From the NCBI GenBank assembly GCA_944393235.1, contig CALXZJ010000004.1, positions 4,162 through 68,161 of the forward strand: a stretch of 64,000 bases of DNA, given 5' to 3'. Position 1 is the stretch's first letter. Each line of letters begins with the position of its first letter. The position numbers and the translations under genes are program-made. Below, one piece after another: positions 1-64,000 of the stretch. The notes below the pieces were generated by a model that did not search any database, was not told where the DNA came from, and was given only the letters and a program-made list of their open reading frames with translations. The stretch is from an uncultured Alphaproteobacteria bacterium (GTDB taxonomy: Bacteria; Pseudomonadota; Alphaproteobacteria; RF32; CAG-239).

Positions 1-1507
1 CACTTCCGAAAAACTGACCGAATACGCCAAACCGCTGGTGTTTTTCAGTCTTGAGTTAAACAGCGTGCCGGAAACTAAAATCAAAGAATGGCTGCAAGAC
101 AAACAGGTGGCGTTTTACAAACCGTTCCTCAAACGGGTGCGCAAATATAAAAAATACGAGCTTTCCGAAGCGGAGGAAGAAATTTTGCTCTTAAAAGCGG
201 TAACCTCATCGGAAGCCTGGGTGCGCCTGTATGAAGAAACCTCATCGCGTCTGGTGTATACGGTTGACGGCAAAAACTATAACGATGCCGAAATCACCAA
301 GCTAACCTTGGATAAAGATGCCAAACTGCGCCACAAAGCCGGTGCGGAAATCAACCGTGTTGCCAAAGAAAACGCGCCGTTTTTCACCTTTGTGTATAAC
401 ATGGTCATGAAAGACAAAGCCATAGAAGATGAAAAACGCGGTTTTAAAAAACCGATATCGGCGCGCAACTTGGCCGAAGATGTTTCGGACGCCTCGGTTG
501 AAGCTTTGGCTGAAACCGTCCGTGCCAATTACAAAAATATCGCCCATCGTTTTTATAAATTAAAAGCCAAATGGCTGGGCGTCAAAAAAATCAGCTATTG
601 GGACAGAAACGCGCCGCTGCCGTTTTCCGCTGATTATCATTACAGTTGGGACGAGGCGGTCAAAATCGTGCTGAAAGGCTATAATGAGTTTTCGCCTAAG
701 TTGGGCAAAATCGCCAAAGACTTTTTTGATTATGGCTGGATAGATGTTCCGCCGCGCGATGGCAAGCGGAGCGGGGCTTATTGCAGCGGTCCGCTGGCAA
801 GCGAACATCCGTATTTGTTCCTGAACTTTGTCGGCAAGCAAAACGATGTCTTGACCTTAGCGCATGAGCTCGGTCACGGCTGCCATCATCAGCTGCGCAT
901 GAAAAACGGCGAGCTGAACGAACATTCCCGCATGACCACCGAAGAGCTGGCGTCGGTTTTTGCCGAAATGCTGGTGTTTCAGGATATGCTGAAAGGCCTG
1001 GATGACGACAAAGCCAAGCTTTGCCTGATTGCTTCCAAGGTCAATGACATGATAAACACCGCCATTCGCCAGATAGCTTTTCACTTTTTTGAAACGAGAG
1101 CTCATGATGAACGCAAAAACGGAGAGGTTTCCGAACAGCGTTTGTGCGAGATTTGGCTTGAGGAAATGCAAGCCAGCCTTGGCAATTACGTGGATGTCGG
1201 CGAAGATTGCCGCTACATTTGGTCGCAAGTCGGACACTTTTTCTTCCTGCCGTTTTATGTGTACGCTTATTCGTATGCCGATTGTCTGGTCAATTCGCTC
1301 TATCAGGTAAAGCTGGAAGGCAAAGTCAAAGATTTTGCCGACAAATATCTGGCGTTGTTATCCAAAACCGCGCTTGAAGATTATGAAAAAATCTTCAAGC
1401 CGTTCGGCTTAAATCCGAACGAGGCAACTTTCTGGCAGAAAGGCTTAAACTTGATTTCATCTTACATTGATGAACTGGAAAGACTGGATAAAAAATTAAA
1501 GCTGTAA
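1..1507 (+). CDS. M3-family oligoendopeptidase F (PepF-like). The reading frame is open back to the window edge, so this is a 5'-truncated C-terminal part.
   Basis: HEXXH zinc motif (HELGHGCHH) in the expected position; length and composition fit PepF/M3B peptidases; no in-frame stop between nt 2 and 38, so the gene continues upstream of the window. Confidence 0.75.
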   Translation, partial: TSEKLTEYAKPLVFFSLELNSVPETKIKEWLQDKQVAFYKPFLKRVRKYKKYELSEAEEEILLLKAVTSSEAWVRLYEETSSRLVYTVDGKNYNDAEITKLTLDKDAKLRHKAGAEINRVAKENAPFFTFVYNMVMKDKAIEDEKRGFKKPISARNLAEDVSDASVEALAETVRANYKNIAHRFYKLKAKWLGVKKISYWDRNAPLPFSADYHYSWDEAVKIVLKGYNEFSPKLGKIAKDFFDYGWIDVPPRDGKRSGAYCSGPLASEHPYLFLNFVGKQNDVLTLAHELGHGCHHQLRMKNGELNEHSRMTTEELASVFAEMLVFQDMLKGLDDDKAKLCLIASKVNDMINTAIRQIAFHFFETRAHDERKNGEVSEQRLCEIWLEEMQASLGNYVDVGEDCRYIWSQVGHFFFLPFYVYAYSYADCLVNSLYQVKLEGKVKDFADKYLALLSKTALEDYEKIFKPFGLNPNEATFWQKGLNLISSYIDELERLDKKLKL

Positions 1508-1744
1508 GAAGCGGACAAACCAAATAAGGGGACAGATGCCAATCTGCTCCCTTATTTTTTGCGTCAAATGTTCACAATAGACCTTCGTTTAGTTAAAACG
1601 TTTTTGCGTTATCATAGTCAAAATAATTTTTATTGCAAAACTTTATATTTGAGCCTGTTTATAACTTACTGTTTTTGCGTAATTTTATGTTAATTTTAAA
1701 CGAACGTTTAAAGATGCAATAACATAAAAAAAGCAGGGTTTAAA

Positions 1745-4700
1745 ATGGACTTACGGACTTTAAAGGTATTAAGATTTTTTCATTTAATCAACAAGAAAGA
1801 ATATAATGAGAAACGGCAGATTGAACTTGTGAAAGCATCGCCGCTGTTTGATGCCAAGTGGTATTTGGAGCAAAACCCGGATGTCAAGGCCAAAAAAATC
1901 GGTGCAGCCAGGCATTATGTCAAATGGGGCTGGAAAGAAGGCCGCAACCCGGGTAAGGCATTTGATACAAAAGCCTATCTCAAACAATATCCCGAACTTT
2001 TAGAAAAAAACTGGTGCCCGCTGTTTCATTATATGCTTTTACACAAAGACTTAATTCTTCCGATAGATTGGCATGAAGTTTGGAGAAAATATTTCGGATA
2101 TATATATAAACTTTATGATGCATATGCCGTCAAATACGGGAAATACAAAGGGAAAAATCAAAACTATATTTTAATTGCCCGTTCAAAGTACTTTAACAAA
2201 CGCTGGTATTTAAAAATGTATCCGGATGTCAAAAAAGCCGGTGTCGATCCGGTAAAACATTATATGCAATTCGGGTGGAAAGAGGGGCGACATCCCGGAC
2301 CGAAATTTGATGGAAATGTATATCTTGATTTAAATGCCGATGTCAAACGAGCCAAAATAAATCCGCTGCTGCATTATGAAAAATATGGCAAAAAAGAAGG
2401 AAGAAAATTTAATATTACGCAAAATGTTTCCTTATCTCTCAGACGTAATTTTACTTTTGATGTGTATAAAGTATCAAGTGGTAATTTATATAAATTTGGA
2501 CATATAGTAAAGAATCAACCTTATTTTTCCATTATTATGCCAACATATAATCGCGATTTTTGCATTCAGAATGCCATACAATCTCTACTACATCAAACAT
2601 ATAAAAATTTTGAATTAATAATTGTTGATGATGGCTCGACAGACAATACAAAATCATTAATTCATACCATGTTTAATTTCGAGTTAGAATCCGGAAAAAT
2701 TAAATACATATACAAAGAAAATAGTGGTGTTTGTAAAACAAGGAATATAGGACTATCTCATGCTCATAATGAATGGATAGGATATTTAGATAGTGATAAT
2801 ATTTTGTTACCCCATTTTCTTGAAACGTTTGCTAAGGCTATTGTAAAAAACAAAAAAGCAAAAACTTTTTATGCTTGCTGGCAAAATTTCATTTCAAAAA
2901 AAATATTTAATCATAAATTTAATTACAACAAATTATGTGAGGAAAATTTTATAGATCTGGGAGTTTTTGTTCACCATAAGGAAGTCTATCAAGAATTCGG
3001 TGGCTTTGATGAGAAATTAACAAGATTGGTAGATTGGGAATTAATTTTACGCTATACACAAAAGTATGAACCTGTAATGTTGCCACATGTTGTAATGAGT
3101 TATAATGATACAAATGATTTTAAGCGCATTACAAATTCTATTTCATTAGATAATAATATGGCATATATTAAAAATAAATATTGTAAAAAATATAGTGTTT
3201 CATCAGGAAAAAGCGATTATGAATTAATTAAACAATCAAAATATTTTGATTCAGAATATTATTTGGCTAACAATCCTGATGTCAAGAAAGTCGGCGTAGA
3301 TCCGGTAAAACATTATCTCAAGTTCGGATGGAAAGAAAAGAGAACCCCTTCCTGTAATTGCGATGATATCGGATATTTGGAAAGGTATAAAAGTGTAAAA
3401 GCCGCAAACATAAATCCTTTGTTGCATTATGAGAAATATGGGAAATATCAGGGCTTTAGAATTGATGTTATTAAAGATTATTCGTTTTATGAACGCTTGC
3501 CGACATCAGAATACAAAAAAGAGCTTGCGCTTTGGTTTAAGGAAAAAACCGGAAAGAAATTGAATCTGAACAATCCGCAAACATATAACGAAAAGATTCA
3601 GTGGCTCAAACTTTATGATTCCACACCGATTAAAACCCGTCTGGCGGATAAATATCTGGTACGCGATTGGATAAAAGAAAAAATCGGCGAACAATATCTT
3701 ATCCCGCTCTTGGGCGTTTATGATAATTTTGATGAGATTGATTTTGCTAAATTGCCAAGCCGGTTTGTCATAAAAACAAATCATGGCAGCGGATATAATA
3801 TTATTGTTCCTGATAAATCGAAACTTGATTTAGCTGAGGCAAAACAAAAAGTTGATAAATGGATGAAAGAAAATTTCGCTTTCAAAGCAGGATTCGAACT
3901 ACAGTATCGAGACATGACGCCCAAAATCATTATTGAGAAATATATTGAAAATCAAAATGTGCAAGATTTATATGATTATAAGTTTTGGTGTTTCAATGGT
4001 AAAGTTAAATATATCCAGTTTTTATCAGAACGAAAAAATGGTCTGAAAATGGCTTTTTATAACACAAAATGGGAAAAACAAAATTTTGTATATAATTATC
4101 CGCTAGATACAAAAGATATCATAAAACCAGATAATTTGCACGATATGATTTTATTGGCGGAAAAACTATCTAAAGGCTTTAATCATGTCAGAATAGATTT
4201 TTATAGACTTGATGATGGAACAATTTATTTTGGGGAATATACTTTTACGAGTATGTCCGGTATCTGTAAATGGAATCTGAACAGTATAAATTCAGATTTT
4301 GGCAAATTCATCAAACTCCCTAAGCTCGCCTATGATATGGATCGCAAAGTATATTGCAAGCCTGAAGAGTGTTATAAACCCAACAAAATAGATATTAAAA
4401 GTATTTTAGCCCGTCCGGTTATACCAGATGACAGAAACCTGAAATTGACGATTGTCGTGCCGATATACAACGCTTTATCGGATGTGAAAAATTGTTTGAC
4501 CAGTTTGTTGGAAGCTAATTTGTTAAAACAAACCAAAGTCATATTGATGGATGATTGTTCAAACAAAGAAACCCAAAACTATTTGCAAAAATTTGCCAAT
4601 AAACATTCTAATTTCAAGTTATGCCGGAATAATCAAAATCTCGGTTTTATCAAAAATTGCAATAAAGGCATTGACCTGGCCAAAGGTGATATTGTCGTAT

Positions 4701-5239
4701 TGCTAAACAGTGATACAAAAGTCCCGCTTGGCTTTGACAAGCGTGTGTTGCAATGTTTCAAGTCGGACAAGAATATTGCTTTGGCTTCGCCTTTGAGCAT
4801 TCATTCCGGATTTTTCAAGATTCCCGAAAACAAAAAATACCAGTTGCCGCAGATAGATAAAATTGTGCAAAAAACTTCTGAAAACAAATATCCGCTGATA
4901 ACACCGGAAGGGTTTTGTTACGCGCTCCGCAAAGAAGTAACGGATAAAATCGGCAAATTAGATGAAATCTTCGGTATGGGGTATTGCGAAGAAGATGACT
5001 TGGATATGCGTGCTTTGCTGCATGGCTATCGCACGGTTTTAATTGATAATCTGATTGTTTATCACAAAAGCCATGCTTCTTTTTCATCAGAAAAAAGAGA
5101 GGAAATTTTGGAGCGGAACGTCATTAAATTTAAACGACGTTGGGATGTATACCAGCGTTTTGCACGTTTTGATATGAAAATGGACGAAACACTATCATAT
5201 TATAATAATAAATATAATAAATTAATTGGAAATATTTGA
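1745..5239 (+). CDS. Large multidomain glycosyltransferase. Architecture: N-terminal approx 60-aa repeats (HYxxxGWKEGRxP motif, at least 4 copies), then a GT2 domain, a TupA-like ATP-grasp domain, and a second GT2 domain.
   Basis: Two GT2-type signatures (IIMPTYNR...VDDGSTDNT and VVPIYNA...LMDDCSNKET); central region resembles TupA-like ATP-grasp proteins (NPQTYNEKIQWLKLYD...KTNHGSG); strong AT-rich promoter region upstream (1560-1740). Confidence 0.65.
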   Translation: MDLRTLKVLRFFHLINKKEYNEKRQIELVKASPLFDAKWYLEQNPDVKAKKIGAARHYVKWGWKEGRNPGKAFDTKAYLKQYPELLEKNWCPLFHYMLLHKDLILPIDWHEVWRKYFGYIYKLYDAYAVKYGKYKGKNQNYILIARSKYFNKRWYLKMYPDVKKAGVDPVKHYMQFGWKEGRHPGPKFDGNVYLDLNADVKRAKINPLLHYEKYGKKEGRKFNITQNVSLSLRRNFTFDVYKVSSGNLYKFGHIVKNQPYFSIIMPTYNRDFCIQNAIQSLLHQTYKNFELIIVDDGSTDNTKSLIHTMFNFELESGKIKYIYKENSGVCKTRNIGLSHAHNEWIGYLDSDNILLPHFLETFAKAIVKNKKAKTFYACWQNFISKKIFNHKFNYNKLCEENFIDLGVFVHHKEVYQEFGGFDEKLTRLVDWELILRYTQKYEPVMLPHVVMSYNDTNDFKRITNSISLDNNMAYIKNKYCKKYSVSSGKSDYELIKQSKYFDSEYYLANNPDVKKVGVDPVKHYLKFGWKEKRTPSCNCDDIGYLERYKSVKAANINPLLHYEKYGKYQGFRIDVIKDYSFYERLPTSEYKKELALWFKEKTGKKLNLNNPQTYNEKIQWLKLYDSTPIKTRLADKYLVRDWIKEKIGEQYLIPLLGVYDNFDEIDFAKLPSRFVIKTNHGSGYNIIVPDKSKLDLAEAKQKVDKWMKENFAFKAGFELQYRDMTPKIIIEKYIENQNVQDLYDYKFWCFNGKVKYIQFLSERKNGLKMAFYNTKWEKQNFVYNYPLDTKDIIKPDNLHDMILLAEKLSKGFNHVRIDFYRLDDGTIYFGEYTFTSMSGICKWNLNSINSDFGKFIKLPKLAYDMDRKVYCKPEECYKPNKIDIKSILARPVIPDDRNLKLTIVVPIYNALSDVKNCLTSLLEANLLKQTKVILMDDCSNKETQNYLQKFANKHSNFKLCRNNQNLGFIKNCNKGIDLAKGDIVVLLNSDTKVPLGFDKRVLQCFKSDKNIALASPLSIHSGFFKIPENKKYQLPQIDKIVQKTSENKYPLITPEGFCYALRKEVTDKIGKLDEIFGMGYCEEDDLDMRALLHGYRTVLIDNLIVYHKSHASFSSEKREEILERNVIKFKRRWDVYQRFARFDMKMDETLSYYNNKYNKLIGNI

Positions 5240-5251
5240 ATGAGGAAAGAC

Positions 5252-5968
5252 ATGAAAATCGCAATTCATTTTCATATATTTTATGAAGATTTATATTCAC
5301 AAGTAGCTGAATGTATTAAAAATATTGATGAGCCTTATGATTTATTTATATCATACGTAAATGAAGGAAGTTTTTTAAAAAAAATAATAACAGATTTTCC
5401 TAATGCCATAGTTTCTAAAGTCCCGAACAAAGGATTTGATGTGGGACCTTTTATAGACTTTATCAATCATTTGGATTTAAATAAATATACACATATTATA
5501 AAACTACATACAAAAAGAAATGTTCCTTATTATGATTACCAAAACAATTTTCCTATATATAATAATTTGTGGCGTGAATTGCTTTTGAATTTTATCCGAG
5601 TACCTGCCAATTGGCAGAGAACCAAAAGGTGTTTTTATAATTCTAAAGTAGCAATGGTAGCAGATGGAAGATTGATATTATACAAAGGTAAAAAAAATGA
5701 ATATCGAATATTTCAAGAAGCTGTAACATATGCAAAAAAACATTTACTTCATTTAAATAAATATCCGTTGTTTGTTGCCGGTACGATGTTTATGTCCAGA
5801 GCAGATATTTTTAAATCTATTCAAAACAAATATACAATTGATGATTTTGATGTGGTTAAATCACATGGTACAAGTTTGGCTCATATCTTTGAACGTTTGT
5901 TAGGGTTTTGCGCATGCACGAATGGAAATACTATTGTAGATTTTGCATCTACGGATAATCATTTGTAA
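5252..5968 (+). CDS. Rhamnan-synthesis RgpF-like polysaccharide biosynthesis protein (short form).
   Basis: N-terminal KIAIHFHIFYEDL motif typical of RgpF-family proteins; translationally coupled to the upstream GT (stop 5237-5239, RBS gaggaaaga before ATG 5252). Confidence 0.45.
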   Translation: MKIAIHFHIFYEDLYSQVAECIKNIDEPYDLFISYVNEGSFLKKIITDFPNAIVSKVPNKGFDVGPFIDFINHLDLNKYTHIIKLHTKRNVPYYDYQNNFPIYNNLWRELLLNFIRVPANWQRTKRCFYNSKVAMVADGRLILYKGKKNEYRIFQEAVTYAKKHLLHLNKYPLFVAGTMFMSRADIFKSIQNKYTIDDFDVVKSHGTSLAHIFERLLGFCACTNGNTIVDFASTDNHL

Positions 5969-6083
5969 AATAGAAAGATACAACGATGATAGATTTAGCA
6001 ATTGTTGCGATTATGAAAAACATGGCAAAAAAGAAGATCGAAAACTCTCTTTATAAGTTTATCTTTTGATTAAGAGAAAAAAC

Positions 6084-6126
6084 ACAAAACTGAAACGGCA
6101 TTTTTCATTTAAGAAAGATGCCGTTG
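6084..6126. terminator. Hairpin between convergent genes (RgpF-like + and atpC -).
   Basis: Inverted repeat acggcat...atgccgt with long loop, flanked by A/T runs; lies between two convergent 3' ends. Confidence 0.4.
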
Positions 6127-6148
6127 ATAAGTTTTAAATCAATTTTTT

Positions 6149-6496
6149 CTATCCGAAAACTTTAAGATAATCATATACTTTTTGGTAAAAAGCGTCATCC
6201 TTGGCTTTTTCTTCCGCCTGGCTTAAGGAAAAGCTTTCCAGATTGACAGCTTTGTCGGTTGCAACCACGCACTCGTTGTCAGCAATATCGGCAAAGCCGC
6301 CGTTGATAAACCACCGCTTAACCGTACGATTGCTTTTATCCAACAGCTGCACCGCGCCGGTTCTCAGCAACAACATGGTCGGTGCGCGTTCTTCAATTAC
6401 GGTAAATGTGCCGCTTTCAATCGGCAAAACGATTTTATCATCATTACCCTGCTGTAAATTCTTGTCGGGAAGACATATTTTCAAACGGACGGTCAT
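6149..6496 (-). CDS. atpC: ATP synthase F1 epsilon subunit.
   Basis: 115 aa, last gene of the atpHAGDC block; sequence fits the epsilon beta-sandwich plus C-terminal helix. Confidence 0.85.
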   Translation of the reverse strand: MTVRLKICLPDKNLQQGNDDKIVLPIESGTFTVIEERAPTMLLLRTGAVQLLDKSNRTVKRWFINGGFADIADNECVVATDKAVNLESFSLSQAEEKAKDDAFYQKVYDYLKVFG

Positions 6497-6517
6497 GCTT
6501 TACAACTCCGATATGTT

Positions 6518-8029
<1,512 letters not shown>

Positions 8030-8953
8030 TTACAGTGCTTCCGCACCGGAAATAATTTCTGTCAGTTCGGTCGTGATGGCCGATTGCCGAATACTGTTAT
8101 ATTTTAAGGTCAAATTACTGATAATATCTTTGGCGTTGCGAGTGGCGTTATCCATTGAAGCCATACGCGCGCCCTGTTCGGAGGCTTGCGCATTCAACAC
8201 GGCTGCAAAAATGGAATTTTCCGCCCAAAGAGCAAGCAATTTTTCAAGCAAACTTATTTTGTCGGGATAATAATCATAATAAGCATTACCGACGCGCAAA
8301 AGGTTTTGATCTTCTTCTGCTGTCGATTCCGCAATTTCTGATGCAATCGGATAAATTTGCCGCGCCTTGATTTCGCGGCTCAAAGCCGAATAAAAACGGC
8401 TGTAAACGATTTCGCACACGTCATAATCGTTTTCTTGCATCAGGCTTGTGATTTTACCTTTTACTTCAAGCGCTTCCGTATAGGACAAATCTTGTGCACC
8501 GGCACCGGCAAAATTTTCGGTAATGATATCGGCATATTGCTTTTTTAAGATATTAAACGCTTTTTTACCGTAGCAAACAACATTAACGTCTTTGCCCGCT
8601 GCCGTCAATTCACGAATACGCGCCGCCGCCGTCTTGGCAACATTATGATTATAACTTCCGCACAAGCCGCGGTCGGAAGAAAAGACCAACAGCAAATATT
8701 TTTGTGCGTTAGATTTCTGCCGCAGCAAAGCCGGCGGCATATAAATAATTTTTTTCTCGGCTTCTTCGGCGCGAATGGCGGCATTTGTCCGCTTAATGGC
8801 TGTTGCCAAAGCTTCGGAATAAGGCCGGTTGCGTTCCAGCATTGTTTCTGCCTTACGCAGCCGCGAAGCCGCCACCATTTTCATCGCCGAAGTGATTTTT
8901 TGGGTGGATTTAATGCTTTCCAAACGGTTGCGTAATTCCTTTAACCCTGCCAT
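8030..8953 (-). CDS. atpG: ATP synthase F1 gamma subunit.
   Basis: 307 aa; conserved gamma N-terminus (LKELRNRL.S.K.T.KIT.AMKMVAA.RL.KA) and C-terminal ITxELxEIxxGA motif. Confidence 0.95.
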   Translation of the reverse strand: MAGLKELRNRLESIKSTQKITSAMKMVAASRLRKAETMLERNRPYSEALATAIKRTNAAIRAEEAEKKIIYMPPALLRQKSNAQKYLLLVFSSDRGLCGSYNHNVAKTAAARIRELTAAGKDVNVVCYGKKAFNILKKQYADIITENFAGAGAQDLSYTEALEVKGKITSLMQENDYDVCEIVYSRFYSALSREIKARQIYPIASEIAESTAEEDQNLLRVGNAYYDYYPDKISLLEKLLALWAENSIFAAVLNAQASEQGARMASMDNATRNAKDIISNLTLKYNSIRQSAITTELTEIISGAEAL

Positions 8954-8955
8954 AT

Positions 8956-10506
8956 TTAAGCCGCCTTTGCTTTCTGGTTAAATGTTTCGCTCTGCTCAGC
9001 GTAAAAAGCTTTCAAGTTTTCTTCCAGTTCCGGCGAAATAACCTTTTTCTCACGAATTTCTTTCAGCCATTCCGGATGCTGAACTTTCAATGTTTTCAAG
9101 CTTTCTTCCTCAAACAATTTAATATCTTTGATTTCCAATTTATCCAAAAATCCTTTAACGCCGGAGAATATGGACACAACCTCATCTTCCACCGCCATCG
9201 GGTGATAAACCGGCTGTTTTAAAAGCTCGGTTAAACGTGCACCGCGATCTAACAAGCGTTTGGTTGAAGCTTCCAAATCGGAGGCAAATTGGGCAAAGGC
9301 TGCCATTTCGCGATATTGCGCCAGATCAAGTTTCATACTGCCGGCCACCTGCTTCATGGCTTTGATTTGCGCCGCCGAACCCACGCGGCTGACCGAGATA
9401 CCGACATTGACCGCCGGCCGGATGCCCTGATAGAACAAAGCGTTTTCCAAAAAGATTTGTCCGTCGGTAATGGAAATAACGTTGGTCGGAATATACGCCG
9501 AAACATCACCTGCTTGCGTTTCAATCACGGGCAGGGCGGTTAAAGATCCGGCGCCTTCCTCATCGCTCATTTTTGCCGCACGCTCCAACAAACGCGAGTG
9601 CAGATAAAACACATCGCCCGGATAAGCCTCACGCCCCGGCGGACGGCGCAGCAGCAAAGACATCTGACGATATGCCGTTGCTTGTTTGGACAAGTCATCA
9701 TAAAAGATAACCGCGTGCATGCCGTTATCACGGAAATATTCGCCCATCGCGCAGCCCGCGTACGGAGCAATGTATTGCAGCGGGGCCGATTCGGAAGCGG
9801 TTGCCGCCACCACGATGGTATAATCCATAGCGCCGTGGTCTTTTAAGGTTTTAACCACCTGTGCCACGGTGGAACGCTTTTGCCCGACGGCGACATAAAT
9901 GCAGTATAATTTTTCTTTTTCGGATTTTGCCGTATCGTTCACGCGTTTCTGATTGATAATGGTGTCTAATATAATAGAGGTCTTGCCAGTTTGTCGGTCG
10001 CCGATAATCAGCTCACGCTGGCCGCGTCCGATAGGTATCAGCGAGTCAATAATTTTCAAACCTGTTTGCACCGGCTCATGCACACTGCGCCGCGCAATAA
10101 TGCCGGGGGCTTTAACTTCCGCATTGCTGAACTGTTTGGCTTTAATCTCACCCAAACCGTCAATCGGTTCGCCCAAGGCGTTGACCACGCGGCCCAAAAG
10201 CTCCTTGCCGACCGGCACGCTGACGATGGTGTCGGTGCGCTTGACCAAATCGCCTTCTTTAATGCTCTCATCCGAACCGAAAATCACGACGCCGACGCTG
10301 TTTTCTTCCAGATTGAGCGCCATGCCTTTAACCCCGGAAGCAAATTCAACCATTTCGTTGGATTGCACATTGTCCAGACCATAGACCTGGGCAATACCAT
10401 CGCCGACTGACAACACGCGCCCCACTTCGCTCATATCGGTTTCCAAACCGTACTCGGCAATTTTTTGTTCTAAAATCGATGAAATTTCGTCAGCTTGTAT
10501 AGACAT
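8956..10506 (-). CDS. atpA: ATP synthase F1 alpha subunit.
   Basis: Walker A GDRQTGKT; 516 aa; canonical alpha-subunit sequence throughout. Confidence 0.97.
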
Positions 10507-10507
10507 C

Positions 10508-11056
10508 TTATGCTTTACCTTTCATAATCTGTTCCAAACGGTTTAATTTTCCGGAAAGTGAATCGTCAATGCGGACAGAACCGTATTGGACGACAAGCCC
10601 GCCCAGAATATCGGGATTAATATTATAATTAACAACAATTTTTTGATTCAAAATTTTTTCCAAATTTTGCTGTAATCTTTTTTCTTGTTCGCTTGTGAGT
10701 TTTTGCACGCTTTCGACATTAATTTCACAAACGCCGTTTTCTTTATAATAAATATGCTTAAATTGTTCCAATGCTGCTTTTAAAACGTCTAAGCGTCTGT
10801 TTTGCGCCAGTAATGTTAAAAAGTTGGCAGAAGGTTGCGAAAGTTCCAAAGTTTTGGCAATTTGCTTCATAACTTCGTTTTTATCTTGTGTTTGCCAAGC
10901 CGGATTATTAAGCGCTTTTAACTCGGAAATATTAAAGTTCTCGGCAAGCTTTTTGCAGTCCTGAAAAGTTTCTTTGAGCAAGTTTTTATCCGCAGCGGCG
11001 TCAAACAATGCCTGCGCATAATTTTTAGCAATTGCGATTTTAGAAACTTTTTTCAT
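10508..11056 (-). CDS. atpH: ATP synthase F1 delta (OSCP) subunit.
   Basis: 182 aa directly upstream of atpA with 1-nt spacing; OSCP-like helical N-terminus. The atpH-A-G-D-C order without atpBEF is typical of Alphaproteobacteria. Confidence 0.85.
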
Positions 11057-11078
11057 TCATTCTCCATCCCATTCTATA

Positions 11079-13313
11079 TTACATAAACGAATACGGGTTA
11101 ATGTCAACTTCTACATGGACATTTTTAGGAACACTTATCGTTTTAAGCCAATTCTGTAATATCACCTGAATATTTATATTTCGTAAAGTTTTTAAAAGCA
11201 AACGATAGCGAAATTTTCCGCGCAGCATAAAAATCGGAGCAGGCGCCGGCCCTAAAACTTCAACGCCGTTTCCATGCGGGGCGCATTTGGCAAGCTCGGC
11301 GGCAACTTTAGAAGTTGTCTCAACATTAGTACCCGAAACAATCAGTGCGGCCAACTTTCCGTAAGGCGGCAAATGCAGCGTTTGACGGGATTTTTTTTCC
11401 AATTTAACAAATTCTTCGCGGTTGCCGTCAACCAACGCTTTTAGCACCGCGTTTTCCGGATAAAGCGTCTGCATATAGACCACGCCTTTTTTTTCAGCCC
11501 GACCGGCACGGCCTGAAACTTGCGATAATAGCTGAAACGTTTGCTCCGCAGCCCGCAAATCACTGCCCATCAGCCCTAAATCGGCATCGACGATTCCCAC
11601 CAGCGTTAATGCCGGAAAGTGGTGTCCTTTGGCTAAAATCTGCGTGCCGATGATAATGTCTGTTTCACCTTTTTCCATGCGGGATATGGCAGCCGAGATA
11701 TCATTAAAAGACGAGGCGGTATCGCTTGAAAGAATTTCCACCCGTGCTTCCGGAAAGCGCCCTTTAACTTCTTCGGCGATTCGTTCTACCCCCGGACCGC
11801 AAGCCGTCAATCCGGATTCGGAGCCGCATTCGGGGCAAACTTTCGGGATATTGGTCATATAGCCGCAATGGTGGCAAATAAGTTTGCCTGATTTTAAATG
11901 TTCGGTTAACCATGCCGTGCAGTGCGGACATTGGATTCGGTGGCCGCAATCACGACAGATAACCAAAGGCGCATAGCCGCGGCGGTTTAAAAACAGCATA
12001 GACTGTTCGCCTTTTTGCAAGTTTTCTGCCAAAGCCGCGCATAAAGAAGGCGCCAACCATGACATTTGCGGTTTTGGCGGCGTGCTTTGTTCGGCATTGT
12101 CCGATTCTTTTCCGCTTTTAAGCGGTGGCAGCCATTTTACCGGTTTGTCTTTTTTTAAATCAATAATTTTGATTTCTGGCATTTGAGCGGCGGCATAACG
12201 GCTTAAAAGCTTGACGCAGCCGTATTTGCCGCTTTCAACATTAACAATGGTTTCCAAATCGGGCGTGGCAGTAGAAAGAACAATCGGAATATTTTCCAGC
12301 TTGGCGCGCACCACCGCTATATCGCGTGCTTGATAGTTGACGGCGTCTTCTTGTTTAAAAGAATGGTCATGGCTTTCATCAACCACGATCAACCCCAAAT
12401 CGGCATAAGGTAAAAACAAAGCACTGCGGGCACCCACCAAAACTTTGGCACGGTTTTCGGCAACGGCTCTCCATGTTTCGGTACGTTCGCTCAAACTTAA
12501 TGAAGAATGCCATTTTGCCGGTTTGACGCCAAAACGTTTTTCAAACCGAGCTAACCACTGTGTGGTCAAAGAAATTTCCGGCACTAAAATCAACACTTGT
12601 TTTCCGGTTTTAAGAACTTTGGCGGCGGCTTCAAGATAAACTTCGGTTTTGCCCGAACCGGTCACGCCGTCCAGCAATGTAACTGAAAAACCGGCTTCGC
12701 ATTTTGCACATAAATAATCGGCGGCGGCTTGTTGCTCGGCGGTCAGTTGCACTTTATGAAAATCAAGTTTTGGCGGCAGAAATTCTTTTTGTTTTTTAAC
12801 CGGCAGCGGTTCAAGCATGCCGACATCTATCATGGTTTTAATAACGCTCTGGCTCACGCCTGCGCCTTTTGCGATTTCCGCGCGGGAGTAGGGGCCGTGG
12901 CGCAAAAGCTCAATCACCCGCCAGCGGGCGGAAGAATTTTTAAGCTTTGCTTCAGCCAGAGTTTTGCCGGTAAGCTTGTATAAAATATTGACTTTTGGAT
13001 CTTCAAACACCCCTTTGGCGCACAACACCATTTTTAAGATTAAGCCTTTATATGCCAAATTATAATCAGCCGTCCATTCAACCAACTTCATCAATTCCGG
13101 CTGCAAAGGCGGCAGATTAAATGTTTCAATCACACTTTTGATTTTGTTATTATCCAAGTTGGAAGATTTTCCGATTTTCCACGCCACGCCGATTTGTTGC
13201 TCGCGGCCAAACGGCACACGCACAATTTGTCCCAAAACAACATCGTCCTGGACCTTATAATCAAAAACATCGTTAAAAGGCAGCGGCAGCAAAACGCCGA
13301 CAATTTTTTCCAT
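11079..13313 (-). CDS. priA: Primosomal protein N' (PriA helicase).
   Basis: DEAH helicase motifs (GVTGSGKTEVY, DESHD), Cys-rich zinc-binding region (CxxC...CxxC...CxxC); start moved to the internal ATG (MEKIVGVLLP...), which has better context than the ORF-track start. Confidence 0.9.
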   Translation of the reverse strand: MEKIVGVLLPLPFNDVFDYKVQDDVVLGQIVRVPFGREQQIGVAWKIGKSSNLDNNKIKSVIETFNLPPLQPELMKLVEWTADYNLAYKGLILKMVLCAKGVFEDPKVNILYKLTGKTLAEAKLKNSSARWRVIELLRHGPYSRAEIAKGAGVSQSVIKTMIDVGMLEPLPVKKQKEFLPPKLDFHKVQLTAEQQAAADYLCAKCEAGFSVTLLDGVTGSGKTEVYLEAAAKVLKTGKQVLILVPEISLTTQWLARFEKRFGVKPAKWHSSLSLSERTETWRAVAENRAKVLVGARSALFLPYADLGLIVVDESHDHSFKQEDAVNYQARDIAVVRAKLENIPIVLSTATPDLETIVNVESGKYGCVKLLSRYAAAQMPEIKIIDLKKDKPVKWLPPLKSGKESDNAEQSTPPKPQMSWLAPSLCAALAENLQKGEQSMLFLNRRGYAPLVICRDCGHRIQCPHCTAWLTEHLKSGKLICHHCGYMTNIPKVCPECGSESGLTACGPGVERIAEEVKGRFPEARVEILSSDTASSFNDISAAISRMEKGETDIIIGTQILAKGHHFPALTLVGIVDADLGLMGSDLRAAEQTFQLLSQVSGRAGRAEKKGVVYMQTLYPENAVLKALVDGNREEFVKLEKKSRQTLHLPPYGKLAALIVSGTNVETTSKVAAELAKCAPHGNGVEVLGPAPAPIFMLRGKFRYRLLLKTLRNINIQVILQNWLKTISVPKNVHVEVDINPYSFM

Positions 13314-13411
13314 CCATATACCTCTACTGACAACAGATGTTATGAGATTTGCCGGCAACTTTCCACAAATATACCTTTTTTCCCACAGATATTATTTGCT
13401 AAAAAATAATT

Positions 13412-13985
13412 TTAAACCTGTGGCCGCATAAGATAAATAATTAAATAACAGGATATTTCAGAGTTACACATATTGCAAAAGTCATCAATTTCAGACAAAG
13501 TGACCGTACCTAAACAGTTGTTGTTTGTACAATATTGACTGCCCCAAAGTTGGGATGCATTGTAACTTTCTTCATCAGCCTGGGAGCGAAGTTGTAAAGA
13601 ATATAAATTATTGGCATTTTCTTTGGCGACTAAAATCATGTTACGGCAAATTTCAACAGCTCTTTGAGATGCTTTGCCATTAGAAATATCCATGCGGGTT
13701 GATACCTGAAAAAGCCCGATCCAAATCCGGTTTGATTTGGATAGCATTGTTTAAAAGTATATTAAAAGATTCGGCTTGTCTATTGAGCTTATACTTAAAC
13801 ATCGCTTTGGAATAACCGCTGATAGCCCCGACGCTTAAAACACCAATTATCGCCAGTACGCCGAGCATTTCAACCATACTTCTCCCGCATAGAGCCACAT
13901 CTGCTTGCCTCCTTTTATTGTGTGCTGGAGAAGAAAAACTAAAAAAATTGAACAAATTCATCAAAAGAACTCCTGAAAACTGCAA
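13412..13985 (-). pseudogene. Type IV pilin-like gene, copy 1, truncated and frameshifted. The N-terminal part is in one frame (13680-13985) and the C-terminal Cys-motif part in another frame (13412-13747). The central variable region of about 70 aa, present in the other copies, is missing.
   Basis: N-terminal ...CGRSMVEMLGVLAIIGVLSVGAISGYSKAM is identical in kind to the other four copies. The second frame encodes AVEICRNMILVAKENANNLY...C.x4.CLGTVTLSEIDDFCNMC, which aligns with the C-terminal conserved region of copies 4 and 5. The two frames overlap at 13680-13747. Confidence 0.55.
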
Positions 13986-14001
13986 AATAAACGTATTTGC
14001 T

Positions 14002-14056
14002 CGTCATTCTAAACTGTTTTTTTTTTTTGCAATTTTAAAGAGTCTGGTGGGGATAA
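14002..14056 (-). promoter_or_regulatory. Conserved pilin promoter block, copy 1, with a 12-nt homopolymeric T tract (A on the coding strand) at 14017-14028.
   Basis: Block cgtcattctaaac(c/t)g-Tn-gcaattttaaagagtctggtggggataa is repeated upstream of all five pilin-like genes. On the coding strand it reads TTGC-A(n)-CGGTT-TAGAAT (-35-like TTGCAA, -10-like TAGAAT). Confidence 0.4.
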
Positions 14057-14300
14057 GTTTCTACTTATTATTTACTGTCATGCCACTGCCGAGCATTGCT
14101 CGGCAGTTTAGGCATCTCTTCTCCAAACATGCAACAGACGCCTAACCTCGAGTGCTGCGCACTCTCAGGGCGTGACAGTGTTGTATCATCACCCCATGAA
14201 CCGACGCCAGCCCCAATCCTCGTCTCCCACGAGGATACGCCAGTATCCGAGTTTTAGAGGCCCTTCTTTTTTCTTTTGTCATCTCTTCGAGGTACTGAAA
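14057..14300. repeat. Mosaic of short hairpin-forming repeat modules (modules A, B, C, D) upstream of pilin copy 1.
   Basis: Modules gtcatgccactgccgagcattgctcggcagtttaggcatctc, catgcaacagacgcctaacc, caccccatgaaccgacgcc and ccccaatcctcgtctcccacgaggatacgccagtatccgagtt recur in different order upstream of the other pilin copies (30251-30480, 38270-38360, 59791-59940, 61501-61600). Confidence 0.5.
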
Positions 14301-14364
14301 ATCTCAGGGAATACCAGACCCAGCCAAAGAATCGCCAATTATATTGATTTATTTAATATTAAAA

Positions 14365-14393
14365 AACCTGCCTTATCGTATCTAAGGCAGGTA
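14365..14393 (-). terminator. Rho-independent terminator of the 929-aa gene.
   Basis: Hairpin acctgcctta...taaggcaggt followed (on the minus strand) by a T-run; lies immediately 3' of the stop at 14409. Confidence 0.55.
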
Positions 14394-14408
14394 AAATAAA
14401 CGATTTTA

Positions 14409-17198
14409 TTATTTTGTATTTTGCCCGTATTTTTTCAATATGCGTGCAGCTTCCCGATCATCAAGAATTTGTTCTTGATCTGGAGAATTTTTACCTTCAA
14501 TCTGCGACCATGCCGAAAAAATAACTTTACGGACACGAGATTTTCTTGGCGGAGTATAATCCACAACCGGATTTGGATTATCCGGAACAGGTATCGGTCC
14601 GGGAGGTGTCGGAAGTATCGGATCAGGTTCCGGCTCTGGTTCAGGTTCTGGCTCTGGTTCCGGTGTCGGCTCTGGTTCTGGTTCAGGTTCAGGTTCCGGT
14701 GTCGGCTCTGGTGTTGGCTCAGGTTCAGGTTCCGGCTCCGGTCTGTCAATCCGCCGCCATTGACCGTCGTCATCATGACAATCTTTAGCCAAACTAAGCC
14801 CTGTCAATTGAGTGTTTTCTGTGCCGGTTGCCAAAATAGCATCGGTTTTATCCAACATATTGTTGACAGCCAAAGCTTGTTGATCACTGATTTTGTTGCC
14901 GCATCCCAACAAACCAATAAGAGCTTCCATCTCTTGCTGATATTGGTAAAAACGCTGATTGCTATGAATAATTGTGATAATGGACGAAGTTTCTTTATTA
15001 TCAAATTCATTAGGGAACAGCTCTTTTAACCCATTCTTTATTTCGCCTTTTCCGGCGTAAGTGTTTTCCTCGGCAAAAGAAACCAAATTGCGCATTTGAT
15101 CTTCATTTAACCCCAAATCAAGCCTATCAAAACGCTTTTCCAGATAGTCATGTCCGGAAGGCGTTTCTCTTAATGTCCCGTCACCCACCTCATAAGCTTT
15201 GCGCATAAAAGCGTACAAACGGTTAAACTTATAAATGATTTCTTCTTTGGTTTTGCCGGGGAACTGATCCATAGAACCTTCCAGATTCCTATAAACTCGA
15301 TCAAGCGTAACTTCATCGCCGGTTGCTGATTTAAGAGTACCTTCGGTTGTTTGCACCAAAATATTATACTCTCTTCTGGAAATGCCCATTTCTTCACGAG
15401 AAGTATAAGTTCTTGGGAACAACCCTCCGTCAGTATTTTCTGCCGAGGCGTCAGAAACAACATTTGCTTGAGATGCAACAGTTGAACCGCCTTGAGCTTG
15501 AACAACAGTTGTATCTGTTGCCGTTGAATCTTTTACGCCAAACAAACGACCAAGCCAGCTGCCTCGGTTTTGTTTTTCTGGTGTTTCAACATTTACGGGA
15601 GCATCGCTTGAAACAGCTGCCTCAGCATTGCTTTGTCCGCGCGAAAAACCTAACTCTTGAAACACAACGTTAAAACCAAGCCCTATCAAAGCTGAAGTCG
15701 CAGCCTGTTTAAATTCTGTACTTTTTTCTTTATTGTCAGGATCTTTGACAGCAACAGCATATGCAATTGAAGCATCGGTCAATTGGGCAACCGTTGCCGT
15801 TCCTGCACGACCCAAACTGATAGCGTGGCGTGTTTCAGCAATATTAGAAGCCAAAGATACATTCAAACCATCTTTAGCGCCGCCGACCAATGTATTGGCG
15901 GCATCGGCAGCCTCCAAGCCGTCTTTCAGCCAGGCAAAGCCGGCAACCGCCAACCCGGTATTTAAGACACCGCCGATAATGTATGAACGCTTGTCTTTAC
16001 GACTGTTCATTTTGTTTTTCCACGCCTGTTTAAGGGCATCCATAAATTTCAAAGGCGTTTCGCCTTTTTCTTTTTTCTTACGATTAATTCGGCGCATTTC
16101 GGCAATAATCGGATAAACCCAAGCGCCGGCAGTATGATATGCTGCATAAGCCGCAATTGCCGGTACCAAGACGGGAGCGGCTGCCGCACCTGCTGCGCCG
16201 GCTGCCGCAGCTGCCGTCCAGTAACCAAATGCAGCATTGGCGGCAACATTGCCGATTAATTTGAATTTATTATCACTAAAGCTGCCTTTAATATTTTTCC
16301 ATATTTCATAACGATTTTTTGAAATATGATTGGCCAGTTCTTCAAATTTGTTCTTTTTTCTTTGTAAAGAAGCGGCAAGCTTGGAAAATTCAGATTCAAC
16401 GGTTTTTCCTGCTGCTTTGGCTTTATCAACAGCTTGGTTAACAAAAGTTTGCGCTTTACGTTGCAAGGCACTTATATAACGTTCAATTTGAACAGCCGTT
16501 TCGGCGCAGCAGCTTAAAATACTGTCAACCGTCATCTTGATTTTTTCTTTGCCCTGCAAAATTGAACCAAAAACTTCAGTTGCTTTTTTGCTTTGCCGGT
16601 TAACAAAATCTCTATATTCCGGGCTGCCGATAACTTGTTCTTCCTTTGTTGGTTTGTCTAAAGAAGAGGCAATGGTTGTTTGTGCAAAATCCGCAAAGAA
16701 AATTGTTTTAATTTCGTCTTTTAAAATATTATTGCGCTCGGTTTTGCTCATATTTGCAAAATCTTTATTGCCGGCCAAAATGGCTTCGGCTTTCATTTTA
16801 GCGCCGTCAAACAACAAGCTCAGATATTCATTTTTGGTTTTATCATCAACAATTTTTTCCTGATCGCCTTTGCCGTCAATAATTTCGACGCGATCTAAAA
16901 TATCGGCAATATCTTTGTTTTTTGCTCTAAATTCTTCAAAAGTCAGATCAGCGGTGTTTTCTTCCATTTTTTTATAATTGTCCGCATACACCTTGGCAGA
17001 ATCTTCTGTCAGATTATTTTCTGTCTCAAAGGATTTTAAAGCATTCAAAGCATCTTTTAAGGCCGGATTGGTCGGATCTTGTTCGCGTACGATCCGCATG
17101 GCTTCTTGCAGTTGACTTAATGGGCATAAATAAATATCGCCTTTTAAGATTTTCAAGGCTTCGTCAAAAGTCATTTTACCGGTTGTTTCTTTTGCCAT
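14409..17198 (-). CDS. Large secreted/membrane-associated repeat protein (929 aa). It has Gly/Ala-rich hydrophobic hairpin segments and a C-terminal (PE/PT)n low-complexity region. It is a paralog of the 1317-aa protein at 38754-42707.
   Basis: N-terminus MAK..., K/E-rich helical regions, central AAAAAGAAGAAAAPVLVPAIAAYAAY hydrophobic stretch followed by a basic patch, C-terminal PEPEPEPTPEPTPEPEPEPEPEP; no recognisable enzymatic motifs. Confidence 0.65.
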   Translation of the reverse strand: MAKETTGKMTFDEALKILKGDIYLCPLSQLQEAMRIVREQDPTNPALKDALNALKSFETENNLTEDSAKVYADNYKKMEENTADLTFEEFRAKNKDIADILDRVEIIDGKGDQEKIVDDKTKNEYLSLLFDGAKMKAEAILAGNKDFANMSKTERNNILKDEIKTIFFADFAQTTIASSLDKPTKEEQVIGSPEYRDFVNRQSKKATEVFGSILQGKEKIKMTVDSILSCCAETAVQIERYISALQRKAQTFVNQAVDKAKAAGKTVESEFSKLAASLQRKKNKFEELANHISKNRYEIWKNIKGSFSDNKFKLIGNVAANAAFGYWTAAAAAGAAGAAAAPVLVPAIAAYAAYHTAGAWVYPIIAEMRRINRKKKEKGETPLKFMDALKQAWKNKMNSRKDKRSYIIGGVLNTGLAVAGFAWLKDGLEAADAANTLVGGAKDGLNVSLASNIAETRHAISLGRAGTATVAQLTDASIAYAVAVKDPDNKEKSTEFKQAATSALIGLGFNVVFQELGFSRGQSNAEAAVSSDAPVNVETPEKQNRGSWLGRLFGVKDSTATDTTVVQAQGGSTVASQANVVSDASAENTDGGLFPRTYTSREEMGISRREYNILVQTTEGTLKSATGDEVTLDRVYRNLEGSMDQFPGKTKEEIIYKFNRLYAFMRKAYEVGDGTLRETPSGHDYLEKRFDRLDLGLNEDQMRNLVSFAEENTYAGKGEIKNGLKELFPNEFDNKETSSIITIIHSNQRFYQYQQEMEALIGLLGCGNKISDQQALAVNNMLDKTDAILATGTENTQLTGLSLAKDCHDDDGQWRRIDRPEPEPEPEPTPEPTPEPEPEPEPEPTPEPEPEPEPEPEPDPILPTPPGPIPVPDNPNPVVDYTPPRKSRVRKVIFSAWSQIEGKNSPDQEQILDDREAARILKKYGQNTK
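14620..14740. repeat. Hexanucleotide (ggttcN / ggctct) tandem array encoding the (Pro-Glu/Pro-Thr)n tract of the 929-aa protein.
   Basis: About 20 consecutive 6-bp units are visible directly in the sequence. The array is in frame and could expand or contract by recombination or slippage without a frameshift. Confidence 0.7.
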
Positions 17199-17407
17199 TA
17201 CAGCATCTCCCCAATTTACTATATTATTTAATTATCTGCAGTATACACTAAAAAAAACATGATTTCAACATATTTTTGACAAAAAAACAAAAATTCATAT
17301 GAATGCATGATTTAAACAAAAATAAAAGGATACAAAATTTCACTTGCTTTATTGAGAAGCATATACTATAACCGCCTAAAAGTAAAGAGTTTTTGTAAGG
17401 GTAAGCC

Positions 17408-18490
17408 ATGAGGGTAGATTTTTTTGATTTTGATCTGGACAAAAGTTTGATTGCCAAAGAGCCGGTCAATCCGCGGGATGCGTCAAAGTTGCTTGATTTG
17501 TCGATAGAAGGCGAAATTCACGATCGCCATTTTTATGATTTGCCCGACATCTTACAAAAAGGGGATGTCTTAGTTTTTAATGATACGAAAGTTATTCCGG
17601 CAAGGCTGTACGGCAAGCGCGGCGATGCTTTGGTTGAGGTAACGCTTTATCATCCGCAGGATGGCAAATCCTGGTGGTCTTTTATCAAAAATTCAAAGCG
17701 TCTAAAGCCGGAAGATGTTATATCATTTTACACAGACGAAATTAAACCGGGAAGCTCGGATTTTTCTGCCCAAGTTAAAGAAAAAAACGGTGAAGACGGT
17801 GTTTTGATTGAATTTAATTGTGAACCGGACAAGCTTGGAGCATATCTTGAGCAATACGGATCCATGCCGTTGCCGCCGTATATCAAGCGTGACAAACCGG
17901 GGCAGGGGCTTTGGAACCGCTATAACGATAAAGAAAATTATCAAACGGTTTATGCTAAACACGAAGGTGCTGTTGCCGCTCCGACCGCCGGCTTGCATTT
18001 TACGCCGCGGGTTTTGGAAGCGTTGGATAAAAAAGGCATTGAACGTGTTTTTTTAACGCTTCATGTTGGCGCTGGAACATTTTTGCCGGTTAAATCGGAA
18101 GATACCAAAGATCATAAAATGCATGCCGAGTATGGCATCATCACGCCTGAGGCAGCAGAACGCATCAATCGTGCCAAAAAAGAAGGGCGCCGGATTGTTG
18201 CCGTTGGGACGACATCGGTGCGTTTGTTGGAAAGTGCTGCCGATGAAAACGGCGTTTTGCATCCGTTTGCAGGTGAAACAGATATTTTTATTACACCAGG
18301 GTATAAATTTCGCATAATTGATATGATTATCACGAATTTTCATCTGCCAAAATCAACGCTCTTTATGTTAATATGTGCCATAGCAGGTTCAGAACGCATG
18401 AAAGAAGCTTATAAACATGCTATGGAGCAAAAATACCGTTTTTATTCATATGGTGACAGCTCAATCTTAAAATGTGTAAACAAAATTTAA
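17408..18490 (+). CDS. queA: S-adenosylmethionine:tRNA ribosyltransferase-isomerase.
   Basis: 360 aa; conserved QueA N-terminus (DFDLxxxLIAxxPxxxRDxSKLL) and overall collinearity with the family. Confidence 0.93.
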   Translation: MRVDFFDFDLDKSLIAKEPVNPRDASKLLDLSIEGEIHDRHFYDLPDILQKGDVLVFNDTKVIPARLYGKRGDALVEVTLYHPQDGKSWWSFIKNSKRLKPEDVISFYTDEIKPGSSDFSAQVKEKNGEDGVLIEFNCEPDKLGAYLEQYGSMPLPPYIKRDKPGQGLWNRYNDKENYQTVYAKHEGAVAAPTAGLHFTPRVLEALDKKGIERVFLTLHVGAGTFLPVKSEDTKDHKMHAEYGIITPEAAERINRAKKEGRRIVAVGTTSVRLLESAADENGVLHPFAGETDIFITPGYKFRIIDMIITNFHLPKSTLFMLICAIAGSERMKEAYKHAMEQKYRFYSYGDSSILKCVNKI

Positions 18491-18550
18491 CCAATACACT
18501 TTTATAATAGCGCCGTATTGTTAAGTTTCAGAACAAAAGAAAGGCCTTTT

Positions 18551-19696
18551 ATGATACCGGGGCTCAAACAAATATTGTTATCGGTTAAAACATCTTATCT
18601 TCCGGCATTAATTTTGGGTATCGCCGCTTTGTATTTTTGTGGCAAAGTGCGTTTTCAAGCCGGAGAGTATCTGCCTTTTCATATGTTATTTTATATTTTG
18701 ATCGTAATAAATGCGGTATTTGTGTTAGCTGTCGGAGAAGTCAAACCCTTGTTTCATCTTGTTTGGATTACGGCGGTATATCTGGCGATTAATAATTTGT
18801 CGCTTTGCTATGGTACAGAGGCATTGCAAATGCCGGAGTTTCAGTGTTTTCAGATTTTGTTACCGCTAAATTGGCTTTATTTTGCCATGTCTGAAAAAGA
18901 TCGTTTAAATGATATGAGTAATTTTTATAGTTTATGTTTTATATTATTAGAACTGGCTTTAATTGAAAATTCTGCCCGTTTTTTCAATGCAGAAAGCTTT
19001 TCTGGTATAGAAAATATTTTGCCATACGAGTGGGCTGCAGTTTTGGTCGGGTTGTTATTGTTAGCCAGCCGTGATGGAAGTATCAAAAACACCGGGGTGC
19101 TTTTTGCATATATTTGTTTGGGTATAGCTTTGTTAAATAAATCATCTCCGGCGGCGTTATGTTTGTTTTTCGGTACGGCTGCGCTTATCTTATTTATAAC
19201 AAGCCTGCACAGTTATATTTATACATATATTCGAGATAATCTAACAGGGGTATATAGTCGTCGTATGTTTGCGATTCATGCCCGTAAATCATTTCCGTTA
19301 AAGTTTAGCATAGGCGTCATCTGTCTGGATGATTATACCAAACTATTGCGCGTTTTTGGCTTAAAAAAAGTAAATAGCCTTCTTAAAATGATTATTAATA
19401 AGATACACGAATTGGATACCGGTGGAACGATATATCGTTATAATGATGATGAGTTTATTATAGTTTTCAAAAACGAAGATAAAAAACAAAGCTATGAATA
19501 TCTGGAAAATATTCGCCGCACGATTGCCGGTGCCGAATTCGTATTAAACCGCAAACAAATCTTAAAAGTGACAATATCGGCAGGTGTTTCCGAAAAAAAA
19601 CGTAGCGATACAGACGTTAATGCGGTTTTGGAACGAACGCGGGAAGTCTTGCAAAAAGCCTATAAATTTGCCCAAAACATTACTTCAAAAGCATAA
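18551..19696 (+). CDS. Integral membrane protein with a C-terminal degenerate GGDEF (diguanylate cyclase-like) domain.
   Basis: About 7 predicted TM helices followed by a GGDEF-fold region in which the active-site motif reads RYNDDEF instead of RYGGEEF. Start moved to the ATG with a GAAAGG RBS; the ORF-track start is a TTG. Confidence 0.55.
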   Translation: MIPGLKQILLSVKTSYLPALILGIAALYFCGKVRFQAGEYLPFHMLFYILIVINAVFVLAVGEVKPLFHLVWITAVYLAINNLSLCYGTEALQMPEFQCFQILLPLNWLYFAMSEKDRLNDMSNFYSLCFILLELALIENSARFFNAESFSGIENILPYEWAAVLVGLLLLASRDGSIKNTGVLFAYICLGIALLNKSSPAALCLFFGTAALILFITSLHSYIYTYIRDNLTGVYSRRMFAIHARKSFPLKFSIGVICLDDYTKLLRVFGLKKVNSLLKMIINKIHELDTGGTIYRYNDDEFIIVFKNEDKKQSYEYLENIRRTIAGAEFVLNRKQILKVTISAGVSEKKRSDTDVNAVLERTREVLQKAYKFAQNITSKA

Positions 19697-19698
19697 AG

Positions 19699-20508
19699 CT
19701 ACAAATAAGGATCAAGCTTTTTGCTAGTTAAAGCATGATAAACAGCCCATGCCCCCAAAACAATAAACGGCAGAGAAAGCATTTGTCCCATCGTTATATG
19801 ACCAAAAACAAAGCCGAGTTGGGCATCTGGTTCGCGAAACTGTTCAACCAAAATTCGAAACCCACCGTATAAAATTAAGAACAGTCCCGAAACAAAACCG
19901 GTATGCTGTCGAATCCACTTTTTTTGCCATAACAAATTAAGAATGATAAATAACAAAACCCCCTCTAAGAAAGCCTCATATAACTGTGAAGGATGCCGCG
20001 GCAGATAACCGCCGTTTGGAAAACGTATAGCCCAAGGAACACTGCTAACCCGACCCCACAATTCATCATTGGCAAAATTAGCCAGCCTGCCGCAAAACAT
20101 ACCAATGGGAGCATACAAAGCGACTAAATCCGTTATGCTTAAAAAAGGATAATGGATTTTTCTTGCTACCAGATAAGAGGCTGCAATAACACCGATAATC
20201 CCGCCATGAAAAGACATGCCGCCATGCCATATGGCAAAAACCTCCAGTGGATTTTGCCAAAAAATATTTTGCCCGTAAAACAAAACATAACCTAATCTGC
20301 CGCCCAAGATAATGCCAAGTGTTATATAAAATACCAAATCTTCCAAATTGGACTTGCTGATAGGAAGGTTATATTTACGAACATTCCGCAGCACCAAATA
20401 CCAAGCAGCAAGAATGCCAAACAAATACGCCATAGAATACCACCGTATGGCAATCGGGCCTATAGAAAAAATAATAGGCGAAATTTCAGGGTAGGCTAAA
20501 CCGGTCAT
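19699..20508 (-). CDS. lgt: Prolipoprotein diacylglyceryl transferase.
   Basis: 269 aa polytopic membrane protein with the Lgt signature region (HGGxxS.HGG, GRLANFxNxElWGR). Confidence 0.9.
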   Translation of the reverse strand: MTGLAYPEISPIIFSIGPIAIRWYSMAYLFGILAAWYLVLRNVRKYNLPISKSNLEDLVFYITLGIILGGRLGYVLFYGQNIFWQNPLEVFAIWHGGMSFHGGIIGVIAASYLVARKIHYPFLSITDLVALYAPIGMFCGRLANFANDELWGRVSSVPWAIRFPNGGYLPRHPSQLYEAFLEGVLLFIILNLLWQKKWIRQHTGFVSGLFLILYGGFRILVEQFREPDAQLGFVFGHITMGQMLSLPFIVLGAWAVYHALTSKKLDPYL

Positions 20509-20750
20509 AAAACATCCTTAAAAACAGGTTTCTTAAATTATTTAAAAGTATATTAATAAACTTAACATAATCCACACATAAAATTAATTTTTTATACACA
20601 GGATTTGTAGTGCATTGATTTTGCTGAATTTTATAAAAAGACAAAATAAAAAAAACTAAAATGGTGGAAAACTGTTGAAACATGATTGTCTAAACCGACT
20701 CGGTGTTGCAATCTAAAAACAGTTAAATTTTTTATATAAAAGGCTGATAA

Positions 20751-21239
20751 ATGCAAGCAGCATTACAAATAAAACTCCATGAAAATCCGATAGATACGGT
20801 TGAGGATATCTTCAGCCGAAAATCTTTGGCATTTGAACGCCGAGGCGACGGTGAAATTGTTGTTGAGCTGGAGGGCAAATGGGATAATATGTTGCTGTTT
20901 TTTGCTTGGGAGGAACATCTCCATTGTTTGCATATATCCTGCCTAATGAACATTAATGCCGATATTGTTAACCGCGGACGAATTTTTGAATTATTGGCGC
21001 TGGTTAATGAAAATCTTTGGCTGGGGCATTTTTCTTATTGGAGCGAACACCAAATGCCGTTGTTCAAACATTCGGTAATTATTCATGACGGCGAAACCGA
21101 TTTTGAAAGCAAAATTGATCAGGTTATCAACATAGCTGTAAACGAATGTGAAAGAATGTATCCGGTCTTTAATGCCGTTTTAACGCAAAATATATCTCCC
21201 GAACAAGCTTTGTTTCCGGCAAAAACATTTTTACAATAA
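20751..21239 (+). CDS. YbjN-like putative sensory transduction regulator / T3SS-chaperone-fold protein.
   Basis: 162 aa acidic cytosolic protein; pattern resembles YbjN family (PF10722). This is weak similarity judged by eye. Confidence 0.4.
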   Translation: MQAALQIKLHENPIDTVEDIFSRKSLAFERRGDGEIVVELEGKWDNMLLFFAWEEHLHCLHISCLMNINADIVNRGRIFELLALVNENLWLGHFSYWSEHQMPLFKHSVIIHDGETDFESKIDQVINIAVNECERMYPVFNAVLTQNISPEQALFPAKTFLQ

Positions 21240-21244
21240 GTCCG

Positions 21245-23011
21245 TCAGTTGTTTTTGAATTGAGCATTATACAAAGCGGCATAAGCGCCGTTTTCTTTTT
21301 CTAAAAGAGCTTCGTGCGTACCGCTTTCCACAATTTGTCCGTCATTCATAACAATAATTTGTTCAGCATTTTTAATGGTCGACAAACGGTGGGCAATCAC
21401 AAAAACTGTGCGATTTTTCATTAAATTTTCAATTGCTTTTTGCACAACGGCTTCTGATTTGTTGTCTAAAGCTGATGTTGCTTCATCTAAAATGACGATA
21501 GGCGCATTTTTAATAAGCGCGCGAGCAATAGCCAAACGTTGTTTTTGCCCGCCGGAAAGCATGGTGCCGCGTTCGCCGATTTCACTGTTGATGCCTTTTT
21601 CCAAGCCGGCGACAAAATTATCTAAGTAAACCAATTTTAAAACTTCATAAATTTCCTCATCGCTGGCATCTGGTTTGCCAAACAAAATATTGTCTTTAAT
21701 TGTGCCGGAAAATAAGAAATTATCTTGAAAAACGACAGCAATGTTATTTCGCAGCGATTCTAAAGAATATTGACGTATATCAACCCCGTCAATTAAAATT
21801 TTTCCGGCTGTTACATCATAAAAACGCGGCAGCAAATTGATTAAAGTTGTTTTTCCGCCGCCGGAATTGCCGACAATAGCAATATTGCTTCCGGCTTTAA
21901 CTTTAAGATTAACATTTTTTAAAACCGGTATATTTTTGTTATATTCGAAACAAACATCGGTAAACTCAATGCTTTTTTTGATATGATGCAAAGTTTTCGG
22001 TCGAGCGCAATTTTCAATTTTTGGCTTTACACCCAAAATATCCATGATACGTTCAATCGCCAAAAATGAAATCTGAACATTGTTAAAGCTTTTACCGATA
22101 CTTTTAATTGGGGTATAAAGCAAAATCAATGCGGTAATAAATGAAACAAAATTGCCGGCTGAAATTTTGCCTTCCACAATAAGTGTGCTGCCATACCAGA
22201 TAACAGCGCCAATGCCTGCCGAAACAATAACATGCATCAAAGGTGTCATCCAACCGGTTTTTTGCACGACCTTCATGGTTAGCTTAAAAATATTAATTAA
22301 TGTGCTGTCAAATTTTTTATAGATATAAGATTGTAAATTATACGAGGCAATAGTGCGGTTGCCATTGTGCGTTTCGTTATAATTTGTGTAAATTTTGGTC
22401 GTTTCTTCAACGCTGCGGGCAATACTTTTTTTAATCCGCCGCTTAACGGAAGACAAAGGAAGTAAAGCAAAAATTAAAACCGCAATAGCAATGATTGATA
22501 GCTGCCACGAGTTATAAATCAAAACAACAATCAAAGATAATGAAGAAAAAAACCGGGAAATGAAAGTCTTTAAATTGTCCAGCAAGCCGGTGCAGGCAGT
22601 GTCGCAGTCTGAAGAAAAACGCTGAATGATCAGTCCGGAATCGTTATTGTCAAAAAAAGAAGTTTCCAAAGCCAGCAATTTTTTAAACAGTGCGCGTTTC
22701 AAATCATGGGTAATTTTAGTTCCAACCCAGGTATTAAGATACGTTGCGGCATAGTTGAGGCCGCCTTGTACCGTGGTAAAAGCAATAATCAAAAAAGGAA
22801 TATAAGCCGGCGATTGAGCAGATTTATCCACCAAAACAATATCCATATAAGGTTTTAAGGATAAAGCCACAACCGAATCAAGCGCCCCAATTGGAATACT
22901 TATTAAAATTGCCAGGATAGCACGGAATAGGTACGGGCGAACAAACGGCCACATAACTTTATAGTGTTCGTGAAAACTCATTTTTAATTCAATTGGTTCA
23001 TGCTTTGCCAT
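21245..23011 (-). CDS. ABC transporter permease/ATP-binding fusion protein (MsbA/lipid A exporter-like).
   Basis: N-terminal 6-TM domain then NBD with Walker A GNSGGGKTT, ABC signature LSGGQKQR, Walker B ILDEATSALD. Confidence 0.9.
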   Translation of the reverse strand: MAKHEPIELKMSFHEHYKVMWPFVRPYLFRAILAILISIPIGALDSVVALSLKPYMDIVLVDKSAQSPAYIPFLIIAFTTVQGGLNYAATYLNTWVGTKITHDLKRALFKKLLALETSFFDNNDSGLIIQRFSSDCDTACTGLLDNLKTFISRFFSSLSLIVVLIYNSWQLSIIAIAVLIFALLPLSSVKRRIKKSIARSVEETTKIYTNYNETHNGNRTIASYNLQSYIYKKFDSTLINIFKLTMKVVQKTGWMTPLMHVIVSAGIGAVIWYGSTLIVEGKISAGNFVSFITALILLYTPIKSIGKSFNNVQISFLAIERIMDILGVKPKIENCARPKTLHHIKKSIEFTDVCFEYNKNIPVLKNVNLKVKAGSNIAIVGNSGGGKTTLINLLPRFYDVTAGKILIDGVDIRQYSLESLRNNIAVVFQDNFLFSGTIKDNILFGKPDASDEEIYEVLKLVYLDNFVAGLEKGINSEIGERGTMLSGGQKQRLAIARALIKNAPIVILDEATSALDNKSEAVVQKAIENLMKNRTVFVIAHRLSTIKNAEQIIVMNDGQIVESGTHEALLEKENGAYAALYNAQFKNN

Positions 23012-23021
23012 AGAAATTACC

Positions 23022-23462
23022 TTAAGATAAAATATTTAAAAAATTCAAAATATACCAAACAATTGCAATTTGAAAGAAAAGCATCAGCCAAAACATAACC
23101 TTAAAACTTTTCTTTTTAGTTTTATGATGAAACAATTTTTGAGCAATAAAAGCTCCCGGCCAACCGCCAAGAAGTTCTAACGTATGCAGTTGAATTTCCG
23201 GAACGCGCCAATTACCTTTAATGGCGGCGCGTTTATCAAAACCGTAAGCCAGAACGGTAACAAAATTGATGGCGGCAAAATGAAAAACCAAAAACAATAA
23301 AAATGTTTTATATACAAACGGCGTAACTCTAAAACAATAAGTTTCCGTGTAATATGCAGTACTGATAATCAAGCCGAAATATAACAAAAAAAACGGATTT
23401 TTTTGCAACGGGCGGATTAGAATTAACATTGCTGCTAAAATAGTTGTAAACGTAATAACCAT
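23022..23462 (-). CDS. DUF1294-family small membrane protein.
   Basis: Motif RVPEIQLHTLELLGGWPGAFIAQKLFHHKTKKKSF matches the conserved DUF1294 core; 3-4 TM helices. Confidence 0.55.
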   Translation of the reverse strand: MVITFTTILAAMLILIRPLQKNPFFLLYFGLIISTAYYTETYCFRVTPFVYKTFLLFLVFHFAAINFVTVLAYGFDKRAAIKGNWRVPEIQLHTLELLGGWPGAFIAQKLFHHKTKKKSFKVMFWLMLFFQIAIVWYILNFLNILS

Positions 23463-23602
23463 ATATTTTTTCCTACCGCGGAAAATCTATAATAATTTTT
23501 TGAAAAAGGCAAATAGATAATTATATAAAAAATAAAAATTGCATTTTAATAAAAAATTAACTAATATGCTAAACATCAATAACCCATCAAGGAGAATAAA
23601 CG

Positions 23603-24412
23603 ATGAAAAAAATGATAACAATATTTATGATAGCCGGGCTGGCGGCAGGCTGTGCCACCCAAAACAATCCTGAATGCGGATATCCGCAAAACGAGTGTTC
23701 TGAGCCGGTGGTTTACGAAGTTCGCCAAGAAGCAATTCAAGTTCAAACGCGTCCATATGTTTATACGCAGTACAATCCTTGCCGTTGTGCATACCGTCCG
23801 GATCCGTGCCGTGAAGTTTTGCGTCCGCGTGTTAAAGAAGTGGTGGTTGAAAAACCGCGCCGCAATTGCCCGCCGGACAATCAAACCTTAAATTGCGGTT
23901 GCGGCAACTGCCAAACTTTTAGACAACCGGTTGTCTATCAGCAATTTAACGGCGCCTCAGCCCCGACAGCTGCAGGAAATGTACAATATCGCACCGGGAA
24001 GTATACGGCGGTTGAAGAAATTATCCCTAACCATCCGGATGCATATTTGTTAGCATCTTCTCGAGTTTTAAATCGTTTTTTGAAGGATACCTCATCAATT
24101 TATTCCCAAAGTCCTGATGTCAAACTGTTTGTCAAGACCGCCCGTGCCGGCAGCAAAGATTTGCCGGGCGGTCTAAACGAAGGTCCTGACAATATGAAAA
24201 AGCAGATTGAAAATTCCTATACTTTTGTTATAAGCGACACCCTTTCTGATGCTGATTATTATTTAGAAACAGATGTCGACTGGTTGGATACGCCTTCTAA
24301 AACTGTTCCGGCGATTCAATACAAAGTAGCCTTATACGATAACCAAAAAAACAAAATAGATGAATGGGTTGAAGTGATTAAAAAAGTAGATAATTCAGAA
24401 AGCTGGCTGTAA
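23603..24412 (+). CDS. Cys-rich lipoprotein, function unknown.
   Basis: Lipobox (LAAGC) signal peptide; N-terminal cluster of Cys/Pro residues; good RBS (aaggagaa). Confidence 0.55.
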   Translation: MKKMITIFMIAGLAAGCATQNNPECGYPQNECSEPVVYEVRQEAIQVQTRPYVYTQYNPCRCAYRPDPCREVLRPRVKEVVVEKPRRNCPPDNQTLNCGCGNCQTFRQPVVYQQFNGASAPTAAGNVQYRTGKYTAVEEIIPNHPDAYLLASSRVLNRFLKDTSSIYSQSPDVKLFVKTARAGSKDLPGGLNEGPDNMKKQIENSYTFVISDTLSDADYYLETDVDWLDTPSKTVPAIQYKVALYDNQKNKIDEWVEVIKKVDNSESWL

Positions 24413-24414
24413 GG

Positions 24415-25338
24415 ATGCATCTCAAACGGACTTTTTTTGCAATATTGCTGCCGTTGATATTCATGACGGCTAAAGCAAAAGCGCAGCTTATAGAAATATA
24501 CGGCAACGCTTGTGAAAAAGTTATTGAAGGAGAGAGCAAATCCAGCACACGTGTCAGAGCTGCCGACAAGGCAGTGTTTTTAGGTGTTAAAAAGATTGAA
24601 GAATTATCAGATGCCAAACAAAATTTGAACGAACATGATTTAAATGTTTTGGTTTATCGTTTGGTTGATGAACATGTTGAAGATTTATCAGTTAACACCA
24701 CGAAAGATAATGAAGATAAAATTTGTGTCGAAATTACCGGCGCAATTAATCCACAGTCTGTTATGCAGGTAAAAGAAGAGTTTTTGAAAAACGGAATGCC
24801 AAACAAGGCATTGCCGGCTGAAGCTGTGGCTGAAATAGCAAATGAAATTAAACAAGAAACGATTATCAAGCCTGAAAACCCTGAAAAACTTGCTTTGCTG
24901 CATATTTCAGCACTGGAGTATTATAACGGTGCTAAATCAATTAAATATACAGAACCGCTAAAGCAATTGTTTTCCGGCAATCCGTATTTTTATTTAACCG
25001 AAGACGCAGAAATTGCTGATTATATTGTGCGTCCAAAAGTATTAAAAGCAAAAGTGGATAAACTTGATGCCGGGCACAAACGTTTGCAAATGGTTGTTAC
25101 ACTTGAAATTTCGGGCTTAGAAAAAGATGTTGTCAATGAATATCAAAATCGTTTTGTCTTGTTTGGTGCAGAAGAAGACGAACAAAAAACAGCATCGCGT
25201 TTGCTAAAAAAACTGCTTGACAATGCCGGCAGCGGTGCTTTGCGTAAAATTGAACATCACGAGCAAGAAAAACTTGAAAAGAATGAAATAGGTCGTCCGT
25301 TGGATGAAGAAATAGCCCACAGCAATTGGTCGTTTTAG
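24415..25338 (+). CDS. Secreted acidic protein, function unknown; translationally coupled to the upstream lipoprotein.
   Basis: Signal peptide MHLKRTFFAILLPLIFMTAKAKA; start 3 nt after the upstream stop; no recognisable catalytic motifs. Confidence 0.5.
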   Translation: MHLKRTFFAILLPLIFMTAKAKAQLIEIYGNACEKVIEGESKSSTRVRAADKAVFLGVKKIEELSDAKQNLNEHDLNVLVYRLVDEHVEDLSVNTTKDNEDKICVEITGAINPQSVMQVKEEFLKNGMPNKALPAEAVAEIANEIKQETIIKPENPEKLALLHISALEYYNGAKSIKYTEPLKQLFSGNPYFYLTEDAEIADYIVRPKVLKAKVDKLDAGHKRLQMVVTLEISGLEKDVVNEYQNRFVLFGAEEDEQKTASRLLKKLLDNAGSGALRKIEHHEQEKLEKNEIGRPLDEEIAHSNWSF

Positions 25339-25342
25339 CGTT

Positions 25343-25780
25343 TCATTTTTCCAGCAAGAAAGTGACCGGTCCGTCATTAACAAGTTCAACCATCATATGA
25401 GCTTGAAAAATGCCGTTTTTGACTGTAACATTTTGTTCTTGTAGTTTTTTTGTAAAATATAAATATAATCGGTTAGCTTCTTGAGGTAAGGCGGCTTTAT
25501 CAAATCCCGGGCGGTTGCCGTGGCTGACATCGCCGGCAAGCGTAAACTGCGAAACGACCAAAATTTCACCACCAATGTCTTTAACCGAAAGATTCATTTT
25601 GCCGTTTTCATCTTCAAAAATACGCAAATTTGCCGTTTTGTGCGCCAAATAATCTGCCTGTTGTTCCGTATCATTTTTTTCGACCCCTACAAATACCAGC
25701 AAACCTTGTCCGATTCGCGCAATAAGCTGACCGTCAACGGTAACGCAAGCACGGCTTACTCTTTGCAGCAAAGTTTTCAT
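25343..25780 (-). CDS. dtd: D-aminoacyl-tRNA deacylase.
   Basis: [11 protein letters not shown]...SQFTL..D...GNRP.F signature of Dtd; start set to the internal ATG (MKTLL), the ORF-track upstream extension being non-homologous. Confidence 0.9.
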
Positions 25781-25796
25781 AATCTGAGTTTCCTTT

Positions 25797-27023
25797 CTAA
25801 AAAAACAAATACGACAAATAAATGGCAGCACCGATACCTGCCAAGTCGGCAAGCAAAGCACAAGGTAGAGCGGTGCGCGTTTTAACGATTTTTACCGCAC
25901 CAAAATAAACCGCCAACACGTAAAAAGTTGTTTCGGTCGAGCCTTGAATAACCGAGGCAACAAAACCTTCAAAACTGTCACCGCCGTATGTTTTGAGCGT
26001 TTCAATCATCATGGCGCGCGCACCGCTGCCGGAGAGCGGTTTCATAAGAGCTGTCGGCAGTGCCGGTACAAAAGAAGTATCTGCATTGAAAAATAAGAGT
26101 GTTTTTTCCACGCCGGCAACAAACAAATCCATAATACCAGAAGCACGCAACATGGCGATGGCTGCAAGCATGGCCACGAGATAAGGAATAATTTTAACGG
26201 CAATTTCAAAACCTTCTTTTGCACCGTTAATAAAGGTCTCGTAGACATTAAGACGCTTGAGTGCCCCGGCTGCTATAAATATGAAAACAATAAATAATAA
26301 AATAAAATTTCCGGCAGCTGTTGAATATTGAAGCCTCATTTCATCTGGAAGTGAAACAAAATACCAAGCCAAACCGCCAACCACTAAAGCAAACCCGCCG
26401 ATATAAGCCAAAACAACTTTATTAAAAATATTGAGCTTTTGTGTCCAAGCCACCGCCAAAAAGCCAACCAAAGTTGAAGCAGAAGTTGCCAATAAAATTG
26501 GGATAAATACGGCACACGGATTAGATGAACCGAGTTCGGCACGATACATTAAAATATTAATCGGCACAATAGTCACCGCTGAAGCATTAATTACCATAAA
26601 CATAATTTGAGCATTTGAGGCGGTATCTTTTTTCAGGTTAAGTTCCTGCATTTGTTCCATGGCTTTTAGCCCCATCGGTGTGGCAGCATTATCAAGCCCT
26701 AGCATATTGGCGGCCATGTTCATAATAATAGAACCGATAGAAGGGTGGTTTTCAGGAATTTCGGGCATGATTTTTTTAAACAGCGGTGCCAAAGCCTTAG
26801 CAAGAACAGCTGTCAAGCCGGCGCATTCGGCAATTTTTAACAATCCTAGCCACAAACAGAGCATGCCGGTTAAATTAATGCAAATGGTAAAACCGCTTTT
26901 GGCGGCATCAAACAAGGCGTTAACCATCAATGTCCAAATTTCGGCATGTCCTAAAACAAACGCCTGATAGCCAGCCGCTAAAAAAGAAAGCAGAAAAAAA
27001 GTTGTCCAAATAACATTAAGCAT
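25797..27023 (-). CDS. Polytopic membrane protein with nucleoside-recognition (Gate) domains, SpmA/SpmB / YjiH-like.
   Basis: 408 aa, about 10 TM helices, duplicated Gate-like halves; judged on general architecture only. Confidence 0.5.
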
Positions 27024-27146
27024 GACAATCTCTTAATTAATGATAATTAACGATAACCTATCTTAAAAAGGTGAAGATAATTTTAATATTTTATTTAAGA
27101 AAGACAGTTTATACTCATACACAAATAATTATTTAAGGAGAAAATT

Positions 27147-27716
27147 ATGGAAAAATGGATTGTCATTGCCGCTGTGGTTATTATTTTAGGCGGTTTTTAT
27201 TTATTGTATGTATCTTTGGTTAAAAAGAAAAACAAAGTAAAAGAAGCGTCATCAGGCATTGATGTCCAATTAAAAAAACGTTATGACCTTATTCCGAATT
27301 TACTGCAGATGGCTTCTAAATTTATGGAACATGAAAAAGATTTGATGACTGAAATTGTTCGTCTTAGAACCGAAGCCATGAAAAAAGATTTTGGCGGAAA
27401 TCCGAAAGAAGCGATTGATTTGGCAAATGCAATTGATGCTCGTTTACACGATTTTTGGTTGTCGGTAGAAAATTATCCGGATTTGAAATCAAACCAAACC
27501 ATGCTGCAAACCATGCAAAGTTTTAACGAAGTGGAAGAACACATAGCCGCTGCCCGCCGTTTTTATAATGCCAGCGTTAATGATTTGAAAAATGCTGCCG
27601 AAATTTTTCCCGGCAATATAGTCGCTGCGATGGTTGGTATCAAAGCGGATATGCCGTTTTTTGAAGCAGAACAAGAAGCAAAACAACGAGTAGAAGCAAA
27701 AGAGTTCTTTAAATGA
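27147..27716 (+). CDS. lemA: LemA family protein.
   Basis: N-terminal TM helix then conserved LemA core (QLKKRYDLIPNL...RLRTEA...FYNASVNDLKNA). Confidence 0.85.
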   Translation: MEKWIVIAAVVIILGGFYLLYVSLVKKKNKVKEASSGIDVQLKKRYDLIPNLLQMASKFMEHEKDLMTEIVRLRTEAMKKDFGGNPKEAIDLANAIDARLHDFWLSVENYPDLKSNQTMLQTMQSFNEVEEHIAAARRFYNASVNDLKNAAEIFPGNIVAAMVGIKADMPFFEAEQEAKQRVEAKEFFK

Positions 27717-28693
27717 TAACGCCCGATTTTGACAACCTCGAATATGAACAATATTCAAATCTAAAGAGTCGTTTTGATCAATATTATCAAACAACATTGC
27801 AACCGTTTTTAAAGCAAAAAGAAGACACCCGCTTAAAGTATGTCAGTCGTTTTTGGTTTTTGCTGCTGTTTATTCTTTTTATATTACCGATGATTATTTT
27901 GGTGGTATATTTTTTGGAACAATACTGTGAAACAAAGATAGATTGGGCAGGAATCCTCTGCTTAATGATAGCGCTGACAATTTATATTTTACGAGGCCCC
28001 TTTGCCAAATACCGCAAAGAAGTCAAAAATGATGTAATGGATTTGTTTGTTCGTTTTTTTGATGGTTTTTCCTATCACCACGGCAGTGGCTTAAGCAAGG
28101 CATTAATGCAGCAAAGCCGTATTTTCCCGGAATATACCACAGAAAATGCAGACGATTGTTTTAGCGGTGTTTATAATGGCGTCACTTTAAAAGTATGTGA
28201 AGAGATATTAAAAAAAGAAAGTTATACGGCTAAAGGAAAAAGGCAGCTAAAAACGGTATTTCAAGGCATTGCGGTTGAAATGGGCATGAAAAAACCGTTT
28301 AAGGGACAGACGGTTGTTTTAAAAGATTCCGGTTTCTTTAATAAATTCAAAGGCTTTGAAGATATGGAAAGAGTAAAACTTGAAGATGTTATTTTTGAAA
28401 AACATTTTGAAGTTTATTCATCAGATCAAATTGAAGCACGGTATTTATTAACCACGGCTTTTATGGAACGTATTTTGAAATTAAAAGAGCTTTATAAAGG
28501 CAAAAAAATTGAGATAAGTTTTTATGCCAACAAAATTTTACTGGCGATTGATACCCAGGAAGACATGTTTGAGCCTTGTTCATTTTTTAAAACCAATTTG
28601 AATAAAGAAAAATTTGATAGGGTTTTTGAACAGTTTTGGACGGTTTTTTCCATTATTAACATTCTAAAATTAAACCAGAATATTGGAATGTAA
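27713..28693 (+). CDS. LemA-associated membrane protein (DUF3137-like).
   Basis: Overlaps lemA stop by 4 nt (ATGA); two N-terminal TM helices then a soluble domain, the usual partner architecture next to lemA. Confidence 0.45.
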   Translation: MITPDFDNLEYEQYSNLKSRFDQYYQTTLQPFLKQKEDTRLKYVSRFWFLLLFILFILPMIILVVYFLEQYCETKIDWAGILCLMIALTIYILRGPFAKYRKEVKNDVMDLFVRFFDGFSYHHGSGLSKALMQQSRIFPEYTTENADDCFSGVYNGVTLKVCEEILKKESYTAKGKRQLKTVFQGIAVEMGMKKPFKGQTVVLKDSGFFNKFKGFEDMERVKLEDVIFEKHFEVYSSDQIEARYLLTTAFMERILKLKELYKGKKIEISFYANKILLAIDTQEDMFEPCSFFKTNLNKEKFDRVFEQFWTVFSIINILKLNQNIGM

Positions 28694-28699
28694 TATATC

Positions 28700-28731
28700 A
28701 AAAGCCCGCTTTTCGAAAAGCGGGCTTAAAA
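28700..28731. terminator. Strong bidirectional rho-independent terminator.
   Basis: Perfect 12-bp stem aagcccgctttt / aaaagcgggctt with 2-nt loop, A/T runs on both sides, between convergent genes. Confidence 0.7.
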
Positions 28732-28732
28732 T

Positions 28733-29404
28733 TTAATTTTGTTTATTTTTCAACAAATGGTATTGCACCAGCATGATAATCACAAGATAAGGCAAAAACA
28801 TTTCGCTGCTTTCTTCCAAAAGCGACCAGATTTCAATTTGCCCGCGCGGCAGAGGAACATCATTGTGTGCATCACGCCAGTTGCCCGGAAAACGGTCGGC
28901 AAACTTGGCAAAAACCAAAACCGTGCAAAAAACCGCCGTGGACCAGGTAACGGTATTGAATTTGAAAAAAGACAAAACCAGATGTTTGGCATATTTAACC
29001 GCCAGATAAATCACCGCCCCGAAAATCACGATTAACAGCAATCCGAAAACAATCTTTTCCCCCAGAGGGTTATCAGGGTTTAAGAAGAAACGCGATTTGA
29101 AAGGAGTGGTATCGGTGCGCGACAAATGGTGCTGAATGCCGGCTTCGCGCAAAAATGCACACATGGCTAAAAATAAATAAATGCCCCAGGAGGTAATTTT
29201 ATCGGTATAATCTTTGGCAAAATACATTAAAGCCGCCAGCATGGAAATATAGCCGATGTTGGTGATGAGCTCAATAATTTGCCCGTCTTCGGTAATTTTG
29301 AATTTTTGCTCAGGAAAATAAATCAAAACGACCGCCAGCATCAACCCCCAGCAAATGGTAAACAAAACCGGCGTAAAAAACGGTGATAAGAAAATTTTTT
29401 TCAT
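28733..29404 (-). CDS. Hypothetical polytopic membrane protein.
   Basis: 223 aa, 5-6 hydrophobic helices, no recognisable motif. Confidence 0.5.
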   Translation of the reverse strand: MKKIFLSPFFTPVLFTICWGLMLAVVLIYFPEQKFKITEDGQIIELITNIGYISMLAALMYFAKDYTDKITSWGIYLFLAMCAFLREAGIQHHLSRTDTTPFKSRFFLNPDNPLGEKIVFGLLLIVIFGAVIYLAVKYAKHLVLSFFKFNTVTWSTAVFCTVLVFAKFADRFPGNWRDAHNDVPLPRGQIEIWSLLEESSEMFLPYLVIIMLVQYHLLKNKQN

Positions 29405-29510
29405 AACTTTGTCCTTATAAATTATTTTAAAATATACAGGACTATATATTTAAAGTATTCGGAAATAAACAGTTTTTTTAAAGAAGGTGCATAAATCCGG
29501 ATGGTTTAAT

Positions 29511-30158
29511 TTATACAAAAATCCAAATCCGGAATGTGGTGGCCGTACTTTCTTCGGTAAATCCTCGGCACAATGCATCAATTTTATCCAAATCCAACGC
29601 CGCTATGCAGCGCCCGCTTGGCTGGCATGAATCTTGTCCGTAATAAATGGTTTGTGTATTTTCATTTATACCCATGCCGTAGGTTTCAAGAGCATGTAAA
29701 ATAGGGGCATTTTCTTTTCCGGTTTTAACAACGTTCCGGCAGATTTCCACATTTAAATCATCTTCTCCGGGGTTGAGGTATACTTCGGCCATCATGGCAT
29801 TTCGCTGCGGTTTGCCGGCAAGAACGGTTGTATTCTGGCTTCCGGTGACATAAAAAGCAACCCGCAGACCAAACACATCATATACATAGGACTTGGTATC
29901 AGGCCGTATCATTTCTTTGGGAACAGCGCCAAGAGAAATAAAAGTACTGGTAATATTATTGGTAATGGTATTGTCAATCGTGATTTTGCCGGCATATAAT
30001 GCTGCCGTATTGAAAATGGTATTTAATTGCTCGGCCTGTTTATTGAGTTTATATTTAAGCATTGCCTTGGAATAACCGGCAATTGCCCCGACGGAAAGCA
30101 CGCCGATAATCGCCAGCACGCCGAGCATTTCCACCATACTTCTACCATTTTCGCGCAT
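29511..30158 (-). CDS. Type IV pilin-like protein, copy 2 (MRENG / RSMVEMLGVLAIIG... prepilin N-terminus).
   Basis: Short leader ending in Gly, Glu at +5, 20-aa hydrophobic helix matching the type IV pilin alpha1-N consensus (E-L/M-x-x-V-x-A-I-I-G-x-L); C-terminal Cys pair; RBS gggaga 7 nt upstream of ATG 30158. Confidence 0.75.
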   Translation of the reverse strand: MRENGRSMVEMLGVLAIIGVLSVGAIAGYSKAMLKYKLNKQAEQLNTIFNTAALYAGKITIDNTITNNITSTFISLGAVPKEMIRPDTKSYVYDVFGLRVAFYVTGSQNTTVLAGKPQRNAMMAEVYLNPGEDDLNVEICRNVVKTGKENAPILHALETYGMGINENTQTIYYGQDSCQPSGRCIAALDLDKIDALCRGFTEESTATTFRIWIFV

Positions 30159-30195
30159 AACATTCTCCCAAAACTGCAAAATAAATGTATTTGCT

Positions 30196-30250
30196 CGTCA
30201 TTCTAAACCGTTTTTTTTTTTTGCAATTTTAAAGAGTCTGGTGGGGATAA
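30196..30250 (-). promoter_or_regulatory. Conserved pilin promoter block, copy 2, with 12-nt T tract at 30211-30222.
   Basis: Same block as at 14002-14056; coding strand TTGC-A12-CGGTT-TAGAAT about 40 nt upstream of the start codon. Confidence 0.4.
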
Positions 30251-30480
30251 CTTACAACCGGTACTTTATCGCCATACCCCAATCCTCGTCACTCCACGAG
30301 GATACGTTAGTATCCGAGTTCTGGGGTCTCTTCCCTTTTTCTCTGTCATGCCACTGCCGAGCATTGCGCGGCAGTTTAGGCATCTCGTCTCATACATGCA
30401 ACAGACGCCTTAACCGCCGCACTATCGCACGCCGATGGCGTGACAAAGAGGAACGCCTTACCGCAAGCGTTATGCGCTCT
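30251..30480. repeat. Mosaic hairpin repeat modules (order D-A-B) upstream of pilin copy 2.
   Basis: ccccaatcctcgtcactccacgaggatacgttagtatccgagtt, gtcatgccactgccgagcattgcgcggcagtttaggcatctc, catgcaacagacgccttaaccgccgcactatcgcacgcc; each contains a 6-7 bp inverted repeat. Confidence 0.5.
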
Positions 30481-30505
30481 AAAAGCATCTGACAATATAG
30501 TGTTA

Positions 30506-31621
30506 TCACACTAGCTGCATAATTAGATTATCCAACAACAAAAAACCTGCATCTGTTGCAGCCAAATAATGGTGATTATTCACAATCAAACCTTGCTGTT
30601 CTAAAAGTGTTGCATTTTTTTTATTGATAAAAGCATCAAATACCAACCCGCATTGTGCATTAAAACGGGATTTGTCAATTCCGCTCTGCAACCTCAGCCC
30701 CATAATCAACAATTCTTCAGCACGCTCTTTTGCCGTCAAAATTTCTTTATGACGTTTCGTAACAAAACCGTTATGTGCCGGAGGATTGTCAAGTGCATAA
30801 AACTTTCCGTTAATATTTAAGCGCCCATGTGCCGATTCGCCAATGCCGATATAATCGCCGCCTTCCCAGTAGCATTTGTTATGGATTGATTCGTACGTAG
30901 CTGATGCAAAATTTGAAACCTCATAGCGCGGATAACCATGTTTTCGTAAATAATCAACCGTAAATGTATACATGTTTGCAGCTCGTTCTTCATCCATAGG
31001 TTGAATGTTTTTTTTATAAAACGGCGTATTTTCCTCAATTGTCAACTGATATAATGATAAATGCTTAAAACCAAAATTGGCGGCTTGTTCCAGTTCTTTT
31101 TGCCAATCATCAAGTGTTTGTTGTGGACGAGCATAAATCAAATCCATGGAATGATTGTCGAAATTTTTTAAAACTTCCTCAATATTATACAAAGCTTGTT
31201 TCAGATTATGCGTACGTCCTAAAAAGCGTAAATCATTGTCATTAAGCGCCTGCACGCCTAAAGACAAACGGTTAATACCGGCATGCCGCAATTTGAAAAA
31301 CATATCTGAATATGCCGAATTCGGGTTGGCTTCCAAACTTATTTCAACCTGAGGAGCAACCTGCCAAAGTTTGAAAATATGCTCAAGCAGACGTTTGATG
31401 TTATCGGGAGTTATCAAGGAAGGCGTGCCGCCGCCGAAAAAAACCGAACAAATCCGTCGTTCCGGCAGCAAGCGATGATAAAAATCCAATTCTTTGAGAT
31501 AAAATCGGATAATTTCATCTTGCGGTACGTTTTTTTGCACGCGCTTAAAAAAGTCGCAGTAGGGGCATTTGCTCTTGCAATAAGGCCAATGGATATATAT
31601 AGAAAGCGGCTGTTGATTCAT
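30506..31621 (-). CDS. hemW: Radical SAM heme chaperone HemW (coproporphyrinogen III oxidase-like).
   Basis: N-terminal radical-SAM motif CxxxCxYC (YCKSKCPYCDF), 371 aa, HemN-like C-terminal domain. Confidence 0.88.
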   Translation of the reverse strand: MNQQPLSIYIHWPYCKSKCPYCDFFKRVQKNVPQDEIIRFYLKELDFYHRLLPERRICSVFFGGGTPSLITPDNIKRLLEHIFKLWQVAPQVEISLEANPNSAYSDMFFKLRHAGINRLSLGVQALNDNDLRFLGRTHNLKQALYNIEEVLKNFDNHSMDLIYARPQQTLDDWQKELEQAANFGFKHLSLYQLTIEENTPFYKKNIQPMDEERAANMYTFTVDYLRKHGYPRYEVSNFASATYESIHNKCYWEGGDYIGIGESAHGRLNINGKFYALDNPPAHNGFVTKRHKEILTAKERAEELLIMGLRLQSGIDKSRFNAQCGLVFDAFINKKNATLLEQQGLIVNNHHYLAATDAGFLLLDNLIMQLV

Positions 31622-31725
31622 ATGTTATCCTTTAAAATTGACAAATGCTTCAAAATCTGCTACATCAACAAACCAAAGTTTATAATTTTGTTTATTAGTC
31701 TTTAAATCTTTTTAATATTTTTTAC

Positions 31726-31983
31726 ATGACAGAGCAAGAGGTTTTTAAGGTTGTAATTGAAGAACTGATTAAAAAACTTCCTCATTACGCATTTCATTAT
31801 GCCACGACATGTTATGATATAACTTGTTCAGACGGGGAGTGCTGGAATTGTTATATGCGTCGTCCGCGAATTAGTAAGTGGGAAGTAAGTCAGGTCATTC
31901 CTCAATTAGAAGTTATTTTTTCCAAAAAATGTACTTTGGAAAGGCCGAATTTTTATGAGGTGATTAAATTTTTTGCAGACTGA
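31726..31983 (+). CDS. Small Cys-rich hypothetical protein (85 aa).
   Basis: ORF with CxxxxCxxxxCxxC cluster; no obvious RBS; coding status uncertain. Confidence 0.3.
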   Translation: MTEQEVFKVVIEELIKKLPHYAFHYATTCYDITCSDGECWNCYMRRPRISKWEVSQVIPQLEVIFSKKCTLERPNFYEVIKFFAD

Positions 31984-32009
31984 TTAAAAACACATCATCA
32001 TTTATGAAC

Positions 32010-32046
32010 AAAAAACGCTTACCAATGGAGGTAAGCGTTTTTTGTT
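32010..32046. terminator. Rho-independent terminator hairpin.
   Basis: acgcttacc...ggtaagcgt stem followed by a T-run; between the small ORF and the 3' end of the protease gene. Confidence 0.55.
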
Positions 32047-32061
32047 ACATGCCAAACCGGT

Positions 32062-34230
32062 TTATTTTCGTTCTTGCGGTGCCAAAACTTCAGGAGCTTT
32101 AGGCGTTGAAGACAGAATTTTTTCGGTTACCGGTTTATAAACCGTCTTTTGCCACGGGCTCGGTCTGTCATAAAGTTTTTCACAAATGGAAAGCCCGACG
32201 CTGCGCAAGGCTGTTTCAGTCGGTAAGAACAAATCTTGCCCGTTTTCGGTTTTTTGACCGGTGTGAGCAACGCCGTTGATAGTGCCAAAAGGATCAATCA
32301 AGACGCCGCCGATAGTCACATGCTGAACAAACGTATCCATCATGATTTCTGAGCCTCTGTCTTCTGAATAGCGATAACCGGTAACTTTACCGCTATTATC
32401 GATATAATTTTCACCGTCGGCAAAATTATCAACATCTAAAATACCCAAAACCATAAATCCTTCATCATTAACTTTTGGCAAGTCAAGATTTAAGGAAAGC
32501 GGCGTATAAGCGGTTGGTTCGTCAAGCATAATCAAAGCAATGTTTTTGCTGGGATTAATCCGCACGGCATGTCCGGATAAGGTTTTGCCGTTAATGGTTT
32601 TCAAAACATAAGAGTTATTTGCTTTATCAATCAAATTGGCAGAAGTCAAAACAAACGATTCGGATATAATCAATCCGGCGCCTTTTTTACCGGCATTGTT
32701 GTCGATTTCCACCACAGATGCGCGGACTTTATAAAGGTTTTCCGGGCTCAAGACATCGTAAGGCGGCCGGTCGACAATACATAAACTATCAAAAGATTTT
32801 GTATCTTTTTGAATATCAACCCAAGTATCGTCCACAACGGCAACTTCTCCGCCGGAAACAACCCCGCTTGTTTCTTTGACTAAATTATCAAAGACTTCAT
32901 ACCCGGCGATGATACCGGCATCTTCAATAATCGGCGTTACCGAAACGGGTTGGCAGTTGCATTGCTGGGTTACGGCAGGGCATTGCGGCGCTTCGGAAAA
33001 CGGGCAAATCATTTGGCATTGTTGATAGCATTGCAGTTCATTTTGGAACTGGCATTTTGCCGGGTTAAGGGCAATTTCTTCATCAATCAAAGCGTTGCGT
33101 TGCGCGGTAAGTTCCTCAGGTGTTAAACGCACCATCAGTTGGTCTTCAAAACCCGGCATATTGCGCAAATTGCTCACGGCATCGGCAAAAGCGGCTTCAA
33201 CGAGTTTAATTTCGCCGTTGTCAGAGCCGTCATACAAATCACTGTAACCGGTTGTTGTGCCTTCCCACAAAACAGCGGTTTTAGTTAAATTAGTAAGCCG
33301 CCATGTAACAGTCATTTCCGCCGAACCGCTGCGCTTGTCTTGTGCGCGTGCTTCATCCCAATTATAACCGTCGCAAACATTCATAAAGAAATCCGTAATT
33401 TCTGCCGACAAAAGGTATTCAGGCAGCGGCGAGGGGGTTGTCTGTAAGCACAAATCTTCCGGAATTTTGACCAGATTGTAACAATCGCCGGTGACTTCTT
33501 CAAAAACTTTGTTAAAGTTCATGTCTTTTTGCATAATGCGGCCTTGATTTAAGATAGCCTCTTTATCATACCGCCGGCAGCCGAAAATACGGAAACGATA
33601 ATTGCCGAGTTTCTCGCCATAAGGGGTAGACGTAAAGCTGTCATTAAGTTTAAAATCGACATGATCAAGATATAAAGGTGCCATGGCGCAACAATCACGA
33701 GCAACAGCTTGGTAGATATACGGCGTATAAGCAATTAAATAATTAGCAATTCTTGGTTGAGGGCGTTTACATGTTTCGCAAGGACCGGTGTCAATAAGCG
33801 GCCCGCTGTTATAGCAGCGCACGCATGGTCCTCCGGGAAACAGGCTCCCATCCTTATCGGCCGGATCGCTGGTCAGGCAGCTTTCGCAAGACCCGCCCGG
33901 GAACAAGCTCCCGTCTTTATCAGCCGGATCACTGGCAAAACAGCTTTCGCAAGATCCGCCCGGAAACAAGCTTCCGTCGCGATTAATCGAGGCTTCCTTA
34001 TATGAAACATTAGATGTACGGCTTTGGGCAGAAGTTGTTGCAACTGTCCGCGAAGGTTTTGTACTACGGGCAACCGATTTAGGCGGCCGTCCGCGTCTTT
34101 CCATCATATCGCGGATGGTATAAGTGGGCTGCCTTGAAGCGGCATTAATGTTATCTGCACCTGCAACAATAGCAAATAAGGCAGTTACAACAGATAACAA
34201 TAAAATTTTAGACGGCCGGTATATTTTCAT
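32062..34230 (-). CDS. Secreted protein with N-terminal tandem Cys-containing repeats and a C-terminal trypsin-like (S1-family) serine peptidase-like domain.
   Basis: Signal peptide; three 21-aa repeats DGSLFPGGSCESCxxSDPADK; C-terminal region has a chymotrypsin-fold-like pattern (GAGLIISESFVLTSANL...). The protease assignment is tentative. Confidence 0.5.
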   Translation of the reverse strand: MKIYRPSKILLLSVVTALFAIVAGADNINAASRQPTYTIRDMMERRGRPPKSVARSTKPSRTVATTSAQSRTSNVSYKEASINRDGSLFPGGSCESCFASDPADKDGSLFPGGSCESCLTSDPADKDGSLFPGGPCVRCYNSGPLIDTGPCETCKRPQPRIANYLIAYTPYIYQAVARDCCAMAPLYLDHVDFKLNDSFTSTPYGEKLGNYRFRIFGCRRYDKEAILNQGRIMQKDMNFNKVFEEVTGDCYNLVKIPEDLCLQTTPSPLPEYLLSAEITDFFMNVCDGYNWDEARAQDKRSGSAEMTVTWRLTNLTKTAVLWEGTTTGYSDLYDGSDNGEIKLVEAAFADAVSNLRNMPGFEDQLMVRLTPEELTAQRNALIDEEIALNPAKCQFQNELQCYQQCQMICPFSEAPQCPAVTQQCNCQPVSVTPIIEDAGIIAGYEVFDNLVKETSGVVSGGEVAVVDDTWVDIQKDTKSFDSLCIVDRPPYDVLSPENLYKVRASVVEIDNNAGKKGAGLIISESFVLTSANLIDKANNSYVLKTINGKTLSGHAVRINPSKNIALIMLDEPTAYTPLSLNLDLPKVNDEGFMVLGILDVDNFADGENYIDNSGKVTGYRYSEDRGSEIMMDTFVQHVTIGGVLIDPFGTINGVAHTGQKTENGQDLFLPTETALRSVGLSICEKLYDRPSPWQKTVYKPVTEKILSSTPKAPEVLAPQERK
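33836..33990. repeat. Approximately 2.5 tandem copies of a 63-bp in-frame repeat inside the 32062-34230 gene.
   Basis: ccgggaaacaggctcccatccttatcggccggatcgctggtcaggcagctttcgcaagacccgc recurs with few mismatches; 63 bp equals 21 codons. Confidence 0.7.
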
Positions 34231-34248
34231 TATACATCTCCTTAAATT

Positions 34249-35766
34249 TTATGATGCCGTTGTCATACGGCGGTAGTTTAAAGCCTCGGCAATATGCATT
34301 CTATGCACATTTGTTTCATTTTGCAAGTCCGCAATTGTTCTTGCCAACCTTAAAGTGCGGTGATAGCCGCGTGCCGAAAGCTTAAACTTGTCGGCAAAAT
34401 CGATTAAAAGCTTTTGTGCATCGTCGTCTAAAGCCACGGCTTCTTCCAGAAGTTTACCTTTGAGCTGTGAATTGGTCAAAAGTTCCGGATGTCCGAGTTT
34501 AGCGAAACGTTCTTTCTGAATATTTCTGGCGGTTGTAACACGCCTTAAAATAACCGCCGACGATTCGCCTTTGTTTTTGTTGGCAATATCCCACGGACTG
34601 ACCGGCGGCACATAGACGTGAATATCAATCCTGTCCAGCAACGGTCCTGAAAGTTTGGCCTGGTATTCCGCGGCACATTTGGGGGCTTTTGGGCATTCGT
34701 GCCCGGGAATACCTAAATTGCCGCATCGGCAGGGGTTCATGGCGGCAATCAACTGAAAACGTGCCGGATAAGTGTGATGATATTCCGCTCTGGAAACGCT
34801 GATCTCGCCATTTTCCAGTGGTTGCCGCAGTGCTTCCAAAGCGGAACGATTAAATTCCGGCAGTTCGTCTAAAAACAACACGCCGTTATGCGCAAGCGAG
34901 ATTTCCCCCGGACGTGCCTTTTTACCGCCGCCAACCAAAGCCGGTGTGGAAGAGCTGTGGTGTGGATCACGATACGGGCGGTTAAAGTCAAGTTCACCGT
35001 TTTTGAGTTCGCCGGCGATAGAATGAATAATGCATGTTTCCAACGCTTCTTCCGGCGTCAATGGCGGCAAGATTGACGTAAGCCGTGCCGCCAGCATGGA
35101 TTTTCCCGAACCCGGCGGACCGACCATAAGCATATTATGCGCGCCTGCTGCGGCAATTTCCAAGGCGCGTTTGGCACTTTCCTGTCCGCGAACATCAGCC
35201 ATATCCAGCGGATTTTTCTTTTCTTTGGCTTTGTTAGCTGTCGGTTTGGGTAAAACCTGCGTACCTTTAAAATGATTGATAAGAGCGAGCAGGCTTGGTG
35301 CGGCAACAATATCTTGCAATCCGCCCCAAACGGCTTCGCCGCCTTGATTTTGTGGGCAAATAAGTCCTTTATTTTCGCGCCGCGCTTTAATAGCGGCAGG
35401 CAAAATGCCGTTAACCGGCATAATGGTGTTGTCCAATCCGAGTTCGCCCAAAACAATATAAGAGGAAAGTTCTTCCTGTGGCAAAATCTGCATGCAGGTC
35501 AATAGCCCGGCGGCAATAGCCAAATCAAAATGCGAACCTTCTTTTAAGAGATTGGCTGGCGCCAGATTGACAGTGATTCGTTGTGCCGGAAGACTAATGC
35601 CGATGGCTTGAAAAGCGGCGCGTACGCGTTCTTTACTTTCGGCAACGGCTTTGTCCGGCAATCCGACGATGGTAAATGCCGGTAATCCGGAGCTGATTTG
35701 CACCTGCAAATCAACTTCCAAAACATCCAAACCGTTAAATGTTACCGTATTAATCCGCGCCTGCAT
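34249..35766 (-). CDS. YifB/ComM family Mg-chelatase-like AAA+ ATPase.
   Basis: 505 aa; N-terminal Lon-protease-like domain, Walker A GPPGSGKS, Cys cluster CRCGNLGIPGHEC typical of the family. Confidence 0.92.
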   Translation of the reverse strand: MQARINTVTFNGLDVLEVDLQVQISSGLPAFTIVGLPDKAVAESKERVRAAFQAIGISLPAQRITVNLAPANLLKEGSHFDLAIAAGLLTCMQILPQEELSSYIVLGELGLDNTIMPVNGILPAAIKARRENKGLICPQNQGGEAVWGGLQDIVAAPSLLALINHFKGTQVLPKPTANKAKEKKNPLDMADVRGQESAKRALEIAAAGAHNMLMVGPPGSGKSMLAARLTSILPPLTPEEALETCIIHSIAGELKNGELDFNRPYRDPHHSSSTPALVGGGKKARPGEISLAHNGVLFLDELPEFNRSALEALRQPLENGEISVSRAEYHHTYPARFQLIAAMNPCRCGNLGIPGHECPKAPKCAAEYQAKLSGPLLDRIDIHVYVPPVSPWDIANKNKGESSAVILRRVTTARNIQKERFAKLGHPELLTNSQLKGKLLEEAVALDDDAQKLLIDFADKFKLSARGYHRTLRLARTIADLQNETNVHRMHIAEALNYRRMTTAS

Positions 35767-35769
35767 ATG

Positions 35770-36096
35770 CTACCACCTCGGAACTTTTTCATCTTTGCGC
35801 CAACGTCGGGTAGGGTAGGCATCGTTTTTAAGAAAATCATATTCGGCTGGTAATGATGGAATATCCCTTAACTGAACAAAACCCTGCTTGGCAAAACGCT
35901 CGGCGCATTCTGCCGCCGTAATATCTGGAGAAGGATAACAATAAACCAATACCCTGCTTTCAAGATTTTGTAAAACAATCATTTCTTCTTGATAAGGCAA
36001 GATGTAATATATCGGTGCTTTATCCGAGTTATTGCTACCGGCACAGCCACATAACAACAAAGCTGCGGCAAAACACAGTTTTTTAACTTTTTTCAT
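35770..36096 (-). CDS. Small lipoprotein, function unknown.
   Basis: Lipobox LLLCGCAG signal; start set to the second ATG (MKKVKKL). Confidence 0.45.
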   Translation of the reverse strand: MKKVKKLCFAAALLLCGCAGSNNSDKAPIYYILPYQEEMIVLQNLESRVLVYCYPSPDITAAECAERFAKQGFVQLRDIPSLPAEYDFLKNDAYPTRRWRKDEKVPRW

Positions 36097-36291
36097 GCGC
36101 ATAAATCCTTATAATTTTTGCTTTTAGAATAATGAAAATTTATTAAAATAACCTTTATAAAAAAACACTTGCAAAAATAAACTTCTGCTTGTATATTAGC
36201 GCTTGTCCTTGCCGCAAGAAAGCTTTTTTGCGGCTATACATTAACCGGGCGGCAACGCCCATTTGTTGAGAATCCATAAGGAGAATTTTAT

Positions 36292-36639
36292 ATGGCTAAT
36301 TACGAGAGCGTGCTGATTGCACGTCAGGACTTGGGCGCCTCACAGGTTAACAGCCTTGTTGCTGATTTGAGCGAAGCTGTTAAAAAAGAAGGCGGCGAAG
36401 TCGTTAAAGTTGATAACTGGGGTTTGAAAAACCTGGCTTATCGCATCAAGAAAAACCGCAAAGGACATTATGTTTTGTTAAACATTGTTGCCCCTGCTAA
36501 AGCAATTTTCGAATATGAACGTTTGATGAGATTAAACGAAGATGTCATTCGTTACATGACCATCAAGGTTGATGAATTCAACAATGAAATGTCTTCTGAT
36601 GAAGATGTTGCCGCTGTTGAAGCTGAAGTTGAAGCTTAA
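36292..36639 (+). CDS. rpsF: 30S ribosomal protein S6.
   Basis: [14 protein letters not shown]... classic S6 N-terminus with acidic C-terminal tail. Confidence 0.95.
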
Positions 36640-36656
36640 GAATCAGGAGAAACAAG

Positions 36657-36881
36657 ATGGCAAAACAATCATTTTTTAAGAGAAAAACCTGTCCTTTTTC
36701 CGGCGAAAACGCTTTAAGAATTGATTATAAGGACGTTAAATTGTTGTCCCGTTTCATTTCTGAAAAAGGCAAAATCATTCCGAGCCGCATCACTTCTGTT
36801 TCGGCTAAAAAGCAAAGAGAGCTTGCTCGGGCAATCAAACGTGCGCGTTACATCGGCTTGTTGCCGTATGTGGCTCAATAA
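36657..36881 (+). CDS. rpsR: 30S ribosomal protein S18.
   Basis: 74 aa; conserved [49 protein letters not shown]. Confidence 0.95.
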
Positions 36882-36895
36882 GGGAGGGTGCAGAT

Positions 36896-37381
36896 ATGGA
36901 AGTCATTCTTCTTGAACATGTTGAAAAATTAGGTAAAATGGGCGATAAAGTAAACGTTAAAAACGGTTATGCCCGTAACTACCTTTTGCCGCAGAACAAA
37001 GCCTTGCGCGCAACCGAAGCCAATGTCGCTTATTTTGAAAAGCAAAAAGCCGAATTGGAAGCCCGTAACAAAGCTTTGTTTGATGATGCTTCTGCCAAAG
37101 CTGAAGCTTTGAAAGGCTTTAAGGCGGTGCTTATCCGTCAGGCTGCCGAAACCGGTCAGTTGTATGGTTCTGTCACCATCCGTGACATTGCCGCCGCGAT
37201 TAAAGAGGCTGGCTTTGACGTTGAACGCCGTTATGTTTACTTAGAAAAGCCGATTAAAGATTTAGGCATTTATCAAGTAAAATTGAACCTGCATCCGGAA
37301 GTTTCCCAGACGATTCTGATTAATGTCGCCAGAACCGCCGATGAAGCTGCCAAGCAGGAAAAAGCTTTCAGCCAGGAATAG
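36896..37381 (+). CDS. rplI: 50S ribosomal protein L9.
   Basis: MEVILLEHVEKLGKMGDKVNVKNGYARNYLLPQ... canonical L9 N-domain; rpsF-rpsR-rplI order. Confidence 0.93.
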   Translation: MEVILLEHVEKLGKMGDKVNVKNGYARNYLLPQNKALRATEANVAYFEKQKAELEARNKALFDDASAKAEALKGFKAVLIRQAAETGQLYGSVTIRDIAAAIKEAGFDVERRYVYLEKPIKDLGIYQVKLNLHPEVSQTILINVARTADEAAKQEKAFSQE

Positions 37382-37398
37382 GCAAAAAGCTTAAAAAA

Positions 37399-37432
37399 CA
37401 AAAACGTCCGATGTTTCGGGCGTTTTTTTGTG
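37399..37432 (+). terminator. Rho-independent terminator after rplI.
   Basis: acgtccga...tcgggcgt stem followed by TTTTTTT. Confidence 0.6.
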
Positions 37433-37514
37433 GTATAAACTCAAAATACGAAATATGGAGAAAAGATATTCCATAGGGAGTTGCTTTTATAAAAATAAGG
37501 ATAACGTCACAATT

Positions 37515-38141
37515 TTATGACACTCTTTCCATATTCCATAAAATTTGGAACGAACAAGATGTTGTATCGTCGCAAGTTTTACAAAGTTCATGCATTTGTG
37601 ACAAACTTAAATCTTTTAAGCATGTTCGGTTATTTGTACAATGGGCATCGCCAAAAGCGCGATTGGTATGCTCACCTGAAACATCTTCATTATCTCTTAC
37701 AAACATTGTTTGCCACAGCAAAGCACTGCGTAGTTTAGACATTTGAAATAAGTTCATGCATATATCATAAGTATTTTGATTGATAAAAATTGCCATGCCG
37801 AAATACTGTTGTATGCCTGGTTCTAAATTATGAAATAATGAAACTTTATTATTAAAAACATCATAAATATAATAAGGGTTTTGATCTTTTATCATCTCAA
37901 CCGGTATAATACCCAATTTACTAAATAATGGAGCCATATTGTAATCTTGATGTCCCAATCTGTCTAAGTTGTCATAATGCAGCGTGGCATAATCTAAAAT
38001 GCTGCCGATTTGTTCGGTCTGTTTGTTGAGCTTATATTTCATCATCGCCTTGGAATAACCGGCAATTGCCCCGACGCTTAATACTCCAACAATTGCTAAA
38101 ACCCCGAGCATTTCAACCATACTTCTACCACATTCGCGCAT
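37515..38141 (-). CDS. Type IV pilin-like protein, copy 3 (MRECG / RSMVEMLGVLAIVG...).
   Basis: Same prepilin N-terminus; C-terminal CTNNRTCLKDLSLSQMHELCKTC motif; RBS ggagag upstream of ATG 38141. Confidence 0.75.
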   Translation of the reverse strand: MRECGRSMVEMLGVLAIVGVLSVGAIAGYSKAMMKYKLNKQTEQIGSILDYATLHYDNLDRLGHQDYNMAPLFSKLGIIPVEMIKDQNPYYIYDVFNNKVSLFHNLEPGIQQYFGMAIFINQNTYDICMNLFQMSKLRSALLWQTMFVRDNEDVSGEHTNRAFGDAHCTNNRTCLKDLSLSQMHELCKTCDDTTSCSFQILWNMERVS

Positions 38142-38179
38142 AACATTCTCTCCAAAATTGCAAAAAATACCTGTTTTCA

Positions 38180-38225
38180 CGTCATTCTAAACCGTTTTTT
38201 TTTTTGCAACTTTAAAGTTTGGTAG
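38180..38225 (-). promoter_or_regulatory. Conserved pilin promoter block, copy 3 (distal half diverged), T tract 11 nt at 38195-38205.
   Basis: cgtcattctaaaccg-T11-gcaactttaaag. Confidence 0.35.
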
Positions 38226-38503
38226 GCGCAAAAATATCTCTCTTTGGATGCAAAAAATTTTATGGACGCACCGTCATGCGAAACAAATGAGAAAAAGAAA
38301 AATAGACGCCTTAACCGCCGCGCTATCGCGCACCAGTGACGTTACAGAGAGGAAAATGCAACAGACGTTTGACCACAAATGCAAGGCTTTTGTGGTTAAG
38401 AATTCCAGGATCAAACCATAGAATCAAGTTTTTCTGTTGAAATTTTTATGAAGCATCATATATCACCTCTGAAAAACAAATATATTTTTATAAGGAGATA
38501 AAA

Positions 38504-38716
38504 ATGATTTATATTGAAAAAATAGCCCTCTGGCTGACAATCATCGGCGGACTTAACTGGGGACTTATCGGCCTGTTTGATTTTAATTTGGTTGGAGCTG
38601 TCTTTGGTGATTTGAGTATCATCAGCCGTATTATTTATATTTTAGTCGGCATTTCAGCAGTATGGCTGATTTATACGCAAGTTTTGCCGGAAAAAGTTGT
38701 TGTCGTTAAAAAATAA
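38504..38716 (+). CDS. DUF378-family small membrane protein.
   Basis: 70 aa, two TM helices, GGLNWGLIG motif characteristic of DUF378; RBS aaggaga. Confidence 0.6.
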   Translation: MIYIEKIALWLTIIGGLNWGLIGLFDFNLVGAVFGDLSIISRIIYILVGISAVWLIYTQVLPEKVVVVKK

Positions 38717-38745
38717 AGGGCTTTAATCAAAGCCCTTTATTTTTT
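38714..38745. terminator. Bidirectional terminator hairpin.
   Basis: aaagggcttt...aaagcccttt stem with T-run; between convergent genes. Confidence 0.6.
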
Positions 38746-38753
38746 AGTGTTTT

Positions 38754-48169: not shown

Positions 48170-48976
48170 TTAATTTGAATAAAATCGCGCCGGTAGTTTT
48201 TCACTTTCGGAAAAAGGCTCAAACTTTTTTAACCGGTCATTAAAACAGCCCTCGTCAATATAAAGTTCGTCCGGATTGTTTTGTGTGCGTTCCAACACGC
48301 GCTTTTTGGCTGTTTGTAAATCGCACTGCAAAATATCAAACACCACGTCCGGCGTAAGCGCCTTGGCCCAGTCATAATATTTTTTTCGGTCGTCTTTGCG
48401 CCAAAAACCATAATCCAAAATAACATTTTGCCCGTTTTTGAGCGCTGTTTCCGCGGTTTGCAAAATATAAGCGTCAACTTCTTGACAACATGCGGCAAAA
48501 TTCTCCGGTGTGCGCCCAAAACGTCGGAGCATAATCTCATCATGCGTAAAACGCACGGCAGGGAGTTCTTTTTCCAATTTTTTGGCAAATGTCGTTTTCC
48601 CGAAGCCCATAAAGCCGCATATCAGATGCACGGATGGTGCTTTGCGGATAAGAATGTGTTTAAACCATTTTTCCTGAAAGGCAGTCAGCCGCTCAATGTC
48701 TTCATCGCAAAAGGATTGTCCGATTGGTGCAATAATAAGCTTGTCATCGTCATCATCGGTGCGGCGGATAAAGCCGATGCAACGACCCGAAAAAGTTTCA
48801 AGCGGTGTATCCACACCCAAGACATAGGCGTCCAATTCCTCACCGTCGCCGGAAATTGTGTTCGGCACAAAGCCGTAATTAAGTTCATAAACAAAACCAT
48901 GTTTGGGGTGCAAAGAATGTAACGGTCGGTCGATTTTGACCGTAACGTTGGTGTTAAGATAATCAAAAACCGACAT
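48170..48976 (-). CDS. Fusion protein: N-terminal inorganic-pyrophosphatase-like domain (catalytic motif altered) plus C-terminal P-loop kinase (AAA_33 / zeta-toxin-like) domain.
   Basis: HPKHGFVYELNYGFVPNTISGDGEELDAYVLG resembles family I PPase (canonical DGDPLDVLVL reads DGEELDAYVL); C-terminal Walker A GFMGFGKTT. Confidence 0.5.
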   Translation of the reverse strand: MSVFDYLNTNVTVKIDRPLHSLHPKHGFVYELNYGFVPNTISGDGEELDAYVLGVDTPLETFSGRCIGFIRRTDDDDDKLIIAPIGQSFCDEDIERLTAFQEKWFKHILIRKAPSVHLICGFMGFGKTTFAKKLEKELPAVRFTHDEIMLRRFGRTPENFAACCQEVDAYILQTAETALKNGQNVILDYGFWRKDDRKKYYDWAKALTPDVVFDILQCDLQTAKKRVLERTQNNPDELYIDEGCFNDRLKKFEPFSESEKLPARFYSN

Positions 48977-49130
48977 GCCTCCTCCTTTTATCAGACATCA
49001 TAACGGATAATTTTTTTAAATCCATAAAAAACTATCTGCAAAAAATTTTGCAAAAAAACTTTCCCCGCAAAAAAAACTCCCGAAAAGCAAACCTTCCGGG
49101 AGATGTGTAATGTTTGAGGGGCTTATATGT

Positions 49131-50210
49131 TTACCACCATTTTTCGGTTTTTTGCTGTCCCCAAACCAGTTTTTCACCCATTTTCGGCGTCAATACCGTA
49201 ACATTTTTTTTCTGTGCTTCGTTGAGTACCATGTCAATGGATTCGTGCCACGGATGCAAAGCCAAATCAAACACCGCCCAATGCACCGGCACAATCGTTT
49301 GTGCATCCAAATCCGTTGCGGCACGGATAATTTCTTCCGGAAACATATGCGTGTTCGGCCAACCGGTATTCCAACCGTCAATTTCAATTATAGCCAAATC
49401 AAAAGCGCCGTATTTTTGCCGCATTTCGGCAAAATGCGCGCCGTAACCGCTATCGCCGCTCCAGTAGATGTTTTTGCCGTCGCTCTGAACAACATAAGCA
49501 TTCCACAGGGTTTTGTTGCGGTCGCCCAAACCTCTGCTGGAATAATGAACGGTGGGTTCCGCCGCAATCCGGACACCGTCGGCGTTAAAGACATCGCCCC
49601 AGCCCAGTTCGGTAATGTTTTCAGCCTTCACGCCCCAACCTTTAAGAGCGGCGCCCACGCCGAGTGGCACGATGAAATGTTTGTTTTTCAAAGCTTGTAC
49701 ACTGGCACGCTCCAAGTGATCGTAATGATTATGCGTGATAACCACATAATCAATATTCGGCAACTCGCTGCGTTTTATCGGCGCCTCAACGTAACGTGGC
49801 ACGGCCAACGGTATCGGCGCGGCGTTGCCGAAAACCGGATCAAACAAAAACCGCACGCCGCCAACTTCCATCAAAGCGGTGGAATGTCCCAGCCAATAAA
49901 AAGCGAAATCTTCGGCTTTTGCCGGAAAACTGCCGCGGTTGAGTTTAACTTGCGGCAAATCCACCTTCGGCGCAAAAGGTGAACGCGTTAAAAAACGCAG
50001 CCAGCCGGCCGGTCCGTTGCGAACATTATCAAAATCATAAACCATTTTTTGCGGGCTTTGAAATTCACCGTTTTTGAAATACGCAAGTTTTTCATAAGCT
50101 TTCAAATCAGCCTCGGACGGCGCTTTTCCGATTTCCCTTAAAGCATAAAGCCCAATCCCGCCGATGAAAACGACCGCTGCGGCCAAAAAACAAATAATCA
50201 TTTTTTTCAT
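49131..50210 (-). CDS. Secreted MBL-fold metallo-hydrolase.
   Basis: Signal peptide; HxHxDH motif (ITHNHYDHL) and downstream His/Asp ligands. Confidence 0.75.
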   Translation of the reverse strand: MKKMIICFLAAAVVFIGGIGLYALREIGKAPSEADLKAYEKLAYFKNGEFQSPQKMVYDFDNVRNGPAGWLRFLTRSPFAPKVDLPQVKLNRGSFPAKAEDFAFYWLGHSTALMEVGGVRFLFDPVFGNAAPIPLAVPRYVEAPIKRSELPNIDYVVITHNHYDHLERASVQALKNKHFIVPLGVGAALKGWGVKAENITELGWGDVFNADGVRIAAEPTVHYSSRGLGDRNKTLWNAYVVQSDGKNIYWSGDSGYGAHFAEMRQKYGAFDLAIIEIDGWNTGWPNTHMFPEEIIRAATDLDAQTIVPVHWAVFDLALHPWHESIDMVLNEAQKKNVTVLTPKMGEKLVWGQQKTEKWW

Positions 50211-50256
50211 TCCAACCTCTTGTTTGACAATATTAAAGTCTGTTTCGGCTTTTTAA

Positions 50257-51198
50257 TTAAACCTCAATCAGCTCATAATCGCGATTACCCATGCCGAGCT
50301 TGTCCATATACTTCAGCTGATGCAAACCTTCGCGGCTTTCAATGCGCTCCACAATGTCGTGTTTGTCTTTTTCGGGCAGGGCGTAAACCAAGTCAACGGA
50401 GGCCTGATCAATCGCCAAAATATCGGTTGAAGCCAAAATGCCCAAATCCGGACAAGTCGGTTTGGCGCCGTGTGCATCGCAGTCGCAATCCACCGAGATA
50501 TTTTTTAAGACATTGATATACGTAATATGTTTGCCGAAATGGTCAGTTATTGCTTTGCCGCCTTCCACCATTCTTTCCAAAAATTTCTTGCCGGTTTCCC
50601 AGTTTGATCCGTGCAATTGGGCTTTGCCGACCTTGCCGGAAGCGCAACCGATGGCGATGTTTTTCAAAGAACCGCCGAAACCGCCCATGGCATGCCCTTT
50701 AAAATGTGTGTAAACCACCATGGAGTCGTAATTTTCAATATGCTTGCCGACCGCCACTTCTTTTAAGTGTTTACCGCCGGCAATCGGCAGATTAACATCG
50801 CCGTCTGCGTCCATAATATCCACCGGACAGAAAGTCCAGCCGTTGATTTCCAGCACTTTGCGATGTCCGACCGTATTTTGCCGCAAACTGCCGTACAACA
50901 CGTTGCACTCCACAATCGTGCTGTCGGGGATGTCGGCTTGTAAAGCTTTGGCGAGTTCGCGCGGCAGCAGGTTAGGGCCGTTGGCTTCGCCGGTGTGCAG
51001 TTTGATGGCAACTTTGCCGCTGATGTCCTGATTGACCTTATGATAAAGTTCTTTCAATTTTTTCGGTGTAATTTCTTTTGAGTAATAAACCTTGGCTTTT
51101 TCTTTTTGTGATGCGGCAAAAGTTTTATAAATTCCGCCGCCCAGCAGACCGGCGGCAACCGCGCCGGCTGACATTTTAAAAAAATCTCTGCGTTTCAT
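50257..51198 (-). CDS. DUF362-domain protein with twin-arginine (Tat) signal peptide.
   Basis: MKRRDFFKMSAGAVAAGLL Tat motif; remainder resembles DUF362 proteins. Confidence 0.5.
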   Translation of the reverse strand: MKRRDFFKMSAGAVAAGLLGGGIYKTFAASQKEKAKVYYSKEITPKKLKELYHKVNQDISGKVAIKLHTGEANGPNLLPRELAKALQADIPDSTIVECNVLYGSLRQNTVGHRKVLEINGWTFCPVDIMDADGDVNLPIAGGKHLKEVAVGKHIENYDSMVVYTHFKGHAMGGFGGSLKNIAIGCASGKVGKAQLHGSNWETGKKFLERMVEGGKAITDHFGKHITYINVLKNISVDCDCDAHGAKPTCPDLGILASTDILAIDQASVDLVYALPEKDKHDIVERIESREGLHQLKYMDKLGMGNRDYELIEV

Positions 51199-51220
51199 AA
51201 ACTTAACCTTTCATTTGTTA

Positions 51221-51706
51221 TCAGGCTTTTTTGAACTTAACTTTTTTGCTCAAAATATCGCGGATTTCTTTGATATCTTCTTTACGAACAATAGGATACA
51301 ATGGAATGGAAAATGCCGTAAACCCGCAATTATGTCTTTGTAAAAAATTATACTTGTAATCAATGCCTTTTTTAGGGTTTAAGACAATGACGTCATATTT
51401 CTTAAACCAACAGCGGATGGTTTTTTCCTCGGCGTTCTCCACATCTTTCCACGGCAGTTTGTTGCAATGGTCAATTGTGATGCCTTCATCGTCAATCACC
51501 GCCATTTTGTGCTTCAAAACATATTTATAACCCCATGCCAAGGTTGAAAAGATGAACACGCCGATAATCACTTGTGTCTGCCACCAAAACAAAAGGCACG
51601 GACACACGATGCAGCAATGCAAAATCATAATAAATAACACGGCGTTAAAAATCATCCACACATTAACGGGGTTGAATTTATAATAAAAAGTCTTGGTTTG
51701 GCTCAT
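51221..51706 (-). CDS. Hypothetical membrane protein.
   Basis: 161 aa, 2 N-terminal TM helices, no motif. Confidence 0.45.
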   Translation of the reverse strand: MSQTKTFYYKFNPVNVWMIFNAVLFIMILHCCIVCPCLLFWWQTQVIIGVFIFSTLAWGYKYVLKHKMAVIDDEGITIDHCNKLPWKDVENAEEKTIRCWFKKYDVIVLNPKKGIDYKYNFLQRHNCGFTAFSIPLYPIVRKEDIKEIRDILSKKVKFKKA

Positions 51707-51881
51707 AATTTCCTCCTCATGTCAAAACCGATGGAAACCTCATCTCATTCAACATAACATTTAGAGTTAACTCAAAGTCAAGTGTTTTTTTTAACTTTTT
51801 TAAAAAATTATTTCTTGACTTAAAACCCGCTTTCAACATTAGATTAAACAAAGTGCAATTATTCAAAAACGGGAACAAAGC

Positions 51882-53162
51882 GTGAAGAAAAAAATTTTAT
51901 ATTACGGTCGTGCGGTTTTGGCGCTTATCATCGGCGTTATGAGTGTTTTAGCATTTGCCGGCGTCTTTTATCCCGTGCGGATTTTTGATGTTCAATTTAC
52001 GGCGCTTTTGCAGCGCGTCGCGGTGGATTTTTCGGTTGCTGCCGTTATCTTGCTCTGCCTTCTTCTGGCATTAACGTTGCTTTTCGGACGTTTTTATTGT
52101 TCAACCCTGTGTCCGTTCGGTCTTTTGCAGGAATTGTTTATGACGGTCTTTCGCCGCAAAACCGGTGTGCAAAAAAATTTGCCTTTTAAATATTTTCTGG
52201 CGGTGGTAACGTTCGGGTTTTTAGCCGGCGGCACGGTGTTGGCGGCACGCTGGCTGGATCCGTACACTTTGTTCGGTGCGGCGGCGTCCGGCGCATGGAT
52301 AGGTTTGACGGCGGTTGTTTTGGTGCTGATATTGGTGTGGTTTAAAGGGCGCTTTTTTTGCACCAATATTTGTCCGGTCGGGGTTGTCTTGGGGTTGCTT
52401 TCCAAAATCGCCTTAAATAAAATTTATATTGAAAACGACAAATGCATATCCTGCGGGCTGTGTGCGCGCAAATGCCCGACCGGCAGCATAGATTTCAAAA
52501 ACAAAACGGTTGATAATGAAACTTGCATCAAATGTTTCAAATGCTTAAACCAGTGCCGCAAAGATAGTCTGCATTATGGCATAAAACCGGCAAAAATCAT
52601 ACCGTTTAGTCCGGCGCGCCGCCGTTTGCTTGTCAGTACGGCATTTGCCGCATTTGTTGCCGCCACAATCCGCGGCGGTATGGATTTTGCCCGTGCGGCC
52701 GTCGGCAAATTAAAAAAAGCGGTCTTGCCCGCCGGTGCGGACAACGCCGATGATTTTGCCAACCGTTGCTTGAACTGCAATTTGTGCGTGCAAAACTGTC
52801 CGATGAAAATCATCAAAAAAGCAAATGAGGATTACCTGACCGTGCATATTGACTACGGCGATAATTTTTGCGACTATAACTGCCATAAATGCAGTGTGGT
52901 CTGCCCTTCCGGCGCCATCAAAAAAATAGCGCTGGAACAAAAGCAAAAAACTCAAATAGCGCTTGCGGTGGTTGATGAAAACATCTGCGTCAAATGCGGC
53001 CTCTGCGTGCGGGAATGTCCGCGGCAGATTATCCGTAAAGCAGACGGTGCTTACCCGCAAATCAGCGCGGACGAGTGCATCGGTTGCGGCGCTTGCCAAA
53101 GTGTTTGTCCGGTCAAAGCCATCACGATGCTTCCGGTGGAAAAACAAAAGATTTTAGGATAA
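51882..53162 (+). CDS. Membrane-anchored polyferredoxin (NapH/MauN-like 4Fe-4S protein).
   Basis: 4-5 N-terminal TM helices followed by at least 4 CxxCxxCxxxCP motifs; predicted GTG start. Confidence 0.7.
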
Positions 53163-53173
53163 GGAGAACAAAA

Positions 53174-53386
53174 ATGTCATTAGGTTTAACAGAAATTGCC
53201 CTGATTTTGGTTGTGGTTTTACTGCTTTTCGGCGGCAAACGGATTCCCGAACTGGCTAAAGCCTTGGGCAAGGCGCAGTATGAATACAAAAAAGCCAAAG
53301 AGCTTTTGCAAAACGAGGCAAAAGACTTGAAAGACACGGTTGAACAAGTCGTCAAAGACGAAGAAAACAAAGATAAAAAACAATAA
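53174..53386 (+). CDS. tatA: Twin-arginine translocase subunit TatA.
   Basis: [34 protein letters not shown]... canonical TatA/E N-terminus; RBS aaggaga. Confidence 0.85.
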
Positions 53387-53404
53387 AATCAATCGGCTCC
53401 GGTC

Positions 53405-54145
53405 ATGGAAGATAAAGACGAAAGCCTGATTGCGCATCTGGAGGCGTTGCGCGCCATGCTGCTCAAAAGTCTGCTGGCTTTGGCGGTGGGGCTTGTGCCG
53501 GTGTTTTTGTTGACACCGTGGTTTTTGGACGCCCTGATTGCCGTCATGATTCGCGACAACGATGTAACGCTTAATTATTTTTCGCCGATGGAAGTTTTTA
53601 TTTTGCAGATAAAAACCGCGGTGGTTTTGGACATTCTCGTTTGCTTTCCCTACATTGCCAAACAAATCTGGAATTTTGTCTTGCCGGGGCTTTATGAACA
53701 CGAGCGCCGCTTTGTCAAATCAATCGTTCTTGTTTCAAGCGGGTTGTTTATTATCGGCGTTTTGTTTTGTTTGTTTTTTATTTTACCGATGCTGATAAAT
53801 TTCGGCATCAGTTTTGCCACCGACAATATCAAGGCGGTGTTTGGCATCTCAAACATCGTAACCCTTGCTTTATGGCTGTCGGTTGTGTTCGGGCTGATGT
53901 TTCAGTTTCCGCTCATTACTTATTCGCTGATACGCGCCGACATAGTTTCATATGAAATGGTTAAAAGCAAGCGCCCGTATATTATTGTCGGCATTTTGAT
54001 TATTGCTGCCTTGTTAACCCCGCCGGACGTGGTCAGCCAGTTGATGTTGGCAACCCCAACATATCTGCTCTTTGAAGCCGGCTTATATGCAGCCAAATAC
54101 AAAGCGAAATCAAAACCCTCTGAAAAAAACGTAAAAAAATCTTGA
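53405..54145 (+). CDS. tatC: Twin-arginine translocase subunit TatC.
   Basis: 246 aa, 6 TM helices, conserved TatC N-terminal LxxHLxELRxRL pattern. Confidence 0.9.
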   Translation: MEDKDESLIAHLEALRAMLLKSLLALAVGLVPVFLLTPWFLDALIAVMIRDNDVTLNYFSPMEVFILQIKTAVVLDILVCFPYIAKQIWNFVLPGLYEHERRFVKSIVLVSSGLFIIGVLFCLFFILPMLINFGISFATDNIKAVFGISNIVTLALWLSVVFGLMFQFPLITYSLIRADIVSYEMVKSKRPYIIVGILIIAALLTPPDVVSQLMLATPTYLLFEAGLYAAKYKAKSKPSEKNVKKS

Positions 54146-54206
54146 CTTAAAGCACACTCCAACTTTTATGATGAACGTATCTTAAAACCAAAAGGAGATT
54201 TTTATC

Positions 54207-55445
54207 ATGAACAGACGCGGTTTTTTAATGAGCTCGCTGGCGGTGTTTGCGTTATCGGCGCTGCCTAAATTAACGCTGGCGGAAACGGTTGCCGTTTCCG
54301 AAGCGGTCAAATCTCAAGTCAATCCGGCCGACAAGCTCGGGTTCGGCTTTATGCGTCTGCCGTTAAAAGACCCGCAAGATCAAACATCTATTGATTATGA
54401 TACCTTAAACAAAATGGTGGATTTGTTTTTGGAGCGCGGCTTTACATATTTTGACACCGCATGGATGTACATGGGTCATGAAAGCGAGATTGCGTTAAGA
54501 GAGTCGCTGGTCAAACGTTACCCGCGCGATAAATTCGTGGTGGCAAGCAAACTGCCGGTCGGGTCAATAAACAGCGCCGCGGAACAGGAAGAAGTCTTCA
54601 ATAAGCAGTTGGAAAAAACCGGTCTGGAATATTTTGACTATTATCTGGTGCATAACATCAATGCCAAGACCATAGACAACGTCCGTAAGTTTGACAGTTT
54701 CAAATTTATATCCGATAAGAAAAAAGAAGGCAAAGTCAAACACATCGGCTTTTCTTTTCATGACGGACCGGAACTTTTGGAAGAAGTCTTAAAAGAACAT
54801 CCGGAAGTGGAATTTGTGCAGTTGCAAATAAACTACATTGACTGGGATAACAAGAGCATCCAGTCGCGCAAGTGCTATGAAGTTGCTCAAAAATATAACA
54901 AACCGGTGATTGTGATGGAGCCGGTCAAAGGCGGCACATTGGCGCAAGTTCCGCCGCCGGTGGAAAAAATATTTAAGGATGCCGAGCCGAATATGTCGGT
55001 GGCTTCGTGGGCGGTGCGTTATGCGGCAAGCCTTGAAGGCGTCATGAAAGTTTTAAGCGGCATGAGCACTTTGGAACAAGTGGAAGACAACACAAGCTAT
55101 ATGCAAAACTTTAAACCGCTGAATACGCAAGAAAAGAAAGTGATTGAAGAAGCGGTCAAGACACTGCATTCCGAGATAACCATTCCTTGCACCGCTTGCC
55201 AGTATTGCGTGGAGTGGTGCCCGATGAAAATTGCCATTCCGGAATATTTTGCGCTTTACAATGCCGAAAAGCAGGAAAAAGGCGGCAAACCGTTTACGGC
55301 GCAAAAAATGTATTATGATAATCTGACCAAAAAACACGGCAAGGCTTCGGCCTGCATCGGCTGTAAACAGTGTGAAAAACATTGTCCGCAACACATTGAA
55401 ATTACCAAGTGGCTCAAAGAGGTTGCCAAAACTTTTGAAGCATAA
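54207..55445 (+). CDS. Tat-exported aldo/keto reductase fused to a C-terminal 2x[4Fe-4S] ferredoxin domain.
   Basis: [17 protein letters not shown] Tat signal; AKR core; C-terminal [12 protein letters not shown] and [12 protein letters not shown] motifs. Confidence 0.75.
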
Positions 55446-55480
55446 GTTATGTCCGGTTGCGACATCCGGCGGAGGAAAAA

Positions 55481-56164
55481 ATGGAAAACAAATTTGATGA
55501 TATCGGCTTTGCCAAACTGGATACCACGCGGCAAAACCGCACCGGCATGGCAGAAACGATTTATTGCCCCGGCAAGACCAATGAGCAGCTTTTAAGGATT
55601 CTGCGCTCATTTCACGAAAAAAACATTGCCGTTTTAGGCACACGCTGCACGGTTGAACAATTTGCCTATGTCAAAGACAAAGGCTTGCCGCTTGAATATG
55701 ACCCCACCTCGCGCGTTATCAAATTAACCGCCGCTCCGATGCATAAGTTGCCGGGCAGGGTAGCTGTTTGCACCGGCGGCACGGCGGATTTGCCGGTGGC
55801 GGAAGAAGCCGCGCAAGTGGCAGAATTTTTCGGTGCAACGGTTGATAGGCATTTTGATGTCGGCGTGACTGGCATTCATCGTTTGCTGGCTAAGGTTGAA
55901 GATATCCGTAAAGCCGATGTGATTATCGCCGTTGCCGGCATGGAAGGCGCTTTAAGCACGGTGCTTGCCGGTCTGGTGGAAGCGCCGGTGGTTTCCGTCC
56001 CCACTTCGGTCGGCTACGGCGCATCGTTTCATGGCTTATCAGCACTCTTGACAATGCTGAATTCTTGTGCCGAGGGCATTTCGGTGGTCAACATTGACAA
56101 CGGATTCGGCGCCGGCGTTTTGGCTTGCCGGATTTTACGGATGTTGGAAAGAAAACATGACTAA
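55481..56164 (+). CDS. larB: Nickel-pincer cofactor biosynthesis protein LarB (PurE-like carboxylase).
   Basis: PurE/AIR-carboxylase-like fold (TGGTADLPVAEEA...AVAGMEGALSTVLAGL); start set to ATG with GGAGG RBS; overlaps larC by 8 nt. Confidence 0.75.
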   Translation: MENKFDDIGFAKLDTTRQNRTGMAETIYCPGKTNEQLLRILRSFHEKNIAVLGTRCTVEQFAYVKDKGLPLEYDPTSRVIKLTAAPMHKLPGRVAVCTGGTADLPVAEEAAQVAEFFGATVDRHFDVGVTGIHRLLAKVEDIRKADVIIAVAGMEGALSTVLAGLVEAPVVSVPTSVGYGASFHGLSALLTMLNSCAEGISVVNIDNGFGAGVLACRILRMLERKHD

Positions 56165-57434
56165 ATATTTATATTTGGAAGGTTCCTGCGGTATCAGCGG
56201 CGATATGACGGTAGCCGCCCTTTTGGATTTGGGAGGCAATCGGCAAAAACTAGACGCCGTGCTGCAAAGCTTGCCGCTTGAGGGTTATGATTATGTTATC
56301 AGCCGCAAAAACTCATACAGCATCGCCGGATGTGATTTTGCCGTCCGCCTGCATGACACGATGCCGATGCGGGAAAGCGCCTATACGCCGGAACATCATC
56401 ATGAACATGAACACGCACATCACCATGGGCATGAACACGAGCATGACCATCACCACGAACACCGCCATTTAAAAGATGTTTACGAAATTATAGACCGCGG
56501 CACAATGACTGAAAACGCTAAAAATCTGGCTAAAAAGATTTTTCATATTGTGGCGGAGGCTGAAGCCAAAGCCCACGGCTGCGGCATTGAAGAAGTCCAT
56601 TTTCATGAGGTCGGCGCCGTAGATTCTATCATAGACATTGTCTCGGCGGCGGTTTTGCTTGATGATCTAGGCATCAAAGAGGTTATTGTTACCGGCTTGA
56701 ACGAAGGGGAGGGATTCGTCATGTGCCAACATGGGCAACTGCCGGTTCCGGTGCCGGCGGTGGCAAACATTGCAAGCGCACACGGCATTACCTTGCGCAC
56801 CGGTCATGCTAAAAGTGAGATGGTTACCCCGACCGGCATTGCTATCGCTGCCGCTGTCAAAACGAGCGACCGCCTGCCGGATGAATATAAAATCTTAAAA
56901 ATCGGCGTTGGTTTGGGCAAGCGCGATTTCGGCAGGGCTAATTTTCTGCGCGCCATGATTTTGGAAGATGCGGCACGCCCGAATAATGAATCGGAAGCCG
57001 AAAAAATTTATGTGGTAGAATGCAATATTGACGATTCGACGCCCGAGGAAATGGGCTTGGCTATGGAAAAATTGTTCGCTGTCGGCGCTAAAGATGTTCA
57101 TTTTGAAACCTGCTACATGAAAAAGAACCGTCCGGCGTATATATTGCGCGTGGTTGCCGCGGCGGCGGATTTGCCGCGGATTGAAGACGCAATTTTCCGC
57201 CACACCTCAACCATCGGTTTGCGGAAATACGTTGTGGAACGCACTTGTATGGCGCGTGAGATTGTGTCGGTTTTTATCCGCGAACAAGAGGTTAAAGTAA
57301 AAAAATGCGCCTACAAAGACATTGTGCGGTATTATCCGGAATATGAAAGCATCAAGGCCTTGTCCGATACAACCGGCGAACCTTTCCGTGAGCTTTATCA
57401 ACAAGCCTGCCGTCTGGCGGCGGAAGAAAAATAA
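56157..57434 (+). CDS. larC: Nickel insertion protein LarC.
   Basis: MTKYLYLEGSCGISGDM N-terminus and His-rich tract HHHEHEHAHHHGHEHEHDHHHEH typical of LarC. Confidence 0.85.
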   Translation: MTKYLYLEGSCGISGDMTVAALLDLGGNRQKLDAVLQSLPLEGYDYVISRKNSYSIAGCDFAVRLHDTMPMRESAYTPEHHHEHEHAHHHGHEHEHDHHHEHRHLKDVYEIIDRGTMTENAKNLAKKIFHIVAEAEAKAHGCGIEEVHFHEVGAVDSIIDIVSAAVLLDDLGIKEVIVTGLNEGEGFVMCQHGQLPVPVPAVANIASAHGITLRTGHAKSEMVTPTGIAIAAAVKTSDRLPDEYKILKIGVGLGKRDFGRANFLRAMILEDAARPNNESEAEKIYVVECNIDDSTPEEMGLAMEKLFAVGAKDVHFETCYMKKNRPAYILRVVAAAADLPRIEDAIFRHTSTIGLRKYVVERTCMAREIVSVFIREQEVKVKKCAYKDIVRYYPEYESIKALSDTTGEPFRELYQQACRLAAEEK

Positions 57435-58280
57435 ATGCTGACAAAGCTTGAGGCATATTTAAAAGAACTTTCGGCTGCCGGTGTTTCCCTGGCTTTTTCC
57501 GGCGGGGTTGACAGCGCCTTGCTGCTGGCAGTGTTGCAAAAAGTGTATCAACAAGCGCCGTTTAATTTAAAAGTTTTAACCGCCGCCACTGTTTTGCAAG
57601 ATCCGGCAGAAATCAGAGCGGCGGAACAAAAATTACAACAAAGCGGCGTGCCGTATGAGGTTTTGCGTTTCAATCCGCTGGATATGGAACAAGTGCGGCT
57701 CAACCGACCGGATAGATGTTACTGGTGCAAAAAAAATATTTTTTTGCTGTTTCGGAAAAATGCCGATGCGGCCGGTATAAAATATTTGCTTGACGGTACC
57801 AACGCAGATGATCTTAAAACTTACCGCCCCGGACTTAAAGCCTTAAAGGAGTTAGACGTTGTTTCGCCTCTGGCAACGCTGGGGATAAACAAAGCCGCCG
57901 TGCGGGAAATGTCAAAAAAACTCGGCCTTGACACGGCAGATAAACCGTCGGTGCCTTGCATGGCAACGCGTTTTGCCTATAATACGACGCTTGAGCCTGA
58001 AAAAATTTCGCAAGTTGCGGCAGGTGAAGAGATTATCAAAAAAGCTTGCCCGCAGATTCGCAATTTGAGATTGCGCGCGGATAATAACACGGCGCGGATA
58101 GAAATTGACGCGGCAGATTTTGCACTTTTGCTGCCGAAAAGGGAAGAACTCGTTACAAATTTGAAGAGCATCGGCTTTGCACGCGTCACGCTGGATTTGC
58201 AAGGTTTTCGCTCCGGCAGTCAGGATGAACGCTTAACCACCAACAAGAATGGAGAAAATAATGCAGAATTTGAAAAATAA
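57435..58280 (+). CDS. larE: ATP-dependent sacrificial sulfur transferase LarE (PP-loop).
   Basis: PP-loop SGGVDS; conserved Cys region; immediately follows larC (TAA-ATG). Confidence 0.8.
   Translation: MLTKLEAYLKELSAAGVSLAFSGGVDSALLLAVLQKVYQQAPFNLKVLTAATVLQDPAEIRAAEQKLQQSGVPYEVLRFNPLDMEQVRLNRPDRCYWCKKNIFLLFRKNADAAGIKYLLDGTNADDLKTYRPGLKALKELDVVSPLATLGINKAAVREMSKKLGLDTADKPSVPCMATRFAYNTTLEPEKISQVAAGEEIIKKACPQIRNLRLRADNNTARIEIDAADFALLLPKREELVTNLKSIGFARVTLDLQGFRSGSQDERLTTNKNGENNAEFEK

Positions 58281-64000: not shown

What the first reader, a model, noticed from the sequence alone, without database searches (positions are those of the whole stretch)
13412..13985. Pilin copy 1 is internally deleted and split over two frames; a possible silent, donor or decaying cassette
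The N-terminal portion (13680-13985) terminates after ...FNILLNNAIQIKPDLDRAFSGINPHGYF. The conserved C-terminal Cys-motif portion (AVEICRNMILVAKENANNLY...C-x4-C...C-x2-C) continues in a different frame (13412-13747). The central roughly 70 residues present in copies 4 and 5 are absent. The copy nevertheless retains the full promoter block and the mosaic repeats. It may therefore serve as a sequence reservoir for recombination into expressed copies, or it may be a recent casualty.
Basis: seen in the sequence. Interest (0 to 1): 0.55.

Follow-up and report, generated by a model that had tools for sequence, protein, structure and literature searches.

The report
Pilin gene broken by one deletion
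One of five pilin genes in this uncultured gut alphaproteobacterium has lost 146 bases from its middle, a real and common dead allele that circulates alongside intact versions in the same species, and nothing marks it as a dedicated silent cassette.

Summary
At 13412-13985 (minus strand), a pilin-like gene is split into two overlapping reading frames. The cause is one 146-bp deletion with its junction at 13705|13704. It removes 49 codons, not about 70, and shifts the frame. There is no homopolymer and no microhomology at the junction. Contigs of the same species (96-98% identity) carry intact 210-231-aa genes at the same spot between a 929-aa repeat protein and priA. One of them matches the window's 5' half almost base for base. 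The deletion is not an assembly error: 11 further contigs from at least four sample series or read archives have the identical junction. Deletion-type fragments lie on 17 contigs and intact alleles on 14. Flanking SNPs are shuffled between deleted and intact alleles, so the deletion is probably an older polymorphism rather than a private recent loss. The intact protein models confidently as a type IVb-like pilin. The deletion removes the loop helix and most of four strands (the fourth partly), so no pilin can be made. The copy keeps its promoter-like block, ribosome-binding site and signal peptide. Its variable part has not been copied into the other four genes, and no G-quadruplex motif exists. 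A Neisseria-style silent cassette is therefore not supported. Verdict: an ordinary null allele, well documented.

The parts
14366..14392 (-). Terminator-like hairpin plus T-run that ends the upstream 929-aa repeat-protein gene. It marks the upstream limit of the c1 unit.
   Evidence: 10-bp stem, T-rich tail; conserved in L082, L096 and L098
14211..14251 (-). Copy number and sequence vary between alleles and copies.
   Evidence: a similar unit lies upstream of c2 (14282-14211 vs 30349-30277, 81%)
14075..14178 (-). Hairpin-rich block conserved upstream of the pilin copies of this species. It folds as a three-branch structure. It is absent upstream of pilins in sister species. Function unknown.
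   Evidence: (z = -4.5 on 336 nt); no Rfam family
14006..14059 (-). Conserved promoter-like core: TTATCCCCACCAGACTCTTTAAAA, TTGCAA (14032-14027), an A12 tract (14028-14017), CAGTT, TAGAAT (14011-14006). The spacer is 15 nt, so the 16-18-nt consensus scan did not call it.
   Evidence: 96% identical to the c2 block over 84 nt
13704..13961 (-). Native 5' part of the gene. It runs from ATG 13961 (AGGAG 8 nt upstream; alternative GTG 13898), through a 26-aa leader ending in G (13886-13884), then the mature N-terminus RSMVEMLGVLAIIGVL... through ...DRAFSG. That is 86 codons.
   Evidence: identical to intact P0124 over this span; gene callers called the same 93-aa ORF in L086 and other contigs
13719..13742 (-). 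Perfect 9-bp inverted repeat inside the coding sequence (ATCCAAATC-AAACCG-GATTTGGAT) followed by a T-run. It ends 13 nt before the deletion junction and is also present in intact alleles.
13704..13705 (-). Deletion junction. 146 nt present in intact conspecific alleles are missing between these two bases. No shared bases at the breakpoints.
13680..13703 (-). Out-of-frame tail of the N ORF (INPHGYF plus stop).
13412..13702 (-). Native 3' part of the gene in the other frame: STRMDISNGKASQRAVEICRN...C-x4-C...C-x2-C-x5-C...MRPQV plus stop (96 codons). It has no signal peptide of its own and no recognisable RBS before ATG 13693.
   Evidence: 100% identical to residues 115-210 of intact P0002; no stop codons in any of 12 deletion contigs

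Best explanation
Copy 1 is a loss-of-function allele of a type IVb-like pilin gene that sits between a 929-aa repeat-protein gene and priA.

**What happened (shown)**
- A single 146-bp deletion removed codons 66-114 and shifted the frame.
- The ancestral state is the intact gene. The lost segment encodes positions conserved across the family.

**What it can still make (inferred)**
- From its promoter-like block, the locus can at most yield a prepilin stump. This would be the leader, 60 native residues that are essentially the N-terminal helix, and 7 junk residues.
- The 3' remnant has no signal peptide or ribosome-binding site and is most likely untranslated.

**Status in the population**
- The allele arose once (identical junction everywhere, no microhomology).
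- It now segregates at roughly even frequency with intact alleles in this uncultured gut alphaproteobacterial species.
- It has since recombined with intact alleles on both sides.

**Why it is tolerated (inferred)**
- The genome carries at least five other intact paralogues. These include the closest one, next to dnaK outside the window.
- Whether the high frequency reflects drift or selection for losing this surface antigen is not resolved.
For: **Single deletion**
- Alignments of the window with conspecific loci L082-L085 and L096 show one contiguous 146-nt gap and otherwise near-identity.
- 146 = 3 x 48 + 2, which gives the frameshift.

**Same locus, same species**
- Flanking genes are the same, and identity is 96-98% over about 10 kb.
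- L096 and P0124 have the same long leader and 5' half as the window.

**Not an artefact**
- The junction is identical in L086-L095 and L098. These come from ONAT22-1, BRZ and ERZ1626xxxx assemblies and a Logan assembly of ERR4096626.

**Frequency**
- Deletion-type C fragments are on 17 contigs. Intact alleles are on 14.

**Intact is ancestral and functional**
- Sister species L002 and L003 have full-length pilins directly upstream of priA.
- Intact alleles show dN/dS of 0.13-0.33.
- The lost segment contains invariant P80 and D92.

**Structural consequence**
- The deletion removes helix 70-75, strands 84-86, 89-91 and 97-104, and most of strand 110-118.

**Recombination**
- Deleted and intact alleles each occur with both states of SNP blocks about 90 nt upstream and about 125 nt downstream of the junction.

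**Relaxed constraint (weak)**
- A deletion-specific I->T change sits at a nearly invariant helix position in the L090 group.
Against: - Nothing contradicts the deletion itself.
- **Against 'pure junk':** none of 12 deletion contigs has a further stop or frameshift in either remnant. All keep the promoter-like block and start codon where that part is covered. About 50% is high for a neutral null allele.
- These points are weak. Total divergence among deletion alleles is only about 1-2%, so few disrupting mutations are expected.
- The four-gamete argument could be inflated by chimeric metagenome contigs. L099 is one such case.
- Expression, processing and the presence of a pilus machinery could not be tested. 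No machinery genes lie in the window.
Confidence: 0.85

Rival explanations
1. Silent or donor cassette. The broken copy is kept as a sequence reservoir that donates its intact variable 3' part to expressed pilin genes by gene conversion, as Neisseria pilS does for pilE.
For: - The 3' remnant is free of stops in all 12 deletion contigs and identical to that of intact alleles.
- Alleles at this locus are mosaics. There are three leader types, and L087 carries a 5' patch resembling copy 5.
- Conserved blocks such as EICRNMILVAKENA are shared with the closest paralogue and could serve as crossover points.
Against: - It retains the promoter-like block, RBS, start and constant 5' region. pilS copies lack these (PMC6796969).
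- Four other copies in the window are intact and individually promoted.
- The c1 variable part is 27-34% identical to them, with no shared DNA tract beyond the constant 5' region and promoter.
- There is no canonical G4 motif.
- The only contig that looked like a c1 3' donation (L099/P0003) also swaps the upstream neighbour. It is best read as a chimeric assembly through a 41-nt identical block.
- Intact alleles of the same gene are about as common, so the broken state is a polymorphism, not a fixed design.
Confidence: 0.06
2. Functional truncated pilin. The still-promoted N ORF makes a 67-residue helix-only 'mini-pilin', similar in length to Geobacter PilA-N. It would either assemble or act as a dominant inhibitor of piliation, and selection for this keeps the allele common.
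For: - The promoter-like core, RBS, start, leader, G(-1) and E(+5) are all intact.
- The N ORF is uninterrupted in every deletion contig.
- The allele frequency is about one half.
- A weak sequence match of the N-terminus to Geobacter 'geopilin domain 1' exists (7tgg, E 0.9). It is not significant.
Against: - The 3' remnant has no signal sequence, so no PilA-C-like partner can be exported.
- The 7-residue tail is frameshift junk.
- A deletion-specific I->T change at a nearly invariant helix residue is carried by the most frequent deletion haplotype. That suggests relaxed rather than maintained constraint.
- There are no expression data.
Confidence: 0.05
3. Selected loss. The null allele is common because losing this particular pilin variant is advantageous in some hosts, for example through escape from antibody or from a pilus-dependent phage. 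It would be a balanced presence/absence polymorphism. This concerns why the allele is frequent and is compatible with the best explanation.
For: - Frequency is roughly half across several cohorts.
- The allele persists on several recombinant backgrounds.
- The deleted segment is the part of the gene with the highest dN/dS between intact alleles (0.77 against 0.24 for the whole gene and 0.09 for priA; small counts).
- The sister-species orthologue L002 has three invariant N-terminal positions changed, which may be a second independent inactivation.
Against: - Counts are contigs, not independent strains.
- There is no test against neutral expectation.
- Redundancy with five or more paralogues makes neutral loss equally plausible.
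Confidence: 0.3
4. Assembly or sequencing artefact. The split would be an indel error or a mis-join.
For: - The window's provenance is unknown.
- Contigs of this species often break or mis-join at the repeated promoter block (L001 ends there; L086 and L099 have odd neighbours).
Against: - The 146-nt gap is identical in 12 assemblies made by different groups and pipelines.
- There is no repeat or homopolymer at the junction that could mislead an assembler.
- Independent gene calls give the same two 93-aa ORFs.
Confidence: 0.01

Closest known systems
Type IVb pilins (ETEC CofA / CFA-III pilin, Vibrio cholerae TcpA, Salmonella Typhi PilS)
   Same: This applies to the intact allele.
- It has a class III signal with G(-1) and E(+5).
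- It has a roughly 50-residue N-terminal helix followed by an alpha-beta globular domain.
- It is about 205 residues when mature and has C-terminal cysteines.
- Some alleles have a 26-40-aa leader, as in type IVb pilins.
   Different: - Sequence identity is only 8-11%.
- The +1 residue is Arg.
- It does not reach the curated cut-offs of PF07963 or TIGR02532.
- The genes are scattered singly among housekeeping genes, not in a pilus operon.
- There are five or more paralogues, each with the same promoter-like block.
- Copy 1 itself lacks most of the globular domain.
Neisseria pilE / pilS pilin antigenic variation
   Same: - There are several pilin-related sequences per genome.
- Conserved blocks are interspersed with variable ones.
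- Alleles are mosaic.
- One copy cannot be expressed as a pilin.
   Different: - pilS copies lack the promoter, RBS and constant 5' region (PMC6796969). c1 has all three.
- There is no single expression locus.
- No G4-forming sequence is present (required in Neisseria, PMC3547852).
- No c1-templated tracts appear in the other copies.
- The broken state is polymorphic within the species.
Non-reverting pilin deletion variants and null alleles of surface-antigen genes (for example, nonpiliated gonococcal pilE variants)
   Same: An internal deletion destroys the major-subunit gene and yields a stable non-producing allele. Such variants are frequent in gonococcal genome collections (PMC13017665).
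   Different: - The window allele comes from gut metagenomes, not from laboratory passage.
- It is shared across hosts and cohorts.
- It sits in a family with redundant paralogues.
Geobacter sulfurreducens split pilin PilA-N / PilA-C
   Same: A short helix-only N-terminal pilin ORF is immediately followed by an ORF that encodes the C-terminal globular part.
   Different: - In Geobacter the two genes are a fixed, evolved arrangement. Both products are exported and assemble together (own knowledge; the PilA-N/PilA-C terminology is used in PMC9207759).
- Here the split is a frameshifting deletion that removes 49 core residues.
- The 3' ORF has no export signal.
- Intact alleles coexist in the species.

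Membership tests
Type IV pilin / pseudopilin superfamily (for the gene family to which c1 belongs) | Class III signal peptide: a short or long leader ending in Gly, with Glu at +5 of the mature protein | tested here: met
   G|RSMVEM is present in all five copies and in 88 aligned homologues. E10 is invariant, and G5 is nearly invariant (at least 90%).
Type IV pilin / pseudopilin superfamily (for the gene family to which c1 belongs) | Match to curated N-terminal methylation-domain models (PF07963, TIGR02532) above their cut-offs | tested here: not met
   PF07963 scores 12.7-14.9 bits against a cut-off of 21.2. TIGR02532 scores about 10-12 bits against 16.3.
Type IV pilin / pseudopilin superfamily (for the gene family to which c1 belongs) | Long hydrophobic N-terminal helix packed on an antiparallel beta-sheet (pilin fold) | tested here: met
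Type IV pilin / pseudopilin superfamily (for the gene family to which c1 belongs) | Processing by a prepilin peptidase and assembly by a type IV pilus or type II secretion machinery | not testable with these tools
   No machinery genes were found among the window's larger ORFs. The rest of the genome is not available.
Functional pilin gene (copy 1 specifically) | One uninterrupted reading frame that encodes the signal, the helix and the complete globular domain | tested here: not met
   A 146-nt deletion and frameshift are present. Residues 66-114 are missing, including invariant P80 and D92.
Neisseria-type silent pilin cassette (pilS-like donor) | Lacks the promoter, RBS and constant 5' coding region | tested here: not met
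   c1 has the conserved promoter-like core, AGGAG plus ATG, the leader and the constant N-terminus. The criterion comes from PMC6796969.
Neisseria-type silent pilin cassette (pilS-like donor) | Its variable segments are found copied into an expression locus | tested here: not met
   The c1 variable region is 27-34% identical at the protein level to c2-c5. No DNA match exists beyond the promoter and the constant 5' region. The one apparent hybrid, L099, is probably a chimeric contig.
Neisseria-type silent pilin cassette (pilS-like donor) | A cis-acting G-quadruplex-forming sequence near the recipient gene | tested here: not met
   The regex (G3+N1-7)x3G3+ finds nothing on either strand of the window. 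Non-canonical G4s were not examined.
Pseudogene / null allele | A disabling lesion relative to intact orthologues or alleles, real in the DNA and not restored by any known recoding | tested here: met
   Intact alleles occupy the same locus. The junction is reproduced in 11 other contigs. The missing 49 codons cannot be restored by frameshifting.
Pseudogene / null allele | Relaxed selective constraint on the remnants | tested here: inconclusive
   A few deletion-specific non-synonymous changes were seen (I->T at a nearly invariant site, A->T, I->M, R->G), against about three synonymous changes. The counts are too small.

The most novel reading that the evidence does not exclude
The deletion allele is not junk but a selected variant. 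Its still-promoted 5' ORF would yield a processed, helix-only mini-pilin of about 67 residues. This product would either be incorporated into filaments or block their assembly. The species would then hold a balanced polymorphism between a full pilin and a truncated modulator at one locus.
Probability: 0.05. Interest if true: 0.6.

Novelty: new member of a known kind. Interest (0 to 1): 0.27.

Why it matters
- The finding itself is modest. It documents, at base-pair resolution, a common presence/absence-type polymorphism in a surface-filament gene of an uncultured gut alphaproteobacterium.
- It shows that the split is biological, not an assembly error.
- It cautions annotators that the two 93-aa 'hypothetical proteins' called in many metagenomes are the halves of one broken pilin.
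- It also draws attention to the surrounding system, which is uncharacterised. This is a dispersed family of at least six type IVb-like pilin genes, each behind the same poly-A-containing promoter-like block, with mosaic leaders. That system could be a phase- and antigen-variable surface system in a widespread gut lineage.

Tried and rejected
- **One-base frameshift idea.** I first thought GINPHG might align with the family's LIPDGM motif and that a 1-nt slip in a T3 run caused the frame change. The alignment with intact alleles showed a clean 146-nt deletion instead.
- **Exact-protein look-ups.** Look-ups with the mechanical ORF starts failed. They succeeded once the ATG starts likely to be chosen by gene callers were used.
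- **JGI metagenome scan.** A scan with the C part found nothing. The lineage is represented in ENA and Logan assemblies instead.
- **Rfam.** The gathering threshold on the whole window and an E-value search on 13900-14420 gave no family for the upstream block.
- **Promoter scan.** The consensus scan does not call the TTGCAA/TAGAAT pair because its spacer is 15 nt. 'Promoter' therefore remains an inference from conservation and position.
- **G4 search.** Nothing was found.
- **Excised segment.** A search for the 146-nt segment elsewhere in the window found only a 21-nt match to the conserved IYDVFNN codons of copy 3.
- **P0003/L099.** It looked like a natural hybrid between the dnaK-locus paralogue and c1. 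I rejected it as evidence because the contig also switches upstream neighbour across a 41-nt identical block.
- **Literature.** A search for pilins of gut RF32-type Alphaproteobacteria returned nothing relevant.

Full report
**What is in the window**

On the minus strand, two overlapping ORFs occupy 13680-13985 and 13412-13747.
- The first encodes a leader followed by G|RSMVEMLGVLAIIGVLSVGAISGYSKAM... and stops after ...DRAFSGINPHGYF.
- The second, in another frame, carries ...STRMDISNGKASQRAVEICRNMILVAKENANNLY... and the cysteine motifs C-x4-C and C-x2-C-x5-C.
- tblastn of both pieces against the window finds four full-length paralogues: 29511-30179, 37515-38180, 59070-59693 and 60686-61438. 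Their N parts are 69-81% identical to copy 1 and their C parts 27-34%.

**Source organism and locus**

- The gene lies between a 929-aa protein with PE/PT repeats (14409-17198) and priA (11079-13358).
- A priA-based scan of one genome per species returned only uncultured gut Alphaproteobacteria MAGs from humans, deer and other hosts. The best match was at 95% amino-acid identity.
- In the nearest species, L002 and L003, a full-length pilin gene sits directly upstream of priA. L004 has one separated from priA by two inserted genes.
- A pilin at this position is therefore ancestral.

**The lesion**

A protein search with a repaired c1 sequence found 210-295-aa proteins that are identical or nearly identical to c1 on both sides of the break. 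Their contigs (L082-L085) carry the gene at the same place between the repeat protein and priA. They are 96-98% identical to the window over about 10 kb, so they belong to the same species.

The DNA alignment shows one contiguous gap of 146 nt in the window and nothing else.
- The junction is GGGCTTTTTCAGG|TATCAACCCGC at 13705|13704.
- 146 = 3 x 48 + 2, so a single event both removes residues E66-I114 and shifts the frame.
- The breakpoints share no bases, and there is no homopolymer.
- The 146 nt are not found elsewhere in the window.
- The missing stretch is 49 residues, not about 70.
- The last seven residues of the N ORF and the first fifteen of the C ORF are frame-shifted read-through.

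**Real, not an artefact**

- Exact look-ups of the two 93-aa ORFs, as gene callers would start them, hit other assemblies. Further look-ups of cluster members added more.
- Eleven further contigs (L086-L095, L098) carry the identical junction. They come from ONAT22-1, BRZ and ERZ1626xxxx assemblies and a Logan assembly of ERR4096626.
- Their identity to the window ranges from 100% (L088) to 95.9% (L087).
- In the clustered protein collection, deletion-type C fragments (eight sequence variants) lie on 17 contigs. Intact alleles lie on 14.
- P0124 and P0125 (231 aa) are intact alleles with exactly the window's long leader. L096 is nearly base-for-base identical to the window upstream of the junction.

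**Age and recombination**

- Deleted and intact alleles each occur with both states of a SNP block about 90 nt upstream (GCG ATG TTT AAG versus GC[CA] ATG ATG AA[AG]). The same holds for a block about 125 nt downstream (TCC CAG GCT versus TCT CAA GTT).
- L087 keeps the junction but has a 5' coding patch with many synonymous differences that resembles copy 5.
- An identical junction without microhomology points to a single origin followed by recombination with intact alleles.
- Caveat: metagenome contigs can be chimeric. L099 demonstrably joins the 5' half of another paralogue to the c1 3' half across a 41-nt identical block and also swaps the upstream gene. I do not use it as evidence.

**What the intact gene is**

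- Curated models do not reach threshold (PF07963 at 13-15 bits against 21.2; TIGR02532 at about 10-12 bits against 16.3).
- Even so, the G(-1)/E(+5) motif is conserved in 88 homologues (E10 is invariant; G5 is present in at least 90%).
- An AlphaFold model of P0002 built on that alignment is confident (pLDDT 86.4, pTM 0.79). It shows a helix at 13-62 followed by a beta-sheet.
- Intact alleles evolve under purifying selection (dN/dS 0.13-0.33, against 0.09 for priA). The segment later deleted is the least constrained (0.77, small counts).
- The deletion removes helix 70-75, strands 84-86, 89-91 and 97-104, and most of strand 110-118. It also removes invariant P80 and D92.
- Even an in-frame version could not fold as a pilin head.

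**What the broken copy can still do (inference)**

- It retains the block shared by all copies: TTATCCCCACCAGACTCTTTAAAA-TTGCAA-A tract-CAGTT-TAGAAT (14059-14006), plus AGGAG and ATG 13961.
- If this block is a promoter, the locus would give an 93-aa prepilin stump (26-aa leader, 60 native mature residues, 7 junk residues).
- The consensus scan does not call the block, because the spacer is 15 nt.
- The 3' remnant has no signal peptide and no obvious RBS.
- No pilus machinery genes lie in the window.

**Silent-cassette hypothesis**

In Neisseria, silent copies lack the promoter, RBS and constant 5' region, and they donate variable segments to one expression locus. That process depends on a G4 element (PMC6796969, PMC3547852).

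Copy 1 fails each testable criterion.
- It has the promoter-like block and the constant region.
- There are four other intact, separately promoted copies.
- No c1 variable tract occurs in them.
- There is no canonical G4 motif.
- The broken state is a within-species polymorphism.

Any homologous sequence can in principle recombine, and the mosaic leaders show that these genes do exchange 5' segments. Nothing, however, marks c1 as a dedicated reservoir.

**Why the null allele is common**

This is unresolved.
- Redundancy makes neutral loss plausible. The window has four intact copies, and a sixth paralogue, P0005, lies next to dnaK in the same samples as L085, L096 and L098.
- Selection for antigen or phage-receptor loss is also plausible. 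The high frequency, the variability of the deleted segment, and a possibly independent degeneration of the orthologue in L002 (GRLLVDMLC in place of GRSMVEMLG) fit this but do not prove it.

**Verdict**

The 'decaying copy' reading is right in kind but wrong about recency. The 'silent donor cassette' reading is not supported, and an assembly error is excluded. This is an ordinary pseudogene-type allele in an otherwise interesting, uncharacterised pilin family.

Noticed in passing
window 14006-14032, 30200-30226, 38183-38209, 59735-59761, 61440-61466 (minus strand); also L002, L003, L005, L008, L009: Every pilin copy, in this and in sister species, has TTGC followed by an A10-A15 tract, then C(A/G)GTT and TAGAAT. 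Tract length differs between copies (A12, A12, A11, A11, A10). It also differs between the otherwise identical contigs L082 (A11) and L083 (A12). The implied spacer of 13-15 nt is shorter than optimal. This is a candidate slipped-strand phase-variable promoter, comparable from my own knowledge to the poly-A promoters of Mycoplasma vlp genes. Not tested.
   Followed up: partly
window 14075-14178 and 14211-14251 (minus strand); equivalents upstream of c2-c5: A hairpin-rich block lies upstream of the promoter-like core (RNA fold z-score -4.5 on 336 nt, three-branch shape), together with short double-hairpin repeat units. The repeats vary in number and order between copies and between alleles (L082 and L085 have extra units). 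The block is species-specific, being absent upstream of pilins in L002, L008 and L009, and has no Rfam match. Whether it acts as DNA or RNA is unknown.
   Followed up: partly
window 13887-13961 and c5 61298-61438; L082, L085, L096: Three leader types occur at the same priA-adjacent locus in one species: a short MRENG, a 26-aa MNLFNFFSFSSPAHNKRRQADVALCG, and a roughly 41-aa MIQSIF...AALCG like that of copy 5. The long forms look like insertions between the RBS and the cleavage site, and they contain a second RBS-like site plus GTG/TTG. This points to cassette-like exchange of 5' ends between paralogues.
   Followed up: partly
L100-L103 (outside the window): A sixth pilin paralogue (P0005, 251 aa) lies between an NTP-transferase gene and dnaK. 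It occurs in the same samples that yielded the c1 loci L085, L096 and L098. It is the closest relative of c1 and shares near-identical blocks with it (AESFN.LLNNAIQIKP, EICRNMILVAKENA).
   Followed up: partly
L099 (ERZ16268047 scaffold_48664); L086: L099 joins the upstream gene and 5' half of the dnaK-locus paralogue to the 3' half of c1 and priA across a 41-nt identical stretch. L086 carries the c1 deletion allele behind a different upstream neighbour. Both are probably chimeric assemblies through shared blocks, but real rearrangements are not excluded. L001 ends inside the c1 upstream block.
   Followed up: partly
L002 7147-7896: The priA-adjacent pilin of the sister species reads GRLLVDMLCVLAIIG where all other family members have GRSMVEMLGVLAIIG. 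Three invariant positions are changed, including E+5 to D. This may be an independent inactivation at the same locus.
   Followed up: no
window 13719-13742 (minus strand): A perfect 9-bp inverted repeat followed by a T-run lies inside the coding sequence and ends 13 nt before the deletion junction. It is also present in intact alleles. It might have favoured the deletion through replication stalling, but this is speculation.
   Followed up: no
window 14409-17198 (minus strand): A 929-aa protein has an alanine-rich hydrophobic middle and a long (PE/PT)n repeat near the C-terminus. It has no Pfam domain apart from a below-cut-off compositional match to PARP repeats. It is conserved next to the pilin in all conspecific contigs, with length varying from 929 to 933 aa.
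   Followed up: no
window 1745-5968: A low-GC stretch (31-32% against 38-49% elsewhere) encodes a 1164-aa multi-domain glycosyltransferase/ATP-grasp protein and an RgpF-like protein. It is probably a horizontally acquired surface-polysaccharide module. More glycosyltransferases lie at 45215-48165.
   Followed up: no

What the first reader, a model, noticed from the sequence alone, without database searches (positions are those of the whole stretch)
14057..14300. Shuffled short hairpin-forming repeat modules immediately upstream of each pilin promoter
Upstream of the conserved promoter block, each locus carries a different arrangement of the same 20-45 bp modules. These include gtcatgccactgccgagcattgcKcggcagtttaggcatctc, catgcaacagacgccttaacc, gccgcactatcgcacgcc, caccccatgagccgacg (with partner cgtcggcgagtttaggggtctc), and ccccaatcctcgtcWcYccacgaggatacgNNagtatccgagtt. 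Most contain a 6-7 bp inverted repeat, and several loop sequences differ while the stems are preserved. Order and copy number differ between loci (for example D-A-B at 30251-30480 and A-B-C-D at 14057-14300). A 30-bp tandem duplication occurs at about 59810-59870. This mosaic resembles small repeat families such as REP, Correia/NIME, or RPE-like elements. Here it is tightly associated with the pilin cassettes. It could act as a recombination hotspot, as regulator-binding sites, or encode a divergently transcribed small RNA.
Basis: seen in the sequence. Interest (0 to 1): 0.7.

Follow-up and report, generated by a model that had tools for sequence, protein, structure and literature searches.

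The report
Hairpin-repeat arrays upstream of pilin promoters
The shuffled "modules" are copies, halves and spacers of one ~42-base hairpin-forming DNA repeat, found only just upstream of the promoters of a scattered pilin-like gene family, where strain comparisons show it is the place at which these promoter regions are deleted, duplicated and swapped.

Summary
All quoted modules are present at the stated places and, within the 64-kb window, nowhere else. They are not five independent repeats. They are variants, halves and spacers of one 41-43-nt GC-rich unit, 5'-GTCA-x4-[two-tier hairpin]-TT(T)A-x4'-TCTC-3'. The unit occurs in both orientations, as tail-to-tail doublets and short arrays. Seven of eight units fold into the same shape, and the stems covary.

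A covariance model found 9 significant hits in the window and 48 in 238 kb of related contigs. Every hit lies upstream of a pilin-type promoter, apart from one promoter-less cluster I read as a relic.

At all four loci with several strains available, the array differs between strains while the flanks are 97-100% identical. The differences include unit-to-unit deletions, 34-bp unit duplications and replacement of the whole promoter region. Three junctions sit at the unit tail AGGCRTCT.

No RNA family, promoter or terminator signal supports an sRNA. Some pilin loci lack the modules, so they are dispensable for the promoter.

Best reading: a lineage-specific REP/BIME- or NIME-like mosaic repeat acting at the DNA level as a recombination substrate. 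It fails the sequence-level membership tests for canonical REP, dRS3 and the Ssn-related motif. It is a new member of a known kind, of moderate interest.

The parts
14077..14118 (-). L1 array: hairpin unit, A type (GAGATGCC-TAA-ACTGCCGAGC-AAT-GCTCGGCAGT-GGCATGAC on the - strand). This is the promoter-proximal unit.
Evidence: Folds as ssDNA at -16.1 kcal/mol, z = -7.9.
14119..14134 (.). L1: spacer between the tails of the two inverted units (TTGCATGTTTGGAGAA on the - strand).
   Evidence: The tails of the two units form a 16-nt inverted repeat, 14105-14120 with 14133-14148. The same spacer occurs at L2 and in L014 and L034.
14135..14176 (+). L1: hairpin unit, B type, in the opposite orientation (CAGACGCC-TAA-CC-TC-GAGTGC-TGC-GCACTC-TC-AG-GGCGTGAC on the + strand).
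   Evidence: Model hit of 54.4 bits, E 5e-13. Frame scans.
14190..14262 (-). L1: distal degenerate pieces. They comprise a D-type 3' half (CACCCCATGAACCGACG), the CCCAATCC tail and an E-type unit with a decayed 5' frame.
   Evidence: Partial model hit at 14229-14254, E 7e-4.
14006..14076 (-). L1: conserved promoter cassette that the array abuts. It holds the -10 TAGAAT (14006-14011), a poly-A run of 12 (14017-14028), the -35 TTGCAA (14027-14032) and the proximal block of type 1 (14046-14076).
   Evidence: The block is conserved at all five loci and in relatives.
30271..30330 (-). L2 array: E-type unit (30288-30330) plus its GAGGATTGGGGTATGGC tail.
   Evidence: Model hit of 46.2 bits, E 1e-10, and this copy was not in the training set.
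30345..30386 (-). L2: A-type unit with one stem mismatch.
   Evidence: Model hit of 52.7 bits. Strain series at this hairpin: GCCGAGC/GCTCGGC, then GCCAAGC/GCTTAGC, then GCTAAGC/GCTTAGC.
30402..30444 (+).
   Evidence: Model hit of 34.1 bits, E 3e-7, not in the training set. This variant does not adopt the common fold (z = -0.6).
38303..38367 (+). L3 array: one C-type unit (38303-38345) and a second tail remnant (AATGCAACAGACG, 38355-38367). The window copy has lost about 172 bp that other strains keep.
   Evidence: Model hit of 22.7 bits, E 4e-4. The deletion lies between the tails GGTTAAGGCGTCT and GGTTAGGCGTCT, seen against L026-L030.
59811..59897 (-). L4 array: a 34-bp tandem repeat of a D-unit 3' half plus the GGGGATTGGG tail (59811-59875, 1.9 copies), running into a full D-type unit (59856-59897).
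   Evidence: Tandem Repeats Finder. Model hit of 53 bits. Three copies in L001, L002 and L004; two in L011, L012 and L021.
59900..59935 (+). L4: C-type remnant in the opposite orientation (AAAAGACGCCTTAACCGCCGCACTACCGCGCATCGG).
   Evidence: Repeat families D11 and D12. Tail motif at 59903-59915.
61511..61598 (.). L5 array: a D-type unit (61511-61552, - strand) and a degenerate C-type unit (61557-61598, + strand).
   Evidence: Model hits of 51.9 bits and 9.7 bits; the second is weak, E 1.7. Strain L021 has an extra half-unit here.
30200..30270 (-). L2 promoter cassette (poly-A run of 12, proximal block of type 2).
38184..38217 (-). L3 promoter core (poly-A run of 11).
59736..59804 (-). L4 promoter cassette (poly-A run of 11, proximal block of type 2).
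61442..61510 (-). L5 promoter cassette (poly-A run of 10, proximal block of type 2).

Best explanation
The modules are variants, halves and spacers of one lineage-specific, GC-rich hairpin unit of 41-43 nt. In one orientation it reads 5'-(Y)GTCA-x4-...-TT(T)A-x4'-TCTC-3'.

As a single strand it folds into a 5-bp outer stem, a conserved 3-nt bulge (TAA on the reverse strand), 2 bp, a 2x2 internal loop, a 6-7-bp inner stem and a 3-4-nt loop. Units sit in both orientations, typically as tail-to-tail doublets with the GTCA heads outward, and in short arrays. They lie directly upstream of the conserved, poly-A-containing promoter cassette of a dispersed pilin-like gene family.

This is a REP/BIME- or NIME-like intergenic mosaic repeat that travels with the pilin cassette. 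I think it acts at the DNA level, not as RNA. The array supplies the upstream patch of shared sequence. The conserved 5'UTR and N-terminal coding region supply the downstream patch. The hairpin units are slippage or breakage points. Unit-to-unit deletion and duplication, and inter-locus gene conversion, then keep re-assorting promoter regions and whole cassettes among pilin loci.

Shown here: the unit, its fold and its covariation; its restriction to pilin-upstream DNA in the sequence available; and strain-level rearrangements whose junctions lie in the units.

Inferred: that the hairpins stimulate these events; that the resulting promoter swapping matters for expression, since the promoters carry a hypervariable poly-A tract; and that this is selected rather than a passive by-product of repetition.
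For: One unit family:
- Frame scans recover modules A, B, C, D and E as AGA-x4...x4'-TGAC on one strand or the other. The outer stems are CCCC/GGGG, TGCC/GGCA, CGCC/GGCG and TCCC/GGGA.
- Seven of eight variants give the same ssDNA fold, with z from -1.7 to -7.9.
- On 18 distinct units, 91.9% of cells pair against 69% in shuffles (0 of 500 reach the observed value). Eight of 13 pairs change on both sides. Slid controls give 28-47% paired.
- Among strains, the orthologous A hairpin goes from GCCGAGC/GCTCGGC through a one-mismatch intermediate to GCTAAGC/GCTTAGC.

Distribution:
- Window, filters off: 9 hits at E<1e-3, all in the five pilin-upstream gaps. That is 5 of 5 pilin-upstream gaps against 0 of 16 other gaps, p = 4.9e-5.
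- 238 kb of related contigs: 48 hits, all pilin-upstream or in one promoter-less cluster.
- No full unit was found in GTDB representative genomes, JGI metagenomes or IMG/VR.

Rearrangements at orthologous loci whose flanks are 97-100% identical:
- The L4 34-bp unit is present in 2 or 3 copies.
- L5 has an extra half-unit in L021.
- L3 has a 172-bp deletion in the window between two unit tails. In L034 the whole modules-promoter-5'UTR stretch is replaced in front of the same ORF, with a left junction of only 12 nt (CGTCTGTTGCAT). That is too short for an assembly chimera.
- L2 carries a different cassette in four independent assemblies, joined inside the E unit, and L034 has a tail-to-tail deletion there.
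- Three junctions fall at the tail AGGCRTCT.

Other points:
- Synteny upstream of the pilin gene next to the thymidine phosphorylase gene differs among L007, L014 and L019, while the downstream flank is kept. L020 starts at the pilin gene, so its upstream flank is unknown.
- Many metagenome contigs end in the arrays.
Against: - No complete genome of this lineage could be searched. Only about 300 kb was seen, and it was fetched through pilin genes or their neighbours, so genome-wide exclusivity is not proven.
- Pilin loci with the promoter but no modules exist (L013, L019). The arrays are therefore dispensable, and recombination could be a passive consequence of any repeat.
- One cluster has no promoter or pilin gene (L021/L022, about 2850-3135). 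I read it as a relic.
- Part of the covariation test is circular, because 14 of the 18 units were picked with pairing criteria.
- C-type units and several B-type units do not keep a good hairpin.
- The L003 patch has 65-nt and 55-nt shared flanks and could be an assembly chimera.
- No enzyme or binding protein was identified.
- The rearrangements are inferred from consensus assemblies of different samples, not observed within one population.
Confidence: 0.55

Rival explanations
1. The units are a selfish or domesticated mobile hairpin repeat, like REP/REPIN with its RAYT transposase or NTS/SRM with its Ssn nuclease. An unseen ssDNA hairpin-specific enzyme would copy or cut them, and they would simply have accumulated next to pilin genes.
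For: - The shape is an oriented 5' tetranucleotide followed by an imperfect palindrome, in inverted doublets and arrays. The units are GC-rich in a 42% GC genome.
- The flanks read YGTCA-palindrome-TC, as in the Neisseria NTS, CGTCA-palindrome-TC. There, the three bases before the palindrome and the C after it govern cleavage and binding (PMC11893778).
- Three rearrangement junctions fall at the hairpin foot AGGCRTCT.
- One cluster has no pilin gene.
Against: - The head is GTCA, not the GT[A/G]G that defines REPs (PMC3686654).
- The published SRM search pattern finds none of the units, and dRS3 is absent.
- No Y1-transposase or small GIY-YIG gene appears among the 28 window proteins scanned or among the called genes of the fetched loci; only UvrC carries GIY-YIG.
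- Hits are never at non-pilin intergenic sites, and arrays keep a fixed polarity relative to the promoter.
- The two halves of a doublet carry different inner stems, so they do not form one long REPIN hairpin.
Confidence: 0.15
2. The units are cis-regulatory protein-binding sites, such as upstream activating or insulating sequences, that control the weak, phase-variable pilin promoters.
For: - They lie about 45-300 bp upstream of the -35 hexamer at every window locus, and the sequence frames are conserved (GAGAnnCCTAAACTC and TCATGGnnTGAC).
- The promoters have short spacers of 13-15 nt, so they might need help.
Against: - Promoter-bearing loci without any unit exist.
- Number, order and type of units vary between loci and between strains at one locus.
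- Inner stems are replaced by unrelated palindromes and outer stems covary. This is not expected for sites read as duplex DNA.
- The distance to the -35 hexamer falls in two classes, 44 and 60-61 nt, which are not in helical phase (coordinates).
Confidence: 0.15
3. The array is transcribed and acts as RNA, either as a divergent small RNA or as a structured upstream leader or terminator-insulator.
For: The hairpins are stable and covary. In one orientation each hairpin is followed by TTTA.
Against: - No Rfam family matches at gathering score or at E up to 10.
- Promoter-like and terminator-like sites are no more frequent than in shuffles, and no hairpin is followed by a T-run.
- Units occur in both orientations within one array.
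- At L3 and L4 the array lies between two divergent promoters, and at L1 and L5 the upstream gene has its own canonical terminator.
- Wobble counts give no clear strand preference once the one recurrent position is set aside.
Confidence: 0.05
4. The units are integron-type attC recombination sites that mark pilin gene cassettes.
For: GTTAGGC (= GTTRRRY) and GCCTAAC (= RYYYAAC) occur in some tails. Structure is conserved while sequence varies, and there is a bulge.
Against: - By established knowledge of attC, sites are 57-141 nt, the R'' and R' boxes pair with each other, they lie 3' of promoterless cassettes, and an IntI integrase is nearby.
- Here the units are 41-43 nt, and most tails carry an extra base (GTTAAGGC, GTTTAGGC).
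- The would-be boxes belong to different units and face each other.
- Each gene has its own promoter, and the repeats are 5' of it.
- No integrase lies at the loci.
Confidence: 0.02

Closest known systems
Neisserial intergenic mosaic elements (NIME arrays of dRS3 hairpin repeats, and the longer NTS/SRM repeats cut by the ssDNA nuclease Ssn)
   Same: - Arrays of short GC-rich hairpin repeats separated by other short repeats.
- They cluster next to variable surface-protein genes, including silent pilin loci.
- Allele-replacement end points lie in the arrays, and they were proposed as recombination substrates (PMC1797815).
- The NTS has an oriented frame, CGTCA-palindrome-TC, like the YGTCA-palindrome-TCTC frame here (PMC11893778).
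   Different: - The sequence is different. dRS3 is absent and the published SRM pattern matches none of the units.
- The hairpin here is two-tiered with a conserved 3-nt bulge and is 41-43 nt long, against 20-28 nt.
- Arrays sit only 5' of one gene family's promoter and with fixed polarity.
- No Ssn gene was seen.
- The host appears to be an uncultured alphaproteobacterium. That is an inference from a GcrA gene in related contigs, not a classification.
REP / REPIN / BIME elements with RAYT transposases (Enterobacteria, Pseudomonas, Stenotrophomonas)
   Same: A conserved 5' tetranucleotide followed by an imperfect palindrome of variable composition. The elements are extragenic, form inverted doublets and tandem arrays of doublets, and are GC-rich (PMC3686654; PMC3337134).
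   Different: - The head is GTCA, not GT[A/G]G.
- Copy number appears low and tied to one gene family rather than being genome-wide.
- The doublet halves have unrelated inner stems.
- No RAYT was found.
Pneumococcal BOX elements (boxA-boxB(n)-boxC)
   Same: Modular intergenic repeats with a variable number of internal modules and predicted stable secondary structure (PMC3049150, listed; the modular make-up is from general knowledge).
   Different: BOX elements are dispersed at more than 100 sites, have defined terminal modules and are often transcribed. The units here have one module type in two orientations and are tied to one promoter cassette.
Recombination-promoting sequences at Neisseria pilE (the upstream G4-forming sequence and the Sma/Cla repeat)
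   Same: A non-B-DNA-forming or conserved non-coding element beside a pilin gene that is needed for, or marks, pilin gene conversion. The Sma/Cla repeat is mentioned in PMC1797815. The G4 is from my own knowledge.
   Different: There is no canonical G4 motif here; G-runs occur only at L4 and have a 16-nt loop. The pilin genes here are all complete, promoter-bearing copies rather than one expression locus plus silent cassettes. What is seen to be exchanged is the promoter region.

Membership tests
REP / REPIN-RAYT | Conserved 5'-terminal tetranucleotide GT[A/G]G (PMC3686654) | tested here: not met
   Units start with GTCA (GTCATGCC, GTCACGCC, GTCACCCC).
REP / REPIN-RAYT | A palindromic region of variable base composition downstream of the tetranucleotide | tested here: met
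   The common fold appears in 7 of 8 variants. Covariation: 91.9% of cells paired, and 8 of 13 pairs change on both sides.
REP / REPIN-RAYT | Closely spaced inverted doublets (REPIN) and tandem arrays of doublets (BIME) | tested here: inconclusive
   Tail-to-tail doublets and alternating arrays are present. The two halves have unrelated inner stems, so no long doublet hairpin forms.
REP / REPIN-RAYT | Highly numerous and spread over intergenic regions genome-wide | tested here: inconclusive
   In about 300 kb, units occur only upstream of pilin-type promoters plus one relic cluster. No complete genome was available.
REP / REPIN-RAYT | A cognate RAYT (Y1 transposase) gene flanked by the repeats | not testable with these tools
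   None appears among the 28 window proteins scanned with Pfam or among the called genes of the fetched loci. The rest of the genome cannot be searched.
NIME / dRS3 | The 20-bp repeat ATTCCCN8GGGAAT flanking RS elements | tested here: not met
   Zero matches in the window with one mismatch allowed.
NTS / Ssn-related motif (SRM) | Match to the published search pattern HGTCWYN(0-2)YYVSBRHN(0-5)WNVSBRGN(0-2)RNCYNB (PMC11893778) | tested here: not met
   No hit in any module of the window or of L014, L021, L027, L033 and L034. There is one hit inside a coding region at 56178-56210. The units are longer (41-43 nt) and two-tiered.
NTS / Ssn-related motif (SRM) | Oriented non-palindromic flanks: GTC before the palindrome and C directly after it | tested here: met
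   YGTC-A-x4...x4'-T-C-TC in A-, B- and D-type units. This is a resemblance by inspection only.
NTS / Ssn-related motif (SRM) | A small single-domain GIY-YIG gene (ssnA) in the genome, usually flanked by the repeats | not testable with these tools
   The only GIY-YIG protein in the fetched loci is UvrC.
NIME-like arrays (functional sense) | Arrays adjacent to variable surface-protein genes, with recombination end points in the arrays | tested here: met
   (deletions, duplications and replacements with junctions in the units). That the genes encode surface pilins is inferred from the N-terminus only.
Integron attC | 57-141-nt site with pairing R''(RYYYAAC)/R'(GTTRRRY) boxes, 3' of promoterless cassettes, with IntI nearby (general knowledge) | tested here: not met
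   The units are 41-43 nt and lie 5' of promoter-bearing genes. The motifs sit on different units, and no integrase lies at the loci.
Intrinsic terminator | A GC-rich hairpin followed by a T-run | tested here: not met
   The only terminator-like site in the two regions scanned is the upstream gene's own terminator at 14366-14392, outside the array.
Any Rfam RNA family | A covariance-model match | tested here: not met
   tRNA-Gly is the only hit at gathering score. In the two arrays scanned at E up to 10, the best hit has E 0.08 and lies on the upstream gene's terminator.

The most novel reading that the evidence does not exclude
The hairpin units are programmed recombination initiators. They would be either self-extruding fragile sites or targets of a dedicated, still unseen structure-specific ssDNA nuclease or recombinase that cuts at the conserved foot (AGGCRTCT / GTCA). 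They would drive promoter swapping among dozens of complete pilin-like genes. Together with the slippage-prone poly-A tract inside each promoter, this would be a two-layer variation system, combining tract-length ON/OFF switching with recombinational re-assignment of promoters. It has not been described for pilins and would lie in an uncultured, apparently alphaproteobacterial lineage.
Probability: 0.15. Interest if true: 0.8.

Novelty: new member of a known kind. Interest (0 to 1): 0.5.

Why it matters
Small hairpin repeats next to contingency genes are well studied in only a few cultured pathogens, namely Neisseria NIME/NTS, E. coli BIME and pneumococcal BOX elements. Whether they promote variation or merely accumulate is still debated.

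Here a compact, sequence-unrelated family is tied to a single gene family and a single promoter cassette. Natural strain variants place deletion, duplication and promoter-replacement junctions in the units. That makes the question unusually tractable, because there is one unit type, one gene family and clear predictions.

The repeat also flags a large, uncharacterised pilin-like multigene family. The family has at least 7,901 database relatives, no Pfam model and hypervariable poly-A promoters. It looks like a surface-variation system in bacteria known only from metagenomes.

There is a practical consequence too. These arrays are where metagenome assemblies of this lineage break.

Tried and rejected
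- **GTDB representative genomes, full unit pattern.** Only one chance hit (Kribbella). The lineage or the unit is not represented, so no genome-wide count was possible.
- **JGI metagenomes.** The unit pattern gave 0 hits. The promoter pattern gave 4 chance hits with no pilin gene. IMG/VR gave 0 hits.
- **Rfam.** Nothing at gathering score on the whole window, and nothing at E up to 10 on two arrays.
- **Sigma-70 and terminator scans.** Nothing above chance in the arrays. The scan does not even call the pilin promoter, because its spacer is 13-15 nt.
- **G-quadruplex idea, by analogy with the Neisseria pilE G4.** G-runs (GGGGTGACGGGGATTGGG) occur only at L4 and in its expansions. The fourth run is 16 nt away, and the other loci lack them. 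Rejected as a general feature.
- **attC reading.** Rejected on length, position, box geometry and the absence of an integrase.
- **MITE reading of the ~100-bp doublet (8-bp terminal inverted repeats GTCAYGCC/GGCRTGAC).** No target-site duplication at L1 or L2. Not supported.
- **Invertible-promoter reading.** A 20-nt inverted repeat flanks the -10 hexamer, but the arms are only 32 nt apart and the segment has the same orientation in every strain seen. Not pursued.
- **Small ORFs in the arrays.** Not conserved between loci.
- **Empty-site comparison to define cassette ends.** L032 and L033 lack a pilin gene after the L9 gene, but synteny also changes there, so no clean empty site was obtained.
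- **L1 orthologues.** The only long contig ends exactly at the array, so this locus gave no strain comparison.
- **PDB sequence search with the pilin-like protein.** No relative found.
Full report
**Setting**

The window carries five paralogous pilin-like genes, all on the - strand and scattered among housekeeping genes:

- L1, about 13412-13985, frameshifted
- L2, 29511-30158
- L3, 37515-38141
- L4, 59070-59693
- L5, 60686-61318

Their neighbours include the ATP synthase operon, priA, queA, hemN, rpsF-rplI, lolA and a two-component system.

The proteins share a prepilin-like N-terminus...G|RSMVEMLGVLAIIGVLSVGAI. They match no Pfam family and give only weak NCBIfam hits to pseudopilins. They have no PDB relative. 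They have at least 7,901 relatives in the protein collection, almost all from metagenome assemblies, and a few are named PilE or PulG by JGI. A related contig encodes GcrA, which suggests an alphaproteobacterium. This is an inference, not a classification.

Each gene is preceded by a conserved block. In gene orientation it reads TTATCCCCACCAGACTCTTTAAAATTGCAA-A(n)-CGGTTTAGAATGACG.

**Checking the observation**

- The tandem duplication is 34 bp, 1.9 copies, at 59811-59875.
- The order differs between loci: on the + strand L1 reads A-B-D-E and L2 reads E-A-B-C.
- Of the 21 intergenic gaps of at least 60 nt, all five pilin-upstream gaps carry modules and none of the other 16 does (p = 4.9e-5).

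**What the modules are**

Read in gene orientation, A, D and the core of E share the frame GAGA-x4-TAA-AC-(TC)-stem-loop-stem-(TC)-(A/G)T-x4'-TGAC. B and C are the same frame on the other strand.

- The 4-nt boxes are complementary and come in four versions: CCCC/GGGG, TGCC/GGCA, CGCC/GGCG and TCCC/GGGA.
- The inner stem is replaced outright between variants: GCCGAC, GGATAC, GAGTGC, GCCGAGC, GCTAAGC, CCGCCGC and GGTGTTG. More distant contigs add AGACGC, GCGGAC and AACGC.

Folded as single-stranded DNA, seven of eight variants give the same shape. It has a 5-bp outer stem, a 3-nt bulge, 2 bp, a 2x2 loop, a 6-8-bp stem and a loop of 3-8 nt (z from -1.7 to -7.9). One C-type variant does not adopt it.

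On a gap-free alignment of 18 distinct units:

| Measure | Observed | Control |
|---|---|---|
| Cells forming a standard pair | 91.9% | 69% in shuffles (0 of 500 reach the observed value) |
| Pairs with a change on both sides | 8 of 13 | |
| Cells paired with partners slid by 1-3 columns | | 28-47% |

Fourteen of the 18 units had been picked with pairing criteria, so this test is partly circular. The frame-only scan required only the outer 4 bp and recovers the same set.

Wobble pairs do not single out one strand once one recurrent position is set aside.

The remaining "modules" are spacers or half-units:

- TTGCATGTTTGGAGAA lies between the tails of two inverted units.
- GAGGATTGGGG(Y)ATG(R)C follows some units.
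- The D1 copies at 14190 and 59824 are half-units.

The usual arrangement is a tail-to-tail doublet with the GTCA heads outward (I1), repeated or truncated. The unit next to the promoter is always in the same orientation.

**Distribution**

A covariance model of the unit was run over the whole window with filters off. It gives nine hits at E<1e-3, all in the five pilin-upstream gaps. Four of them were not in the training set.

Over 238 kb of related contigs it gives 48 hits at E<0.01. Every one lies upstream of a pilin-type promoter or in one cluster at L021/L022, about 2850-3135. That cluster lies between a dsbA-like and a recN-like gene. It has the normal polarity and ends about 15 nt into the promoter-proximal block, right at the recN stop codon. 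I read it as the relic of a deleted cassette.

Conversely, some pilin loci have the promoter block but no unit. In L013 the upstream terminator abuts the block, and L019 has two such loci.

Units with the same frame but other stems occur in more distant contigs such as L033 and L032. The family is therefore older than the species but is not universal in the clade.

Exact full units were not found in GTDB representative genomes, JGI metagenomes or IMG/VR. A true genome-wide census was therefore impossible.

**What happens at the arrays**

Orthologous loci from other metagenome samples were retrieved through pilin proteins and through the identical L9 and ATP-synthase delta proteins. Four loci could be compared between strains. 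At all four, the array differs while the distal intergenic sequence and the pilin ORF are 97-100% identical.

| Locus | Difference between strains |
|---|---|
| L4 | The 34-bp half-unit repeat has two copies (window, L011, L012, L021) or three (L001, L002, L004). |
| L5 | L021 has an extra half-unit. |
| L3 | The window lacks 172 bp that L026-L030 keep; the end points are the two unit tails GGTTAAGGCGTCT and GGTTAGGCGTCT. |
| L3 | L034 has the same ORF, but everything from the distal tail CGTCTGTTGCAT through another array, another proximal block, the promoter and the 5'UTR is replaced. |
| L2 | Four independent assemblies (L026, L028, L029, L035) carry a different cassette, joined inside the E unit. 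|
| L2 | L034 has a deletion between two tails. |

The left junction of the L034 replacement at L3 shares only 12 nt with the donor type. That is too short for a de Bruijn assembly chimera. The L003 variant of L4 has a 120-bp patch identical to the neighbouring P0025 locus. It has 65-nt and 55-nt shared flanks, so it could be an assembly artefact and I do not rely on it.

Three independent junctions therefore lie at the unit tail AGGCRTCT.

Three further observations fit the same picture:

- At L2, the A-unit hairpin changes between strains by compensated steps: GCCGAGC/GCTCGGC, then GCCAAGC/GCTTAGC with one mismatch, then GCTAAGC/GCTTAGC.
- The conserved N-terminal coding region is the most polymorphic part of the L3 ORF, at 92-95% identity against 100% for the rest. 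This is what conversion among paralogues would give.
- The pilin gene next to the thymidine phosphorylase gene keeps its downstream neighbour but has three different upstream neighbours in L007, L014 and L019. L020 begins at the pilin gene, so its upstream side is unknown.

**How it most likely works**

The promoter is bracketed by two kinds of sequence shared among loci. The unit array lies upstream, and the conserved 5'UTR with the N-terminal coding region lies downstream.

The data show that deletions and duplications occur between units. They also show that the stretch between the two shared regions can be exchanged.

I infer that the arrays act at the DNA level as recombination substrates. 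I also infer that the hairpins, through slippage, fork stalling or extrusion behind a divergent or active promoter, make these events frequent.

Because each promoter contains a poly-A run whose length differs between strains at the same locus (8-13 A), swapping promoter regions would re-assign expression states among genes. That consequence is inference.

It is equally possible that the rearrangements are a passive by-product of repetition. The compensated stem changes argue that something maintains the hairpins: selection, templated repair, or a protein.

**Rivals**

- **Mobile REP/RAYT- or NTS/Ssn-type repeat.** This is the most serious rival. The oriented frame YGTCA-palindrome-TCTC recalls the Neisseria NTS, CGTCA-palindrome-TC, whose flanks govern Ssn cleavage and binding (PMC11893778). 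Junctions at the hairpin foot would fit a nuclease. Against it, the REP-defining GT[A/G]G head is not met (PMC3686654). The published SRM pattern matches none of the units, dRS3 is absent, and no such enzyme gene was seen. No unit lies at a non-pilin site.
- **Regulatory binding sites.** This is weakened by loci without units, by variable number and order, by covariation, and by unit-to-(-35) distances of 44 and 60-61 nt.
- **RNA function.** This lacks any support.
- **attC reading.** This fails on length, geometry and position.

**Comparison with known systems, and novelty**

The closest concept is the neisserial NIME array. It consists of hairpin repeats interleaved with other short repeats, clustered at variable surface-protein genes including silent pilin loci. 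Recombination end points lie in the arrays, and the authors said they had not seen such arrays outside Neisseria (PMC1797815).

In form, the units also resemble REP/BIME elements (PMC3686654, PMC3337134) and modular BOX elements (PMC3049150).

The family described here works like these but is not a sequence-level member of any of them. What sets it apart is its two-tier hairpin with a conserved bulge, its restriction to one gene family's promoter cassette with fixed polarity, and the observed replacement of promoter regions.

I classify it as a new member of a known kind. If a dedicated enzyme or a demonstrable promoter-swapping switch were found, it would rank higher.

**Verdict**

The REP/NIME likeness and the recombination site hold, the sRNA does not, and the regulatory role is untested.
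- Interest is moderate, at 0.5.
- The main limitation is that no complete genome of the lineage could be searched. The rearrangements are also inferred from consensus assemblies of different samples.

Noticed in passing
window 14017-14028, 30211-30222, 38195-38205, 59747-59757, 61453-61462: A homopolymeric A/T run lies between the putative -35 (TTGCAA) and -10 (TAGAAT) hexamers of every pilin promoter. It is 12, 12, 11, 11 and 10 nt long in the window and 8-13 nt in relatives. It differs between strains at the same locus: L5 has 10 in the window, 13 in L001 and L021, 9 in L002 and L011, and 12 in L022. The resulting spacers of 11-16 nt are shorter than the usual 17. This looks like slipped-strand phase variation of transcription.
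   Followed up: partly
window 59700-59719 with 59752-59771 (same at the other four loci): A 20-nt inverted repeat, 90% complementary, brackets the -10 region: CTCTTTAAAATTGCAAAAAA ... TTTTTTGCAATTTTGGAGAG in gene orientation. The downstream arm overlaps the ribosome-binding site. The arms are only 32 nt apart, and the orientation is the same in all strains seen.
   Followed up: no
window 13412-13985: The L1 pilin-like gene is split into two frames and is probably a pseudogene. The same lesion is present in another sample's contig (L036), so it is not a sequencing error of the window.
   Followed up: partly
L021 2850-3135 and L022 2825-3110: There is a cluster of about five units and half-units with no promoter block and no pilin gene, between convergent dsbA-like and recN-like genes. 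It ends about 15 nt into the promoter-proximal block, at the recN stop codon. It is probably the relic of a deleted cassette.
   Followed up: partly
L021 9930-9960: In one strain the -35 hexamer and the poly-A run of a pilin promoter are deleted cleanly between two TTTA repeats (CTCTTTA|TTAGAATGACG). The neighbouring strain L022 keeps the intact promoter.
   Followed up: no
L026 7302-7790 and L028 7391-7879 (orthologues of window 37515-38141): A 138-nt in-frame deletion within the pilin ORF lies between two ATGCATGAAC repeats. In the same alignment, the conserved N-terminal coding part is more polymorphic between strains (92-95% identity) than the variable rest (100%). This suggests conversion among paralogues.
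   Followed up: no
window 61319-61440 (L5) and 13900-13985 (L1); L013 9880-10000: A subset of the pilin genes has a conserved leader of about 120-150 nt between the promoter and a TTG or GTG start codon. The leader contains a hairpin (GTGTACAACATTAAGTACAC). L013 has a tandem duplication of AAGAGGTACACGAGGAGCA there.
   Followed up: no
window 13412-61318; L021 10001-18131: All five pilin-like genes in the window, and the sixth just beyond its right end, point the same way although they are separated by unrelated genes. Crossing-over between direct copies would delete essential genes, so only conversion-type events could survive.
   Followed up: no
ends of L005, L006, L012, L020, L026, L028, L030, L034, L036: Many metagenome contigs of this lineage start or stop inside the arrays or the promoter block, which shows that assemblers break there.
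   Followed up: no
window 14614-14745 and 39072-39269: Two very large neighbouring ORFs contain in-frame tandem repeats. The 929-aa protein has a (P-E/T-P)n stretch with 12/18-nt periodicity. The 1317-aa protein has 66-nt repeats in three copies, plus further repeats at 38840-39662. They may be variable surface proteins.
   Followed up: no
L028 12571-13416; L032 2799-4591: There are strain-specific insertions near the compared loci. In L028 a tyrosine-integrase gene directly follows the ~1310-aa gene; in the window, tRNA-Gly (42976-43050) lies just beyond the orthologous gene. In L032 an HNH gene and an IS1595 transposase gene lie between hemN and the trypsin-like gene.
   Followed up: no
window 56178-56210: This is the only match in the window to the published Ssn-related motif pattern. 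It lies inside a coding region (the LarC-like gene) and is probably chance; 0.08 matches are expected per shuffled window.
   Followed up: no

What the first reader, a model, noticed from the sequence alone, without database searches (positions are those of the whole stretch)
30196..30250. Homopolymeric A/T tract of variable length (10-12) between -35-like and -10-like hexamers in the conserved promoter block of every pilin copy
The same block recurs upstream of all five copies; on the coding strand it reads CTCTTTAAAATTGC-A(n)-CGGTTTAGAATGACG. The tract length differs between copies: 12 at 14017-14028, 12 at 30211-30222, 11 at 38195-38205, 11 at 59746-59756, and 10 at 61453-61462. If TTGCAA and TAGAAT are the -35 and -10 hexamers, the tract sets the spacer at n+3, that is 13-15 bp here against an optimum of 16-18. 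Slipped-strand mispairing in such tracts is the classic mechanism of promoter-strength phase variation, as in hifA/hifB, nadA, and opc. Variation between paralogs already shows the tract is length-unstable on evolutionary time scales.
Basis: partly seen in the sequence, partly recalled or inferred. Interest (0 to 1): 0.8.

Follow-up and report, generated by a model that had tools for sequence, protein, structure and literature searches.

The report
Slippery poly-A spacer in pilin promoters
Each of five pilin genes in this uncultured gut alphaproteobacterium has a run of 10-12 A's between the two halves of its promoter, and the run changes length repeatedly between closely related strains, so it probably acts as a mutational dial on pilin expression, a known kind of switch found here in a new host and gene family.

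Summary
Five copies of CTTTAAA(A/G)TTGC-A(n)-C(G/A)GTTTAGAAT lie upstream of five pilin-like genes, with n = 12, 12, 11, 11, 10. They are the only homopolymers of 10 or more bases in the window.

Comparison with about 100 homologous promoters shows that TTGC and TAnnAT are the conserved elements. The A run is never interrupted and sits between them. There is no room for another promoter downstream, so the "spacer tract" reading is supported.

Among conspecific strains the tract varies at three of four orthologous loci:
- the 38k copy is 11 or 12, from at least three independent events;
- the 59k copy is 11 or 12;
- the 61k copy ranges over 9-13.

At the flagged locus (30k) it is 12 in 8 of 8 assemblies. 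Family-wide, 56 of 79 intact genes have the same 15-bp spacer. The tract is therefore mutable but held near a set-point.

Reversible high-frequency switching and dependence of expression on length remain untested. This is a new member of a known kind (Mycoplasma vlp, Treponema tpr, Neisseria porA/opc).

The parts
30211..30222 (-). A12 tract of the 30k copy. It forms most of the 15-bp promoter spacer, 30206-30220.
   Evidence: The length is 12 in 8 of 8 orthologous assemblies.
30221..30226 (-). -35-like hexamer TTGCAA of the 30k copy.
   Evidence: TTGC is kept in essentially all of the roughly 100 homologous promoter blocks. The exceptions are one TTGT and several TTGA that may be post-homopolymer miscalls. 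The same hexamer occurs in the likely tRNA and rpsF promoters of the window.
30200..30205 (-). -10-like hexamer TAGAAT of the 30k copy.
   Evidence: In homologues this position reads TAGAAT, TAAAAT, TAAGAT, TATAAT, TATGAT or TAATAT. T1, A2, A5 and T6 are kept and the middle varies. It lies 41 nt before the ATG.
30234..30250 (-). Conserved upstream element TTATCCCCACCAGACTC. It combines a DnaA-box-like TTATNCNCA with GACTC, which fits GANTC.
   Evidence: It is present in the 14k, 30k and 61k copies, is one base shorter in the 59k copy, and is absent from the 38k copy.
30163..30169 (-). Shine-Dalgarno sequence GGGAGAA of the 30k pilin gene.
   Evidence: Read directly from the sequence.
29511..30158 (-). 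Type IVb-like pilin gene, 215 aa (30k copy).
14006..14032 (-). Promoter core of the 14k copy: TTGCAA, 15-bp spacer with A12 (14017-14028), then TAGAAT.
13412..13985 (-). Pilin pseudogene (14k copy). It has an internal deletion and a frameshift and reads as two ORFs.
38184..38209 (-). Promoter core of the 38k copy: TTGCAA, 14-bp spacer with A11 (38195-38205), then TAGAAT.
   Evidence: Orthologues carry n = 11 (7 assemblies) or n = 12 (4 assemblies).
37515..38141 (-). Pilin gene, 208 aa (38k copy).
59736..59761 (-). Promoter core of the 59k copy: TTGCAA, 14-bp spacer with A11 (59747-59757), then TAGAAT.
   Evidence: Orthologues carry n = 11 (5 assemblies) or n = 12 (about 10 assemblies).
59070..59693 (-). 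Pilin gene, 207 aa (59k copy).
61442..61466 (-). Promoter core of the 61k copy: TTGCAA, 13-bp spacer with A10 (61453-61462), then TAGAAT.
   Evidence: Orthologues carry n = 9, 9, 12, 12, 12, 13, 13.
60686..61330 (-). Pilin gene (61k copy) with a long hairpin-containing 5' cassette. The likely start is an internal TTG after GAGGAG, giving MQADAALCG|RSMVEML.
   Evidence: The gene call in orthologue L221 starts at that TTG.

Best explanation
The A/T run is the spacer of a sigma-70-type promoter (TTGCAA, then A(n)CGGTT, then TAGAAT). This promoter drives each member of a dispersed family of type IVb-like pilin genes.

Because the spacer is an uninterrupted run of 10-12 A's, replication slippage adds or removes single bases often. 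This changes the distance and rotation between the -35 and -10 elements, and so the transcription of that one paralog. The change is heritable and in principle reversible.

Selection holds most copies at a set-point: A12 in this clade, a 15-bp spacer. Individual copies in individual strains sit 1-3 bp off it. In this window two copies are at the set-point (30k, and the 14k pseudogene), two are at -1 (38k, 59k) and one is at -2 (61k). The expected result is strain-specific and subpopulation-specific combinations of pilin expression levels, as in a contingency locus or rheostat.

Shown: the anatomy, the conservation pattern, the pilin fold, and recurrent length polymorphism at orthologous loci.

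Inferred: that TTGCAA and TAGAAT are the elements RNA polymerase actually uses, that length changes expression, and that switching is fast enough to matter within a population.
For: - Across two deeply diverged block types, TTGC and TAnnAT are the conserved anchors. The -10 shows the classic T1 A2 .. A5 T6 pattern.
- In type B blocks only 36 nt, including the SD, separate TAAAAT from the ATG, so no other promoter fits downstream.
- No sigma-54 GG-N10-GC arrangement and no terminator are present on either strand.
- All 97 genuine blocks have uninterrupted A runs.
- The spacer mode is 15 bp in both types: A12+CGGTT and A10+CGCGAGC. Among 79 intact genes the counts are 11:1, 12:2, 13:3, 14:13, 15:56, 16:4.
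- Conspecific strains at 93-99.9% identity vary at orthologous loci. The 38k copy is 11 in 7 assemblies and 12 in 4, and each n = 12 strain has an n = 11 strain as its nearest neighbour.
- One pair of these strains (L227, L228) differs by 3 substitutions plus the tract in 3.2 kb.
- The 59k copy is 11 or 12, and the 61k copy ranges over 9-13.
- The 30k copy is 12 in 8 of 8 assemblies, including a species at 87% identity. This shows that length is constrained where the gene is kept.
- The same tract-bearing promoter precedes other exported proteins (DUF4402, a Cys-rich protein) in related genomes.
- The mechanism is established for poly(A) in M. hyorhinis vlp (PMC10502178), poly-G in T. pallidum tpr and tp0126 (PMC7864442), and porA and hifA/B (PMC3899988).
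Against: - There is no transcription start site, no read-level tract distribution and no expression data.
- The modal spacer (15 bp) is shorter than the 16-17 bp seen in two likely housekeeping promoters of the same window that use TTGCAA. The ON length is therefore unknown, and the promoter may depend on an activator.
- The sharp mode and the invariance at the 30k locus fit 'fixed structural spacer with occasional slightly deleterious slippage' as well as adaptive switching.
- Many assemblies have low coverage (4-9x), so single +/-1 calls such as L216 could be errors.
- Gene conversion among paralogous promoter blocks could explain the uniform length and purity without selection for mutability.
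Confidence: 0.58

Rival explanations
1. The A-tract is a structural promoter element selected for a fixed length. It could be a rigid or over-twisted spacer, or a site for a nucleoid-associated or activator protein working with the conserved upstream TTATNCNCA/GACTC element. On this view the length differences are slightly deleterious or neutral slippage noise that selection or gene conversion removes, and there is no adaptive phase variation.
For: - The mode is sharp at a 15-bp spacer in 56 of 79 intact genes.
- The 30k locus is invariant at 12 across up to 13% divergence.
- The widest spread (9-13) is at the 61k locus, where several alleles carry gene-killing deletions.
- Upstream elements are conserved.
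- The same promoter architecture is shared by unrelated exported-protein genes, as in a regulon signature.
Against: - 23 of 79 intact genes are off the mode.
- Changes between 11 and 12 recur at the intact 38k and 59k genes in near-identical strains.
- A structural A-tract needs only about 6 consecutive A's, yet no copy has stabilised the run with an interruption.
- Even under this view, the slippage variants would still change spacer length and hence probably expression.
Confidence: 0.3
2. The real transcription start lies elsewhere. The tract would then be an UP-like or curvature element upstream of a downstream promoter (for example TTAGAA-N17-TATTTT in the 30k copy), or part of a 5' UTR transcribed from an upstream promoter. 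Its length would not set -35/-10 spacing.
For: In the 30k copy a weak TTAGAA-17-TATTTT arrangement can be read downstream of the tract. A poor TTGTAA-19-TAAAAT lies upstream in some copies.
Against: - The downstream -10-like hexamer shifts by 2 nt between window copies and is absent in type B blocks, where the SD follows within about 30 nt.
- The upstream TTGTAA is not conserved in type B.
- By contrast, TTGC and TAnnAT are conserved everywhere.
Confidence: 0.07
3. The length differences are homopolymer errors of sequencing or assembly.
For: - Many contigs have 4-9x coverage.
- A TTGC/TTGA difference at the tract edge between the window and an assembly of the same strain looks like a post-homopolymer miscall.
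Against: - The lengths are locus-specific and reproducible. The 30k copy is 12 in 8 assemblies from three studies, while the 38k copy splits 7:4 with no link to study.
- The window's n = 11 at two loci is reproduced in an independent assembly.
- The 61k locus spans 9-13, which is too wide for miscalls.
Confidence: 0.04

Closest known systems
Mycoplasma hyorhinis vlp genes (poly(A) tract in the promoter of each paralog; Citti & Wise 1995, as summarised in PMC10502178)
   Same: Both are multigene families of surface proteins. Every paralog carries a highly conserved promoter block with an uninterrupted poly(A) run, and single-base insertions or deletions act on each gene independently.
   Different: vlp encodes lipoproteins of a wall-less Mollicute, clustered in one locus, with a longer tract (about 17-20, from my own knowledge). 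Switching there is demonstrated experimentally. Here the genes are type IVb-like pilins dispersed around an alphaproteobacterial chromosome, the tract is 10-12 with a strong set-point, and switching is untested.
Treponema pallidum tpr subfamily II, tprL and tp0126 (poly-G in promoters; PMC7864442)
   Same: A paralogous surface-protein family has homopolymers in its promoters. In tp0126 the tract lies between -35 and -10. Length varies within and between strains. Some lineages have deleted the promoter and RBS outright, as in L245 here.
   Different: The tract there is poly-G rather than poly-A. For tprE/G/J it lies upstream of the start site with a threshold rule (8 or fewer is permissive). 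It has been verified by fragment-length analysis and reporters.
Neisseria meningitidis porA (poly-G) and opc (poly-C) promoter tracts; Haemophilus influenzae hifA/hifB TA repeats (PMC3899988)
   Same: A simple repeat sits in the -35/-10 spacer, and single-unit changes give graded or ON/OFF transcription of a surface or fimbrial gene.
   Different: These are single loci rather than a family-wide cassette, the repeat chemistry differs, and the hif repeat serves a bidirectional promoter.
Helicobacter pylori sabA T-tract 'rheostat' (PMC4081817)
   Same: An A/T homopolymer next to the core promoter varies in length during infection and gives multiphasic promoter output through DNA geometry.
   Different: The sabA tract is upstream of the -35 and changes the alignment of UP-like elements. 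Here the tract is inside the spacer.
Type IVb pilins TcpA (Vibrio cholerae) and CofA (ETEC)
   Different: Sequence identity is 11-16%. The +1 residue after the Gly is Arg. Instead of one major pilin in a tcp/cof operon there are 5 or more, up to about 20, dispersed paralogs. Regulation of tcpA by ToxT has no counterpart shown here.

Membership tests
SSR-mediated promoter phase variation (contingency locus) | An uninterrupted simple repeat long enough for slipped-strand mispairing | tested here: met
   A10-A12 in the window. All 97 homologous blocks are uninterrupted.
SSR-mediated promoter phase variation (contingency locus) | The repeat sits in a spacing-critical part of the promoter, between -35 and -10 | tested here: inconclusive
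   The phylogenetic footprint places it between conserved TTGC and TAnnAT, and no alternative promoter fits. No start-site data are available.
SSR-mediated promoter phase variation (contingency locus) | Repeat length is polymorphic at the same locus among closely related strains, with homoplasy | tested here: met
   The 38k copy is 11 or 12 from at least 3 independent events. The 59k copy is 11 or 12. The 61k copy ranges over 9-13. The 30k copy is invariant.
SSR-mediated promoter phase variation (contingency locus) | High-frequency, reversible switching within a clonal population | not testable with these tools
   This needs raw reads or cultures. Only consensus assemblies were available.
SSR-mediated promoter phase variation (contingency locus) | Expression level depends on repeat length | not testable with these tools
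   There are no transcriptomes or reporters. Even the sign of the effect is unknown: the mode is 15 bp, against 16-17 bp in likely housekeeping promoters.
SSR-mediated promoter phase variation (contingency locus) | The controlled gene encodes a surface or host-interaction structure | tested here: met
   Type IVb pilin fold. Related promoters drive DUF4402 and Cys-rich secreted proteins.
Sigma-70 (RpoD) type promoter | A -35 TTGACA-like and a -10 TATAAT-like hexamer | tested here: met
   TTGCAA matches 4 of 6 and TAGAAT 5 of 6.
Sigma-70 (RpoD) type promoter | Spacer of 16-18 bp | tested here: not met
   The spacer is 13-15 bp in the window and the family mode is 15. The consensus scan found no site for this reason. 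In the Caulobacter RpoD notation TTGaCgS / GCtANAWC (motifs cited in PMC8144410), the N10-14 spacing is recalled from Malakooti et al. 1995 and was not verified here. In that notation the mode corresponds to N = 12.
Type IV pilin (class III signal peptide) | A leader ending in Gly, Glu at +5, and a hydrophobic N-terminal helix | tested here: met
   G|RSMVEMLGVLAIIGVLSVGAI is invariant in 17 homologues. Only weak HMM hits were found, to GspH and the prepilin N-terminal domain, all below the curated cut-offs.
Type IV pilin (class III signal peptide) | Pilin fold: a long alpha-1 helix packed on a beta-sheet | tested here: met
Type IV pilin (class III signal peptide) | Prepilin peptidase and assembly machinery present in the genome | not tested
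   No such gene was looked for beyond the pilin motif scan of the window.
DnaA box / CcrM (GANTC) controlled promoter | A TTATNCACA box and a GANTC site at a fixed position upstream of -35 | tested here: inconclusive
   The box is perfect in 39 of 39 type B blocks. Type A blocks have one mismatch (TTATCCCCA), including 3 window copies. The 38k copy lacks both elements. GACTC is invariant elsewhere. Binding and methylation cannot be tested here.

The most novel reading that the evidence does not exclude
These uncultured gut and rumen Alphaproteobacteria may run a combinatorial, stochastic 'pilin wardrobe'. It would consist of 10-20 dispersed type IVb pilin paralogs, plus other exported proteins, each behind its own poly(A) promoter dial. 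The genes also carry modular hairpin-bearing 5' cassettes with alternative SD and start sites, and show recurrent microhomology deletions that switch genes off permanently. This would be a Vlp- or Tpr-like surface-variation system in a commensal Gram-negative lineage. It has not been described for type IV pili, where variation is usually by gene conversion or inversion.
Probability: 0.3. Interest if true: 0.7.

Novelty: new member of a known kind. Interest (0 to 1): 0.55.

Why it matters
If tract length sets pilin transcription, a widespread but uncultured group of gut and rumen Alphaproteobacteria varies its pili by a cheap mutational dial on each of many paralogs. This bears on adhesion, phage-receptor escape and immune evasion in commensals. 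It gives a concrete marker (tract length per locus) that can be read from existing metagenomes. It also explains why these genomes assemble poorly around pilin genes. Finally, it offers a natural series (spacer 11-17 bp, identical hexamers) for asking what spacer length alphaproteobacterial RpoD prefers with an A-tract spacer.

Tried and rejected
- A scan of metagenome contigs with TTGCAAAAAAN{1,13}GTTTAGAAT was too loose.
- Sigma-54: neither TTGCA has GG 11-12 nt upstream (by eye), so this was rejected.
- Alternative downstream promoter (TTAGAA-17-TATTTT): it is not conserved in register between copies and is impossible in type B blocks.
- Terminator on either strand at the tract: none found.
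- Rfam: no RNA family in or near the blocks; the only hit in the window is a tRNA.
- Pfam on the pilins: no hit.
- Genome-typical spacer length from enrichment of TTGNNN-Nx-TAnnAT over 350 kb: too noisy to use.
- 'Compensation' between tract length (12 vs 10) and the following segment (5 vs 7 nt) as independent proof of selection on spacing: weakened, because type B can be derived from type A by AA to CG substitutions without any indel.
- Link between off-mode length and pseudogenisation: not found. 23 of 79 intact genes are off-mode, and the 14k pseudogene keeps n = 12.
- Exact-match look-up of the 208-aa 38k pilin failed. The locus was reached through the neighbouring DUF378 gene instead.

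Full report
**Observation**

On the minus strand the flagged region reads CCCCACCAGACTCTTTAAAATTGC-A12-CGGTTTAGAATGACG...GGGAGAATGTTATG. The same block occurs five times in the window (5 matches against 0.05 expected). The A runs are 12, 12, 11, 11 and 10 bases long. They are the only homopolymers of 10 or more bases in the 64 kb.

Each block precedes one of the only five ORFs that carry the prepilin-like N-terminus G|RSMVEMLGVLAIIGVLS. The five genes are single, dispersed and all on the minus strand, among housekeeping genes. The copies share about 100 nt upstream and about 60 nt downstream of the tract. An independent assembly of the same strain reproduces n = 11 at two of the copies.

**What the genes are**

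The family is very large, with more than 7,000 database proteins. In GTDB it is confined to uncultured gut and rumen Alphaproteobacteria MAGs. One further MAG is titled 'Lachnospiraceae' in its record. Individual MAGs carry 10-16 or more copies. Many copies lie within 50-350 nt of a contig end, so the conserved 5' block breaks short-read assemblies.

**What the tract is part of**

I collected about 100 promoter blocks from 80 GTDB loci, from conspecific assemblies and from the window. Two block types exist:
- Type A, the window's clade: ...TTATCCCCA-N-GACTCTTTAAAA-TTGC-A(n)-CGGTT-TAGAAT.
- Type B: ...TTATRCACA-N5-GACTCGTAAATA-TTGC-A(n)-CGCGAGC-TAAAAT.

TTGC is essentially invariant. The second hexamer reads TAGAAT, TAAAAT, TAAGAT, TATAAT, TATGAT or TAATAT. 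T1, A2, A5 and T6 are kept and the middle positions vary, which is the signature of a -10 element.

In type B only 36 nt, including the SD, separate TAAAAT from the ATG. This leaves no room for another promoter and disposes of the weak downstream alternative readable in the 30k copy. No sigma-54 arrangement and no terminator are present. The A run therefore lies between the two conserved promoter elements. All 97 genuine blocks have an uninterrupted run.

**Spacer length**

With TTGCAA and TAnnAT as the hexamers, the spacer is n+3 in type A and n+5 in type B. Both types have their mode at 15 bp (A12 and A10 respectively). Among 79 intact genes the spacer counts are 11:1, 12:2, 13:3, 14:13, 15:56 and 16:4. 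Type B can be derived from type A by AA to CG substitutions. The equal totals therefore reflect conservation of length rather than independent compensation.

The shape is a sharp mode with a tail towards shorter runs. This is what a deletion-biased slippery tract would show if selection holds it at a set-point.

Two likely housekeeping promoters in the window use the same TTGCAA with 16-17 bp spacers: the tRNA promoter (TTGCAA-16-TATTAA) and the rpsF promoter (TTGCAA-17-TATATT). The pilin set-point is thus 1-2 bp short of what looks canonical here. In the Caulobacter RpoD notation (TTGaCgS / GCtANAWC; motifs cited in PMC8144410, N10-14 spacing recalled from memory) it would be N = 12, mid-range. 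I cannot say which length gives maximal transcription.

**Instability at orthologous loci**

Using pilin alleles and neighbouring genes as handles, I fetched conspecific contigs at 93-99.9% nucleotide identity to the window. The tract lengths by locus are:

| Locus | Flanking genes | Tract length n |
|---|---|---|
| 30k | HemW-like gene, pilin, 223-aa membrane protein | 12 in 8 of 8 assemblies |
| 38k | L9, pilin, DUF378 | 11 in 7 assemblies, 12 in 4 |
| 59k | LolA, pilin | 11 in 5 assemblies, 12 in about 10 |
| 61k | histidine kinase, pilin, LolA | 9, 9, 10, 12, 12, 12, 13, 13 |

- 30k locus: the eight include a sister species at 87% identity. They also include one strain in which a 45-nt deletion between two AGAATG repeats has removed the -10 through the SD.
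- 38k locus: each n = 12 strain has an n = 11 strain as its nearest neighbour, so at least three independent changes occurred. One pair from the same study (L227, L228) differs by three substitutions plus the tract in 3.2 kb.
- 59k locus.
- 61k locus: several alleles are inactivated by a deletion that fuses the SD to ...VLAIIG.

Lengths are locus-specific, reproducible across three studies and unrelated to study of origin, so they are not assembly noise. The TTGC/TTGA difference at the tract edge may be a post-homopolymer miscall.

The tract is therefore clearly mutable on the time-scale of strain divergence. It is also clearly constrained at some loci, including the one flagged.

**Mechanism**

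The most likely reading (confidence about 0.58) is a slippage-prone spacer of a sigma-70-type promoter. Changes of +/-1 to 3 bp would alter the transcription of individual pilin paralogs heritably and reversibly, around a selected set-point of A12.
- The anatomy, the polymorphism and the pilin identity are shown.
- Use of these hexamers by RNA polymerase, the dependence of expression on length, and the switching rate are inferred.

The main rival (about 0.3) is that the A-tract is a fixed structural or protein-binding element, and that the variation is noise purged by selection or gene conversion. The sharp mode and the invariant 30k locus favour this rival. Three findings count against it:
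- the 29% of intact genes that sit off-mode;
- the recurrent changes between 11 and 12 at intact genes;
- the complete absence of stabilising interruptions in the run.

A start site elsewhere (about 0.07) and sequencing artefact (about 0.04) are unlikely.

**Comparison with known systems**

The closest system is the M. hyorhinis vlp family, in which a poly(A) run in the conserved promoter of every paralog switches each gene independently (PMC10502178). Other close systems are:
- the T. pallidum tpr genes and tp0126, with poly-G tracts, one of them between -35 and -10, and promoter deletions in some lineages (PMC7864442);
- N. meningitidis porA and opc, and H. influenzae hifA/B (PMC3899988);
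- the H. pylori sabA T-tract rheostat (PMC4081817).

The features of a contingency locus that can be tested in silico are met. These are repeat purity and length, position, polymorphism with homoplasy, and a surface-protein target. The two defining functional features, clonal high-frequency reversibility and length-dependent expression, cannot be tested here. The canonical 16-18 bp sigma-70 spacer is not met.

I found no paper describing this pilin family or its promoters. I rate it a new member of a known kind. The host (a commensal, uncultured Alphaproteobacteria lineage) and the gene family (many dispersed type IVb pilins) are new, but the mechanism is not.

Noticed in passing
L007-L086 (GTDB MAGs), e.g. 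CAVBCV, CABQIK, CAAFZY, CALXZI: The pilin family has 10-16 or more paralogs per MAG. Many matches lie 50-350 nt from a contig end, so the conserved promoter and N-terminal block fragments short-read assemblies of these genomes. One MAG is titled 'Lachnospiraceae' in its record but carries the alphaproteobacterial family, so it is probably mislabelled or contaminated.
   Followed up: partly
window 30234-30250, 14040-14056, 61474-61490; type B loci such as L008 1403-1428: A conserved element lies upstream of the -35. It is a DnaA-box-like TTATNCACA, perfect in 39 of 39 type B blocks and with one mismatch (TTATCCCCA) in type A. It is followed by an invariant GACTC, which fits the CcrM site GANTC. 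The 38k copy lacks both. This may be an activator or cell-cycle input, but that is unproven.
   Followed up: partly
window 61290-61440 and 13890-13975; L001 1179-1300; many type B loci (e.g. L013 1330-1500): Between the SD/ATG and the G|RSMVEML motif many copies carry 60-250 nt cassettes with hairpins (GTGTACA-N7-GTACAC, or the REP-like GACACTCCGGTCAAGCCGGAGTGTGAC). These are often in frame, giving long leaders. Some carry their own SD plus TTG or GTG start just before ..ALCG|RS. L001/L002 have a 36-aa in-frame insertion in an otherwise 100% identical 30k pilin.
   Followed up: partly
L245 760-800; L220 1560-1600; L235, L241, L086: Recurrent microhomology deletions silence individual pilin genes. 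In L245 the -10 through the SD is lost between two AGAATG repeats. In the others the SD is fused directly to ...VLAIIG or MLGVL, removing the start codon and the prepilin motif.
   Followed up: partly
window 13412-13985: The 14k pilin is a pseudogene. It lacks about 40-50 internal codons and is frameshifted, reading as two ORFs, yet it keeps an intact promoter block with A12.
   Followed up: yes
L042 (-) 2370, L059 (-) 1525, L063 (-) 2751 and 3571, L041 (+) 71: The same tract-bearing promoter type (TTGC-A11/12-CGGTT-TATGAT) precedes genes for small signal-peptide proteins of family DUF4402. These transcripts have a conserved hairpin in the 5' UTR. In L041 the promoter precedes a 353-aa Cys-rich secreted protein.
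   Followed up: partly
window 30240-30505, 14040-14200, 59760-59930, 61470-61640: The region upstream of the pilin promoters is itself a repeated, hairpin-rich cassette, for example GATGCCTAAACTGCCGAGCAATGCTCGGCAG. This motif occurs only next to pilin promoters (14086-14116 and 30354-30384). There are variable insertions of further hairpins and no Rfam match.
   Followed up: partly
L207 32-35, L208, L210, L211, L213, L214 versus window 59758: The base at the 5' edge of the tract alternates between C and A (TTGC vs TTGA) among assemblies with identical pilin alleles, and even between the window and an assembly of the same strain. It is either a real polymorphism that lengthens the run by one, or an Illumina post-homopolymer miscall.
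   Followed up: no
window 42929-42956 and 36169-36197: The likely promoters of a tRNA gene (TTGCAA-16-TATTAA, with an A-rich upstream region) and of the rpsF-rpsR-rplI operon (TTGCAA-17-TATATT) use the same palindromic -35 hexamer TTGCAA as the pilin promoters.
   Followed up: partly
window 14409-17198 and 38754-42707: Two very large ORFs (929 and 1317 aa) have long low-complexity Pro/Glu/Lys repeats (PEPEPEPTPEP...; KNNPKIDFEGKKPNEFDTDKG x3) and no family assignment. They lie near pilin copies.
   Followed up: no
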